A stretch of DNA of 64,000 bases from Octopus vulgaris (lineage: Eukaryota). The notes below the pieces were generated by a model. That model saw only the letters and a list, made by a program, of their open reading frames with translations. It was not told the origin of the DNA and made no database searches. A program made the translations under genes and the position numbers. This document shows positions 1 to 64,000 of this stretch, piece by piece (positions within the stretch are counted from its first letter, which is position 1; each line of letters opens with the position of its first letter). Location of the stretch: contig OX597825.1 in NCBI GenBank assembly GCA_951406725.2, forward strand, positions 51,894,001 to 51,958,000. Reading direction: 5' to 3'.

Positions 1-162
1 GTTCTTTACATCCTGAGTTCAAATACTGCTTCGGTCAACTTTCATTTTCATTCTTTCTGAGTTGATAAAACAAGCATCAGTCAAGCATTGGGGTTGATGT
101 AATCAACTAGCGCCTTTCCCACAATTTCAGGTGTTGTGCCTATAGTAGAAAGGTTTATTATT
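1..162 (+). mobile_element. SINE fragment (family A)
   Basis: Body ctgagttcaaatactgc...gtcaactttcattttcattc...gttgataaaac recurs at ~2927, 23100, 46365, 53215 and 62527. Confidence 0.7.
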
Positions 163-383
163 CATTAAGTTTTAGGGAAAATATATACTGAAAGAAACAT
201 TGAAATAAATGAAGCTTGGTATGAATCGGACATAAATGTTCCATCTTACATACAAAACCAAGCTTACAGACATAAGCACAAAACAAGTTCATAACACAAA
301 TTCTCTGTCTGTCTATTACTGTGTTTACATTTGTGAGTGTGTGTGTCTTACATAAATGATCAATTTTATATAGGGAAGAACAC

Positions 384-429
<46 letters not shown>

Positions 430-746
430 GTGTGTGTGTTTTTGTGAATATATGTACAAATAAAAAAAATAGAAGCAGTAATATGTAGAGAGAGGATAAA
501 ACAATATGGCAAATTGGTGTGTTGCAGAAGATGAAGGTAGAATATGTTGAATATACGTAGAATATACATTCTATTAAACAGTATTGTTCTGTAGACAATC
601 TCTGTATTTTAGTTTGCAAGAGGACAATAAGAGGTTTTCATTGAGGAAAAAAAATCTGTAAACATTAGATATGCTATGAATTATAGAATGAGAGAGAGAG
701 AAGCAAGCAGATAGGTTGATACTACATTATTATATCAATATATATG

Positions 747-815
<69 letters not shown>

Positions 816-2189
816 TTAAAAGTGTCTGTGTGTTTGCGTGTGTATATGTTTATATAAATGTCTTTTCACTTCTGTGCATATACTCCTGTGTGTGTGAGTG
901 CACACATATATAAATAAGCATGTACATGTGTAATATCATCATTATGTTACATTCATCTTCAATCTATTATATAGGTACAACACCAACATTCCAGACACTG
1001 ATGGTCCAGAACTTCTTATAATCTGCACTAATTTATGAGCAGAAAATTCAGATTCTCACAGCCTCCAGATTAGTTTACTAGTACCTTGCCCAGTATAGTA
1101 TTATATTTGTATCATTCATATTGAGGTACAGGTACTTGTATTTCATTCACTTATTTAAGCAAATTTGGAGTGTGTTGACTAAGGTGATCACACTTGGTTC
1201 AGAAATATCAGCAATCCAGAAAGACTATGGAATCAAAGGTTCCAGAAAATTGATGCTATTTATGTAATTACCATTATATATACCTACACACAAACACACA
1301 CACACGTGCATGCACACACACATGCACACACATACACATGCCATGTTAATTGTGTGTGTATGTGTAATAAGTGGTACAATGAGATTGTTTAATAATAACT
1401 CCCAAAGACACACCATCTTTTCTGATTATCATCATTGTTGCTATTGTCATTTTTATTTCATTTTACTTCTCAGAGTTCTCAGTCTTACTTGCTCTGGTCG
1501 ATTATATGAGAATGGACAGCAACCTGTTGTTAAAAGGGTCTCATTCCGCAAATTACAAGAATTGGCATTTGGATGTTAAGAATCCTTTATTATTATTACT
1601 AGCTGACCACGTGCCATCAAAAATCACCGCTAATTGTAGTATTTTATATATAGATAAGTTACAAAATAAGGTAAATAATGATCACACATACAAACATGCA
1701 CATACTTCCCTTGTACATGCAAACACATACACACATATACTCACACAGAAATGAAATGCTGATATTTTTTTCCACCTCTTCCTTTGTTATTCATATATCA
1801 CCCCTTCCTTTCTCATTCATATGTTGCGACAGAGAAAAACAGATACACGATGTGTTCTCTGCCACTTACTTTCTCTCCTTGCTATTACTTTTACTCACTC
1901 CCGCTCAGTCAGGGTTATTACTCTCGCTACTTCTCCTTCACTGGATTACTATTTTCTCTCCTCCTAACGATTGTAATACACACCACGAAGAAATGATCAA
2001 GCTCAATAACGATCTGTTAAGCAACAACCACCCCAAAAGTATACTATCCACTCCAATTATGAAGAAGAGTAAGGTTGAGGACTATAAACTGTCCACAGTC
2101 TGTCTACCCTATGTGACATCAGGACAGTATTCAAGAGTAATACACTTCGCAAATATCTCCTTCAGGTAAAACCACCAATAGAAGAGAAT

Positions 2190-2531
2190 ATGACCAAAGA
2201 CTGCGTGTACTCCATCCCATGCAGCTACGGTAGGTTATACAAAGGCGAAACATGCCGCCCCCTCAAAATAAGGGTAGACAAACATCGCAAAGCTGTGACA
2301 CGAGGAGATATTGATAAATTAGGTATAGCTGCTCATGTATGGGAAAATGGAGACCACCTCCTCCTGTGGGATGAAGTTAAAATAATAGACAGAGAACACC
2401 ACTGGAAAATACGAAAACTAAAAGAAGCAGCATATATGCTAGGACACAACCTCCTAAGCAGACTGAGTGCAGATATGAGCAGCATTTGGGAACCGGTATT
2501 AAGGAAGGATAGAAAAATATCAGATTTATAA
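2190..2531 (+). CDS. PLE GIY-YIG endonuclease domain remnant
   Basis: VY-x-IPC...YKGET-R-L-R--H motif; conserved Glu in RKLKEA. Confidence 0.8.
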   Translation: MTKDCVYSIPCSYGRLYKGETCRPLKIRVDKHRKAVTRGDIDKLGIAAHVWENGDHLLLWDEVKIIDREHHWKIRKLKEAAYMLGHNLLSRLSADMSSIWEPVLRKDRKISDL

Positions 2532-2560
2532 GCCCTAAATTTCACTCCGTAATTGCCCAC

Positions 2561-2634
2561 GGGCATATGGCGTAGTGGTTAAGAGCACGGGCGACTAATC
2601 CCAAGATTCTGAGCTCGATTCCAAGTAGTGACCT
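2561..2634 (+). promoter_or_regulatory. tRNA-derived head with Pol III A/B boxes (tRNA pseudogene or SINE head)
   Basis: A box TGGCGTAGTGG, anticodon-like arm GGG-CGACTAAT-CCC, B-box-like GAGCTCGATTCC, followed by (TAA)n. No intact acceptor stem. Confidence 0.65.
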
Positions 2635-2713
2635 GAACAGTAATAATAATAATGATAATAATAACATCGATGAATACCTTAGGAATGAGAGCCCAGGTTC
2701 GAAATTTCCCCAA

Positions 2714-2759
2714 GACACCTGAAGAAGGCTGGAGGGTATATCAGCCGAAACATTGTGTT
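2714..2759 (+). ncRNA. Minimal type I hammerhead ribozyme motif (PLE pLTR)
   Basis: Stem I GACAC/GTGTT; core CTGAAGA 2719-2725; stem II GGCTG/CAGCC; GAAA 2747-2750; stem III ACAT, one change from the palindrome ACGT. Confidence 0.8.
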
Positions 2760-5732
2760 AACAACAAACATCCGTCAAATGTAAATAATGTACATTTATT
2801 TACTGTTTTATTATTATCATCATCGTCATCATCATCATCATCATCATCGTCGTCATCGTCATCATCATCGTCGTCGTCATAATCATCATCATCATCATCA
2901 TTATTATTATTATTATTATGGAGAGTTGGCAGAATCATTAGTGCATTGAACAAAATGATGAACAATATTTCTTTTGGCTCTTTACTTTCTGAGTTCAAAT
3001 ACTGCCAAGGTCAAACCAGGATCAATGTAAAATTTCTTTACAGAAAACCAGTATGTACACAGGAAAAGTGATGGGGCACGTACACATACATGAACATCCA
3101 TACATATGCAAACATGAACACAAACACATAAGATATATGCTTAAAGCACATTCAGACACACAAAAAGATAGAAATAAATTCAGAGACAAACAGGCATGTA
3201 TACACAATTACATACGTGCTTGCATTCATAAATATATACACATAGTTGCTGAATTAGACACAAAGAAATGTACAAATTTACATAAAAAAAACACATTTAC
3301 AGACACAAATTCTCAAATACATACACACTCTCTTAAACATACACACATAAATCAGAGATAGATACAAATAGGCAGATACATACACAGAAAACACATATAC
3401 ACATACACAGAATGCACATCCACTCGCACAAACAAGTAAACATTTACATACACACTCACATAGTCACAGGGATAGACACAAATACATTCATTCACAGAAA
3501 ACACACATACACACTCTCATAGTTACAGAGATAGACACACACAGAAAACATACGTACATATATACATGCACATACACTCATAAATACATGAACATAACCA
3601 CAGATAGACACAATCAGACACATACATACACTCACACAGAAAGCTTACACACACTCACACACAACCACACATACACCTTCAGATATTACACTATTGAACA
3701 GTTACCATATTTCAACAGCCTACTCTATCTTCTTGTTATTTTACTTCACAAAGAAATGCCAAAATTATCAGATAAATGCCAAGAATTCAGTTTCAACCAA
3801 AACTTCCTTTTTTCTATTCTACTTTGAAGTGTCTGATCAAATTTTTTACTGTTCAATAACCAAAGGAATATTGTCCCTAGAAGAGAAGTAAGAATTCTGC
3901 TAGAGTCACCAACAATCTGTAGTTCTTAATTGTATCACATTATTGCAATAAGTTCTCTTTTATACATTGATCTAATCGAATCAGTAAGTCTCAGACCACT
4001 TAAAGACATCTTGTTAACTGTGGCAACAATACAAATTGTAGGTGACATTCAACAAGCTGTTCGTGCCACTTCCAGGAATTAGTGTATAGAATACTTTGTA
4101 ATTAGTCTCAGAATATAAGGAGTTTAGCATATTCGGTTGTCCAATACTCTGTTGTACTAAAAAATTCAATGGGTCCTTCAAGATATCACATTGTGCCCTT
4201 GTGTGCATGTCTGTATGTGTCTATGTGTGCATGTGTGTTTACATATGTCTGAAGCTCATATTTATATATGTGTTTGAAAGGAACGTTTTATTGTGAATTT
4301 GAGAGTGAAGGGAGAATGTTGTACTAACACATGTAATTGTGAAAGTGAGATAGAAAAGGTCCATGGCAATGGAAATATATTCATGATGTTTTTCAGGTTA
4401 TTCAAGATTAGGTATGTTGATTTGGGTGACACTGACCTGAGCAATGTGGATCAATCAATCTTTGTTATGAAATACATGGATAAGGAGAAAATTCAAGTGG
4501 GACATTGTTTTCAGAAAGAAATACTGATCAAAGTCATTAGAGCATTCAATGGAAATAGAGAAGACACTCAAGTAGGGAGAGCTATTTTAAAATAAATAAC
4601 GATACAAGAAGCTGAGAAGAATAAGAAACAACCCTTATGAAATAGTAGTTTTAGTAATTAGTTATTTGATAATCAAACACCTAATTTGGATATGATCTGA
4701 AATATTTCAAAACTAATCATGTCTGTTGCAAACATTCGGGTCAGTTCTCCATTGTGAAGATAAATACATTGCTTCATATTGCAACAATCCATTTGTTGTA
4801 GTTAGTTTCTTCATTATTTCTTCCATTTCCCATGAGAAATATAAAACACTGCCATCCTAGATATGTAAAAATATACTATTGAAAGTCCTTGATCTTCATT
4901 CATAGTAGATAACTGACTGAATAGGGTTGAATTATTTACTAATTTCAAAGAGGAATCTTCATTTTTATTATAGATAAAATGGTTCCTTAACAACTCATCA
5001 GAGATTTGAATGAAAAGAACTTAAAGGCTTTTATTTTATGTTGTTTACACATAAGTATATTGGGAGAACAAAACTCTTTCCTTTGTATTTCATTTCTAGA
5101 ACAGTTGGAAGTATTGGTTTACACGTCCCATATTGAAGAATGCTTTTCAGGTTACTCCCCCTACTCTCTCTGACATTAGGCCTTTACTTAACATATAGGT
5201 GACACATGTCTCCTGAAGGTTATGAACAAATAACAGGAACTGTAAGTGCCATTTCTTTGATTATTAATAGAGAGAAGAGTGTTGGCTACATTCCTTTATA
5301 TTTCTTCACTTTTTCCACTTGACAGAATGCATGTATTGTTTGTTTGTCTTATGTTTGCTTCAGAATCTTACGCATGTAATTTCTGTCATTTTTATCTATT
5401 AATGAATCTATTGAATATCTTCATCATCATTGTTTGACATACACTTTTCTATGATTGCAAGAGTCTGACAGAATTTGTCAAGGTAGGTTTTCTACAGTCA
5501 CTAACCGGCACCAGTTTCCTAGCAATATTTGCCCACAATCAAAGATGTTGTTTTTCATAATAGTGAAAATGAACGACTTTGCTTGTATGACAGTGATCCT
5601 CATTTAGAATCATCACATGATGTCAAGATAAGGGTAGAAGCAAGCACAAAAACATATATTGTCACATTAATGTGTGGTGGAAGGTAGAGAATCTTCTTTT
5701 AAAATGTACATGAGTGAGAGAGAAAAGGTTTT

Positions 5733-6952
5733 TATTTGGTTGGAAAGAAGGTTCTGTCCCATTTTTGACATGATCACTTTGAGGATACATTTTCAATACT
5801 TAATTTTTTCTTTTTCATGACAGATTACTTTCTACTACAGTGGTAAAATTTGTATTGCTTTTTATGTTTTAAAACTGAGTTTAGATCAGACCCATATAAA
5901 AAAATGCATGATGTATTAATTCAAAAAAGTTCTTCAGCAATGGAAGTAGCAAGAAATATACATTTCATCTCTAAAAATGAAGCTTCAAGTGTCTGGACTT
6001 GCCAACGATAGTTTGATCAATTTTGCTCAAGAAAGCTTTCTCTCACAGACTCCCTTGATCTGGTTGGCCAAGTTCTGTTAATATCAAGTTTCTGAAAATC
6101 CAAAGTAAACTGCATAAGAGTTAACAAAAAACAGTTCAAGTCAAGTCACACTTTAATTATGAAATACCAACATGAATTTGGAAAAATGTCTAAATTTTCT
6201 CTGTGGGAACCTCATTATGTGATTGCTTTACAGCTGAATCAGAAAGTTACCCTCTGCTCATCATTGAAGAGTAGACTTGTTATTGAACCTTTCCCAGGAA
6301 GAATCATTGCATCTGCTGAAAAGTGGGCTCTCTATAATTACATCTTGGGAAAACAATAACAGAAAGCACCCAATAGAAAAAGGAATCCATCTCCAAACCA
6401 GGACTACATCAGAATAAAGTTATGCTCTGTGTTTGGTCAAATGTGCAGGGCATCATCTATTATGAAGTGTTGTACCAAGATTAAATGTGGAAAAGTATTG
6501 TCATTTGGAGGCATTGCATAAAAATTTGCAGAAAAAGTGACCATCATTGATGAGTTGTAAAAGGATGTTACTCTTACATGGTAATGCAATACCACATATT
6601 GCTCCAAGTCACTCTGGGGAAGATTATGGCACTAAATGTGGAAGCTTCGCTCTTTCTCCTTATTTTCCTCACGTTGCTCCATCTGACTATCATATTTTCA
6701 TATCATTGTGAAATTCAGTAGAGGGAAAACTGTTTATTAATTGTGAAGACATAAAAATGATATCGTGTGTGTTTTTGCTTTGAAGCCAGAAGAACTTAAC
6801 ACCTGAGTGATTAGCAATTTACCAAATAGATGGGATTATGCTATCAATAATGAGGAGAGATATCATCTTGATTGAATATACCACTTAAGACCAAAGGAGT
6901 ATTTGTTTTATCTCATCTAGAAATTCAACAGGACTTGCTTTCCAACCTAATA
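5733..6952 (+). mobile_element. Decayed full-length mariner transposon
   Basis: TIRs TAtttggttggaaagaaggttctgtc / caacaggacttgctttccaacctaaTA; remnants WEPH, EPFPGRIIASAEKWALYN (cf. TGDEKW), LLHGNA.PH, PY.P.VAPSDYH. Confidence 0.88.
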
Positions 6953-7089
6953 TATTAATGCATGAGTGACAAAACTGATGAGAAAGAGAAACAGAGAGAG
7001 AGGGAGAGAGAGAGAGAAAGAGAGAGATTGTCACTTAGTGGGGATACAGCAGAGGTGAAGGGAAACATTAGAAGTTAACGAGCCAGAAG

Positions 7090-7290
7090 TGACATCATGT
7101 AATGAAGCAGGGAATTTGAACAGACTTCTTCTTCAATGTGCAGTCAGCAAGAATAGATCTATGGATGGAATTCTGGTGTATTGTATAATTTGGGCCAGGA
7201 GGTTTGGGTTAATGAGTGTACACGGTTGAACAGTGAGTTCCAACCAAAGTTTTGAGTAGTTTTCCTTTTTGAAGTTATTTTACCAGCTCA
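7090..7290 (-). mobile_element. CR1/Jockey-like LINE 3' remnant
   Basis: Minus-strand PKLYNT...DLFL...SNSLLHY resembles LINE ORF2 C-termini. Confidence 0.35.
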
Positions 7291-7851
7291 TATATATATA
7301 TATATTCAGGATTCAATGAAAAGACAACAAATAGAAAATATGACATACCTATATATATAATTCAAAAAACATGTAGTAAATAAATAAATGAACATATACT
7401 ATGTACACAAGTGAACAGAAAACACAGAAGGTCACCAATTCTTCATTAGTTATTGGCCAGAGGGTCAAACACACTTTCAGCCATTATCCATAATTGGATG
7501 AGGGTCAAAACAATAAACGGAATAAAGGGTTTGGGCCACACGAGGACAGCAATTAAGAATGATAATATATATACAACAAAAAGCCCTGGGGCTGCAAGAC
7601 AAAAGTGGGTAACATGAAGTGAAAACTTTCCTAAAGGACTATAGACACAGGATAGGTAGAGTGAGGATTGTTTATTTACTTAATTAGCTTTTAACAACAA
7701 TTATTCTTTTAACCAATTATTTAGCTCATAATACTTAAATTATTACACACTTTCTATAAATCTTTGCTATTGAACTTAATAAGTTATGGATATTTTATTA
7801 TGGTTTTTAGCGATTAGGCTGTCTTTATTCCTTTTCTAACTAATCCTTTTA

Positions 7852-7881
7852 TTATTATTATCATCATCATCATCATCATCA

Positions 7882-7915
<34 letters not shown>

Positions 7916-7916
7916 G

Positions 7917-7960
<44 letters not shown>
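7852..7960. repeat. (ATC)n/(ATT)n microsatellite
   Basis: Seen directly. Confidence 0.95.
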
Positions 7961-7961
<1 letters not shown>

Positions 7962-8049
7962 TTATAGTAGCCTGAAATAAATCTAATCTTTATGCCCCTA
8001 TTAATTCATACTCAGCTTATATAAGGTAATACTGGTAGCTCCACAACTT

Positions 8050-9290
8050 AAAATAATCCAATTTAATTTAGTTAGTATATAGTTAACATGTTCTTTAATC
8101 TCAGTGCCCCCTTATTATATACCAGTTAAATCCAATTGATCAATCTCCATAGAAACCATATAATAAGTTAATATTTAGATAAATAATAAGTAAATAAAAT
8201 ATTAAACTATTTCTTTGTAATTTTTTTTCGCTGCTCTATTTGTCCAACTCATGCTAGCATGGAAAGCGGACGCTAAACGGTGATGATGATTGTGGTAAAA
8301 TTTGGTATATACTCAAAATATTCAAGGAAGTTTTATCCTTTTGTTATAATTTCATTCTTAATAATCTTCTTGATTACCCTGAATTTTAACTTTATACAAT
8401 AAGACAATATTGTTTGAAATGATCATTAGAAATTACTTGATTTATCTCTTTCTTAAATGGGTCTACCCTCCTGATCTTAGTATTTATAAGGGACTTTATA
8501 TAAATAACCTTTCTAAACAAGTACCACTAAGAAACTATAAATATCATGTAGGGAGTAACAATAATAACTTCTTAAACCTATAATATAACCCTTAGTTTTA
8601 AAAAAATTAGTGTAAAATATGATTGTTCCATGACTTAAATATTCCTTTAGCTAATACCAGATATCAGTCTTTTATTGATATTAGTTAAATAAGTAAATAT
8701 ATAATTTTTAGTCTAATATATTTTGAATTATTATACATTTTCTATAAAACTTCTCTATTGGTGTTAATAAGCTACAAATATTTTACCATAGTATTAGTAA
8801 TTAAGCCATTTTATTTCCTTTCCAATGGTATTCTGCCCTACTTGATTATTTTATTTTGTTTCTTTATAATTTTATAATTAGTCTTTATTTATTTATAAAA
8901 TTAATCTAATTTTTGTATCTCTATAAATTCATACTTATCTTATATAAATCTATACTGGTATATTCACTACTTATAAAAAAAACTGCTTAGATTATAACTT
9001 TATTAATATATAATTAGCATGTTCCTTTACCTCAATACTCTTTTATTAATACCAGTATATACAAATTAATCAATATTCACAGATACCATCTGATGAGTTA
9101 GTATTTAAGTGTACAATATGTATAAATATTAAACTATTTCTGGATAATTTATTTTCCTCCTTCTATTGTGGTAAAAGTTTTGTATATACTCAAAAGTATT
9201 CATAAATTTATATCCTTTTGTTATAATATTCTTCGGAATAACCCTAAACTTTAACTGTATACAATATAGCAACATTCTTTAAAATATTTA
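8050..9290. repeat. Diverged direct duplication (~8050-8420 vs ~8990-9290) within an unclassified AT-rich element
   Basis: Shared blocks catgttc.ttta.ctca, aatattaaactatttct, tgtggtaaaa.tt.gtatatactcaaaa, tatccttttgttataat. Confidence 0.75.
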
Positions 9291-10539
9291 ACTATAGTTT
9301 CTGGCCACAGCCCGTGAGCTGAAACTAGATAAAATAAAATTTTTTAAAAATATTACTACATGGTAAGACTTCCCCTGTTTCATTATCAATGGTCTGGTAG
9401 TGGGTGACCCTCTTAATTGTCAGCTAACATCTTGTTTTAAGTTATCCTTTACCAAACCTCATGATATTGCATCTAATAAATTTTGATTTTTATGACTATA
9501 CCAACTATGATTTCTGTCTACTCCTAACAAATACTGCCCCTTTGTTCTCTCAGCCTTAGATATACAAGGATTTGATAAACTAGTATATAAACTAAAACTG
9601 ACACCCCCCACTCCTCCCCAAAATCAGTGACAGGCAGAGTCTGTAACAATGTATATCTTCTTGATACCTTTGTAGCTTCTAAGCTGGAGTGAAGGCAGCA
9701 TGTTCTTTGTGTATCTCCTTATATTCTTGGAGATTTTAGGTATAATTATACTAATGTGTCCATCTGTTCTAATTTAATTAAATTCTATGTCTTTGTGCAG
9801 CTGAGGATTGCTCTGCATATTAAATTGATGTAATGATTGCATTGTTCAATTAAATGGAGTTGCATGAAACGATCGTATTGCATTACCTCTGGATATCCTT
9901 GTTGCTTGTTTTGATTTTAATCACTTTACTTTGAAATTGTATGGATAATACCATACTAAATACTGGTGCCTCAACTTATGTACCATATTCATATGAATTT
10001 ATATATATATATATATATATACATACCAGCCATAGAATTACATAAATCCAAAGATGTAGAACAGTTATTATAGTGGAGTGGGCTGCAACATAGCAGCCAT
10101 ATACTATAATGAGGCCTTCGCTGCCAGCAGATTTAAGGACCACAACTCCTACATGCTGGAACCTAACAGCTGTGGAAGGAAGCACCATAGAAATATGATT
10201 TGGTTTGTCTCCCCACCACTGCCCTAACACAGTAACCCCCATAGGTAGACTCTTCCTTAAACTGATAGATAAACCTTTCACTAGCTCACACAGGTACGGT
10301 CACATATTCAACAGACACAATATTAGGGTCTCGTTGAGCTGCACCCCAATATAAAGAGCATCTTGGTTAGCTCCTCTAGGATGCAGTCAGAGGAAGGTTG
10401 TTCATGCAGGATCCAAAGCAGTTTCCCAGTAGGAGGTCACTGAAAAACCAAAGGAGTCATATATCAAGCTGAGATTCTAACATGACATGCCTTTAATGCC
10501 GGCAGAAACAATGATGGCCGTGGATATGAGAACGGAGTC

Positions 10540-10880
10540 AGTAACACAGTCACCATAGCCACCACTGCCATCATGGATGGCAGCATTGCTAACAACAACT
10601 GTGGAATCGCCAACAGAAGTGACATCGCAACCATCACCAGCCTTACAAATAGCTCCCCTGACGTCCACGATGCCAAACCTATCAACCACTATAGTAGTAG
10701 TAGCAGAAGGAACAGGTTCTGTTCCAGTAACACAGCCACCATAGCCACTATGGAACAGCAACAGTGGCATCACCAACAGCAGTGACATCACCACCACCTC
10801 CACCACCAGCCTTACCTATAGCTTCCCCAACATCCATGATGCCAAGTCCTTTGGCCACTATAGTAGTAGTAGCAGAGGCA
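10540..10880 (+). repeat. ~186-bp tandem duplication in the Ser/Thr/Asn-rich insert
   Basis: agtaacacag.caccatagccac...accagccttac...gatgccaa...ccactatagtagtagtagcaga occurs at ~10540 and ~10727. Confidence 0.85.
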
Positions 10881-11852
10881 GCAGATCCAGATCCATCACT
10901 GGCTATAATGGCAACAACAACAGAACCAACAGAGGTGATAGTACTACCGTTGCAACCACCACATCCTCCACCAGCAATAGCACCAGGAGCCCCGACTCCT
11001 TCAACACCAACACCGGTGGAAGCACCAGCAGCAGCAACAAACACAACAACAACAGCCACAGCAGCACTAGCAGCAACAATGACTACACCACAGGTAGCAT
11101 GTGCAGGGACAAGAATATGACCGGCTCCAACACCAGCACCAACAGCAACAGCCCCTACTCCAGTAGCGACAACACCACTGACATCACTAGTGGCAGCAAC
11201 AGCAGAACCTACAACAGCAACAGGCACAACAACAGCAGCAACAGGCAGAGCGGCAATGGTAGCAGCAACAACAGTACCAACAACAGCACCTACATCAGCA
11301 ACAGGCGCAACGACATCACATGCTCACAGAAGTACATGGAGCACTCTAGGAACTCTCTCAAACAGTGTATTTCCAAACATCTGTCCTTCAGAGTCCTGGA
11401 AAGGAGATACGTGACATCACTGGTCAGCCATGTCTGGCAATTATGAGATGAGATTCCATACTCGATCACATAGAAAATACTTGAGAACCCAGGCCCCTAC
11501 ATGAACAGGATGAATCAGTGCAAGTTATGCATTGCTGAGCGCACGAGAATCCTTAAAGATTCGCTCATGCCAGCGGGAATCCTGAACTCCAAGATGGAGA
11601 TTTTTCAGACCATGCCTGCATTTTAGAAAATTACTGCTGGCTTTTGGAACCCACATGATGGCACCACAGCTGGAAACCAATAGCCAATACCAAAGGAAGA
11701 CAATCGTTTACCTTCATGGTGCTTTGTAACCACAAGATGGTAGCATGGCTGAAGATCAATGGACAATGGCAAAGGGAGATAATCACCTAGGGTTTTACCA
11801 TTAAAAACGAGGCTTTCCCCTGCATATTTTAAACAGGCCACACACCAGCAGT

Positions 11853-11923
11853 GTTTGGGGTCTGAAGATACACGGTAAGGCTAAACCCCAAGTGAGCAAG
11901 AAACCCAGAGTAACCCCATAAAC
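11853..11923 (+). ncRNA. Hammerhead ribozyme motif, degenerate (Naiad pLTR)
   Basis: Stem I GTTT-GGGGT / ACCCC-AT-AAAC; CTGAAGA 11862-11868; GAAA 11900-11903; GTA cleavage triplet 11910-11912; stem II poorly paired. Confidence 0.6.
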
Positions 11924-11943
11924 CAGCTAACCACACAATAATG

Positions 11944-12016
<73 letters not shown>

Positions 12017-12018
12017 GT

Positions 12019-12380
12019 ATGGCTGTGTAGTAAGAAGTTTGCTCCCTAACTATATGGTCTTGGGTTCAGTTCCACTGCATGGCACCTTGGGCTAGTGAGA
12101 GTCTTCTACTATAGCCTCAAGCCAACCGAGGCATCATGAGAGGATTTGGGAGATAGAAACTGAAAGAAGCCTGTCGTCTTTGTGTTTGTGCCCCACCACT
12201 GCTTGACAACTGGTGTTGGTGTGTTTATGTCCCTGTAATATAGCAGTTCAGCAAACCAGACCGATAAAATAAGTATTAGGTTTTAAAAAATAATATGTTG
12301 TGAGATGATTCATTTGACTAAATATTCTTCAAAGCAGGACCACAGCGTGGTTGCAGTTTAATGACTGAAAGATAAGAGAA
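12019..12380 (+). mobile_element. tRNA/CORE-type SINE (family B)
   Basis: Head tggctgtgtagtaagaag...gggttcagttccac, CORE-like tggcaccttgggc; related copies at ~29970 and 45495-45860 (-). Confidence 0.75.
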
Positions 12381-12384
12381 TACA

Positions 12385-12780
12385 TCATCTGGTTGAGTTT
12401 ACTCAAACATTCTTAACCAATACATGCCATTCTTCTTGGTCCAGCATTAGTTGAGAGAAGTCTTCAAGGAGACGTCTAGTGTCTTTCATGAATTGATCTG
12501 CATACATTGCATTCATATGACCAGCTGAAGTACAACAATGCTTTGACGTCCAAAGCAGTAGATCACTTACCAGCCCTTGTTTGGCTCACTAGAAATGTTC
12601 CATAAAGTGTAAGTACCTTTTCCAGATAACATTTAAAACAGGTAGATCTCCATACAACTGTTTCTTGGTGGGACATGTTCTCCAAGATATGTTTAAGACT
12701 GCTCTTAATATTTGAGTGTAGGTTCCATCTAGCTTGGATTCTAGTGTTTTTGATAAGCATCCAGACAGTTGCCTCATATC
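12385..12780 (-). mobile_element. RTE-clade LINE 3' fragment
   Basis: LDGTYTQILRAVLNISWRTCPTKKQLYGDLP...LHFMEH. Confidence 0.8.
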
Positions 12781-12904
12781 AAAAGACTAACTCTAAGGTT
12801 GTTTGACAGGGTTGAATTCATATTAACATTCAGTTTGTTATGGGTCAATCACACTTTGGCTGTCTGAGATTTTACATTCTCTTCAGTTGAGACTGTCTCA
12901 GAAC

Positions 12905-13133
12905 TTGTGCCATGTAGAAAGCACTACTCACTTCGCTTGTGCTTGTGCGACAGAAAAATGCACTAGGTCCACTGCTGAGTGGTTGGTGTTAGGAAGGGCA
13001 TCCAACTGTAAAACTCCTGCCAAAGCAGTCACAGAAGTCTGGAGCAGGCTTCAGTTTGGCCAGCTCTTGTCAAACTGCCCCACCCATGCTAGCATGGAAG
13101 GTTAACGTTAAAAGATGATGATGATGATGATGA

Positions 13134-13137
<4 letters not shown>
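12905..13137 (+). mobile_element. SINE 3' half with (GAT)n tail
   Basis: ttaggaagggcatcca.ctgta...cccatgctagcatggaa...gatgatgat; similar copy at 28650-28917. Confidence 0.7.
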
Positions 13138-13182
<45 letters not shown>

Positions 13183-14539
13183 CATATACACACATATATT
13201 CTTATATTCTTTTATACATTTCAGCCCAAACACTGTTGCCATGCTAGGGCAACCCTGTGTGTGTGTATGTATGTATGTATATATATATAATATATAGTGC
13301 TTTAAATATAGAATTTGTATATCTAAACCTTTATATATTTTATGTGTATGTGTCCACACGCAATGTCTGATTTTTTGTGTTGTGTGTGTGTGTGTGAGCG
13401 TGTATACATTTTATGTCTTTGTAAATATATAGATACGTATATATGATAAACAGTGATATCATCACTGCACAAACAAACAATGCAGTATATTTGGAAGCTA
13501 AGTATTATCTACTTCACTGAAGTAATGAAGAATACATCTCAATATCTCCTCATAGTTTACTTTATGATTACTATGTTGCTTACATTGAAGACAAGCAACT
13601 TGTTAATCAGTATTTCCCCACACAATAATTATTGTTTGTGTTAATATTATCTTACAAACTATTTCTCCATCAGTTTTCAATGTTTAACAAATCCCCATAA
13701 TTATATACACCAGAAACTATAGTTGGTGAATACTCTATATATTTATTATTCTCAACTTTACTTCTACTCTTACATTTGTCGATATTGTTGTTGCTATTTA
13801 TTTTGTTTATTTTATATGTTGATTTACATTAATTTTTGTTAGTTATTTTATATTATTCATAAATTCTTATAAACCATTATTAAACATATTGAAAGTTTAC
13901 AAACTGAATGTTTACCATATTTTAAATGTTTGGTTATAATCATATTGTGGTAGAAACATTGTAAATTTACAATGGGAGCAATGATTTCATCTTTGCCCAA
14001 TTCTACACTGTATGCAAAACAAATTTAATAGAATGCAATTCCATGTTTATGCAGTGTGTGCATGTCTTGCATGCATTCATGTATGTATGTATATACATAC
14101 GTACATACATATTTGTATACAAGTACTCATACACACACTCATACATAAATATATTCACATACATATACATATTCACATATATAAATATATGTGTGTGTGT
14201 GTGTATAAAATTCTATTTTATAAAATGTTGTAGCATACAGATGACAGAAATCCCTTTAGCTATTAAACTGTATTTAGAATTTTTATTTTTCCTTTTGCTA
14301 TAAATTTGATTTTTTATTATATTTTTGATATTCATTACTATTTTGTTTTATGTTTTGATATAGTACATATATGTACATATGTAAACATATAAGCATACAT
14401 CCAAACATATATGCATGTATGGTTTTCCTTTTATATATGTGTGTGTGTGTTTGTGTGTGTGTGTATACATACACACACAAAGAGTGACTGACTTGAAAGC
14501 AGCTTATTAGTGCAAGTGCAGGCAGTTGAAAATGCTGCA

Positions 14540-15455
14540 TACCAGATGCCAGGTGTCAGAGGACACTAAGAGGGAATGTGCACTGCTTTGGAACCTTCTT
14601 GTCAACTGCTTTATGGTGAACCAGCTCCCAGCAATGAAGCCTCACCTACTGTTTTGACTAACAATTGTCCAACCTCAAGTTCATTTCAAAATCGACATCT
14701 CTCTAGCCAGGCTTCGTCATTTCTTTGCAGTCATCTGTCTGGGTCACTTTCAAAATGATGTTTGCTTGCTGATGTTTGGCAAGAATTGATGGCAGCTACC
14801 ATCTCAGTCTGATCCCAATACAACCCATACATCCAACTTCTCCAAAAAACATCTATTTATTGTTCCAGTAGCATCTCATAACAACTGCCTTTCTTAACCT
14901 GGGCTTCATTGAAATTTTTATGTGAAACTGTCAATTCAACAAGGTGCATAATCTTACGTCCCTCACACCATATTGTCATATCCAGTGTCTTCCTTGTTGA
15001 TATTGGAAGGAGGCATTCACACACTAAAAGATCTGCTGCTCCTTCCAATACTCAATCCCATTTCTTGTCATTCACAGTTTTCTTCTGTTTTGGGTAACAA
15101 TCTTGACCTTGGCAGACAAATGTGATAAACCATTTACAGCCATCCTTCTGTGGCTTCTTACTACCTTTGATTGCTTTCATCAGCTTCTTGGTAGCTCTGT
15201 AGAGAATTTTCGGGACTTAATTGTGCTTCCATGTATACCTTTCTCTTGCTTTAACATACCCACTAACAGCAGATCTGTACCCACTCTGTGTCATCATCAC
15301 TGAAACCAATTCCCATCTGGTTACTTGGAATTTCTACCACTATATCTCAGTGTTCCATGGATGCTATTATATCCTCAGTTTCATTCTCTGCACACCATTT
15401 TCATACTGTTGTGACACTTGGCATATAGTTCCATATTTCTACATATTTGAACTCC
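14540..15455 (-). mobile_element. Restriction-like-endonuclease (R2/HERO-type) non-LTR retrotransposon 3' fragment
   Basis: RYTWKHN.V zinc-knuckle flank followed by LDMTIWCEGRKIMHLVELTVSH...KKGSCYE (RLE motif). Confidence 0.75.
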
Positions 15456-15485
15456 CTCAGTGTATATATATATATATATATATAC

Positions 15486-15529
15486 TTATTTAAAAGCAGC
15501 AGAGTTGAATTTCTGCTGCTTTTAAATAA
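15486..15529. repeat. Perfect 18-bp inverted repeat
   Basis: ttatttaaaagcagcaga-gttgaatt-tctgctgcttttaaataa. Confidence 0.9.
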
Positions 15530-15851
15530 AGCATATTACTCTACCCCTGGTATTTGAGTACTCTTTTTTCCACCTTGTTTCACATTTATGTGTTTACTCC
15601 GGTATATATATATATATATATATACATACACACATAGTCTCACACACACACACATTTATATGATTATTTAGTATTTTTGGACTAATAGGTATATGTTGAT
15701 AGAACCACTGGCACAATTAGGGCTACCTCAGGTCATCCACAGTTGGAGTATTTACATTGGATCTACTTTAGGAATTCCACAGTGTTAGTTGATATAATAA
15801 CACTAACTGCTTAAATAATGAGAACATGGATTTGGTATTAATCTTTATTTT

Positions 15852-15954
15852 GCACAACAGTCATTTCAACCCATCCTGCTACTATCGTTATGGGTGGGAC
15901 TCCATTCGACATGCTGTGCTGCATTTATCTTGCAGTTTGGGTCTCATCAGGTAC
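15852..15954 (-). ncRNA. Hammerhead motif with long stem II loop
   Basis: Minus strand GTAC-CTGATGA-GACCCA...TGGGTT-GAAA-TGACTGTT-GTGC. Confidence 0.65.
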
Positions 15955-16093
15955 ATCCATACATAAAGTTTGTGTCTCACTAAAGATCCTGAGTTTTGGC
16001 TATCATGTTGTTATATGCCCATCTGATTAAGGCATATAACATGACAACCAAAACTCAAGATCTTTAGTGAGACACAAACTTTTATGTACAGAT

Positions 16094-16194
16094 GTACCTG
16101 ATGAGACCAAGGAAGCAAAATGAATGCAACACATGTTGAATGGAGTCCCATCAATAAGGGACTGTAGCAGGATGGGTCAAAACGACTGTTGTAC
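16094..16194 (+). ncRNA. Hammerhead motif with long stem II loop (GAAA mutated to AAAA)
   Basis: GTAC-CTGATGA-GACC...GGTC-AAAA-CGACTGTT-GTAC. Confidence 0.6.
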
Positions 16195-16399
16195 AAGATA
16201 AAGATTAATACCAAATCCATATTCTCATTACTTAAGCCATTATTATTATCATTATTATTATTATTATAAATTCTTTTATTCTATTACATGTTTCAGTCAT
16301 TTGACTGCGGCCATGCTGGAGCACTGCAGTGTGGAAGGTGTTTATAAGTCATTTAAGAAACACACAAAAACCGTTAGATTCACTTCAACATTTAAATTT

Positions 16400-16454
16400 A
16401 ATTTGCCAAAATATTTTCGTTGCTTTGAGACTGCGACCTGTTCGCTGACAAAAT
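16400..16454 (-). ncRNA. Hammerhead-like motif with G3-C8 variant core
   Basis: Minus strand AATTTGTCA-GCGAACA-G-GTCGC-AGTCTCAAA-GCAAC-GAAA-ATATTT-TGGCAAATT: 9-bp stem I and palindromic stem III AATATT. Confidence 0.5.
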
Positions 16455-16651
16455 TCCGTGCTGCAACCGAGAAAGTAACTGTTAGTTCATGATATATATG
16501 TACGTACGTATGTACGTACATATGTATGTATGTATGTGTGTATGTATGTATGTATGTATGTATGTATGTATGTATGAATGTATGTATGTATGTATGTACG
16601 TATGTACTTAAGTATGTACGTGAGTATTTATGTAAGTGTGTAGATGTGCCT

Positions 16652-16689
<38 letters not shown>

Positions 16690-16969
16690 ATGTGTATGTA
16701 CATGTGAACGTATGTTTATGTACTGATATGTGTTTGTTCACGTTGTATACATGACTGTTACTTTGTTGAAGGTTGTATACATACACATATACATGTATAT
16801 AGACAGACACATATATATATTTGTGTCTGTGTGCATGCATGCGTGTGTGTAGATACATATATGCACATATAACCTTACTTATACATATATACAAGTACAC
16901 ACAATCATATAGACATTTACACACACTCACAAATATACGTATAATCTTAAAGTATACACACATATATGA

Positions 16970-17025
<56 letters not shown>

Positions 17026-17269
17026 TATATATATGACACTATTTTCAAGGACAACAGTTAAAATTCAAATTTGCTTAATTTTATTATTTTTATTCTTTTT
17101 TATTTTTTACTCACATACATATACAATACATACATATATCTACACATACTCATATGTGCATGCATGTACATATTCATACACTAACATACACAACACACAA
17201 CACATACATACATACGTATCAAACTATGTACGCTCATACGGTTATAAATAACTATGCATATGTCCTTTA

Positions 17270-17970
17270 GCTTCACGCATTTCAACATGTATGTATGGAT
17301 TTCCACATGTAAATAAGAGAGGGGGTAGCTATAGAAGGGTACTCCCGAGGAGAATCTGGATGTTACCCCATTCGGATTTATGGTTGAGAGTAGGTTTGTA
17401 TTCTTGTATACAGACAGCTTCAGTGACTTATCTCAGCATTGCATCAGTGTGATGTGTGGATAAGATGTTTAACTTAAGTCTCCCTAAAAAGCTCTTGTGG
17501 CAGTCTACAGCATGCTGATAGAAGATAGAGTTTGGTTTCTTTTCAATGTAGTTGTCCAGGTGTTCTTTGAACCTATCATTGATACTCCTAGAAGTCTCAC
17601 CTATGTATGACTCTGGGTTAGTTGTGCACGCTCCTACTTGGCACTTAATCTGGTATACAGTGCTCTTGGTTTTGCAGTTCACATATGGGTTTGTAGAACA
17701 TACTACACAATTATTTTGACACGTGATTCCATCAAATGGATATGATCTACATAATACAGATTTGATAGTCCTACCTGTCTTTTCTACAACTTTGATCTTA
17801 AGGCAAGTTGTGCGCAGGATTTTCTTGAATGCCTTACTTAATTCGTTCTTAGGTGTGGCGTCAACAAATATTACACGGTGAAATTTCTTGTTATCATACC
17901 AAAGGTTTATGACCTGTTTTTTTTCATTCTTTTCTTTTTCCTTTTTTGTTGATGTTAAATCTTGGAGAAC
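17270..17970 (-). mobile_element. Neptune-type PLE 3' fragment (Cys-rich linker + GIY-YIG)
   Basis: WYD..VIFVDATP...IKVVEKTG..SYPFDGITCQNNCVVC...CKTKSTVYQIKC...YIGETSRSINDRFKEH...EAVCI...LNHKSEWG. Confidence 0.9.
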
Positions 17971-19562
17971 TTTTAGGTGTCCTTAAATCCAGTTGTTTAC
18001 ACACTCCACACTTGTGTTTCTCATTATTACGAGAAATGGCAGATTTTCTCCACTACTAACAGTAACAGAAGCTCTGAACTCCATCTTATATTTACTTTTT
18101 TTTCTTATTCATTCATACCTTCACAAGTTTCTTCACAAGATTCCAGGTTTCACTTCAAAATAGTTTTATTGTTGTTGTTGTTGCTTTTATATACAATAAT
18201 ATGAAAAAGATGTTACAAGTGAGAATCAACCATTGTCAAAACAATTCCTTCAAATAATTATTTCGAGAAAAGCTTGTAGTTATTGAAATTTTAGAACCAA
18301 GGAACTCTGTAAAACTTTGCTCTTCTGATTCTTTATCAGCATCGAATTGGAATAACAAATGTATATAAGATGTTATATACATGTAGGTATATGTGTATGC
18401 ATGCATAAGCATATGCATATATATATATTCATGTGTATGAGTGTGTGTGTAAATATATATAATGGTATGTATTTATAGGTACATACACATGTGTATATGT
18501 GTGCAGTATGCATAATGTGCTTGTGTATGGGAGGAAGGCTGTGGGGTGTGGAGAAATATGTAAAATTATGTAGACCAACAAACCAGAAAATAACTAACAC
18601 AATTTAATACGAATAACAAACATTATAAAAACTGGCTTGATAATAAATGACAACTATTATAATAGCTACTAAAACAAAAGGAAAATAGAATATAATTAAT
18701 GTAAATATTAATAATAGTTAATTAAGTCTTAAGGCAACAGATTTGTAAAAGGTAGCAGTTGTTGATTTCTTCGATTTTAGTGTTTAATTGGTTTTCTTTT
18801 AGTAATACCAAATCTAACACAAAGTCAGATCTATTGGAATGAGAAAAAGATGAGAAAAATAACAAAAGAAAATTCTGCAGGTAGCTAAACGTAGGTAAGG
18901 CAGAGTGGAGCCCTCTTTTGTAGCAAAATCTCAAAATAACAATATTATTACAAGCATATTAATAATATTCAGGGAGGGAAAGTTAGAGTTAGGAAGACAA
19001 ATAATGGTCGTAGCAAAAGCAGCAGAAACAACAACAATGGTTATGAAATGGAAAGCAACTACAAAAACAAGAACAAGAAAGGCATAAGAAACAGTTGCAT
19101 CATAAAATACAAGGCAGCAAATCAATGAAGAAAATAACAAAGACAGTAATAAAAATAACAATAACAACATGTGCAATGATAATAAGATGAAGAACAATAG
19201 CCACAATAATAATAATGATATCTATTATTGCCACAAGTGTAATGGGTGAGGGAGACATTACAAGGACAAATTAGAAAATAACATAACAATAATCTCAAAG
19301 AAAGATATAGCTGTACTGTAAGAAAAGAAATCAAATCAAGAGTAGAAATATTTTCCTGCGGCAAATCTTTGTAACAGCTTGCTCATTCTCAATGCTGGCT
19401 TAGAACAATTTAGTTTTTTGATACAAAGAAATTTTTAATATCAGAAGTTTTCTGGAAGCAAGTAGGGATTCTGAAATAACCTTTCTGCTTCACCCGACAA
19501 TATTATAAAGTAAATCCCAAATAAGAAAGCATTCACTCAATACACTGGTAAAGGTTTCTTAC

Positions 19563-19622
19563 CTTTACTTCTACCGCCTCTGGCTACTCATTAAACATCT
19601 GCTGTGAAAGTGGTTTATATTG
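19563..19622 (-). pseudogene. Pseudo-exon QYKPLSQQMFNE*PEAVEVK
   Basis: cattttag| acceptor, |gtaaga donor, 60 nt, one TAG. Confidence 0.55.
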
Positions 19623-20899
19623 CTAAAATGTTAACAGATTAACGGATATTATATTATGTATTTCTATATTGTGTGTTGTATAATAATAATGATAATAATA
19701 ATGATAATAATAATAATGATAACAATACTGATAATGATAATGCCTTTGGAATGTAATACTTGAGGAAGTGATGGATAGTGCTGCCAATATAAAATCCACC
19801 ACAAACGCAAAAACATTGTTGCTTCTATATGTACATATTATCAATGAAACATACCCCAATGTAATGCTATAACCAGAACATTGAAACAGCAATGAAGGCC
19901 AGAGAGTAGAACATAGGAAATCTGGAAACTGAAGTGATCATTTTTATTAAGCAATTAAGCTGCTCTGTAAAAACAAAAAGTTTTACGCGATACTAATTGA
20001 CAAATTTAAAACTAACATTTTACTGTTGTTTCCTGTCCCGTATTACAAATCTATCTCTGTCTGTCTCTCTCCCTCCTCCCTCTCTCTCTCAATTTTCTTT
20101 TATAACTGAATTTAGAAACATAAGATAAAAGTTTAACACAAACATGCTCACCACACATTTTTCTTTTTCTTAGTATTAAGCTAATACTGTATTTGTTAAA
20201 CGTTGTCCCTCCTGTCTGTTGTCTCATTTTTTGCTGTTCATTGTATTTACATCATATATAGTGTATGCATATAGGTAGATATATCAAAATAGATAAATAT
20301 AAATGATGTATACAATATAATATATACACAAATGTAGAACAGCGCCAGCTGAAATATTTTGTCTAAGAAAAGTTTTTCAAAGAAACTTGTGCACTAAAAA
20401 AGCACAGAGCTCTCTCTCAGAATGTCATTGTCAGATCCTCAGACGCTGGCGTTTCCAACTGATTTGGTCTCAACAGAAAATATTCATTGATTTTTGTGAA
20501 AGCTAGCCAGGGTAAAATTATATTCTTGTATGCATTTGATGATCTATTGATGATAATCTGTGCAAGCTCTATGCTTTTTAACATACAAAACTCTTCAAGA
20601 AGTTTCCGAGACAAAATATTAGTACTAGTACTGTTCTATGTTGTATATAATTTCGAAATGTTTTATACATTGTTATTTCCACTTATATAGCATACTTAAT
20701 GTATACACATTATTGATGGGCCAGTTGGTGTAGTATTTATCCTGAAATAATATTTATTATAGACTAGTTGTGTAAAAAACACAATAGATATCAGAGAGAG
20801 AGAAAGAGACAGACAGACAAATCTAGACGAAATTTTGCCTCAGCAGTGCCCAGTGGGATTGTCAAATGCATTTTAGAATTTTGAGGGTTTTGAAAGGGA

Positions 20900-21250
20900 G
20901 TTCTCTATAATGATAATAATATGAACAATAATGGAAAGTACCCAATGGAAGGAGATAATTCATCCTCAAACAAAGACTACACCCTGAAACATTATGCTGT
21001 TTTTGGTGGGATATGAAGGGTGTTGTCTATCATGAAGTGTTGAACCAAAATAAAATAGTTAAGATGGAGAAATATTGTAATCAATTGGAAGCATTGTAGA
21101 GAAAGCACCCATCACTGATCAGTCATAAAGGCCACGTATTGCCCAATGCACTCAAGGAAAGATATGGAAGTTTTGCCTAATCTGTCTTATTCTCTTCACC
21201 TCACTCCATCTGAATATTGTGTTTATAGATGACTGCAACTTTATTTCAAG
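20900..21250 (+). mobile_element. Mariner transposase fragment
   Basis: WWDMKGVVYHEVL...YCNQL and SYS.HLTPSEY remnants, similar to the 5733-6952 element. Confidence 0.7.
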
Positions 21251-21332
21251 GTATGGCTAGTTTAGATCAGCAACTGGATATTTGGTTTTGACTGTATGTT
21301 GATCCTATATAAAACCAAGTCGCCATATTAAC

Positions 21333-21472
21333 TTTTCAATGAATCTGTAGTTGCTTGTTCTGGCTGCCATTTCTACTGTTGAAAGTCATCAATTGTTGCT
21401 TGTAGACATGTGTGACAATGTTGCTGGGATGTATTATGGTTAGTTGACTGTAAGCTCTTTAGAATAAGTAAA
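21333..21472 (-). pseudogene. Pseudo-exon LLILKSLQST...IDDFQQ*KWQPEQATTDSLK
   Basis: ccatacag| acceptor; single TAG in an otherwise open frame. Confidence 0.5.
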
Positions 21473-21633
21473 CTGTATGGAACAAACATTTAAACAAAAT
21501 TTATTATGCCACACTAGTTATGAAAAGATGTTCATGCATTACAAATAGATACAGCATTAGCCAGATGAAAATAGCATAATACACTATGCAAAGAAAATGT
21601 CTATTTAAAATTTAACACTGGGTTGGTTTTTAC

Positions 21634-22022
21634 ATAAAACCAAAATGTAGGTGTGGTATCATGTCTGCCTTATAATCGCATATAATCCATTAGATTGAAT
21701 AGAAGAGGAATGTGAGTTGGTAACATTCTCAAGAATATATGAAGTTGGTGAGAGTGAAGAATGTCATGCTTGCATGGATGTCTTTGACACTCTGTGAAAG
21801 GTAACACAAATAAACTTTATTTAAAGGCTGTTTTTTATTGAAGTTTCAAGAGCATCTGGAGAAACTATCACTTGAGCAAAAGCCATTAACTGGATACAAC
21901 ACTGTTGCACACATAATCAAGATGTGCTTAAGTTATGGCTTGAATACAATGTTACAAAGGGAGAACAATTTATTAATTGTAAAGAGGATAAAAATACTAT
22001 TGAGCATTTTAGTCTATGAAAT
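21634..22022 (-). pseudogene. Two pseudo-exons (22022 to ~21835; 21791 to 21634)
   Basis: Acceptors aatttttcag| and cctttcacag|; frames FHRLKCS...STS*LCVQQCC and CQRHPCKHDILH...MRL*GRH. Confidence 0.5.
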
Positions 22023-22179
22023 CTGAAAAATTTTGTACTTTAGAAATCAAAAATTTGCCACATAGATGGGATTATATTAGCAATGGTGAGGGGACATTCT
22101 TGATTAATTATAACAATTAAGACTATCAAAGCTTTTCTTTTCCATCCTGAAATGTGACAGGTCTTTTTTTTCCAGCCTA

Positions 22180-22258
<79 letters not shown>

Positions 22259-22774
22259 CATGTGTGTATACTTATTTATTTACATACATATATATATGAA
22301 TTCATGTATTATTCATAAAAAATATTTATATGTTATGACTCTCTTAGTCTAAAGAAATCATTTCACATTACTGCAGCTTATACATAAAACTGCAGAATAA
22401 TGATTTTATATAATTCACACAGACTCCGACTGTCATAACATTTTGAAATCAGTAGCTTTAATTTCATTAGTTTCAAACCCTTTATAATATTTATGTGAAT
22501 ATGTACTATACTTGCAACACATTGATATTTTAATAATTCTCTATCTAAATATCTGACTCTTAACTTTTTGTGACTCTTTTTCTCAGTTAATGTTCACAGA
22601 TTTTATGCTCATAAAAAACATCCTTTAACTATAAAACACAATTATAATAAATGTGCGTGTATATTTGTGCATGTGTGTGAGCCAGTGTATGTATATATAT
22701 ATATATATGTGCATGTGTGTACATGTGCTTTATACACATATGCACAGATACATAAACAAACATATATAGTGTAC

Positions 22775-22880
22775 TGTTCTGATAGTGGTGGGATGAACAA
22801 AAAAAGTACTCCATCCAGTGAGAGATAAATATCATTTAATAAACACAGGATTTCAATGTGAGCTACTACAAGTTTCATGC
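22775..22880 (-). pseudogene. Pseudo-exon MKLVVAHIEILCLLNDIYLSLDGVLFLFIPPLSE
   Basis: 106 nt, phase 1 to 2, matches both neighbours; weak GAG acceptor. Confidence 0.55.
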
Positions 22881-23309
22881 CTCAGATAAATATAATAGTC
22901 AGATGAGATTGTACAGTATTCCATGTATTTCCAAGCAGTTACCCAACTTCAAAATACAACATGGCTACTCTCTGAGAAAGAACAAGAAAGTACAAAAGGG
23001 GAAAAAGTAAATGGAAATGGAATGAAAAAAATCAGCTTGAACAGAAGGAAGGTAAAAGTTGTGTCCTTTTGGTTCATTAGAATGAGATTAAATGATTCTT
23101 TCTACTATTTCTGCTTATTTCATCAACCTTGAAAGGGTGAAAAGAAAGGTCAACTTTGGCAAAATTTGAAGTTGGAACATAGAGACAAAATAGTGCTAAG
23201 CATTTTGTTCAGTATGCTGACAATTTTAATCGCTGGCCACCCTATTTATAATGGCTAGTGGAGTTAAATTTAACAGGGAAAGGCTAAAATTTATGAGACT
23301 GCTTGCTTA

Positions 23310-23640
23310 ATTCAGAGAAGGTGGTGTTTTCCATTTCAATAATAGAAATTCATCCAGATGTTCACATTTAGTGAAAATTTCTTATGTAGAATTCAGTAGA
23401 CCGGTGGGGTTCTTAGATTTAAAAAGGTTATTGGTTCTTTTGGCTATACAAATCTTGCACCCATTAAGACATGCTATGGATTGTTCTTCAATGTTCTACA
23501 TGGTATGTGGGGTATTGTCAGCCTCTGAGTCCTAGACAGGGCTAACAAATTTCATTCTCTCCAAATTAAACATGCAGTCTCATGAGCTTTATCCTTTTCC
23601 CATTGAATTAACTACAACAAACATTATTAATTCCTATTCT
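23310..23640 (-). mobile_element. Second Naiad-type GIY-YIG C-terminal fragment
   Basis: FNLERMKFVSPV*...PHTM*NIEE...NGCKICIAKRT..LLNST*ENF..CEHLDEFLLLKWKTPP parallels the 11380-11660 translation. Confidence 0.65.
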
Positions 23641-23891
23641 AATGAGTCAAAGAGTTGCACCTTGCATCTCTCTTACCTTCATGCTTCATTTTTGTCATTC
23701 CTATTTTCTATTTACTTTTTACTTCTCATTCTTTTTTGCTTTTTCTCAGAGAGAAGGTATGTTCTATTTTGAGGTTGAATGACTGCCTTATACCACACAG
23801 CATGCTGTACAAGCTCATCAGAGACATAAAATTTATAGTAACTTGCATTTAAATCTGTGTGTGTTAGTGTATGTATATAAATGTATATATG

Positions 23892-24188
23892 AGGGACTCT
23901 TGCATTGAAGACGAAGTATGAGCGTCCAGGTATTGCTGAATGACCAGCACAAATGATTTGTCTATAGTGATCAAATGTTCATGCTTCACATTACCACACT
24001 CTCTCCATCAAATTGACATTCTCTGAACAGGTGCAGGGTGTACCACGTGTCAGGTGTTGACGTGATCGCAGAGCAACATGAGATGAACTGTTTTGCTCAA
24101 GAATTCAGTGGACCACCTGGCCTAGGAATTGAAACCATGATCTCAAGATCATGCATACAACACCCTAACCACTAGCCATGCACCCTCA
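23892..24188 (-). mobile_element. tRNA/CORE-type SINE
   Basis: Reverse-strand head (ctaaccactagccatgcacc) and CORE-like ttttgctcaagaa. Confidence 0.65.
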
Positions 24189-24701
24189 TAATATATATAT
24201 ATATATATCAGGCACAAACTGTCAGTAATTACTCAGGGTAGGCAGTTGGTGACCTATATGTAGTAAAACCCACAAAAAATAAATGAAACACGTGCAAGTG
24301 ACTGAATTGAAGGTAGATTTATTTCTGCCTTCATAGCACATAAAGAAAACAATGTTGTAGGGGTGTATACGGCATGTGTGCTACAGCAGTACAATGCATA
24401 GCTTTAAATACTGAGATTGAAAAGCAGGGGCAAATCGTGCCTACCTAATCTACAAAAAAGTAAAATATTTTGCATTTTATGCATAGTAATCACAGTAACC
24501 TTCATAATTGTATTGAATCGGGTGCATGTTTTGCCATAAAAGGAAAATGCTGCGGTCAATCTATTTATCTATTTTATTCAAAGTAGGCACTACCTACCTT
24601 GCCTACCCAAGTGGCACATTCCTGACATGTGTGTGTGTGTGTGTGTGAGTGCATGTGCGTCCATGTGTGTGTGTGAGTGTGTGTATGCATGTGTGAAATA
24701 C

Positions 24702-24822
24702 TTGAATAGTGCTATAATCCAAGCTGTGTCCTCTTGAAGCTCATCTGCTTATTCCAGTACTCCAAATATTCATGCAGATATATTTGTGTGAGTTATGCAT
24801 AAGAGCTTAAGAGCTGAAAATT
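24702..24822 (-). pseudogene. Pseudo-exon NFQLLSSYA*LTQIYLHEYLEYWNKQMSFKRTQLGL*HYS
   Basis: ttttccag| acceptor, A|gtattt donor, two stops. Confidence 0.55.
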
Positions 24823-24852
24823 CTGGAAAATATCTTTTGCAGAGTGATTACA

Positions 24853-25161
24853 TATCAAAACAGAAGTTGGAAACATGTTTTGTCATTATCTATTCACCAT
24901 TACACGTGTTTCATTTGCTAATAGTCTCAAAATTGTACATATATGCAAAACATATAAAACATCTATTCGAAATTCATCAGACAGAGAATCAAATAATATT
25001 ATTTGATTTTATTCTTTGATTCTCTGTTTGAAGAATTTCTAATAGAAGTCTTGTGTGTTTCTCCTACATGTACAATTTTGTAATTCTTATTAGCAAGTGA
25101 AATACATGTGATGGTGAATAAATAATGCCAACATTTTTCTTCCCAATCTCTTGTTTTGATG
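24853..25161. mobile_element. Foldback/MITE-like palindrome with ~140-bp diverged arms
   Basis: atcaaaacaga...tattcaccat...aaaattgtacat...cagagaatcaaa mirrored by tttgattctctg...atgtacaatttt...atggtgaata...tgttttgat. Confidence 0.8.
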
Positions 25162-25502
25162 CACAGATAGACATGTATAGATAAACAGTTAGATAAACAG
25201 TTAGACAGATAAACCCTTCCTAATTTTATAATATGGTTATTTGTAAACTAATGGGAAATTTGTTACACAAAAATATTGAGAAATATCAGATAAGGAAGAG
25301 AAAATTAAATGCATGTCATCATCACCATTTAACATCTGTTTTATGTATAAATAGTTACTACTATTCAAGCAGTTATTTCTGAAGGCATACTTTTACTAAT
25401 AATATTCATAAACTTTCATTTAGTCTCCAATTTGCGTGTATAGAATTTCATTTCTGCTTTGGAATCTGTGGTAAATTCATAGGTTTTATCTTTTAGAAAA
25501 CT

Positions 25503-25564
<62 letters not shown>

Positions 25565-26829
25565 TCCAACATATTTAATAAAATTGTTTTCATCACTGGT
25601 GTATTTATATCTACTGAGATTTGCCTGTTATTTTTGATTGCCCATTGTATATATAAACAGCAATTATGTTTTCTCCCCCACACACACATATATATATAGA
25701 TGGATAGATAGGTAGATAGATAAATGTATATACACATATGTACACACACACACATAACTTCATAGTAGAAGATGGACAAACATCGGTATGTATGTATATA
25801 TATATATATATACATAATTTTTCTTCTGGTTTTGTTAGAATTCCTCTCTCTATGCTACATTATTAAGCATGAGCAATTCATTTTTCATCAAGTTTCATAT
25901 ATTTCTGGAAAGGCTCTTCAAGTAATTAAACCAACCATGAAAACAGAAAACGGATAACCTCAAAATAATTAAAATATATTATCTTTTCTTTGAAGTTTTG
26001 TCTTTCCAATAGAAAGGGTTATTTTTTCCCTCACAAGGATTAATTTTCCCTTCTCTTCTCTACATATATTCATGAATAAAGAACCCCATCTATTATTTGG
26101 GTCTTTAAAAGGAATTTAAATATGCTAAAGTAGAGTGTATTGTATTGGTGAGGGTACTTGTGGGAAGGGATGTTATACTTAGTCTTTGAAAGGTAGGAAT
26201 CCATTGTCAGAAGAAGTTCATGTGCCGTGAAGATAAGAGACATTCCACATTTCGGACATGGCTTTAGTTTTCGAAAGGAACTGATGTAAATATGTTAGAA
26301 GTTGCTACTTTACAAATGTAACAAAAGCTTGTGGATACCAACATTAGTAGGATACCTGGCCATTCACAGACACACCATCATCGTTATCATCATTATCATT
26401 TAGTGTCCATATTCCATAGTGGTATGTGTAGGATGGTTTGTCAGGATCTGGCTTTAGACTATAATGTTCGGAAAGTTTTCTGCAGCTGAATACTCTTCCT
26501 AATGGCAACAGCATTAAAAAGTGTACTTGGTGCTTTTTATGCAGCTACAGCATGAGTGAGGTAACCAAGTAACGTGTAAGACAAAACCCCTTGACAGAGT
26601 TGGATGTATAATACTGAGTGAGGTGGTTTACTTTTATTGGGACATGAGAGTGAGAGGTGTTAGAGACAAGGATAAAAGTGCATGCAGGGAATGGTGAACC
26701 TGGATGAAAGTGTGGACAATGGTGAATCTCAGTTTAGGTGAAGGTGAGGAAAATAGGAGTTGGTTAGGAGGAGAAGGTAATAGGTGGTAATAGATAAAAG
26801 GTAGGGGTGGAGATCAACAGTATAATAAA

Positions 26830-27120
26830 ATCATAGACAGGTGAGAAATAGGATGAAGTCAGGTAAAGAGAGAAAATGCACAGTGACATAGATGGAAGCC
26901 AAAGATACGTAGGAATGGATATAAGGAGTTGCAAAAATATGAGGTATTCGGTTGAAATAAATTAGTAAGGGATGATGTTGTGAGTACAAGACGGGTGGCA
27001 AAAGGAATAGTCCCAGAAAGAGGAACAACTGGTCGCAGAAAAACACAGGGAAGCAGCATGTGCAGCAGTTCTGCTCCCATATATCATATAATTACAATAG
27101 CTGAGAAAACGGTACCATAA
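26830..27120 (-). mobile_element. CR1-like LINE 3' fragment
   Basis: FSQLL/FYRY-type start, ELLHMLLP...TR, FQPNT...LYP; similar to the end of 35150-36015. Confidence 0.4.
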
Positions 27121-27140
27121 TTAGTGGTAAAGAATGTAAA

Positions 27141-27453
27141 GACCCCTTTCAGTCATGAATGATCATGGGATTGCACCGAGAAAGTTACCCTCCAAGGCAC
27201 AAGCCTGGGCAACGTTGTTTATGGAAGACAATCGATACCAGCCACCCTTCTCAACATCCGATGTTATCCAAGGGAAAGGCTAAAGCAGCTTGGTATGAGT
27301 GATGTCACAATTCATTTCTACAGCTGAGTGGACTGGAGCAACATGAATAAAGTGTCTTGCTCAAGAACACAACACACAGTGCAGTCCAGGAGTCGAACTC
27401 ACAACCTCATGGTTCTTACACCAATGCTCTAACCACTGAGCCATGCACCTTCA
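27141..27453 (-). mobile_element. tRNA/CORE SINE (family C)
   Basis: Closely similar to 56240-56573 (-) and 30181-30375 (+); 3' half shared with 31270-31467. Confidence 0.85.
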
Positions 27454-27469
27454 CACATGCACACATGTA

Positions 27470-27506
<37 letters not shown>

Positions 27507-27720
27507 TTGCATTGGTAATTAGTCCTAAAATATGCAACTTAACTCAGAAAATGACATAACACTAAAAAACAGTTTTAAATATTTATTAGCTTATATCTGT
27601 TTTAATTAATGGTTTTTACATATTTTTGCAGGTATTATATTTGATTTTCCACTTTGGTATTGGCTTTTAGTTGCATTCTTTAAAATCAGTATGTTTTTAA
27701 ATATGTTTGCTGAGACTGAC

Positions 27721-28086
27721 ATAAATTGACAGACGTTGAAATTTATTTTCACCATCAAATACTTGGAAAAGAAGATGATGTAAAGTTGAAAAAGACAAAA
27801 CTTGAAATGATGTAAGTAGAGGTATATCTGCACACACACACACACATACACACACATGCACACATATACACATATACACACACCTGTACATGTATGTACA
27901 GTATATGCATACATACACACATACATACAGAGAGAGATAGAGGGATAGGTAGAGATTTCTTCTTCTGTATGACAATGAAGAAGATTCCGTTTGCTCCATC
28001 AACTGAATTACCTGTATGAACACATAAGTGGTTGAGTTTTTCACCAACACGTGTATCTCTCATGTAATTCTCATTCAGAATCAGCA
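27721..28086 (-). pseudogene. Two phase-joined pseudo-exons (28012-28086, 27721-27827)
   Basis: Spliced reading LILNENYMRDTRVGEKLNHLCVHT-D-IPLLTSFQVLSFSTLHHLLFQVFDGENKFQRLSIY, canonical AG/GT sites, no stops. Confidence 0.65.
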
Positions 28087-28117
28087 CTGACACAGTATGT
28101 GATAATGCTTTACATTG

Positions 28118-28422
28118 TGGAGGCACATGGCCTAGTGGTTAGAGCAGTGGACTCACAGTCAAGGGATCACAGGTTCGAATCTTAGACCGGGCGATGTGTG
28201 TGTTTATGAGGGAAAACAACTAAGCTCCACATGATTCCGGCAGAAGATAATGGCGAACTTCTGCTGACTCTTTCGCCGCAACTTTCTCTCACTCTTTCCT
28301 CCTGCATCTTGCACCTCACTGGTTACTGACTGGCGTCCCATCCAGGTGGGGAACCTATAGGCCAAGAAAACCAGGAAACCGGCCCTTATGAGCCAGGCAT
28401 GGCTTGAGAAGGAACAAACAAC
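28118..28422 (+). mobile_element. tRNA-derived SINE (family D) with (AAC)n tail
   Basis: A box tggcctagtggtta, B box ggttcgaatc; head shared with 30957. Confidence 0.8.
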
Positions 28423-29932
28423 AAATACTCCACATTTCAGTTACCTGTCCAAAAGATCTAATGAGTTTCTGTACAGTTTCTGCCTACCCAATTTCACTCA
28501 CAAGGCATGGGTCAAAACTGTAGAGAATACTTATGGCAGAAGCTTCAAAGCTTAGGCCTAATGATTGCAATAGAAACTTGTTAACCATTCAACCGTACTA
28601 TGCCTTGCTCACAAACAAACAATCCCTCATAAAAGAACAGTAGTATGATGCCGGTGTCACGTAACTGACAGATGTGCTAGCAATACATAAAAAGCACCCA
28701 TTACACTCTTGGAGTGGTTAGCGTTAGGAGAGGCATCCAGCCATAGAAACCATACCAAGTCAGATTGGAACCTGGTGCAACCCTCCAGCTTACCAGTTTC
28801 ATTCAAACCATGTATGCCATGCCAGCATAGAAAGCAGATGCTAAATAATAATGCTGATGATGATGATGATGATGATGGTGATGGTGATGGTGATGATGAT
28901 GATGATGATGATGATGAAAACTAAATACAGTGAAGATAGTGACTTTCTTTACCATTCTATATCATTCCTTGATACTCAGAATGCCAACACTGTTATTCTT
29001 GTTAGCCAGAAACAGTAGGAATCTAATCACTCTAATTGCTTATCTTCAAAATTTTCTTCACTTTTCCCAAAGATGTCTCCTTTGTATTTTCTTATTTCAT
29101 TGTTATTTTTCTTTATCATTTTCCTTTTCTTTTCATAAGTTCCCATTTTGCTGGGTTTCCCCTCTTCAGTTCTAAGACTTCTCTGAGGGGTTCATTAATC
29201 GACAACATTGCTTTTAGTAATTACTGTACCACCAGTACCACTCCACCACTACCTTTATCAGTAACAACTCCAACCTCTCTGTACTGCTGTAGAATATGTT
29301 TCATTTCCGTTCTAATCTTCTATAGAAACCTCATTAATCTATGTTATGCATACGTTGTGTTGCATCTTGTTAGATTAACCCTAATTGAATTGACTATCAT
29401 TGCTGTTTACTGCATCTTCTCTACTTATCAACACCTCATAGAAATGCATTCCGTTCAGTGTAACTGTGGTCATCTGTTACAACTAATTTATCTAAGTCAC
29501 AATCAAAATGTGGAATTAATATGGTGAATTATTAAACAGAATTAAAAGTTTGTTTCACATAAATTAAAATAAAATTTCTACCTGGAAACTAAAAATTAAT
29601 TGAATATTATTAAAACTAAAGTCTTTTATTACATATCTTTCTGCCTTTCTCTCTCTGTCTTTCATTTTCTCTCACTCTCTCTCTCTCTCAGTATATATAG
29701 TCATCATTATCATTTAGCATGCATTTTCTATGCTTGCATGGCTCAGATGGAATTTGTTGGGGTTGATTCTCAATGACCAGATGCTCTACTTTTCATTAGA
29801 CTATTTCCATGTAAAGTAGATTTTTCCTATGGCCAGACACATTTTTCGTAGTACATAGTAGGGAAACATGCTTATTAGCCACATAGCCACCTACATAAGT
29901 ACACACATGCACACATGCACACACACACACAT

Positions 29933-29966
<34 letters not shown>

Positions 29967-30124
29967 GTGTAGTAATTTTTTTTGTGGTAAAATATCTGGT
30001 TCTCAATCACATTGTTCTGGGTTCAGTCCATGTGCATGGCACCTCAAGTGTCTTCTGTTATAGCCCCAGTCTGACCAAAGCTTTGTGCATGATTAGCCAG
30101 ACAGACTTTGAAAGAAGCCATTGT

Positions 30125-30169
<45 letters not shown>

Positions 30170-30881
30170 AATGCGTGTGTGTGAAGGCAAACGGACAAGT
30201 AGTTTCATGAGGTAGTGAGTTCAATTTCTGGACTATGCTGTGTGCTGTGTTCTTGAGCAAGACACTTTATTTCACATTGTTCCAGTTCACTCCGTTGTAA
30301 ATATGAGTTACAACATCACTGGTGCCAAGCTGTATCGGCCTTTGCCTTTCCTTTGGACAACATTGGTGGAGGAGAACTTTCAAGGAGAAATCCCAACATT
30401 ACAATATGTTCTTAAAAATGTCAAGTGTGTGAATATATATTCATGTGTATATATGTATGTATGCATGTATGTGTGTGTATATATAAATATATATACATAC
30501 ATGCATGAATATATGTGTGTGCATGCGTATATGTGTGTTAGTGTCTCATTGTCTTAACAATGTTAGATTGATTTATATGATGGACAGTTATACAAACAGT
30601 ACCATATTCTATACAAACATGTCTGGTTATGGGGAAGCACTACCTTGCTTAGGAATGGGGAAAGACAACAATAAGGGCATCCTGCAGTAGGAAATCTGTC
30701 CCAATAAACTCTTGTACAAGGCTCAAGTTGTTTGTTTTGCCATGGTTTTTATAGCTAGATGCTTTTTCTAACACAGACAACTTTATAGAGTGAAAGGGGT
30801 TATTTTTATGTGCCACCAGCACAGGTGCTTTTTATGTAACTCCAGCATGGGTGCTTTTTATGCAACACTGGAATGTGCAAA

Positions 30882-30956
<75 letters not shown>

Positions 30957-30957
<1 letters not shown>

Positions 30958-31467
30958 AGGAGGTGCAATGGCCCAGTGGTTAGGGCAGCGGACTCGTGGT
31001 TGTAGGATCACAGTTTCGATTCCCAGATCAGGCATTGTGAGTGTTTATTGAGCAGAAACACCTAAAGCTCCACAAGGGTCCAGCAGGGGGGGAGGAGTGA
31101 ACCCTACTGCACTCTTTCACCACAACTTTCTCTCTCTCTTTCTTCCTGTTTCTGTGGTACCTGTATTTCAAAGGGCCAGCCTTGTCACACTCTGTGTCAC
31201 ACTGAATCTCTCCAAGAACTACGTTAAGTGTACACGTGTCTGTGGAGTGCTCAGCCACATGCACGTTAATAGATGAGCTGCGACATCACTGGTACCAATT
31301 TGTATCGGCCTTTGCCTTTCCCTTGGATAACATCAGTGACGTGGAGAGGGGAGGCTGGTATGCGTGGGTGACTGCTAGTCTTCTATAAACAACCTTGCCC
31401 AGACTTGTGCCTCGGAGGGTAACTTTCTAGGTGCAATCCCATGGTCATTCATGACCGAAGGGGGTCA
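30957..31467 (+). mobile_element. Chimeric SINE: family-D-like tRNA head + family-C 3' half
   Basis: Head tggcccagtggttagggcagcggactc...gtttcgattcc; 3' end catggtcattcatgaccgaagggggtc. Confidence 0.75.
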
Positions 31468-31469
31468 CA

Positions 31470-31506
<37 letters not shown>

Positions 31507-33360
31507 ATCTATCTATCTACAGGTATGCAGGTGTGTGTGTATGTATATATACACACACAAATACATATACCAACATGAATGTATCTGCATATTTTCATAC
31601 AAACACTCAGGAACAGACATGCATGTAGAAAGCTGAAGGATGTGCATAAGCAAAAATATATTGTTATATAATTTGTTTGTTTACGCAAGTATAAGTACAT
31701 GAAATGAAAGGTTAGTACGTATACACACAAACACATGCACATATACATATACACTCCCATACATACATATTTGTATCTGTGTGTGACTGTGTACTGAAAC
31801 ATATTATTAAGATTTTAAAATATATGAAATGTAGTTTCAGATGTAAACATTTTGCTAAGCCTTACAATAATAAAACAAAAATATATTTATCAGTAGTAAG
31901 CATTTCATATTCTCTAGATTATTACTATTATTGTTCTTGATACTGTGGTTGTTGTGCTGTTGTTGATGTGGTTGTTGGTGCTGTTGTTGTTATGAGTTAT
32001 TTCAATTGTCTGAGTTTTTTAAAAAACAAATATTATTGATTTGTTTATTACAGTTACAACTATTGTTGTTGTTGTTGTTATTGATTAGTAGTTCAGACTA
32101 CTCAAAACTATTTTTTTTTTTAAATTCATTGTTTTTAGGGTATGTTTATTTTTAAAATTTAAATGTATTATTACAATAACATATCATCATTATCGCCATC
32201 AAGCATAAGATTATCAGCTTTTTCTTCATTGCAGTCATCATTAACATCTCCTCAGCATCATCTGCATTATCATAACTAACAACTTCATAAATAGTATGAT
32301 GGTCTTCATTACCTTTTCTTCTTCATCATCATCATCATTAACATCATCATCATCATCTTCATTCTCACTATTGTCATTATGATGAATATTTATGTAATGT
32401 ATTATAAACCTTTCCCAATATTAAAATATGTTCTTAGAAATGCCATGTGTGTGAACATATCCACATGTGCATACATGTAAGTATACAAGAAGAAGAGTAA
32501 GGGAAAAAGAATGTATGTAGGAAGGGATTTTATAAATGCTTCCAAAAGATATGTATAAACATGTGCATAGCATGAGTTTGTACGTGAGTACAGGTATTCC
32601 TACACGTATACAATCAAGCACACATATATATATATATATATATAGGTACGTATCCTTATCCACATGCATAAACATACCTTATTGTTTACACTCAGGTAAA
32701 TAGCATAAGTGTATGTATGTGTATATATGTAAATGTGTGTATGTATACAAATATTTAAGTATATATGTGTTTGTGTGTTTGCATATATATTTGTGTGTAT
32801 ATATATTTATCTATACAGACATATATACAAGTCACTTATGAAAGACACACAATAATATAACCAGCATCTACATCACCAATATATTATTGCCAATGACAAT
32901 AACAACCACAACATCTCCAACAACAACAACAACATCTCACTAATCAGTGATTAAAGATTATTCTACATTGGTAAGTAAGTATATTTTGTTTATTCAGAGA
33001 AAATCTTAGTTTTCAAAAATTCTTTCATATTTCAGTGGTGGGCACAGAGAGAATGGTTAAATTGTAGGTAAGCATAATGGATATAAAATGTATGGAGTGA
33101 CTGGTAGTTGCAATTTACCAATCTAAATACTATATTTACTGAAAGTTTTTCGAAGACATTCTGCCACACCACCATCAGTTGCTGTCAACGAAAAATTTTA
33201 TGTCAGTCTAAAGGCGATATGAAGAAAATGGAAATAACATAGATTCCTTATATGGAGTTTGATCTGGGAATTGAGTAAATTATTTTCAACAAATTATAAA
33301 GGATATGTGGAGAGGAGAGGTGTATGAAGACAATAGTGAGAATTCTGTGTATGTGTGTGT

Positions 33361-33397
<37 letters not shown>

Positions 33398-33941
33398 CAC
33401 GCACGCACATATGTATATATATATATATATATACACATTTGTTTCTTCTTGTAGGAGAATATGTGCATGTGCTTGTACATGGGAATGCAAGAGAGTGGCA
33501 GCGAAAGAGAAGTATATGGAAATAATTTTTGTGAAGCCCTGATTGAATAATAGATAAGAATGGAGATAGAAGTGGAATATATATGTTTTTAATGCAAATA
33601 TGTGTATCATATATGTATGTTAGAGAGTGCATGCATGAAAATACAGAAATAACTATGTTTGTGTATAAGTATGTGTGATTATACTTACATATATATGGAC
33701 ACACACACAGGTATATATACATATATGTATTTGTACACACACACCCATATGAATGTATATATATGTGTGTATATTTGCATGAATATATGAGTGTATGAGT
33801 GTTGAGTGTGTGTTTGTATATATATGAATATATGTATGTATGCTTCATAAAGGAAGAGTAATAAAATAATGAGTAGTGATAAAGGAAATAGAATAAAATA
33901 TGTACATGTCTGTGTTTAAGTTTCCAAATGTGTATATATAT

Positions 33942-33985
<44 letters not shown>

Positions 33986-34402
33986 CATATACATATATAG
34001 AACTATGTATGTACATCTGTTTAAAATATGTATTACAGCAATGTGTGTATGTATGCATTAAAAGAGAAAATTATGGATAATCATAGAAACATAGAAACTT
34101 TTGCCCTGTTGGAAATAAGGACCAGAGAATTTGGTAGATCTAAAACTATTGGAATTATTCTAATTGTGAAGTTCAATGCATTCATTTACATTGGAATTAT
34201 TTCTTGGAGGACGCTAGATAGATCTAATGCATTTATAAAGAATATGTAGCCTAATGGACAGAAATAGGCATTGATATATATAGATATATATATATATATA
34301 TATATAGGTAAATTCATCGCACCAAGAATTTTCATTATTACAACATAAATATTAGAAATCGTTATTAAGATATGTAAGAAAAAAAAGTATTTTATCTCTC
34401 TG

Positions 34403-34468
<66 letters not shown>

Positions 34469-34844
34469 GTATGTATGTGTATGTGAACAAGAGTACATTT
34501 TTACAAGATACAATACTGAGAGCTATATGCAGCATGATAAGACAAGAACAATACACTTTTTGTGTGATTGTATATCTTATTGTTTTTACATTGATTTTAT
34601 ATATTTTGTTGTTTCTGTATTGCTTTGTTTCTTCAAAGACTAAACAATCTATAACCATATTCCACATTAGATGCGAAATTAGTTTGAAAAGAATTTAAGT
34701 AAATCTACTTTTTGTTCTTACCTCTATAGTTTTGCTGTCTTGTTAGATATTTTTTGTTGTGGTTGTTTTATGTTTTTTCTCTTTCTGTTTTTGAATATTG
34801 AATTATTTCTTGAAATTAAAGTTTTGAAATATAATAGACAAACC

Positions 34845-34909
<65 letters not shown>

Positions 34910-34935
34910 TGTATGTATATGTATACATATGTGTA

Positions 34936-34966
<31 letters not shown>

Positions 34967-35149
34967 TATATTATATATATTGCTTACCTCTATATATTGT
35001 GTTAATACAGGAACCAGAATGATGTTGATGTGGATGTTAGTGATGATGAAGATGGTGCTGGTATATGATGATGATGATGGTGGCAGCAGTGGTGATGATG
35101 ATAATGATGATCATGAAGATTGATCAAGTACTCTAATTTCACCCTGCTC

Positions 35150-36015
35150 CAAAGTCATTGTCCTTGACTTAAAAAAGAACTGAAGAAAAAGGTAGTTGAT
35201 CACCATCAATGAATTTTCTGAAAATTGTGCTGTTGCACTTGATATCAGCTCAGCACTTGAAACTTAAAACTCTCAGTTATCTGTCTATGGGTTCCATAAA
35301 TCTCTGATCTCTTGGATTGCTGATCTTTAGTCAGACCACATCACCACGGTGTGTAATGGTGTAAACTATATCAACTCTCAGACCATATCAAATATGATGT
35401 GACTCCATCAACAGAGACCTTTGAAGCATTGTCTCCTTTGACTACCCAAATACATTTCACAAAAGGAATATCATACTGCACCCCCTAAACAGGAAAGTGA
35501 TCCAAATAAACCTTGAGGTCACTACAAATGGTAGGCCTAACTATAACTGGAAATCTCTCCATCACAAAGAATGATTTTCTTCACTTGGACCAGAAAATTT
35601 TTCACATCCCTAAACTACAAACATTGAACAAAGCTTGAATAAGACCAACAGTGATGTACTTCTCTTACATCTGTAGTGGTGCAGCTGTTATACACAACCA
35701 TCCTCAGGTTTGATACAAAAAAAGCCATCAATAAAGTTTTTCCCCATCACATTCCAATCTCAGGTCTCCTTTCCTACAATTATTACAATAGGCTACGCCT
35801 TTTGAATGCGACTGGTTTCATGCTATCTCCAGTCAGCAACACCCAGCTCACCATCTCTTCTCATATCAAACAAATTGTATCTTCTATGCAACCAGTCTAT
35901 ACAAGCCACATTATCCATTTTTTTTTCCAGAAAACGCAATCCTTTGGTATTTTTTCCCTATCCATGTTTCTACCATTCAGCAAGCAAATGACAACTAATC
36001 AACTTAAATATTAAT
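35150..36015 (+). mobile_element. Highly decayed CR1/L2-like LINE RT fragment
   Basis: VALDISSA, KLSVYGFHKSLISWIAD, and 3' FFQKT-type remnants. Confidence 0.55.
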
Positions 36016-36349
36016 CATGTTGATGTCACATCTTTTGGATAACATACAAATGTCATTGAAACTGCCCTTGCTTTTAAATCAAAACATAAAAAACTGTATA
36101 AATAATATTAAATGTTTTTATTTCCTTTGCCAAAAATAATAACTTTTATCAAAAAGGTATATATATATATACACAAACATACATACATGCATGTGTGCGC
36201 ACACACACACAGACATACACATACATACATATAAGGATAGAGAGGAGTGTTTATATAATTAGAGATAAATGTGTGTATGTGTATGTATACATATACATAC
36301 ACAAACATATACATATATATATTTATATATATGTATATATATATATATG

Positions 36350-36390
<41 letters not shown>

Positions 36391-36742
36391 GCATACAACT
36401 TGTATGTGTGTGTATTCGCACATATAACTCATACACCTTATACAGCAAAAATGTTTATCTAGCAATAGCAGTAATTCTCTCTTGCAAAGAAGTGGAAGTA
36501 GACTTTTTATCTAAACATTTCTCCAAACTTTAGATAGAACAATAATAAAGAAAATAGTGGAATATAACATCAGTATCATATAAGATTCTTTTTATTATCT
36601 CATGGGAAATATATTTCTTCAACAACATACTGCATCACAACATGACTGACCTTAATAACTCTACACATTCTTACTTATTAATTAATCTTAATTGCAAAGT
36701 AAACTTTGCATTTTAAATCTAGTTTGGTACTTGCATATACAA

Positions 36743-36795
36743 GCTTTGTGAACATCCTCAAGTATCTAAAAGGTACTTAAGGATGTTCACAAAGC
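36743..36795. repeat. 25-bp-arm hairpin (23/25 match)
   Basis: GCTTTGTGAACATCCTCAAGTATCT-AAA-AGGTACTTAAGGATGTTCACAAAGC. Confidence 0.9.
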
Positions 36796-37123
36796 AAGCG
36801 AACTGAAACCTGGTGTAACTAGCTGTGATATATAAAACATTAGTTTGTGATAAGTTGTAATGTTACCCACTGGTTAAAAATAAAGGTACCTAATTTGAAA
36901 GTAGTCTGTTACTTTAATGACAGTAAATCCATATACAATATGTTCAGAAACATATTGACTTCACACTTCAGTTAATGAATACACATCACCAACATAGGCA
37001 ATGATATTCACATGAGCAAATGCTATGACTGATGATGATGGCATTTTTAATAAATAAAAGGGGCAAGCTAGCAGAATCATTAGCCCACTAGACAAAACGC
37101 TTAGTGGTATATCATCTGAGTTC

Positions 37124-37441
37124 ATAGTGAAGCTCCTCTTAATCTGCAAGGCAAAATAGTTCCTCTTCAAATACTCTAAAATTACTGTCTCTGTCATGAC
37201 ACTCTGCTATCATTCTCCCATCTTCACCATTCTTCCCCCGAAACTCTTTCTCATTTCCCCTCATTCCAAACTATCATTCTTATCACTCTGCCTCTCCACA
37301 CTACACTCACTCCTTTCTCCTCTCCCTGCATAGTTCCCTTTCTTCCCCATCCTCTCTATTGCTTGCATTATACCCTGAATAGTAACAGGCTACAATGAAG
37401 AGGAACTACATTGCCTTGCAGATTAAGAGGAGCTTCACTAT
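37124..37441. mobile_element. MITE-like element with ~45-bp TIRs, possible TA TSD
   Basis: atagtgaagctcctcttaatctgcaaggcaa...ttgccttgcagattaagaggagcttcactat. Confidence 0.7.
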
Positions 37442-37670
37442 TGCTGGTGTCATGATAAAACACACCAAGTACATTGAGTTATTTATGCATTTATGACACA
37501 CACTTTGTAATGCTGGAAAAGGTGTTTAACCACACAAACTTTAATGTATAAGTGAGATGTTGTCCACAGAATCGTTTCTAAGATCAATGTCTCTGAATAA
37601 AAACTGAGTCAGATTGTTACAACCTGCTTTACCTATGCCACCATAGAAAATGCCCTCTATTATCATAGAA

Positions 37671-37708
<38 letters not shown>

Positions 37709-37764
37709 GGAGAGAGAGAGAGAGAGAGATACATACATACATACATACATACATGCATACATAC

Positions 37765-37809
<45 letters not shown>

Positions 37810-37983
37810 TACAATACATGAACCATCCACCTACCCACAAAGAAACCTGAACCCCAGTAATAGATATTGGCTCAACAAACACAGAAGATGGGAAGAAAAC
37901 AACTACCAAAGACAAAACAACACATACAGACCACACAGACCACCCCTACTACTACAAGAAAACCTAAGAACTGAAAATGAAAT

Positions 37984-39882
37984 TTGGAGACGCAACAACA
38001 CAACCCATTATTTAGGGAGAGGATACTTCAACCAGACTCCAGACCCAATACACCAAAAATTCCGGATGAACTTACAAAACACATAGACCCCAAAATAATA
38101 AACTTATCTAAAAGAGAACTTGACGAAAATGAAATGAACCTATTACTAAAATGCCTCAAATTTACACCTACACCCACTCCAAACCTCATAGAACTAAAAA
38201 CTGATATAGACAACTTCAGCCGCCACCTCCGCCTTATGGAATTCTTTGAAAATAAAGAAAAAGAAGATAACTCAATCATAAGAAAAAAATCCCATTTCAC
38301 CCCTTACAAGGGAAGTGACAAACACCTTGACACATACATAGAGACAATATCCAAATTCCCTTTCCACACACACAACTGCAAACAGAATCTCAGCAGAGGA
38401 AAAAAACAAGCCTTACAGAAACTGAAAAATGACAAGTCAATCATTATAAAAGAAGCTGACAAAGGTAGATCAATAGTAATTATGGATACAGATTACTACA
38501 AAGAAAAGATACTGGAGTTACTGAACAACCAGACATACTATAAAGAGGAACCAACACCACCGGAGAAAGCAACAATAAAAAAAATTAGAACTTTAGTCAA
38601 TGAATACCAGGACTCCTTTACAGATAAGGAGAAAGACTATCTATGCAACTCACGAACCAAAGAAAGCAATTTTTATGGATTACCTAAAATTCATAAAAGC
38701 TCTGAAATACAGAGAGCCATAAAGGAACAGAGGAACCACTATATAAAAATACGAAGGCCTGCAGACCTCACAATGTGACCAATAGTGGCAGGACCCCAGG
38801 CACCAACACAACAACTAAGCCACTTCATAGATATACTCCTCAAACCTTTATGCCCACAGATACCAAGCTACGTAAGGGATGACATAGACTTCCTCTCACA
38901 CATTCCAAATACAGTACCGAAAAACACCATACTTGCAAGCTTTGACGTCACAAATCTATACACAAACATTCCACACACCCTAGGTCTAGAAGCTATAAAA
39001 CAATCAATAGAAAAATACAGAGAACTTATAGACGAACGCTTCAAGACAAACTTTATCACCCAAGCCACCCAACTAATACTCGAAGAAAATACATTCTCAT
39101 TCAGCAACAAGACATACCGACAGATAAAAGGCACGGCTATGGGTATAAAATTCGCACCTTCATATGCCAACCTGATGATGGGCTTCCTGGAGAACAAACT
39201 ATATGATGAAATAGGGAAAGTCTTCGAACACGACTTCAGAGAAGACATCAAGAAAAAGTGGAAACGCTACCTCGATGACTGCTTCATCTTTTGGAACAGA
39301 TCAGAAGAAGACCTACGAACATTCCACAACATCCTCAATACGCTGCACCCATCTATCAACTTCACAATAGATATTAGCCACAACGAACTTCCCTTCCTAG
39401 ACATCAACATCAAAATACACAACTCCATCGTCACAACAGACATCCACTACAAAAAAACTGACACACACCAATACTTAAATTTCCACTCCTGCCACACAAA
39501 AAGAAACATCCCATATAGTATGGCAAGACGAATATGTAGCATAGTAACTGATTTACAAATACGACTAATAAGACTAGATGAACTCAAAAACTTCTTCCTA
39601 GAGCAAAAATACCCCTTTAAACTAATAGAAAATGGAATCACAAGAGCATTAAAACTAGACATCGCACAACTCAGGACACCCAAAACAAAAAACAAAGAAA
39701 ACATTATCCCTTTTATAAACACGCACAACCCTGGAGTTACCAACATCTTCCCAACCATACATTCAAGCCTACCAATAGCCTTACAAAACCCCAAAATGAA
39801 GAACATATTAAACAAATATAGCATAAAAAACAGTAGACGACAGGAAACACCTAACAACAGCAAAATTCTCTTCAGAAACTAA
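37984..39882 (+). CDS. PLE reverse transcriptase (interrupted by TGA at 38776-38778, likely CGA in MRPIVAG)
   Basis: ORFs 37984-38778 and 38785-39882 are in the same frame; full RT motif set with YLDD. Confidence 0.9.
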
Positions 39883-40012
39883 AACGGAATTCTTTGCAAA
39901 AGAGTGCGGAGATGGTAGATGTGGGATCTGCAGCAACCCTACCTACAAATACATAGAGGGAAACAGAGAGATAAGATTTAAAAGTGGTGACATATTCAAA
40001 ATAAAAGCAGAT

Positions 40013-40300
40013 ATGAACTGCAAGGCGCAGAACGTTATATACTGCATAACCTGCCCCACGTGCAAGGAGAATTACGTAGGTGAAACTGGTAATTCTTTGT
40101 GCCAGCGAGCCAGGATTCACCGACAACATATTCGGCAGGAAGAACTACGCAAAATACCACTAAGTACACACCTAGCTACGTGTGGAGAAGGAAAATTTAA
40201 GATCTTTCCCTTCTACAAATGTCCGAAGAACGACACCTCTTTCAGGAGGAATATGGAAAAACATTTCATAGCTAAGTTCTCCCCCAAATTAAATGGCTGA
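40013..40300 (+). CDS. PLE GIY-YIG endonuclease
   Basis: NVIYCITCPTCKENYVGETGNSLCQRARIH...STHL...RRNMEKHFI..F.P.LN. Confidence 0.9.
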   Translation: MNCKAQNVIYCITCPTCKENYVGETGNSLCQRARIHRQHIRQEELRKIPLSTHLATCGEGKFKIFPFYKCPKNDTSFRRNMEKHFIAKFSPKLNG

Positions 40301-40315
40301 AACTCTACTCATCAT

Positions 40316-40367
40316 ACATTGAAGGACAAATCTTTCGATTTACAATATAATATAGTAGAACATTTAA

Positions 40368-40446
<79 letters not shown>

Positions 40447-40890
40447 ATATGTTACCTGTTATATACATTATATTATTTTTGTAATTTACTTGCCAATTGT
40501 CATTCTAATTCTAACCTTCCTACATGCAATTTTCAAGATGGTGTAATTTGATTGTTCATTTTGAATCGATAGAAGGTTTTTTCTAATATTTCATGTATAA
40601 GCATGTGTATAAATAGTGACATTGAAGGACGCATCTTTCGATTTACAATCTAATATAGTAGAACATTTAGTATACGTCTGTATATGTATATATATATGTG
40701 TGTGTGTATATATATATATTGTCTGTTATATACATTATATAATTTTTATAATTTACTTCATCTGTACTTTTTAACTGTCACTTTAATTTTAACTTTCCTA
40801 TGATATACAATTTTCAAGATGGTGTAATTTAGTTGTTTATTTTGAACCGATTAAAAGGTTTTTTTCAAATATTTCATGTATAAGCGTGTA
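40316..40890 (+). repeat. Two tandem ~300-bp pLTR-like repeats
   Basis: acattgaaggac..atctttcgatttacaat...caattttcaagatggtgtaattt...tttcatgtataagc at ~40317 and 40619. Confidence 0.85.
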
Positions 40891-41009
40891 TATATGTATA
40901 TAGTGGTATAAATATCAACACAACTTTTTTCCCCTTCCTCCCTTATTTTTCTTTTTCTTTTTTTTGTCTCTCTCCCCTTCTCCAAACACACAGACACATG
41001 CACACACGC

Positions 41010-41056
<47 letters not shown>

Positions 41057-41621
41057 GACACACACACCTCCACAAAACGATCATACAAAGTGATAAGAAT
41101 TCTTACAAACCCAAAAAGACATTTGACCATCCCAACGATGTTAAAAGGAAATATAATTTATGGCTTACCTCCCCACCACCATACACTCAATGACACTGTG
41201 AAGTGGTCAAAACTGAAATTCTTAGAACCCCCTTGGAGTCAATATCCTGTCCAGCAGACCAAAAAACTTCTTTCCTTCTTCTTCCCTCTCCCTTCCCCTC
41301 TTTCTCTTTAGCAATCACCTCAGATACAAACACACACACACACACACGCACACACACACACATACACACATGTTCTCCCTCTCACTTTCTCCTCATCCAC
41401 CTCACCCTCTAGTACTGTCTTACATTCCTCCCCATCACAATGAGAAACTATAAAATGATTAAAATCCCCAGCAAAGGAACTTATTTTCATTTGAAAACCC
41501 CACTAGAATGGTAGAAAGCGCTAATGAACTAAGTGGTATGATATATATGTAAAAAATGTAATATATAAATAAATATCTGTAAATACAAACCATCCGATCT
41601 TCTGATTACCTCATTTCTTCT

Positions 41622-41677
<56 letters not shown>

Positions 41678-41759
41678 GGTGCCCCAGCATGGCCACAGCT
41701 CGTGAGCTGAAACTAGAATCAATCAATAAGCTAGTAGCTCTGCATCGGCAAGAGTTGAA

Positions 41760-43890
41760 AAAATATAGAAAAAAGTGAAAGGGGTACAGGAAACTTGCTG
41801 TGAGGAGTAGAGCACCCATGTTTCAGATTCAATCCTTCATCAGGGCATAGAGAAAAAGAGAAGTAAAAGAGAAGGAAGTCAGAGTTTACATCCTCTGAGC
41901 TTGCAGTATTGGCTGCAACTGGTAATGGACACAGAATAACGCAGGCTGCTAATGTGAAACAGAAGTTATAGGAAAGGGCGTGCAGAAAGGAGGAGAAAAA
42001 GAGCGATGAAGAGAGTAGAGGTAAGTAAATACAAGAATGTTGCAGAGAGAGGGTGGAAGGAGGATTAAAAATGGTAAAAAAGAATTAAGAGGAGGTAAAA
42101 GGATGGAAGGAAAATCGTTCATTCATACCTGTTGGGGACATAGTGCCAAGATAAAGTATGAGACGTTGCCCTTTTCGTTTCTTAGAGAAGTGTGATCTGT
42201 GGTGCAAGACCATGCCACACACTGATAAATCTGCAATAGAATGATTCACAGTGTTGAAGTGGGTGGCGACAGGTTGGCCTGGCATATGTAGCATTATGCT
42301 TCTGATGTGTTCGCAAAAGTGATCCCATGGTGTCACCTTGTTTCTCCAATGTAAAGAACACTACAGGGTTTTCATATGATGCAATATAAGAGATTCACCA
42401 AATTGCAACAAAAGTGGTGTGTTATATGATATTGCTTTTTGGGACCTGTGATAGTGATAATATTGTTGATGTAGGGGCATGTGTTACATTGTCGGTGAGA
42501 ACATTTAAAGGTTCCAGGTTGTGTTGAGCTGGGTGCTTTGAAGCTTCTAACAAGAAGATTTCTAAGACTCCTATATTTTTTAAAAGACAGGAGAAACAGT
42601 ATGGGAAAGATAGGGGCTGTTGTTGGGTCAGAAAATAGAATGTAAAAGTTGTGGGTGAGTTTGTATTTTAGAGGGAGGGTACGGTCGGTTGACGTGCATG
42701 AAGATGGTAGGAGAGCTGTGGTGTGGTTGCTGGCTCAGGCTTGGTGGAGTGCTGCGTCGAAAACTGATGGAGGATACCCTCGATTTAGTAAAAACTGTTG
42801 CATCATTTTGCAATGGGATTCGAAATCCAAATTGATGCTGCAAAGTCGTCAAAGGCAAAGAAATTGAGAGAAAAGTATGGTAGATTTAATGTGTTTGGGG
42901 TGAGAGGAAGAGTAGCAGAGGTAGGAGTGGAAGTCAGTAGGTTTATAGTAGACAGAGGTGGAGAGGTGGGTATTGGGTATTTTGACGGAGATGTCAAGAA
43001 AGCAAACAGAAGTATCAGATATGGTGTGGGTGAATTCCCAGGCTGGGTGAAAGGTAAAAGGTGTTAAAGAAAGAAATAAAATCGTCTGTTAAGGCTTTTG
43101 GCACCAAAGCAGTCATCAATGTAATGACCATAAAGCCCTGGGATGGGTCCAGAGAAGTGAACAAAGATTTGCTCCTCTACATAACTAATAAAGAGTTTCA
43201 CATAACTGGCACCCATCCTGGTACCCACCCTAGTACCCATAGCAACATAACTGACCTGCTTATAGAATTCACCAGAGAAGGAAAAACAATTGAGTGTTGA
43301 TGATCTCAGCTAGGCGGAGCAGTGTATTAGTGCTGGGTTCAGGTACAGAATGATAGTCTAAGAAGTGTTTAAGTGCTGGTAGACCGTCGTTGTGAGAGAT
43401 GACTGTGTACAAAGATTTAATGTCCATGGTGAAAAGGAGTTTGGATTCACCAGGTGGAATAGAGAATGTATTGAAGAGGTGTAGTGCATGGTTAGTGTCT
43501 TTGATATGCAAAGGTAGGGTAGCTACATCGGGGTAAAAGTTTGTCAAGGTAGGAAGATAAAAGTTCTGTGGGACAATTGCAAGCAGAGACAGTAGGGTGG
43601 CCAGGATTATCTTGTTGAAGTATTTTAGGGATGAAATAGATAGTGGAAGTTCGGGGTATGGTGACAATGAGGTTGGTGGCAGTAAACCAGAAGAGATCAG
43701 CTGGTGTACAGTGGTTGAAACATTCCTCTGGTATTGGTTGGTGGGAATCACTTGATATTATCATGTAGTATCTGGGGTCATTGAGTTGGCGGAATGCTTC
43801 TTTTCTGTAAAGGTCAGGTCACCAAACAACAATGGTGCCCCTTTGTTGGCCGATTTGATAACAATGTCCTTTTGTTGGTAGAGCTTACAG
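41760..43890 (-). mobile_element. Decayed Neptune-type PLE (RT + GIY-YIG + pLTR)
   Basis: IYFIPKI, LLFTMDIKSLYTVI, TNTLLRLAE, YIGET, QPVATHFN...RLILYLGTMSPTGMNERFSF. Confidence 0.9.
41812..41848 (-). ncRNA. Minimal hammerhead motif, degenerate
   Basis: Minus strand TGCC-CTGATGA-A-GGAT-TGA-ATCT-GAAA-CATG-GGTG. Confidence 0.6.
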
Positions 43891-43904
43891 ACCCCACTTC
43901 TCTA

Positions 43905-44168
43905 GGAAACAAAGGGAGCAATGTCTTATATTTGATCTTGGTACTATGTCCCCAACAGGTATGAATGAACGTTTTACCTTTTATCCTTTCACCTCCTCTA
44001 AATTCTTTTTAATCCTCCAGTATCAGTTGTAGCCAGCTTTTTCAAGCTGAGAGGATATAACCGCTGTTTGACTTTCTTTTCTTTTTCTCTACCCACTGAC
44101 AAAGGACTGCATACAAAATGTTGCATGTTCCACTCCCCAAGGCAAGTTCACTGTATCCCTTTCACTTT

Positions 44169-44172
<4 letters not shown>
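43905..44172 (+). repeat. Inverted copy of the PLE 3' end at its truncated 5' side
   Basis: atcttggtactatgtccccaacaggtatgaatgaacg...cactttt is the reverse complement of 41770-42180 (with internal deletion). Confidence 0.85.
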
Positions 44173-44223
<51 letters not shown>

Positions 44224-44236
44224 GTATACACATATA

Positions 44237-45487
44237 CAGGGGTTGGACAAATTAATGGAAACACTTAGCATCATAATTTTGAAATATCTATAAAACTGTC
44301 AAAAGCTTGTTTATTTTTATAAATATATTTTTTATTTATTATTAGTGTTGCTTAATGTTTTTTGCTAAAGTTGCTGTTTCTTTTTAGATATCATCAAAAA
44401 AGGTAATTAAAATTCATTAAAATGACAGATCTATCAGACTTTCAAAGAAGTCAAATTTTTGATGCTCCTATAGCAGGTGTTAGCATAATGAAAACAGCTG
44501 AAATGGTTGGTGTATCAGGAAGTACTGACTTGAAAGTAATGACAGCCTTTGAGAAAGAGAGAAAAACCTCCTCATCAAAACAAAATGCTAGAAGAAAACT
44601 AAAACTTTCTTATGTGAATTGTTAGAATGTATCTCAAAAGTACAGCTCCCAAAATTACTGCACAGTTTAATGATTACCTCGAGAACCCAGTTTCCACAAA
44701 AACTGTTTGCCAGGAGCTGCACAAAGCCAGATTTCATGGGAGGACTGCAATCAGAAAACCACTACTTTCAAAAACAAACATTGCAAAGCATTTAGAGTGC
44801 AGTAAAAACCTACAGAATTGGTCCCTAGAGCAGTGAAAGAATGTTATATTCTCAGATGAGTCATCCTTTACCTTATTTCCAATCACCAGCTGAGTATATG
44901 TGTGGAGACAGCCAAAAGAAGCACTTGACCCAGACTGCCTTCTTCCAACTGTTAAACATGGAGACAGATCTATGATGATTCAGGAATGGGGGTTTATCTT
45001 GGAAATCCACCAGCCCAATGGTCTCCCTTCATGACAGAATTAATATTCAAGACTATTTAAGCATTTTATCTGATCCAATTCTTCCTATGGTTGTGGAACT
45101 TTTCCGGAGGGAAACACAATCTTTCAGGATGATAATGCACCTATTCACACAGTTAAAGTTGTTACTGAATGGCACGAAGAACATTCTAGTGATGTTGAAC
45201 ATCTTATCTGGCCACCACAGTCCCCAGATCTCAATATCATTGAACATTTATGATGCATTTTAGAAAAACAAGTAAGGAGTCAATATCCTCCAGCATCATC
45301 ACTACAAGAACCGGAGACTGTTTAGCTGAAGAATGGACAAAAATTCCTTTGGAAACAATTCCAACTTTGTACGAGTCCACATCTCATAGAATTCAAGCTG
45401 GAATTACTGCCAAAGGCAGTCCTACCCCATATTAAAATAAAATTATTTGAAATTTTAAGGTGTTTCCATTATTTTGTCCAACCCCTG
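44237..45487 (+). mobile_element. Tc1-like (DD34E) transposon, full length, decayed
   Basis: TA-CAGGGGTTGGACAAA..ATGGAAACAC TIRs at both ends; FSDES, FQDDNAP.H, WPPQSPDLNIIEHL; transposase 44422-45435 broken. Confidence 0.95.
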
Positions 45488-46364
45488 TATCTGTTATCTT
45501 TCACTTGATTCAGTCTTTAGAATGAGGCCATGCTGGAGCACCACCTTGAAGGAATTTTAGTCAAATGAATTGACCCCAGTTCTTATTTTTTGTTACACCT
45601 GGTGTTTATTCTATCGGTCACTTTTTACCGAACTGCTAAGCTACAGGAATGTAAACGCACTAACACCAGTTGTCACTTGATGGTGAAGGGCAGACACGAA
45701 GACACACATGTATGCACACACACACATGACAGGCTTCTTTCGGTTTCCATCTATCAAATACACCCATGAAGCTTTTTGGTTGGCCTGAGACTACCAAACA
45801 GTGGGACTGAACCTGGAATAGTATAGTTGGGAAGCAATTTTCTTCCTACACAGCCACACCTATACCTATTAACCAAACATGTAAGTACATGTGTGTGTGT
45901 GTATATGTGTGTGTTGCTCTGTGTGTGTGTGTGTGTGTTTGTGTGCAAGTGTGATGGTAGAGACTTGAGAGCAAGATAGTGCTCAAAATATTATCTATGA
46001 CTACACCCATCCCCCAATCACCAACCTCTTAACATCTTTATCTTTGCTACACTGAATTCAGCACACAAATTCACCTTTCCCACCTAGCAATACAAGTTAT
46101 CTAGCAAAATGGTAATTCTCTATCCCATAAAGCCAAAAAAAAGTATTTATTTTTATCTAAACATTTCTAGCTAGAACAGTAATAGTGAAAATGGTAGAAT
46201 ATATCTTCACTTCAATTTAGTATTTTTGATATCATGGGAAATTTGATGTATATTTGTTTAAAAAAAAACTGCATGAGAATGTGCATCAGTGACCTAGTAG
46301 TTTATGATATTATAGCTATGGCTTTTTAAATGGAGGCTTTTGGTTCGAACCCTGAATGGTATTC

Positions 46365-46587
46365 TTATTTCTTTACTGCCCACAAGGGGCTATACATAGA
46401 GGGGACAAACAAGAACAGACAAACTGATTAAGTCGATTATACCAACCCCAGTGTGTAACTGGTACTTATTTAATCGACCCCGAAAGGATGAAAGGTAAAG
46501 TCAACCTCGGCGGAATTTGAACTCAGAATGTAGCGGCAGACGAAATACCGCTAAGCATTACACCCGGCATGCTAACATTTCTGCCAG
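46365..46587 (-). mobile_element. SINE family A
   Basis: Closely similar to 62527-62735. Confidence 0.85.
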
Positions 46588-46989
46588 ACACCAAAATGTA
46601 CTTGATAGACACCAAAATGTACTTAACCATAATTTATTATGAATTTATTACATACTGTATACCCCAACTTATTACATACCACTGTTTAAAACAAAACAGC
46701 TTAGAAACCAACGTACATTTACCATATTTAGTTCTGCTCCTTATTTAAGAATACATTTTCTGATACTACACTTCAATTATAGTTGTACATTATGTATGTA
46801 ATCATAGTTGGAATTGGTAATTTAACATACAACCTTGGCACCATTCTTGAGAAACTGGGATTCACACATGAAATACATGACTAAATAACCCCTTGTAGAT
46901 GGATTTAGTACTGACAGTCTGTGCCATGTACCAATATGAGGCCATTCGGTAACTACATAATTTTTCATACATGGAATTTAGCAGTGTAT

Positions 46990-47460
46990 TTACAGAGTCT
47001 CCTTAGTGTAGTATAACTGAAAATACAGGGCTGTACAGAGTGAGACATTGCACTGCTCACATTCAAAGTTTGTATCTTTTCACACACCATGCTTCATCCA
47101 TTCCCCCTGATGGGAGAATAATGATGAGAAAATGTCTCACTGTCAACTTTGCTGGACCAGGTAGAGCAGAAGGCCATCTTTGTAGCATTTATCCTTCAGA
47201 AGGGCAGTTGTTACTCACCTCCTTCATCAGTGATACTTGAAAATCAAGAAATTGTTCTCGACTCCCTTTGATGCAAGGCGTTGACCAAACAAAGGTTGAG
47301 CAGATAGAAAAATACTTTCTTATACCATTCTAGCACAGGAGTGAGATGTCACCATTTGACTGGAAAATGTACTCTACCCATTCCTTCATTGTAACAGAAA
47401 ACACAATTTGGTTTTCTGACACTATTTCTGTGTTTCTCAGTTTCCATCATTTCAGGGGTA
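46990..47460 (-). mobile_element. piggyBac transposase C-terminal fragment
   Basis: RKPNCVFCYNEGMGRV, EWYKKVFFYLLNLCLVNA, Cys-rich KDTNFECEQCNVSLC..FQLYYTK. Confidence 0.8.
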
Positions 47461-47469
47461 TGTTGCATG

Positions 47470-48190
47470 GGTTACATTTTTACAAGCTTTATATCTTTCC
47501 ATATCAAAGTGAGTAAACTTCATCTATGGGCTTATAACCTCATCTGTGGGCTTCACATAACAATAACCATAAAAAGCAGCTTATCCGAAATTCCAAACAG
47601 GAATGTAGGTTGCAACAATAGCCATCATCTGCTGTTATCAGAAATTCTTGACAGAAAAGTAGTGACCATAGCAACAATGTGGCTTTACATTAATGTGGCA
47701 ACAGCTTCCACCATTGTCCACTCATATGCATGGTGTTTCGATGTGGTCAGTACTGCTTCTCATCTGCGAGAGGTCAAGAAAACACAATAATAAGTTATTA
47801 TTTTAGCCCCCAAAATATGCAGACATTCCAATTATTTGGTTTGTTGCCTGTGCGCATACACATATATAGTGATGCACACATGTTTGTATTCAGATACACC
47901 AGTTAGCAAAACATTTGGATTGATACAAGCTATGGCACATGCATACATTTGAATGAGCATACAAGCATAAAAACATAGTTGACAGAAGTAAATATGATCA
48001 ACTGAAATGCCCACCACTTCTACTCCACCAAAAGGTATCAACAGTCTACAGAAAATATTGAATTGGACACTGTCATCTGATTTAAAGTGAATACTGAATT
48101 CACGAACTACCATCGATGAATTAATGGAAGGCTTCTGAAAATTATCTGACTGATGGGAGACACTGGCAAGCAAACTAATAACCATTAAAA
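47470..48190 (-). pseudogene. Pseudo-exons 47963-48190 and ~47470-47763
   Basis: 228-nt open exon (ORF 47832-48185) joined T|AT to an exon after the strong acceptor tcttgacctctcgcag. Confidence 0.55.
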
Positions 48191-49479
48191 CTGAACTGTG
48201 ATTGGTAATTCTACAATATCATAAATTAGTACAAGGAGTATCAACTACAATATTATAGTTTAGTACATAGGGGTATCACCTGTAATTTTGCTTTAAACCC
48301 CATTAACTTGTTTATGTGCTTCTTCATTAAAAATCTGGAGTTATTCTGATGTGATCTAGAATGCAAACAGACAGTGCCATGACTATCTTGTAATGAACTC
48401 CAAAACAGTGAATGTAAATGTCTCTTTTAGACCAAATAACACCATCAACGAAACTTTCCGGGTAAATGTTACAAAACTATCAAGTAGGAAGTCAGAAAGA
48501 CTTGATATTCTTGTCATAATGGTTGCCTGGTTGGTATTGTGTGAGGCTGATAAATGAAGATATATTTCGTTGGCTGCCAGAATAACAACTGATGCAAACC
48601 TGCAATCATTTAATGGAAATATTTATTGCTAGACATAAAGATGTTTGGTGTTGGCTATTTACAATTAACAACATTAATAATTGCTGACTGGGAGAGAGAC
48701 AGACTGCTCTGAAATTACTGAAAGCTATTTGTGTGACAACATGCAGTCAGCCCCAAAACATATAAAGTAAACTGAAACTGTGCAAGTCTCAATGGAAACA
48801 GAAGCCCTTGGTTATCTGCCCTTGGTCATCTGATCTTGACTGTCTGTCCTTAGCTGTTTGCATAAATGTCTGGAAGAGTCTGATTGCTGTGTGGAGGCAT
48901 ATATTGCTCAGCTAAAATGTGGAGGCACAAATCACTTGGCCACTTTTCAACACAGCAATTAAAAACGCCCAAAGTGGTTTTTATAGGGAGCAAGAAAAAC
49001 ATACAAGAAAACTACATCATACTACAACTTCATGTGAAACTGTGATGGTTTGCTCGTGGTGTCTGGCCAGTAATCTAGTGTTTAGGGTTTTGAATCATTG
49101 TTACAGTTTCTTCTTGTTATATGAAGCTGACATTTTACAAAGAAATTCTTGTCCATCTATTCTAAAGACAATAGACACTGAGACCCTTCTGCCAGAATGA
49201 TTATGGTTGCAGGAATAACCAAGCAATAAAGTGATAGAAACGTTATGTAGATAGTTTCCACAGATTACTTGAATGTTTTTCTTTGCTATCACAACAAAGC
49301 AATTAACATGGAGACAAATGGGCAAGGAGGTGGAGACAGATTGTATCTGAATTATGGAGTGGTGTTGAACATCTTATCAGCAAATAAGTATTAAGGAGGG
49401 CATTGGGGAAAGGCAATTTTTCCAGAGTTTACATACAGTAGGATTAGACTATAAGAAAGCATAGTGCTGCTACACCTTA

Positions 49480-50085
49480 ACAAGTTGACATCTGTTGTAA
49501 CTGACATCTTGATTTCAATGGCTAAGTGGTTTGGTGAATCAAACAACATTGTCAGTTGCTCATCGTCGAAAGCGATGAAAATTCATTCACATTCAAGTAT
49601 ATTTTGAAGTCTATGAGTAGAGATATACGTATTTATCTATAGATGTCAAAATGTATAAATGTTGGTATTAAGTATAAATGAATGTATGTGTGAAAGTTTC
49701 TGTGTATAAAAGTATGCATATTGATAGATATGTTTGAAGTATGTGTATGTAAGTATAAATGTATGTGTGTTTGTGTGTGTGTGTATCCATATGGTTGTTG
49801 ACAGCTACATATATAGAGATACATAGATAGTTACATACATTTGTGTAAGTATATAAACAAATGCTGATGCTTTACATCCAGTGCAAGCCTGGCTTTTGTT
49901 TCTATTTGGCCATTCTGTCTTTCATATTATATATTATCTACTTACCTAAAGACATGATACGTATAATGAAATATGTTGTGGATGTGTATTTGTATACAAA
50001 CACACACACATACATGCACATACATATGCATGCATACATGTATAAATATATCCCTAAATATATACATGCCTATATATAGATATAT

Positions 50086-50149
<64 letters not shown>

Positions 50150-50624
50150 CCATAAATAAATATATCCATATATATATGCATATATACATAAATATATGCA
50201 TATATATATATATAAGCATTCATATATATATATAAGCACTCATACACAAGATAATGCACAAAATAGATAAAAGGAAACATTTTGACAATAAATAAAATGT
50301 ACAAATCACCAAATTTGTCATTAATCTGTTTATGACCAAATATATTTTCTGCGAACCTTCATTTTATCTAACCATACGTCCATTGCATCTCTCCTTACAG
50401 CTTTTTAGCGTTCTTCAAGTAAATCACTTAAAAGCTAATTTTAATCTCAATTGAGACCTATCAAACAAGACTGATTGAGATCATAAAGTTCAACATTCTT
50501 CGTATCTGAGACAGCTAAGTGTACGGAAGACCTATATACTTCAAATCAATATGTGTGTGTGTGTTTGTGGCTTTAATATGTGTGTGTGTGTGTGTGAAAG
50601 TACATATAAAATATTGTTGTATAA

Positions 50625-50680
<56 letters not shown>

Positions 50681-50804
50681 CAAACATATTTGTATGCATA
50701 GACACACACTCACCTCACACTCACACATATGTAAACATACATGTATATAAGTATATATATTTGAGTGTGTGGTGTGTGGGTATGTGCTTGTAGTATTTTT
50801 GTTG

Positions 50805-50835
<31 letters not shown>

Positions 50836-51179
50836 TGTATATACACACCCACCCACACCCACACACACACACACATATATATACATATACATATATGCAC
50901 ACATATATGTATATCAACACTGATTTTAGACATGTGTGTGTATGTATGTATGTATGTATGTATATGTATATCGATATTAGTCGTACTTGAAGTTGATAGC
51001 ATTAGTTTAAAACGATGGAGAAGTAGAAGCTCAAGGATATCATTTACTTTGACAAGACTTTTCCTCTTAATTGTTGTATCTTTTCAGTAAGTGCACCAAT
51101 TAAATACCACGTTGTTAGTGTTTTTATTACTTTAACTCAGGATGCCCATATAAAAACCACGGAAATAATGTTGTTGAAA
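49480..51179 (-). pseudogene. Pseudo-exons 51048-51179, 50378-50531, 49839-49945 and one starting at 49610
   Basis: Three consecutive phase-matched junctions (first exon needs one internal frameshift); e.g. ...IGLN*D*N*LLSDLLEER*KAVRRDAMD. Confidence 0.65.
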
Positions 51180-51559
51180 CTAATGTTTTTCACTATTTTA
51201 TGATTTTCATCATCATTCTTCTTGTTTTTATTTAGCCCTAGATGGCTTTTAGTTAACGTACATATGATCATAAGCATTCTAAACTTGACTATCCAACCCT
51301 TATCTCAGGCAGTTCTAAGACAGGTATTCAATTATTGTTTTCTAATAGACTGAAGGGAATGATTTGAAGATTATTTTACTGTTATTTCTAGTGTATAGAA
51401 TAAACATATGGAAGCTCCTTTTTGGGAGTCTAGAAATATAGAATTTCATAAAAAGGAAAATGTGTAAATTCCCTCCCCAACTTGGATATTTTTTTAATGA
51501 AATTTTCTGTAAATACCTTTCAGATAGAGAAGATTCCAGTTATATTGAAATTTGTTATG

Positions 51560-52823
51560 AAAAGTTTTGTGTGTGTCTGTCTGTGTGAATCCCTAAAACT
51601 CGAGAACTACCCAACCAAATTCATTCAAATTTTACACATGCCTTACATATGGTCCATGCAGTGTCATGGGCCAAAAAAATTTCCACTTTTTGTCTGATGC
51701 ATGCCCAGAGCATTATATCTTACACTATTTTAGTATTACATGTCAAAAGTGAAACCATAACATCTCTCTATTGCAATGTGAGATACTTTCAGTTTAATAC
51801 TTTCACTATTAACGTGAAACTATTAAGTCACATATATACATGCATCTCTATATCTATATATATAAAGATGAGAATGTGTGTCCATCTGTCTGTCTGTCTG
51901 TGTTTGTCTGAATCCCTAAAACTCGAGAACTACCCAACCGATTTCATTCAAATTCTACACTCGCCTTACTTACGGCCCATGCAGTCTGATGCTGCATCAA
52001 CTACTGCTGCACAAGCTGCAGAGAACAAAAACGAATGCACTACATGCCTGGTCAGGAATACTGCCAACATGGCTGCGGCGTGAGCTTCCCACACGTTAGA
52101 ACAGAGATATACTATGCAGCAGACTTCTGTTCAACAAAGAGCTAATAGACGAGGATTTTCAATGCCATGCAGATTACGATGGTCATTAAAGGCTTTCGAC
52201 TACAACCCTAAGCTTCATTTTGATTGCCACCCAGATTTGAACATTGGAGATATGCCCATCACTTGCTCTTTCTGCAATGCTAAGAAGTGCTCAAAAGAAA
52301 GTCCTACTATGTGTTGCGCTAATGGAAAAGTTAACCCCACTCCGCTGCAGGATCCACCACAGCTGTTGAGGTCAATCTATGCTGGCACAACTACAGAGTC
52401 CAAACATTTCCTCAATAACATCCGGAAGTATAATTGTGCATTCCAAATGACATCTTTCAGCGCTAATGTTGTTCAAGAAGGTGGGTTTGTGCCTACTTTC
52501 AAAGTGCAGGGACAGATTTACCATAGGATAGGATCGCTCAAACCTGCTGAAAATCAAGATCCTCAATTTCTTCAACTGTACTTTGTAGGCAATTTATATG
52601 AACAAGCCAACTGAAGAAACTCCATTTCCACTGGCACTAATTTTCACCTGATAATGCAACTTCAAAACCTTTTGCACCAGAAAAACAGCTATGTACGCAG
52701 CTTCAAGTGTGCCTTGGAAACAGAAGCTTCATCAAATTTTAATGTTGTCATTAATGCCCAGAAAAGACCATCTAGTGAACATATGCAGGCTGTTACAATG
52801 CACCCACATGCAATGAAATAGCT
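51560..52823 (+). mobile_element. Helitron fragment (duplicated 5' region + Rep/helicase N-terminal coding)
   Basis: TCTATATATATAAAG 5' end at ~51853 with (TGTC)n; ORF 52114-52614 C..C.AK..E...CCANGKV, FLNNIRKYN.AFQMTSF, FKVQGQIYHRIGSL; ends at YNAPTCNEIA. Confidence 0.9.
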
Positions 52824-53170
52824 GCACATAGCTAAATCCTCTTTTTCTGGACTGAAACAATTCTTCTTAGACATTATTGAAAATACTAAGCAATTTTCTT
52901 TCAATTTCTTCTCCCATTGAAAATTTTTACTCACATGCACATGCACTCATAATCAGAGACACATTGATAAATATACACACACACACTTGTGTACATATAT
53001 ATATATATATATATACATACATAGACTAGACATTTTACCAGACAACAACAATTCTTTCTCATGTTTTGATGCTTTCAATGCACTTTTGTATGCTGAATCC
53101 AGTTTTCCTCTTTTGTCCTTGTTTTCTAACAATGGTTTATTCATTTTCTACTTCATTTACAACAATCAAT
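52824..53170 (-). pseudogene. Pseudo-exons 53039-~53170 and 52824-52916 (latter cut by the Helitron)
   Basis: KPLLENKDKRGKLDSAYKSALKASKHEKELLLS-V-GEEIERKLLSIFNNV*EELFQSRKRGF; acceptor mutated (ttttcaa). Confidence 0.55.
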
Positions 53171-53559
53171 CGAGAAAAAAATAATCAATTACTATAACTA
53201 TAATCAAAAATTTAATACTGGTTTCAAATTTTGGCTCAAGGCCATTAAGTTTGGGGATGGGGGTAAGTCAGTGACATTGAACTCCAGTGTGCTGCTAGTA
53301 TTTATTTTATCAACCCCAAAAGAGATGAAAGGCAAAGTCAACCTTGGCAGGATTTAAATTCAGAACATAAAGAGGAACGAAATATCACAAAGCATTTTGT
53401 CTAGCATGCTGGTGATTATGATGGCTCACCACCTTCAACAAACATTTTAATATTAATACCTATACAGTGTAAATTTATTTGTCAAATTTAAATATGAGTT
53501 ATTTATTTTTGGAAGAAAACTCTGATAGTGTGTGCATTATAAATTTGATTAGGGCAGTA

Positions 53560-56230
53560 GACTGTACAGGTTGCAACTTGAAGTTTAAATTTCAAGAATC
53601 TTAACTTTTACTGAAAAATGTGTTTTAAACTTTATTTTGGGTGTTAAATGGTTAACCAGGTGTAATGTTTGCTCTTTTTCATTTGTTCTGTGACATAAAG
53701 GACTACTAAAGAAAAGCTGAACAGTCTTTCATGTTACATTTTATCTTCTATTACAGTAATTCTGAAGGAACTAAAATATCATACAATAAACTGATATTTC
53801 TGCTTTGTGAGTACAAAAGGGATCACTTCAGAAATAAAGAGCTTAAGTACTCTAATCTACCATCTATGATAAGACCAGGTTCATGCATTGCTAAACTTTC
53901 AGTACAAAATCTTCCTGAAAATTTCCTTTAAGTTTTGAGTAATGAAAACTGGAAAATTTCACTGGGAAATTGATGAAATCAGTTTTGATCCCACATTCAA
54001 GTCTAGCTCTGTACAATGAACAACATTTACTGCCTCTAGATTCGAATTACTTCATGATTTGAATTCATCTGAGATGTATGCAGAACTGCAAGTTTCAAGA
54101 TTAAAGGGCTGGAATTTACTGCAATGTGATATTAAAGTTTGTTTTCTACAACTGACATAATCAACTCAAAGAATGCTTCATCCATGGAAATAGACTTGTG
54201 TGCCTTATATAGATGTGAATTCAGTTATAGAGCTTTTGATTCTGAACATAATATCATAGAATGGGAATTGTTCATTGATTCCTCAAAATTCAGTTTTAAA
54301 GTAGTCATTCTTTATAACAGAAATGATAGAATTTCCCTTTTGTATGTATTGCAAATGCTGTTAACATATGACAATATGATGTTGCTTTGAGAAGAGCTTC
54401 AATTTCAGAAATATAAATAGAATATCTGTGGAGATGTGAAGGTTTTAACTTTTTTTTTTTCAGGGTTTCTTCTAGGTTACAACAATTGCTGTTGATTTTT
54501 ATGTAAATGGGACAACTGGAACAAGTAAAACCACTACTGTCAAAAGAATTGGTCAAAAGAAACATCATATTTTCCAAGCAAGAAGAATGTTTTGAACAGT
54601 TCACAGGCTGATCCTGACAAATCTTCTTCCTCCTTTACACATTAAGCCTGAACTCATGACGAACTTTGTTAAAGTGATGGATAAAGAATAAACTGGTTCA
54701 AATATAGAGAAACAGGTTTCCTCACATCAGTGGTTCAGATGGCATTTTTGTAGGTCCTGGGAGCAGAGGATTGTGAAAAGATAAACCATGTGAAAGAGAA
54801 TTGACAAAGCTGTGTGGCATAGTATCAAAGGTGTATGCAAAATCTTTCAGGGAAATCCCAAGCACTAAAGTTATTCGGAAATATTAGATGAGCTTCTCAC
54901 CAAATAATGCTGTGTAACATATTATTCAAGGGACACTCTTTTCACTCTCACCTGGATTTTTGTTCCAGATAATACGGGTACATTACATCACAAATATGAT
55001 GAGTGTTTCCCTAAGGATATAGGATATATATTTCTCATAAAAAAAAGTATTAGGTCATCCCATAGATAATGCGTTTTTTTAAACTTCTGCTATTTTTCAA
55101 AATTAAGATAAACAAAGTATTTTTTTAATCTAACATGTACTCTCCTTCAGTTTCTACAATGCTCTTCCATCTATCTGGTTGACTTGCAAGGACCCTTTTC
55201 TAAAATACTTTTCTCCGTGAAAAAAATACTCCTTCAGTACTGTTCTGACCTCATCTACAGAATTCATATTTTTATCATCCAAATGATTTTGATGACTATA
55301 GAATAAATGATTATCAGATGGGGCAATGTCCAGCAAATATGATGGGTTGGGCACATTTCCCATTCAAACTACTCCAGCCTTTGGAATGTCATCTTTGTAG
55401 TATGTGGCTGAGCATTATCCTGATGGAATAACACTTTTCATTTTGAAAAAGATGGTCATTTTTCTTCTAGTGCTGACTTGAATGACCAAATCCAAGTTCC
55501 TCTGCTAGTTTCTCAACAGCTACGATGAGATTTTGCTCCACCAAAGTTTGCAGGACATCCTTGTTGTGCTCTAAAGATCTTCGATGACAGCGCTCATCTT
55601 CTTGGCTGTAGTTTCTGGCTCAGAATTTATGGAACCACTGTTGACACTGGCTTACGCTAACTGTCCAATCCTCATATACTGCATTAATATTTCTCACACT
55701 TTCTGTCATAAAGCAAAATATGCTGAATATGCTCCTTTGCCACTTTCATTATAGCTTTGAATAAATAACTTAAAATCGAACTACACTCTTCCAAACTTGC
55801 ACTAAGAATAAGGACAAGATAAAATTACTACGTGCTTTTATAGCAAGTTGATGCAGATAGTTTATCCCATTCCCGTCTGACTTTTAGTTTGTCATCGAAA
55901 AAAATACATTATTTATGAGATGACTCAATATTTCAAGGCAACTAGAACCCTGGCATGTCTACTGACTACTACTGGGGTCTTATGAGAGTCATTTCAGAAG
56001 CATAGTATGGCCAAAAATCAAACTAAGATACTTTTAATCGATAAGTGTGTCTTTGTGATCATATTTTTATAAATATGCCATTTAACTGAGTCTTTCAAAC
56101 TTAATCTGCAGGCCATACAAGAAGCCGGACCTGATAAAGAATTGTTACAATCATAATTAGATTTAGCCGGTATTTTTAGGAAAATTGCTAAATTTCACTT
56201 ATTTGTGTGATTTAATGAGTAACCCAAACA
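53560..56230 (+). mobile_element. Decayed Chapaev3-like (CMC) DNA transposon interrupted by a mariner
   Basis: SRLKGWNLL, EWELFIDSSK, LPPLHIK..LM.NFVK.MDK, GIFVGP, HSHLDF, and after the insert FQGN*.PGM.TDYYW; superfamily assignment recalled from motif pattern. Confidence 0.65.
55048..55930 (-). mobile_element. Internally deleted mariner
   Basis: TIRs TAttaggtcatcccata / tatgagatgactcaaTA; HQDNAQPH, P.Y..DIAPSDNHLF. Confidence 0.88.
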
Positions 56231-56239
56231 CATGAGTTG

Positions 56240-56573
56240 GGACCCCCTTCAGTCATGACTGACCATAGGATTGAACCTAGAAAGTTACCCGCCCAGGCAC
56301 AAGTCCGGGCAAGGTTGTTTATGGAAGACCAGCAGTCGCCCATGCATACCGGCCTCCCCTCTCCACGCCACCAGTGTTATCCAAGGGAAAGCAACAGCCG
56401 ATACAGCTTGGCACCTGTGACGTTGCAACTCATTTCTACAGCTGAGTAAACTGGAGCAACATGAAATAAAGTGTCTTGCTCAAAAACACAACATGCAGCT
56501 CAGTCCAGGAATCGAACTCACAACCTCATGATCGTAAGCTCGATGCTCTAACCACTGAGCCATGTACCTTCAC
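56240..56573 (-). mobile_element. tRNA/CORE SINE (family C), well preserved
   Basis: Minus-strand tggctcagtggttagagc, gagttcgattcc, CORE-like ttgagcaagacactt. Confidence 0.88.
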
Positions 56574-56639
56574 AAACACATGAGTACATAATTATAATAA
56601 ACTAGTTATATAATTATAATAAACTCCACACACTTTTAA

Positions 56640-58800
56640 CTCAAGCTTTAAAAGGATCAATTTCGTTAGTTTGCAGCACTTTAAGTAGCATTTTTAGACC
56701 AGGATTGGTCTTGCATGTTTTGTTGCAGACTGGACATGTGGTGGGGCCTGCTGGCACTGGAAGTGCTGCCACACAATCTGTTAGTGCCTGTTGATTCTCA
56801 TGGGCCTTCAGGTTGTTTACATAGCCTGATTTGCTGAAGAAGACACGTTAACAAACATTACAGTTCCATTTACTTGTGTTAATAATGTCAGCTTATTCCC
56901 ATTTGCTTAGAGCTCTCTATAGTTTTGCATGCATCACTCATTCTTCATTCAACATTTTACACACTGACACAATCATAGTTCTCCAATTTGATTGATCCAG
57001 TGCTTCCTCTTCCAGATGATTGAATCAGTTCTCATAACCTTCAAGTTCTCTTTGATGCAGTCTCTCAAACTTTACCTGGGTTTATGTTGTGATTTTCTTC
57101 CTTGCACTAATGCACCATTAAAAATTTTCTTTAGGAACTTTTCATCCTTCATTTGCAAGAGGTTACCCACCCAGCACATCTGGTTTTTAACTGCAAATGA
57201 CAAACTAGTTGAGTAACCAGATTTCTTGAATATTTCATTGGTTGGTACGAGGGGCGTTCAATAAGTAATGCCCCTGACCCACTTCCCATAGCAGTAGAGC
57301 AACGAAACTTGGCCCAGTTATTAGTCTTTTTCTACATAGGAACCACCCAGAGTTACGCATTTCTCCCATCGTTTGATGCAGCTCTGGAGACCGTTTTATA
57401 GAAGACCCCAGCTTGGTCCTCCAACCTGAACGCGACTTCAGAAATCAAGGCTGCATCATCTGGGAAACGCTTTCCTTTCAAAAACAACTTCATGACTGGG
57501 AGGAGGTGAAAATCAGAGGGTGCAAGGTCAGGAAAGTAGGGGGATGGGGGAGGAGTTCATAGGCTCCTGCAATTGTGGTACCCTTTGCCGGAAATCTGTC
57601 ATCACTACTCCGTCCTGGTCCCAGAAGACTGTGAGCATGACCTTGCCAGCGGAGGGCTGCACCCTTGCCTTCTTTGGAGGGGGTGAGTCACGGTGCTTCC
57701 ACTGCATTGACTGGGCTTTGGTCTATGGATCATCGTGATGGACCCAGGTTTCATCCTGTGTAATCAGTCTTTTGAAAAATTTTGACTCATCTTCTTGGCA
57801 CATCTCCAAATTCACCCTCGAGCACTCGATGCGTTCTTGCTTCTGGAAAGGCGTGAGCAACCTGGGAATCCATCTGGCAGATACCTTTTGCATATGCAAA
57901 TGGTCATGAATGATAGTTTCCACAGACCCGGTACTAATCTTGACCTCATGGGCTATTTGGCGAATAGTTATGCGTCGATCTTCCAAAATGGCAGCCTCAA
58001 CAATGGCAGAAGGGGGGGACCAGATCTGGGAGCTGTTTCCACAGAGTTCCGACCATGTTTGAATTCACGATGCCAGCGTTTTAAAAGGTCATATGATGGG
58101 GCATCATCACCATAAGTTACTTTCATTTCATCAAAAGTCTCCTGTGGTGTGCGTCCTTTCAAATACAAAAACCAGATCACTGCTCGACACTCAACAGGCT
58201 CCATTTAACACTTGACTTGGTTCAAACACCTGTAAATCAGAAACCACAATTAATTCAGTGGTGTAATTTGCCACTTACTCTATAGAGATATAAATGATTG
58301 CTCATGCAAAATTTCAGCTAGATCAAACAATTGCAAGTGGGTCAGAGGCATTACTTATTGAACGTCCATCGTATTACACTTGTCCACTTCACACCCAGAA
58401 TTCACCTAAACCATTTCTTATGGAATCTCTCAAGTAATTTCAGATGGTTCTAGTAAGCTGTCCATATCTCACTGCCCCACAGTTGGGTGGTTATGATGCA
58501 AGCTTCATAGACACTTGTTTTTATCTGAAAGGTAATGCATCTGTTTGAACACACTCTTCTGTCCAGTGTGCCCCAAATGCAGTGCTTACATTCTGTATTC
58601 TCAGATACATTTTAGTTTTTGAGCATCCATCTTTTGACAGGGTGCAACCAAAATACAACAAAGACTTTATGATTTCCAATCTTCTATGACTACAAATATT
58701 TGTTTCAGTGTCCTGCTCACCAGGTGCAGGTGTAAACATCCCTTTTGTTTTATCCAAACCAATTCTGAGATCAAATCGAACACAGTCTTTAATGTTAGAT
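56640..58800 (-). mobile_element. RTE (BovB-like) LINE 3' part split by a mariner
   Basis: RLEIIKSLLYFGCTLS...RIQNVSTAFG; ILGVKWTSVI|PTNEIFKKSG reads across the mariner TA site. Confidence 0.8.
57246..58373 (-). mobile_element. mariner transposon (irritans/Hsmar2-like) with internal deletion
   Basis: TA-CGAGGGGCGTTCAATAAGTAATGCC TIRs; RAVIWFL..KG, WIPRLL, ITQDETWVH, SAGKVM, DLAPSDFHL. Confidence 0.95.
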
Positions 58801-59033
58801 TATCTATCTTTCTAGAAGAACTGTCTTCACTGTCAAAAACAATGGCAGCCTACTCTAGGAAATTTATTTCATCCATAGATGGGATGCTGACAGGCGCTAC
58901 CATTCCAGACCAAAATGAACCTGGGATTCATGGTAACTGAGGGGGGATTCCATGTTCTCCATAATTCTAGAACTTCCAAGCTGGAGCCTCACTACTAGAT
59001 GCAGTTTTATATCCTTCTCCTCCTCCTCCTCCT

Positions 59034-59073
<40 letters not shown>

Positions 59074-59176
59074 TTCACCATTTAGCATCTGTTTTCCACG
59101 CTGTGATAGGCTAGAAGGTTTGACAAGAACTGGTAAGGCCAGAGGCTACACCAGATTCCATAATCTGTTTCGGCTT

Positions 59177-59214
<38 letters not shown>

Positions 59215-59339
59215 CACACACGCATATACATATTAGGAAAGAGTAGGTGAATCTACTGGGAAGTGGGTACTAGTGTGGTATCATAGTACTTGGCTTAGTT
59301 CAAATGGTAGAGGAACTTTCTAGTGAATGTACAAAGTAC

Positions 59340-59641
59340 AAAATCATAATACACTTCTGTGTGCTTTGCCTTGTGTTTGGAGATCGATCGTAAGAAATCA
59401 AGAAGTAAGAAATATGTGATGAAGTAATCTCCGTTCTCTTAAGAGACATTTGAAATATCCAGCTGTGATCATTAGGTTGTGTTACAATAACTACATTTCA
59501 TGTGGCGCCGCCTACAAGAATATTCCTGAATATTTCAGCCATTAATTCTGTTCAATTCGTTCGTTACATCTTCATCCAAGTTTTTAGAATAACATTTTGA
59601 AGTTGTTCAATAAAGAAGCAACATGGCAGTAAAGATTTTTG
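59340..59641 (-). pseudogene. Candidate upstream pseudo-exon
   Basis: gaaatag| acceptor; QKSLLPCCFFIEQLQNVILKTWMKM*...CLLRERRLLHHIF with stops and a frameshift. Confidence 0.4.
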
Positions 59642-62526
59642 CTATTTCGTTACTTTTTTTTTCTGATTTAATATGTTGGATAGTGAAAAAGGAAGGAAAG
59701 AAAAAACAACTTAAATTTCTTCTAAAGAATCTATCAAAGCTAACACTTCAGATAACAGATAATTATTTTCTTTCATACTTTGGGGGCAAACATTTGTCAT
59801 GTATTTTATGAAAATACTCTTCAGAATAGAAAGTTGAATTAACATAATGTTCTGATACTGATACTCTTCAGTTTCATTGCTCTCTCTCTCTCTCTTCTCT
59901 ATTTCAAATTACATTATTACTGCTGATTTTTCACTTTATAAAATGTCTGCAAACCACAATGTGATGCATAACGAAATGCACCTAAATTCAGTGTCATACC
60001 TTTAGACACGTGAGAGTAGACTCTTTCTCAGGATAGATCATTAATCTCTTTCAGGCAGTGGTAGAGAGTTCTTTAAATCTTAGTGCGTAGCATGACAAAG
60101 GTCATCTAAGGCTTTGAATGTGTGTGGTTTATCTCAAGACTAATGAGACTGGTGGATCTCTTACCTCATCAAGATATACCACAAGAGAAGTTTAATTTAG
60201 TATTCCATGCTAAAACCAGATCATCTAAAAATTTAACTCCAGAAGCTAGAGAAGGCATATTTGTGTGTGTGTGTGTGTGTGTGTGTAAGTGTGTATACAC
60301 ATACATACGTCCATACATATACATACACACATATATCATCATCACCATCGTCTTTTAACATCTGTCTTCCATGCTGGCATAGGCAGGATGGTTTGACAGC
60401 AGCTGGTAAATCAGAGGCCGGTGCCAAACTCCACTCTCTATGTTGGCATAGTTTCTTATGGCTAGACTACTTTGCAGAGTGGACTGAGTGTTTTTATGTG
60501 GCAGCAGCACTGGTGAAGTTACCAAGTAACTTGCAAGAAAAGGATCCTTAAACTGAGAGAAGGAGTAGTATTGAGGGAGGTGGCTTTGTGCCAGAGGATG
60601 AGTAAGAGCTTGACAGGGGGAAAAAAACAAGTGTCTTAGTTTAGAGGAGATATATGGTTACCTCAGTCAGAGTGAGTGAGAAAGAGAGAGAGAGAGAGAG
60701 AGTAAGTAAGAGCAAGAGAGACAGTGGATATACTCTTAATGTACAAGGGTGTAAATGGAAAGGTAAAGGATTGCCCAAAGAGCATGAGTAGGAAGTATAC
60801 AAAAGTGCAAAAGGGTTGGAGAAATGGAGTAAGTGGTGAAACATACTGTGTCTGAAGAGGGGAGCAGCTACATAGCAATGATAAAGCTGGTAGGGAGAAA
60901 GACAAGATTAGGCTGTAGGAGTGGGGAGAAAGACAATATTGGGCTGTAGTGCATGAAGAAGAGGAGAGGAAGAGGAGATATAGTATGGTTCACTAGAGGT
61001 AGGGTGTGTGAATTAATGTTACATGCTGGTGGGTTACACTGCACTTCCAGAATGCAGTTCTGCTGAAGTGGATGGGTCTTCTCAAGAACCTCATATTGCC
61101 AGACATCTCAGTCCATTGTCTTATTCTTTATGAGGTCCAGCATCTTGAGATAAGCCCTCACTACATTAAACCATGTCTTTCTGGGTCTCCTTCTTCCACT
61201 GGTGCCATCCTCTTTAAGCATTTGCAGCAAGAGAAACATAAACATATTTATCAAAAGAAAAAATCAAAAAGGTGGTTTGTAGGAATGATAGAGTATTGAA
61301 CAAAGATCATGTCCCCAGGATATTTGTTAGCCAGATATACTTTGCTTTTCATATATCTGGAGTTAATTAATAAGATAGGTACAAAGAAGTTGGGTCTAAG
61401 GAAGTCTAATGCCAACACTTTCCAGCACTTAGACTTTTTAAATCTACTACAGTGCCACTCGTTTCTTAGAATTTGGTGTTGTACCACCTACACTCTACCT
61501 TACCTGACTCACACATATTTTTCTTCACATTCTTCGTATTGTGTCCACTCAACTCTCCTTTCTATACCTACGTTTTCTATCAATTTCAAACATTTTTGTC
61601 ACTTGCTGCTCAAGAAATGTTCTAAGTTTTTATTAGGTTTTCATCAATATCACAATAATTTATCTGACACAAATGTTATGAGAGCTACAAAAAACCTCAG
61701 AAAAACATTTCTTCTATATCTAAATAGTTCTAAGGTTGAACTTATAAAAAAAAAAAAGAAATGAAATAGGTTTAAAATATGACACTTAAACCTCTTATGG
61801 TGCTAAGTATAACCCAGAAACTTTACAAATCCAATTCAAACTTTAAAATCCTTTTTCCTCAATGAAAAATTTCAGAGTTTCTTCTCTTACCATTGATTTT
61901 ATGCTAAAATCAATACTGTGTAATGTATGTTGTCCTGTTATGAAGGTTATGTGGCTGGCATTGTAAGGCATTTATCAATTTATGGAACCTTACATTTATC
62001 AATATCTCATATTCTATTCTCTGATATTTTATTCCACACTACTTTATAACACTCTCTTTCTCTCTTTTTCTCCCTTTCTCTTTCCTCTCCTTTTCTCTCC
62101 CATCTCTCTTTTCCCCTTTTCTTTCTCTCTGTCAATCTATCTCTTTGTAAGCTCTCACCTTTCTTTCTAAGAAATAAACATTCTTCAACCTCTTACGTAG
62201 TTTGGTAGTTTCTGCTTGTTCTAGGGTTATTGCATTTTTGAGCCAGGTCAGTCTGATCAAAGCCAATCAAACCATGACCAACCTTGATGCATATACAAAA
62301 ATAATGTAACCCAAATTATTTTAATCATTTTATCCATTTTAAGAAAGAAAGATGTGTAATTTGTGGAAGATTTGACTGCTGTTTCTGGTATATCAGGTTA
62401 CCATTTAGAGACTTCCATAAAGGTTTGTTCAATTACCCGCAGGAGTAGGTGTTTGTATGACATCACAACAGTATAAATGTTTATCTGTTTAGTTGGAAAT
62501 GTGATTGTGGGATTGCTTGCTAATAT

Positions 62527-62735
62527 TTATTTCTTTATTACCCACAGGGGGCTAAACATAGAGGGGACAAACAAGGACAGACAAAGGGATTAAGTCGATT
62601 ACATCAACTCCAGTGTGTAACTGATACTTATTTAATTGATCCTGAAAGGATGAAAGGCAAAGTCAACCTCGGTGGAATTTGAACTCAGAATGTAACGACA
62701 GACGAAATACTGTTAAGTATATCGCCTGGCATGCT
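62527..62735 (-). mobile_element. SINE family A
   Basis: Matches 46365-46587. Confidence 0.85.
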
Positions 62736-62739
62736 TGGT

Positions 62740-63120
62740 GTTGCTCTTGATGTCCTCATTGTCCTTCCTGCCCCTCTTCCTCCACCTCCTCCTCCACCAC
62801 CACCTCTTCCACCTCTCTTCCTCTCCTCCTCCTCTCCCCCTCATCCCCTCCTCCCCTCCTCCTTTCCTTCTCTCCTCCCCTCCACCACCTCCACTCCTCC
62901 TCCTCTACCTCCTGCTGCTACTACTACTACTACTACTGTTCTGATAGTAGTAGTAATAGATATCCTTGTCACTACTATTGCTATACTTACAGACAGTGCT
63001 TGTGGTAATACTAAAGTTGTTAATATTAGTGTTACTATGACTATATTCTGTTCTTACTACTACTATGGTTTACTACTATTATTATGGTTAATGCCGCCAT
63101 TGTTAACACTATTATTGCTA
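62740..63120. repeat. (CCT)n/(ACT)n low-complexity tract
   Basis: Seen directly. Confidence 0.85.
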
Positions 63121-64000
63121 TCTCTGTATAATAGTAGTAGATATAAATGTTGGTTGGTTGGTTCGTTGGTTTTTAAAGTCATGCCTTATATCATATAGAG
63201 AGGGATACAGAGAGAGAGAGAGAGAGAGAGGTAGCAAACATAAGAAGGTGCAGCATAAGTGCAAATACTTGCCTTGGTGGCAAGCAATGAGTAAAGAGCA
63301 CTGCACACACACTTGCATGCATGCACGCACAGAGGAAAATAATCATTAACAGAGAAGGAAGAGGAGTAAATGTCAAATAGTTGGTGAGTGAAAGAGAGAA
63401 AGAATGAGGAAGGAAAGCAAACAGCTCCAAACAGTATAATAGAGCATAAATAATATAACAGAAATAACCATTATAAGACAAAGTTGAGGTGATAAAAGGG
63501 AGAGGTGAGAGAGAGTTGGGTGAGAAGATGAGAGGTAAAGGAAAAATATGATGAAAGGAAAAAACAGGTAGAGGGAAGAGAGGAAAAGGATAGATAGAGA
63601 GATAGACAGAAGAGAGAGACAATCATTCATAAACTTATTATGGAAGAGCTTAAAGCATATCATATTAGAAAAGTTGTTTGAAAAACAATGAAAACGGTGT
63701 AATAAAGACAAGAGTCATCAATTGAAAGTGTATTTCAGTTTGAAACATAAAACAATAACAAGTTTTATAGAGATGAATAAGCATAAAAATATCTTCATAT
63801 ATAATGTAAACAAAGAAATGTGTTCATATAAGATAGAAATAAACAGAGATGCATTCTGAAATATTTGTGTGTGTTTGTGTGAGCAACATGTGTATTAATA
63901 TATACTCATTCAAATATATAAACGTATATTCAAATACACATACAACATACATTTGCAAATATATATGTAAACATACATATACATGTAAGCATACATATAC

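Follow-up and report, generated by a model that had tools for sequence, protein, structure and literature searches.

A long in-frame Ser/Asn/Thr-rich insert within the GIY-YIG hairpin of a Hydra-clade Penelope-like element lineage of octopus, probably carried as a tolerated disordered loop

Introduction

The stretch of Octopus vulgaris DNA analysed here (contig OX597825.1, 64,000 nucleotides; hereafter the window) contains the remains of a GIY-YIG endonuclease of which the two signature strands lie far apart. The GIY strand (GVIYQAEI at 10453, Tyr codon at 10462) and the YIG strand (KYME at 11330, Tyr codon at 11333) are separated by 871 nt, i.e. 290 codons, in agreement with the distance of about 870 bp given in an earlier, sequence-only reading of the locus. 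That reading left two possibilities for the active family, namely a nuclease with a large disordered loop inside its core fold or a tract that is spliced out; it would be refuted if the tract were a one-off insertion or microsatellite expansion in this dead copy. Here we ask which of these explains the spacing, and whether the nuclease kept working with it.

Anatomy and decay of the window copy

The element in the window is a decayed, 5'-truncated copy of a Penelope-like element (PLE) of the Hydra clade. The layout, as derived from longer copies, consists of a reverse transcriptase (RT) upstream, a C-terminal GIY-YIG endonuclease, a hammerhead at the 3' side and a TA target. The following features were distinguished (window positions):

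10000..10025, no strand: (TA)n microsatellite, the 5' flank of the insertion, from reading of the sequence
10030..10088, minus strand: short inverted segment derived from the 3' terminus of the element itself, an inverted end piece of Penelope type, from opposite-strand matches in L004, L013 and L017
10092..10398, plus strand: end of the RT thumb and linker, 5'-truncated; the RT core is absent from this copy
10399..10443, plus strand: Hydra-type CxCX5C linker, in this copy with the third Cys changed to Phe and the fourth to TGA
10453..10479, plus strand: GIY strand GVIYQAEIL with the Tyr codon at 10462, from six-frame reading
10480..11332, plus strand: Ser/Asn/Thr-rich in-frame loop tract of about 284 codons, with private decay (TGA at 10483, frameshift after 10753)
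10539..10895, plus strand: tandem duplication within the tract (units 10539-10724 and 10725-about 10895), also present in L020, L028 and L042
11333..11660, plus strand: decayed catalytic half of the endonuclease (YIG strand as YME, Arg helix, CxxC at 11519, Glu, Asn at 11585, CxH at 11613)
11857..11917, plus strand: 3' UTR motif of a type I hammerhead ribozyme (CTGAAGA at 11862, GAAA at 11900)
11918..11958, plus strand: 3' terminus of the element, then (TA)n

The reverse complement of 10030..10088 looks like the 3' end of the family, and the RT was found upstream in the longer copies L063, L064, L065 and L071.

The tract had been described as AGC/AAC/ACC-rich, tandemly duplicated and readable apart from one TGA at 10483 and one frameshift. 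The duplication (a unit of 186 nt in the window, and of 186 and 198 nt where measurable among L020, L028 and L042) and both lesions are indeed there, and the lesions are private to this copy. The TGA at 10483-10485 is CGA (encoding Arg) in L003 and L039 and another sense codon in further copies, and we therefore take it as ordinary decay; the same sense codons rule out selenocysteine at this position. The only frameshift in the tract is a private 26-nt deletion after 10753, in the second duplication unit. Outside the tract the copy has decayed as well, with a TGA at 10441, the G of YIG changed to E, the catalytic R changed to C, more stops and a frameshift near 11605, and in total it diverges by 11% from the majority of its own family. 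The tract is not an assembly artefact, since an independent DNA contig spans 10035-11413 including the tract (19 letters differ, next to an 84-nt deletion and a 6-nt insertion). The locus is also partly matched by contigs under two other organism labels.

Two neighbouring features were noted in passing. Within an AT-rich stretch, positions 8290-8420 and 9160-9280 hold a diverged direct repeat with units of about 110 nt (seen by eye), and the minus strand of 12400-12800 holds an open stretch, which we take to resemble the end of an RTE-type LINE protein.

Classification within the Hydra clade

The element had been called Naiad-type, an assignment that we replaced. In the parts of Craig et al. 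(2021; PMC8557442) used here, the Hydra clade is marked by a C-terminal endonuclease, RWK and DKT motifs, a CxCX5C linker, CxxC and CxH motifs without CCHH, a hammerhead, (TA)n targets, the lack of an IFD and a generally short length (<3 kb), and Naiads by an N-terminal endonuclease, CCHH, an IFD and no canonical hammerhead. With the Naiads the octopus element shares a GIY-YIG endonuclease, a Cys-rich linker before GIY, a (TA)n preference and the occurrence in octopus, whereas none of the other Naiad marks fits. A Naiad identity is rejected by the upstream RT, the lack of CCHH and the presence of a hammerhead; the Naiad-defining pair is likewise absent from the majorities of families A, B and C.

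The Hydra marks were found in the longer copies and the subfamily majorities. The RT lies 5' of the endonuclease in L063, L064, L065, L071, L145, L147, L149-L151 and L158 (a single intact long-loop ORF was not seen), with RWK and DKT in L063 and DKT in L149. A CxCX5C linker precedes GIY in all subfamily majorities. CCHH is lacking, and the conserved E and N are flanked by CxxC and CxH. The RT appears to lack an IFD, the RT3-RT4 spacing of the majority being that of the Hydra rows in Fig. S1 of PMC8557442 (compared by eye). Of the 42 family 3' ends, 30 and 37 show the hammerhead core boxes, with stems present; this is a motif assigned by sequence, and an Rfam scan of 9 loci gave no match at the gathering level, only weak microsatellite-driven ones. 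(TA)n was seen at the flanks of the window copy and at many family 3' ends, an observation that comes without a control count. By these marks in the sequence the element is a member of the Hydra clade. With the tract added to 2.5 kb, a long-loop element would be expected to pass 3 kb.

The closest member is Hydra-1_Obim of O. bimaculoides, which has the same order of RT and GIY-YIG, RWK/DKT, CxCX5C, hammerhead and (TA)n, and an S/T/N-rich loop of its own, 14 residues longer than that of its neighbours in Fig. S7 (PMC8557442). The distance between the two tyrosines is 27 codons in Hydra-1_Obim and 13-14 in five other Hydra consensus sequences (PMC8557442), against 69-298 in the octopus lineage. 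The text and metadata of PMC8557442 consulted here do not comment on the Hydra-1_Obim loop. A Hydra-1_Obim-like family with a 27-codon loop (family O; equated with the published element by eye, the published sequence being outside the tree) is present in the O. vulgaris genome too (L154). It groups with the octopus long-loop families at 100/99 (bootstrap not fully settled); the grouping of the long-loop families without it is weak (82/58 in that tree, 0.91 in a 212-row tree).

The genome also contains a young Hydra-clade family with an 18-codon loop, an intact 708-residue ORF and YKDD as RT motif, represented by L141 (G000:C8:30169960-30172110) and L142 (G000:C29:2400293-2402443). Well over 100 of the 150 scored RT matches are near-identical members of it, often in inverted pairs; it is the youngest Hydra family in this genome.

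The tract across the lineage

Copies were collected by DNA searches of the same genome with the two endonuclease halves (40 of 439 and 40 of 152 candidates were scored) and by a protein search in which 150 of 17,385 loose candidates were scored, the latter figure giving no measure of copy number. In the first 130 loci, both motif anchors lie on one strand in 35 distinct copies; 34 of these show 207-1251 nt between the tyrosines (with some anchors extrapolated) and the 35th is mis-anchored. Six further copies have 413-1055 nt. The earlier reading had asked whether other copies hold the tract, and they do: it is 207-1251 nt long in 40 of the 41 lineage copies with both anchors, the remaining one being the mis-anchored copy. 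Of the 34 tracts, 13 carry later insertions and one an upstream duplication; without these 14, the remaining 20 measure 69-298 codons from Tyr to Tyr.

The later insertions (in L020, L028, L063, L068, L072, L073, L077, L078, L084, L109, L113, L126 and L128) are mostly short interspersed repeats, which suggests that the tract is a preferred insertion target.

By their tracts the copies sort into families A and A0 (with the window copy among them), B, B2, B3, C, D and E, in agreement with the tree of the catalytic half. The AGC/AAC/ACC-rich composition noted in the window was confirmed; S+T+N makes up 60-65% in the family majorities. The closest named protein, XP_014771448.1 of O. bimaculoides (P0001), bears a family A tract; this RefSeq 'uncharacterized protein DDB_G0287625-like' is a fragment of the element. 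Family E (L149 and L153), the most divergent long-loop family, has a 138-codon loop that is T/D/I/S-rich and less repetitive. In a single copy, L026 (L026:1-1400), expansion at the 3' side of the tract has produced a long array of 21-nt tandem repeats, and the tract of L039 contains a poly-Ser run.

Five copies stay in frame from GIY to YIG with no shift, over 69, 89, 117, 140 and 200 codons, and the family B majority is open across 201 codons. A single apparent shift, in each case at an ambiguous column, is seen in the majorities of A and of C, and those of B2 and B3 (three copies each) show two shifts that cancel. A triplet-phase model, trained on three of the five shift-free copies, places the start of the tract in the nuclease frame for 29 of 34 copies and its end for 25 of 34, most exceptions having an extrapolated anchor or a shift adjoining a motif. 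The 20 insertion-free tracts contain 26 phase switches in 11.1 kb (2.3 per kb), which matches the frameshift rate of the coding C-terminal half (55 in 28.6 kb, 1.9 per kb), and the switches are positioned differently from copy to copy.

A length variation in multiples of three had been put forward as a further sign of coding. Such lengths were found in 88 of 146 private tract indels, and in both indels of the independent contig. They arise among private changes, so an in-frame change in length needs no selection. More telling is the phase, which is held across 550-900 nt in several families. The copies lie 5-21% from their own majorities, no young long-loop copy was seen and no intact full-length long-loop copy was found among those examined; the master ORF is for these reasons inferred. 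The series is most simply read as stepwise growth of the tract out of a 27-codon loop of the Hydra-1_Obim kind, through slippage of triplets and duplications that kept the frame.

Selection on the nuclease and its predicted structure

Between subfamily majorities dN/dS was 0.05-0.17 for the catalytic half (21 pairs), 0.08-0.42 for the thumb, linker and GIY strand (15 pairs) and 0.02-0.30 for the RT (14 unsaturated of 15 pairs, one pair being saturated). Copies compared with their own majority, the control, gave 0.28-0.59 and not 1, so the simple count under-reads dN/dS; the values between families lie below even this control. Judged from these ratios, the RT and both endonuclease halves are under purifying selection across the tract-bearing subfamilies. 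The Tyr, Tyr and Gly of the hairpin and the Arg, His, Glu and Asn form near-invariant columns, decayed in the window copy, and the A0, A, B, B2, B3, C and D majorities retain Y, G, R, H, E and N. In the tract the ratio of nonsynonymous to synonymous changes is the same for shared and private ones (139/47 and 355/116, p=0.92), a weak test that was marginal for the C-flank control (18/16 and 62/23, p=0.051) and blank for the N-flank control (p=0.77), and that gives no sign of amino-acid constraint on the tract. It is likely that the long-loop enzyme kept working with its predicted loop.

A fold from a single sequence was unusable (pLDDT 39). The model considered here is based on an alignment of 108 sequences, mostly short-loop relatives, with as query a copy with 89-codon spacing in which one stop was entered as X. 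It contains 134 residues with pLDDT >= 90, strands at 37-47 and 126-137 and a loop below 50. The top match with VIA-align was the catalytic domain of I-TevI (Z 9.2, rmsd 2.5, 89/92 residues), followed by T4 endonuclease II (Z 7.8) and UvrC (Z 5.9), proteins that share the predicted fold of GIY-YIG hairpin, Arg helix, linker strand and Glu helix (as far as described in PMC3045582). Foldseek with the model gave no match, a sequence search of the PDB with the alignment gave 0 matches and a Pfam scan of 6 proteins gave no relevant family. In the model the I-TevI fold is kept and the low-confidence loop is extruded from the tip of the hairpin; this points to compatibility with the fold, not to activity. 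In characterised homing endonucleases 8-11 residues separate the triplets (comparison in PMC2248736), against the 69-298 codons between the tyrosines in the octopus lineage.

Taken together, the family-wide, in-frame and length-variable tract and the predicted structure favour the large disordered loop, the first of the two original possibilities. We consider it probable that a Hydra lineage of octopus bore an in-frame Ser/Asn/Thr-rich insert of 70-300 codons within its GIY-YIG domain, translated as a tolerated disordered loop while the nuclease went on cutting. A single RT-EN protein would nick (TA)n and prime reverse transcription, like other EN+ Penelope elements; the loop would lengthen through slippage at AAC/AGC/ACC triplets and in-frame duplications during copying; and selection would remove only those versions that lose the frame or gain a stop. 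The two strands would still form the hairpin, with the loop hanging off its tip, as in the predicted model.

A possible function of the loop and a second long-loop clade

Instead of being tolerated, the loop might have a job, for instance tethering the RT-EN particle to chromatin or RNA via Arg-rich patches, or condensing the particle, which we regard as unlikely but worth setting out, as long loops at the same site arose in two separate clades. Among relatives of a short-loop endonuclease (the best 150 of 7524, a ranking that favours short loops) 112 could be parsed, of which 111 have 11-23 residues in the hairpin and one has 77. A search with the 77-residue-loop protein returned, among 109 parsed of the listed matches, 13 with T/N/P/Q/R-rich loops of 66-111 residues and one more with a longer, unparsed loop, some of them in ORFs of 674-768 residues. 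In the 212-row tree, twelve rows with such loops come together in a second long-loop clade (0.95) that is separate from the octopus group. Its proteins (P0152, P0156-P0168, P0274, P0275 and P0278) have uninterrupted ORFs and the loop at the same hairpin site. In three other Hydra-type proteins (P0009, P0023 and P0097) low-complexity inserts are located just before the CxC linker instead. A search for homologues longer than the 245-residue long-loop endonuclease itself turned up none among 3381 candidates, which is weak evidence.

The pattern [YHR]xLR, chosen after seeing the data, occurs in 7 of 14 second-clade loops (against a mean of 0.33 after shuffling, with 0 of 2000 shuffles reaching this count). 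It resembles the nucleosome anchor of foamy virus Gag, where the chromatin-binding sequence around Tyr537 and Arg540 is given an acidic-patch role (PMC12125541, in the part used here), a resemblance in sequence that serves as a lead only. An Arg-rich block near the start of the octopus loop persists in families A, B, B2 and B3, and the loop was kept through synonymous divergence that reaches saturation (family E versus A-D). Nevertheless, none of the five in-frame octopus loops holds the [YHR]xLR motif, shared and private changes in the tract have equal N/S, the length varies fourfold with a different sequence in family E, and the youngest Hydra family here makes do with 18 codons. We are similarly doubtful about the wider view that the hairpin tip is a recurrent PLE site for functional long disordered arms, reached twice independently, with the motif of the second clade tethering the integration machinery to chromatin out of the core of the nuclease.

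Splicing, supply in trans and a one-off insertion

That the tract is an intron, kept in the genomic copies and spliced from the translated mRNA, is very unlikely. PLEs can retain introns (the legend of Fig. 1 in PMC8557442 marks conserved ones), most copies have a GT in the Val codon after the GIY motif and family A has a CAG just ahead of the YIG motif. Yet these do not amount to splice features: a polypyrimidine tract is absent (in copies of A-D, T accounts for 3-15% of the final 60 nt), the AG is not conserved as YAG in B, B2, B3 and C, and splicing at the candidate sites would reduce the spacing of the tyrosines to about 5 codons, while all 112 parsed relatives have at least 11. Moreover, the triplet phase tracks the nuclease frame through the tract from end to end. 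A search with a short-loop pattern gave 131 matches, the 100 listed being mostly another family (a CCHH-type PLE) and otherwise other or chance matches, and 0 of 10 pattern loci checked by blastn were short-loop copies of the long-loop lineage, a check with little power where copies are old. Four sequencing runs, guessed to be RNA, contain one contig that spans both halves and retains the tract, and none of their joints excises it; this evidence is weak, as transcripts would come from dead copies. The window copy was not covered in a further check of one such run. The bulk of the short-loop pattern matches (L161-L180) are a GIY-YIG PLE family with Cys and His in a short hairpin (CCHH-like).

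Hardly more credible is that the insert killed the nuclease and that short-loop Hydra relatives moved the elements in trans. Such relatives do exist in the same genome (27 codons in L154, 18 in L141/L142), but both endonuclease halves appear to be under purifying selection with Y, G, R, H, E and N kept in A0, A, B, B2, B3, C and D, and the RT is under selection too.

A one-off insertion or microsatellite expansion in the dead window copy can be dismissed as next to impossible, for although some post-insertion expansion did take place (the 21-nt array of L026, the poly-Ser run of L039), non-repetitive tract segments and the internal duplication are common to copies on different contigs and such segments recur in an O. 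bimaculoides protein.

Implications

Large inserts in the GIY-YIG domain of PLEs have been reported before: Chlamys endonucleases have a PHD finger between H and E, Chlamys-1_rSub has tandem repeats downstream of the GIY-YIG motif and Terminon endonucleases have 'large unique insertions' (PMC8557442). These elements are alike in tolerating big inserts, but in the material of PMC8557442 used here the inserts come after YIG and none of the rows of Fig. S2 shows a long insertion within the hairpin. As the sequence-only reading had supposed for PLEs, no description of a long insert within the GIY-YIG hairpin was found in the literature searched; a long-loop consensus may already exist in Repbase or Dfam entries, in figures, in subscription journals or in the supplements of PMC13282606. 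The hairpins of GIY-YIG homing endonucleases are compared in PMC2248736, PMC3045582 and PMC1564403; the O. vulgaris repeat annotation of PMC13282606 and bioRxiv 10.64898/2026.07.22.740005 do not treat a hairpin insert in the parts consulted. What appears to be new is thus the position of the long insert, within the hairpin.

The GIY-YIG hairpin is usually viewed as a compact signature of 8-11 residues, and these lineages indicate that a nuclease can stay under selection when 70-300 residues are inserted in it. That low-complexity segments grow in surface loops is well known in general, and the graded natural series of 13, 18, 27, about 138 and 190-300 codons offers a view of such growth inside a working enzyme. 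The hairpin inserts would explain why elements of this kind are missed or mis-annotated (no Pfam match, and one fragment carried in RefSeq as an 'uncharacterized protein'). The hairpin would be a place where inserted domains are tolerated, in a fold that is used for engineered nucleases, and the intact ORFs of the second clade make the choice between tolerance and function directly testable.
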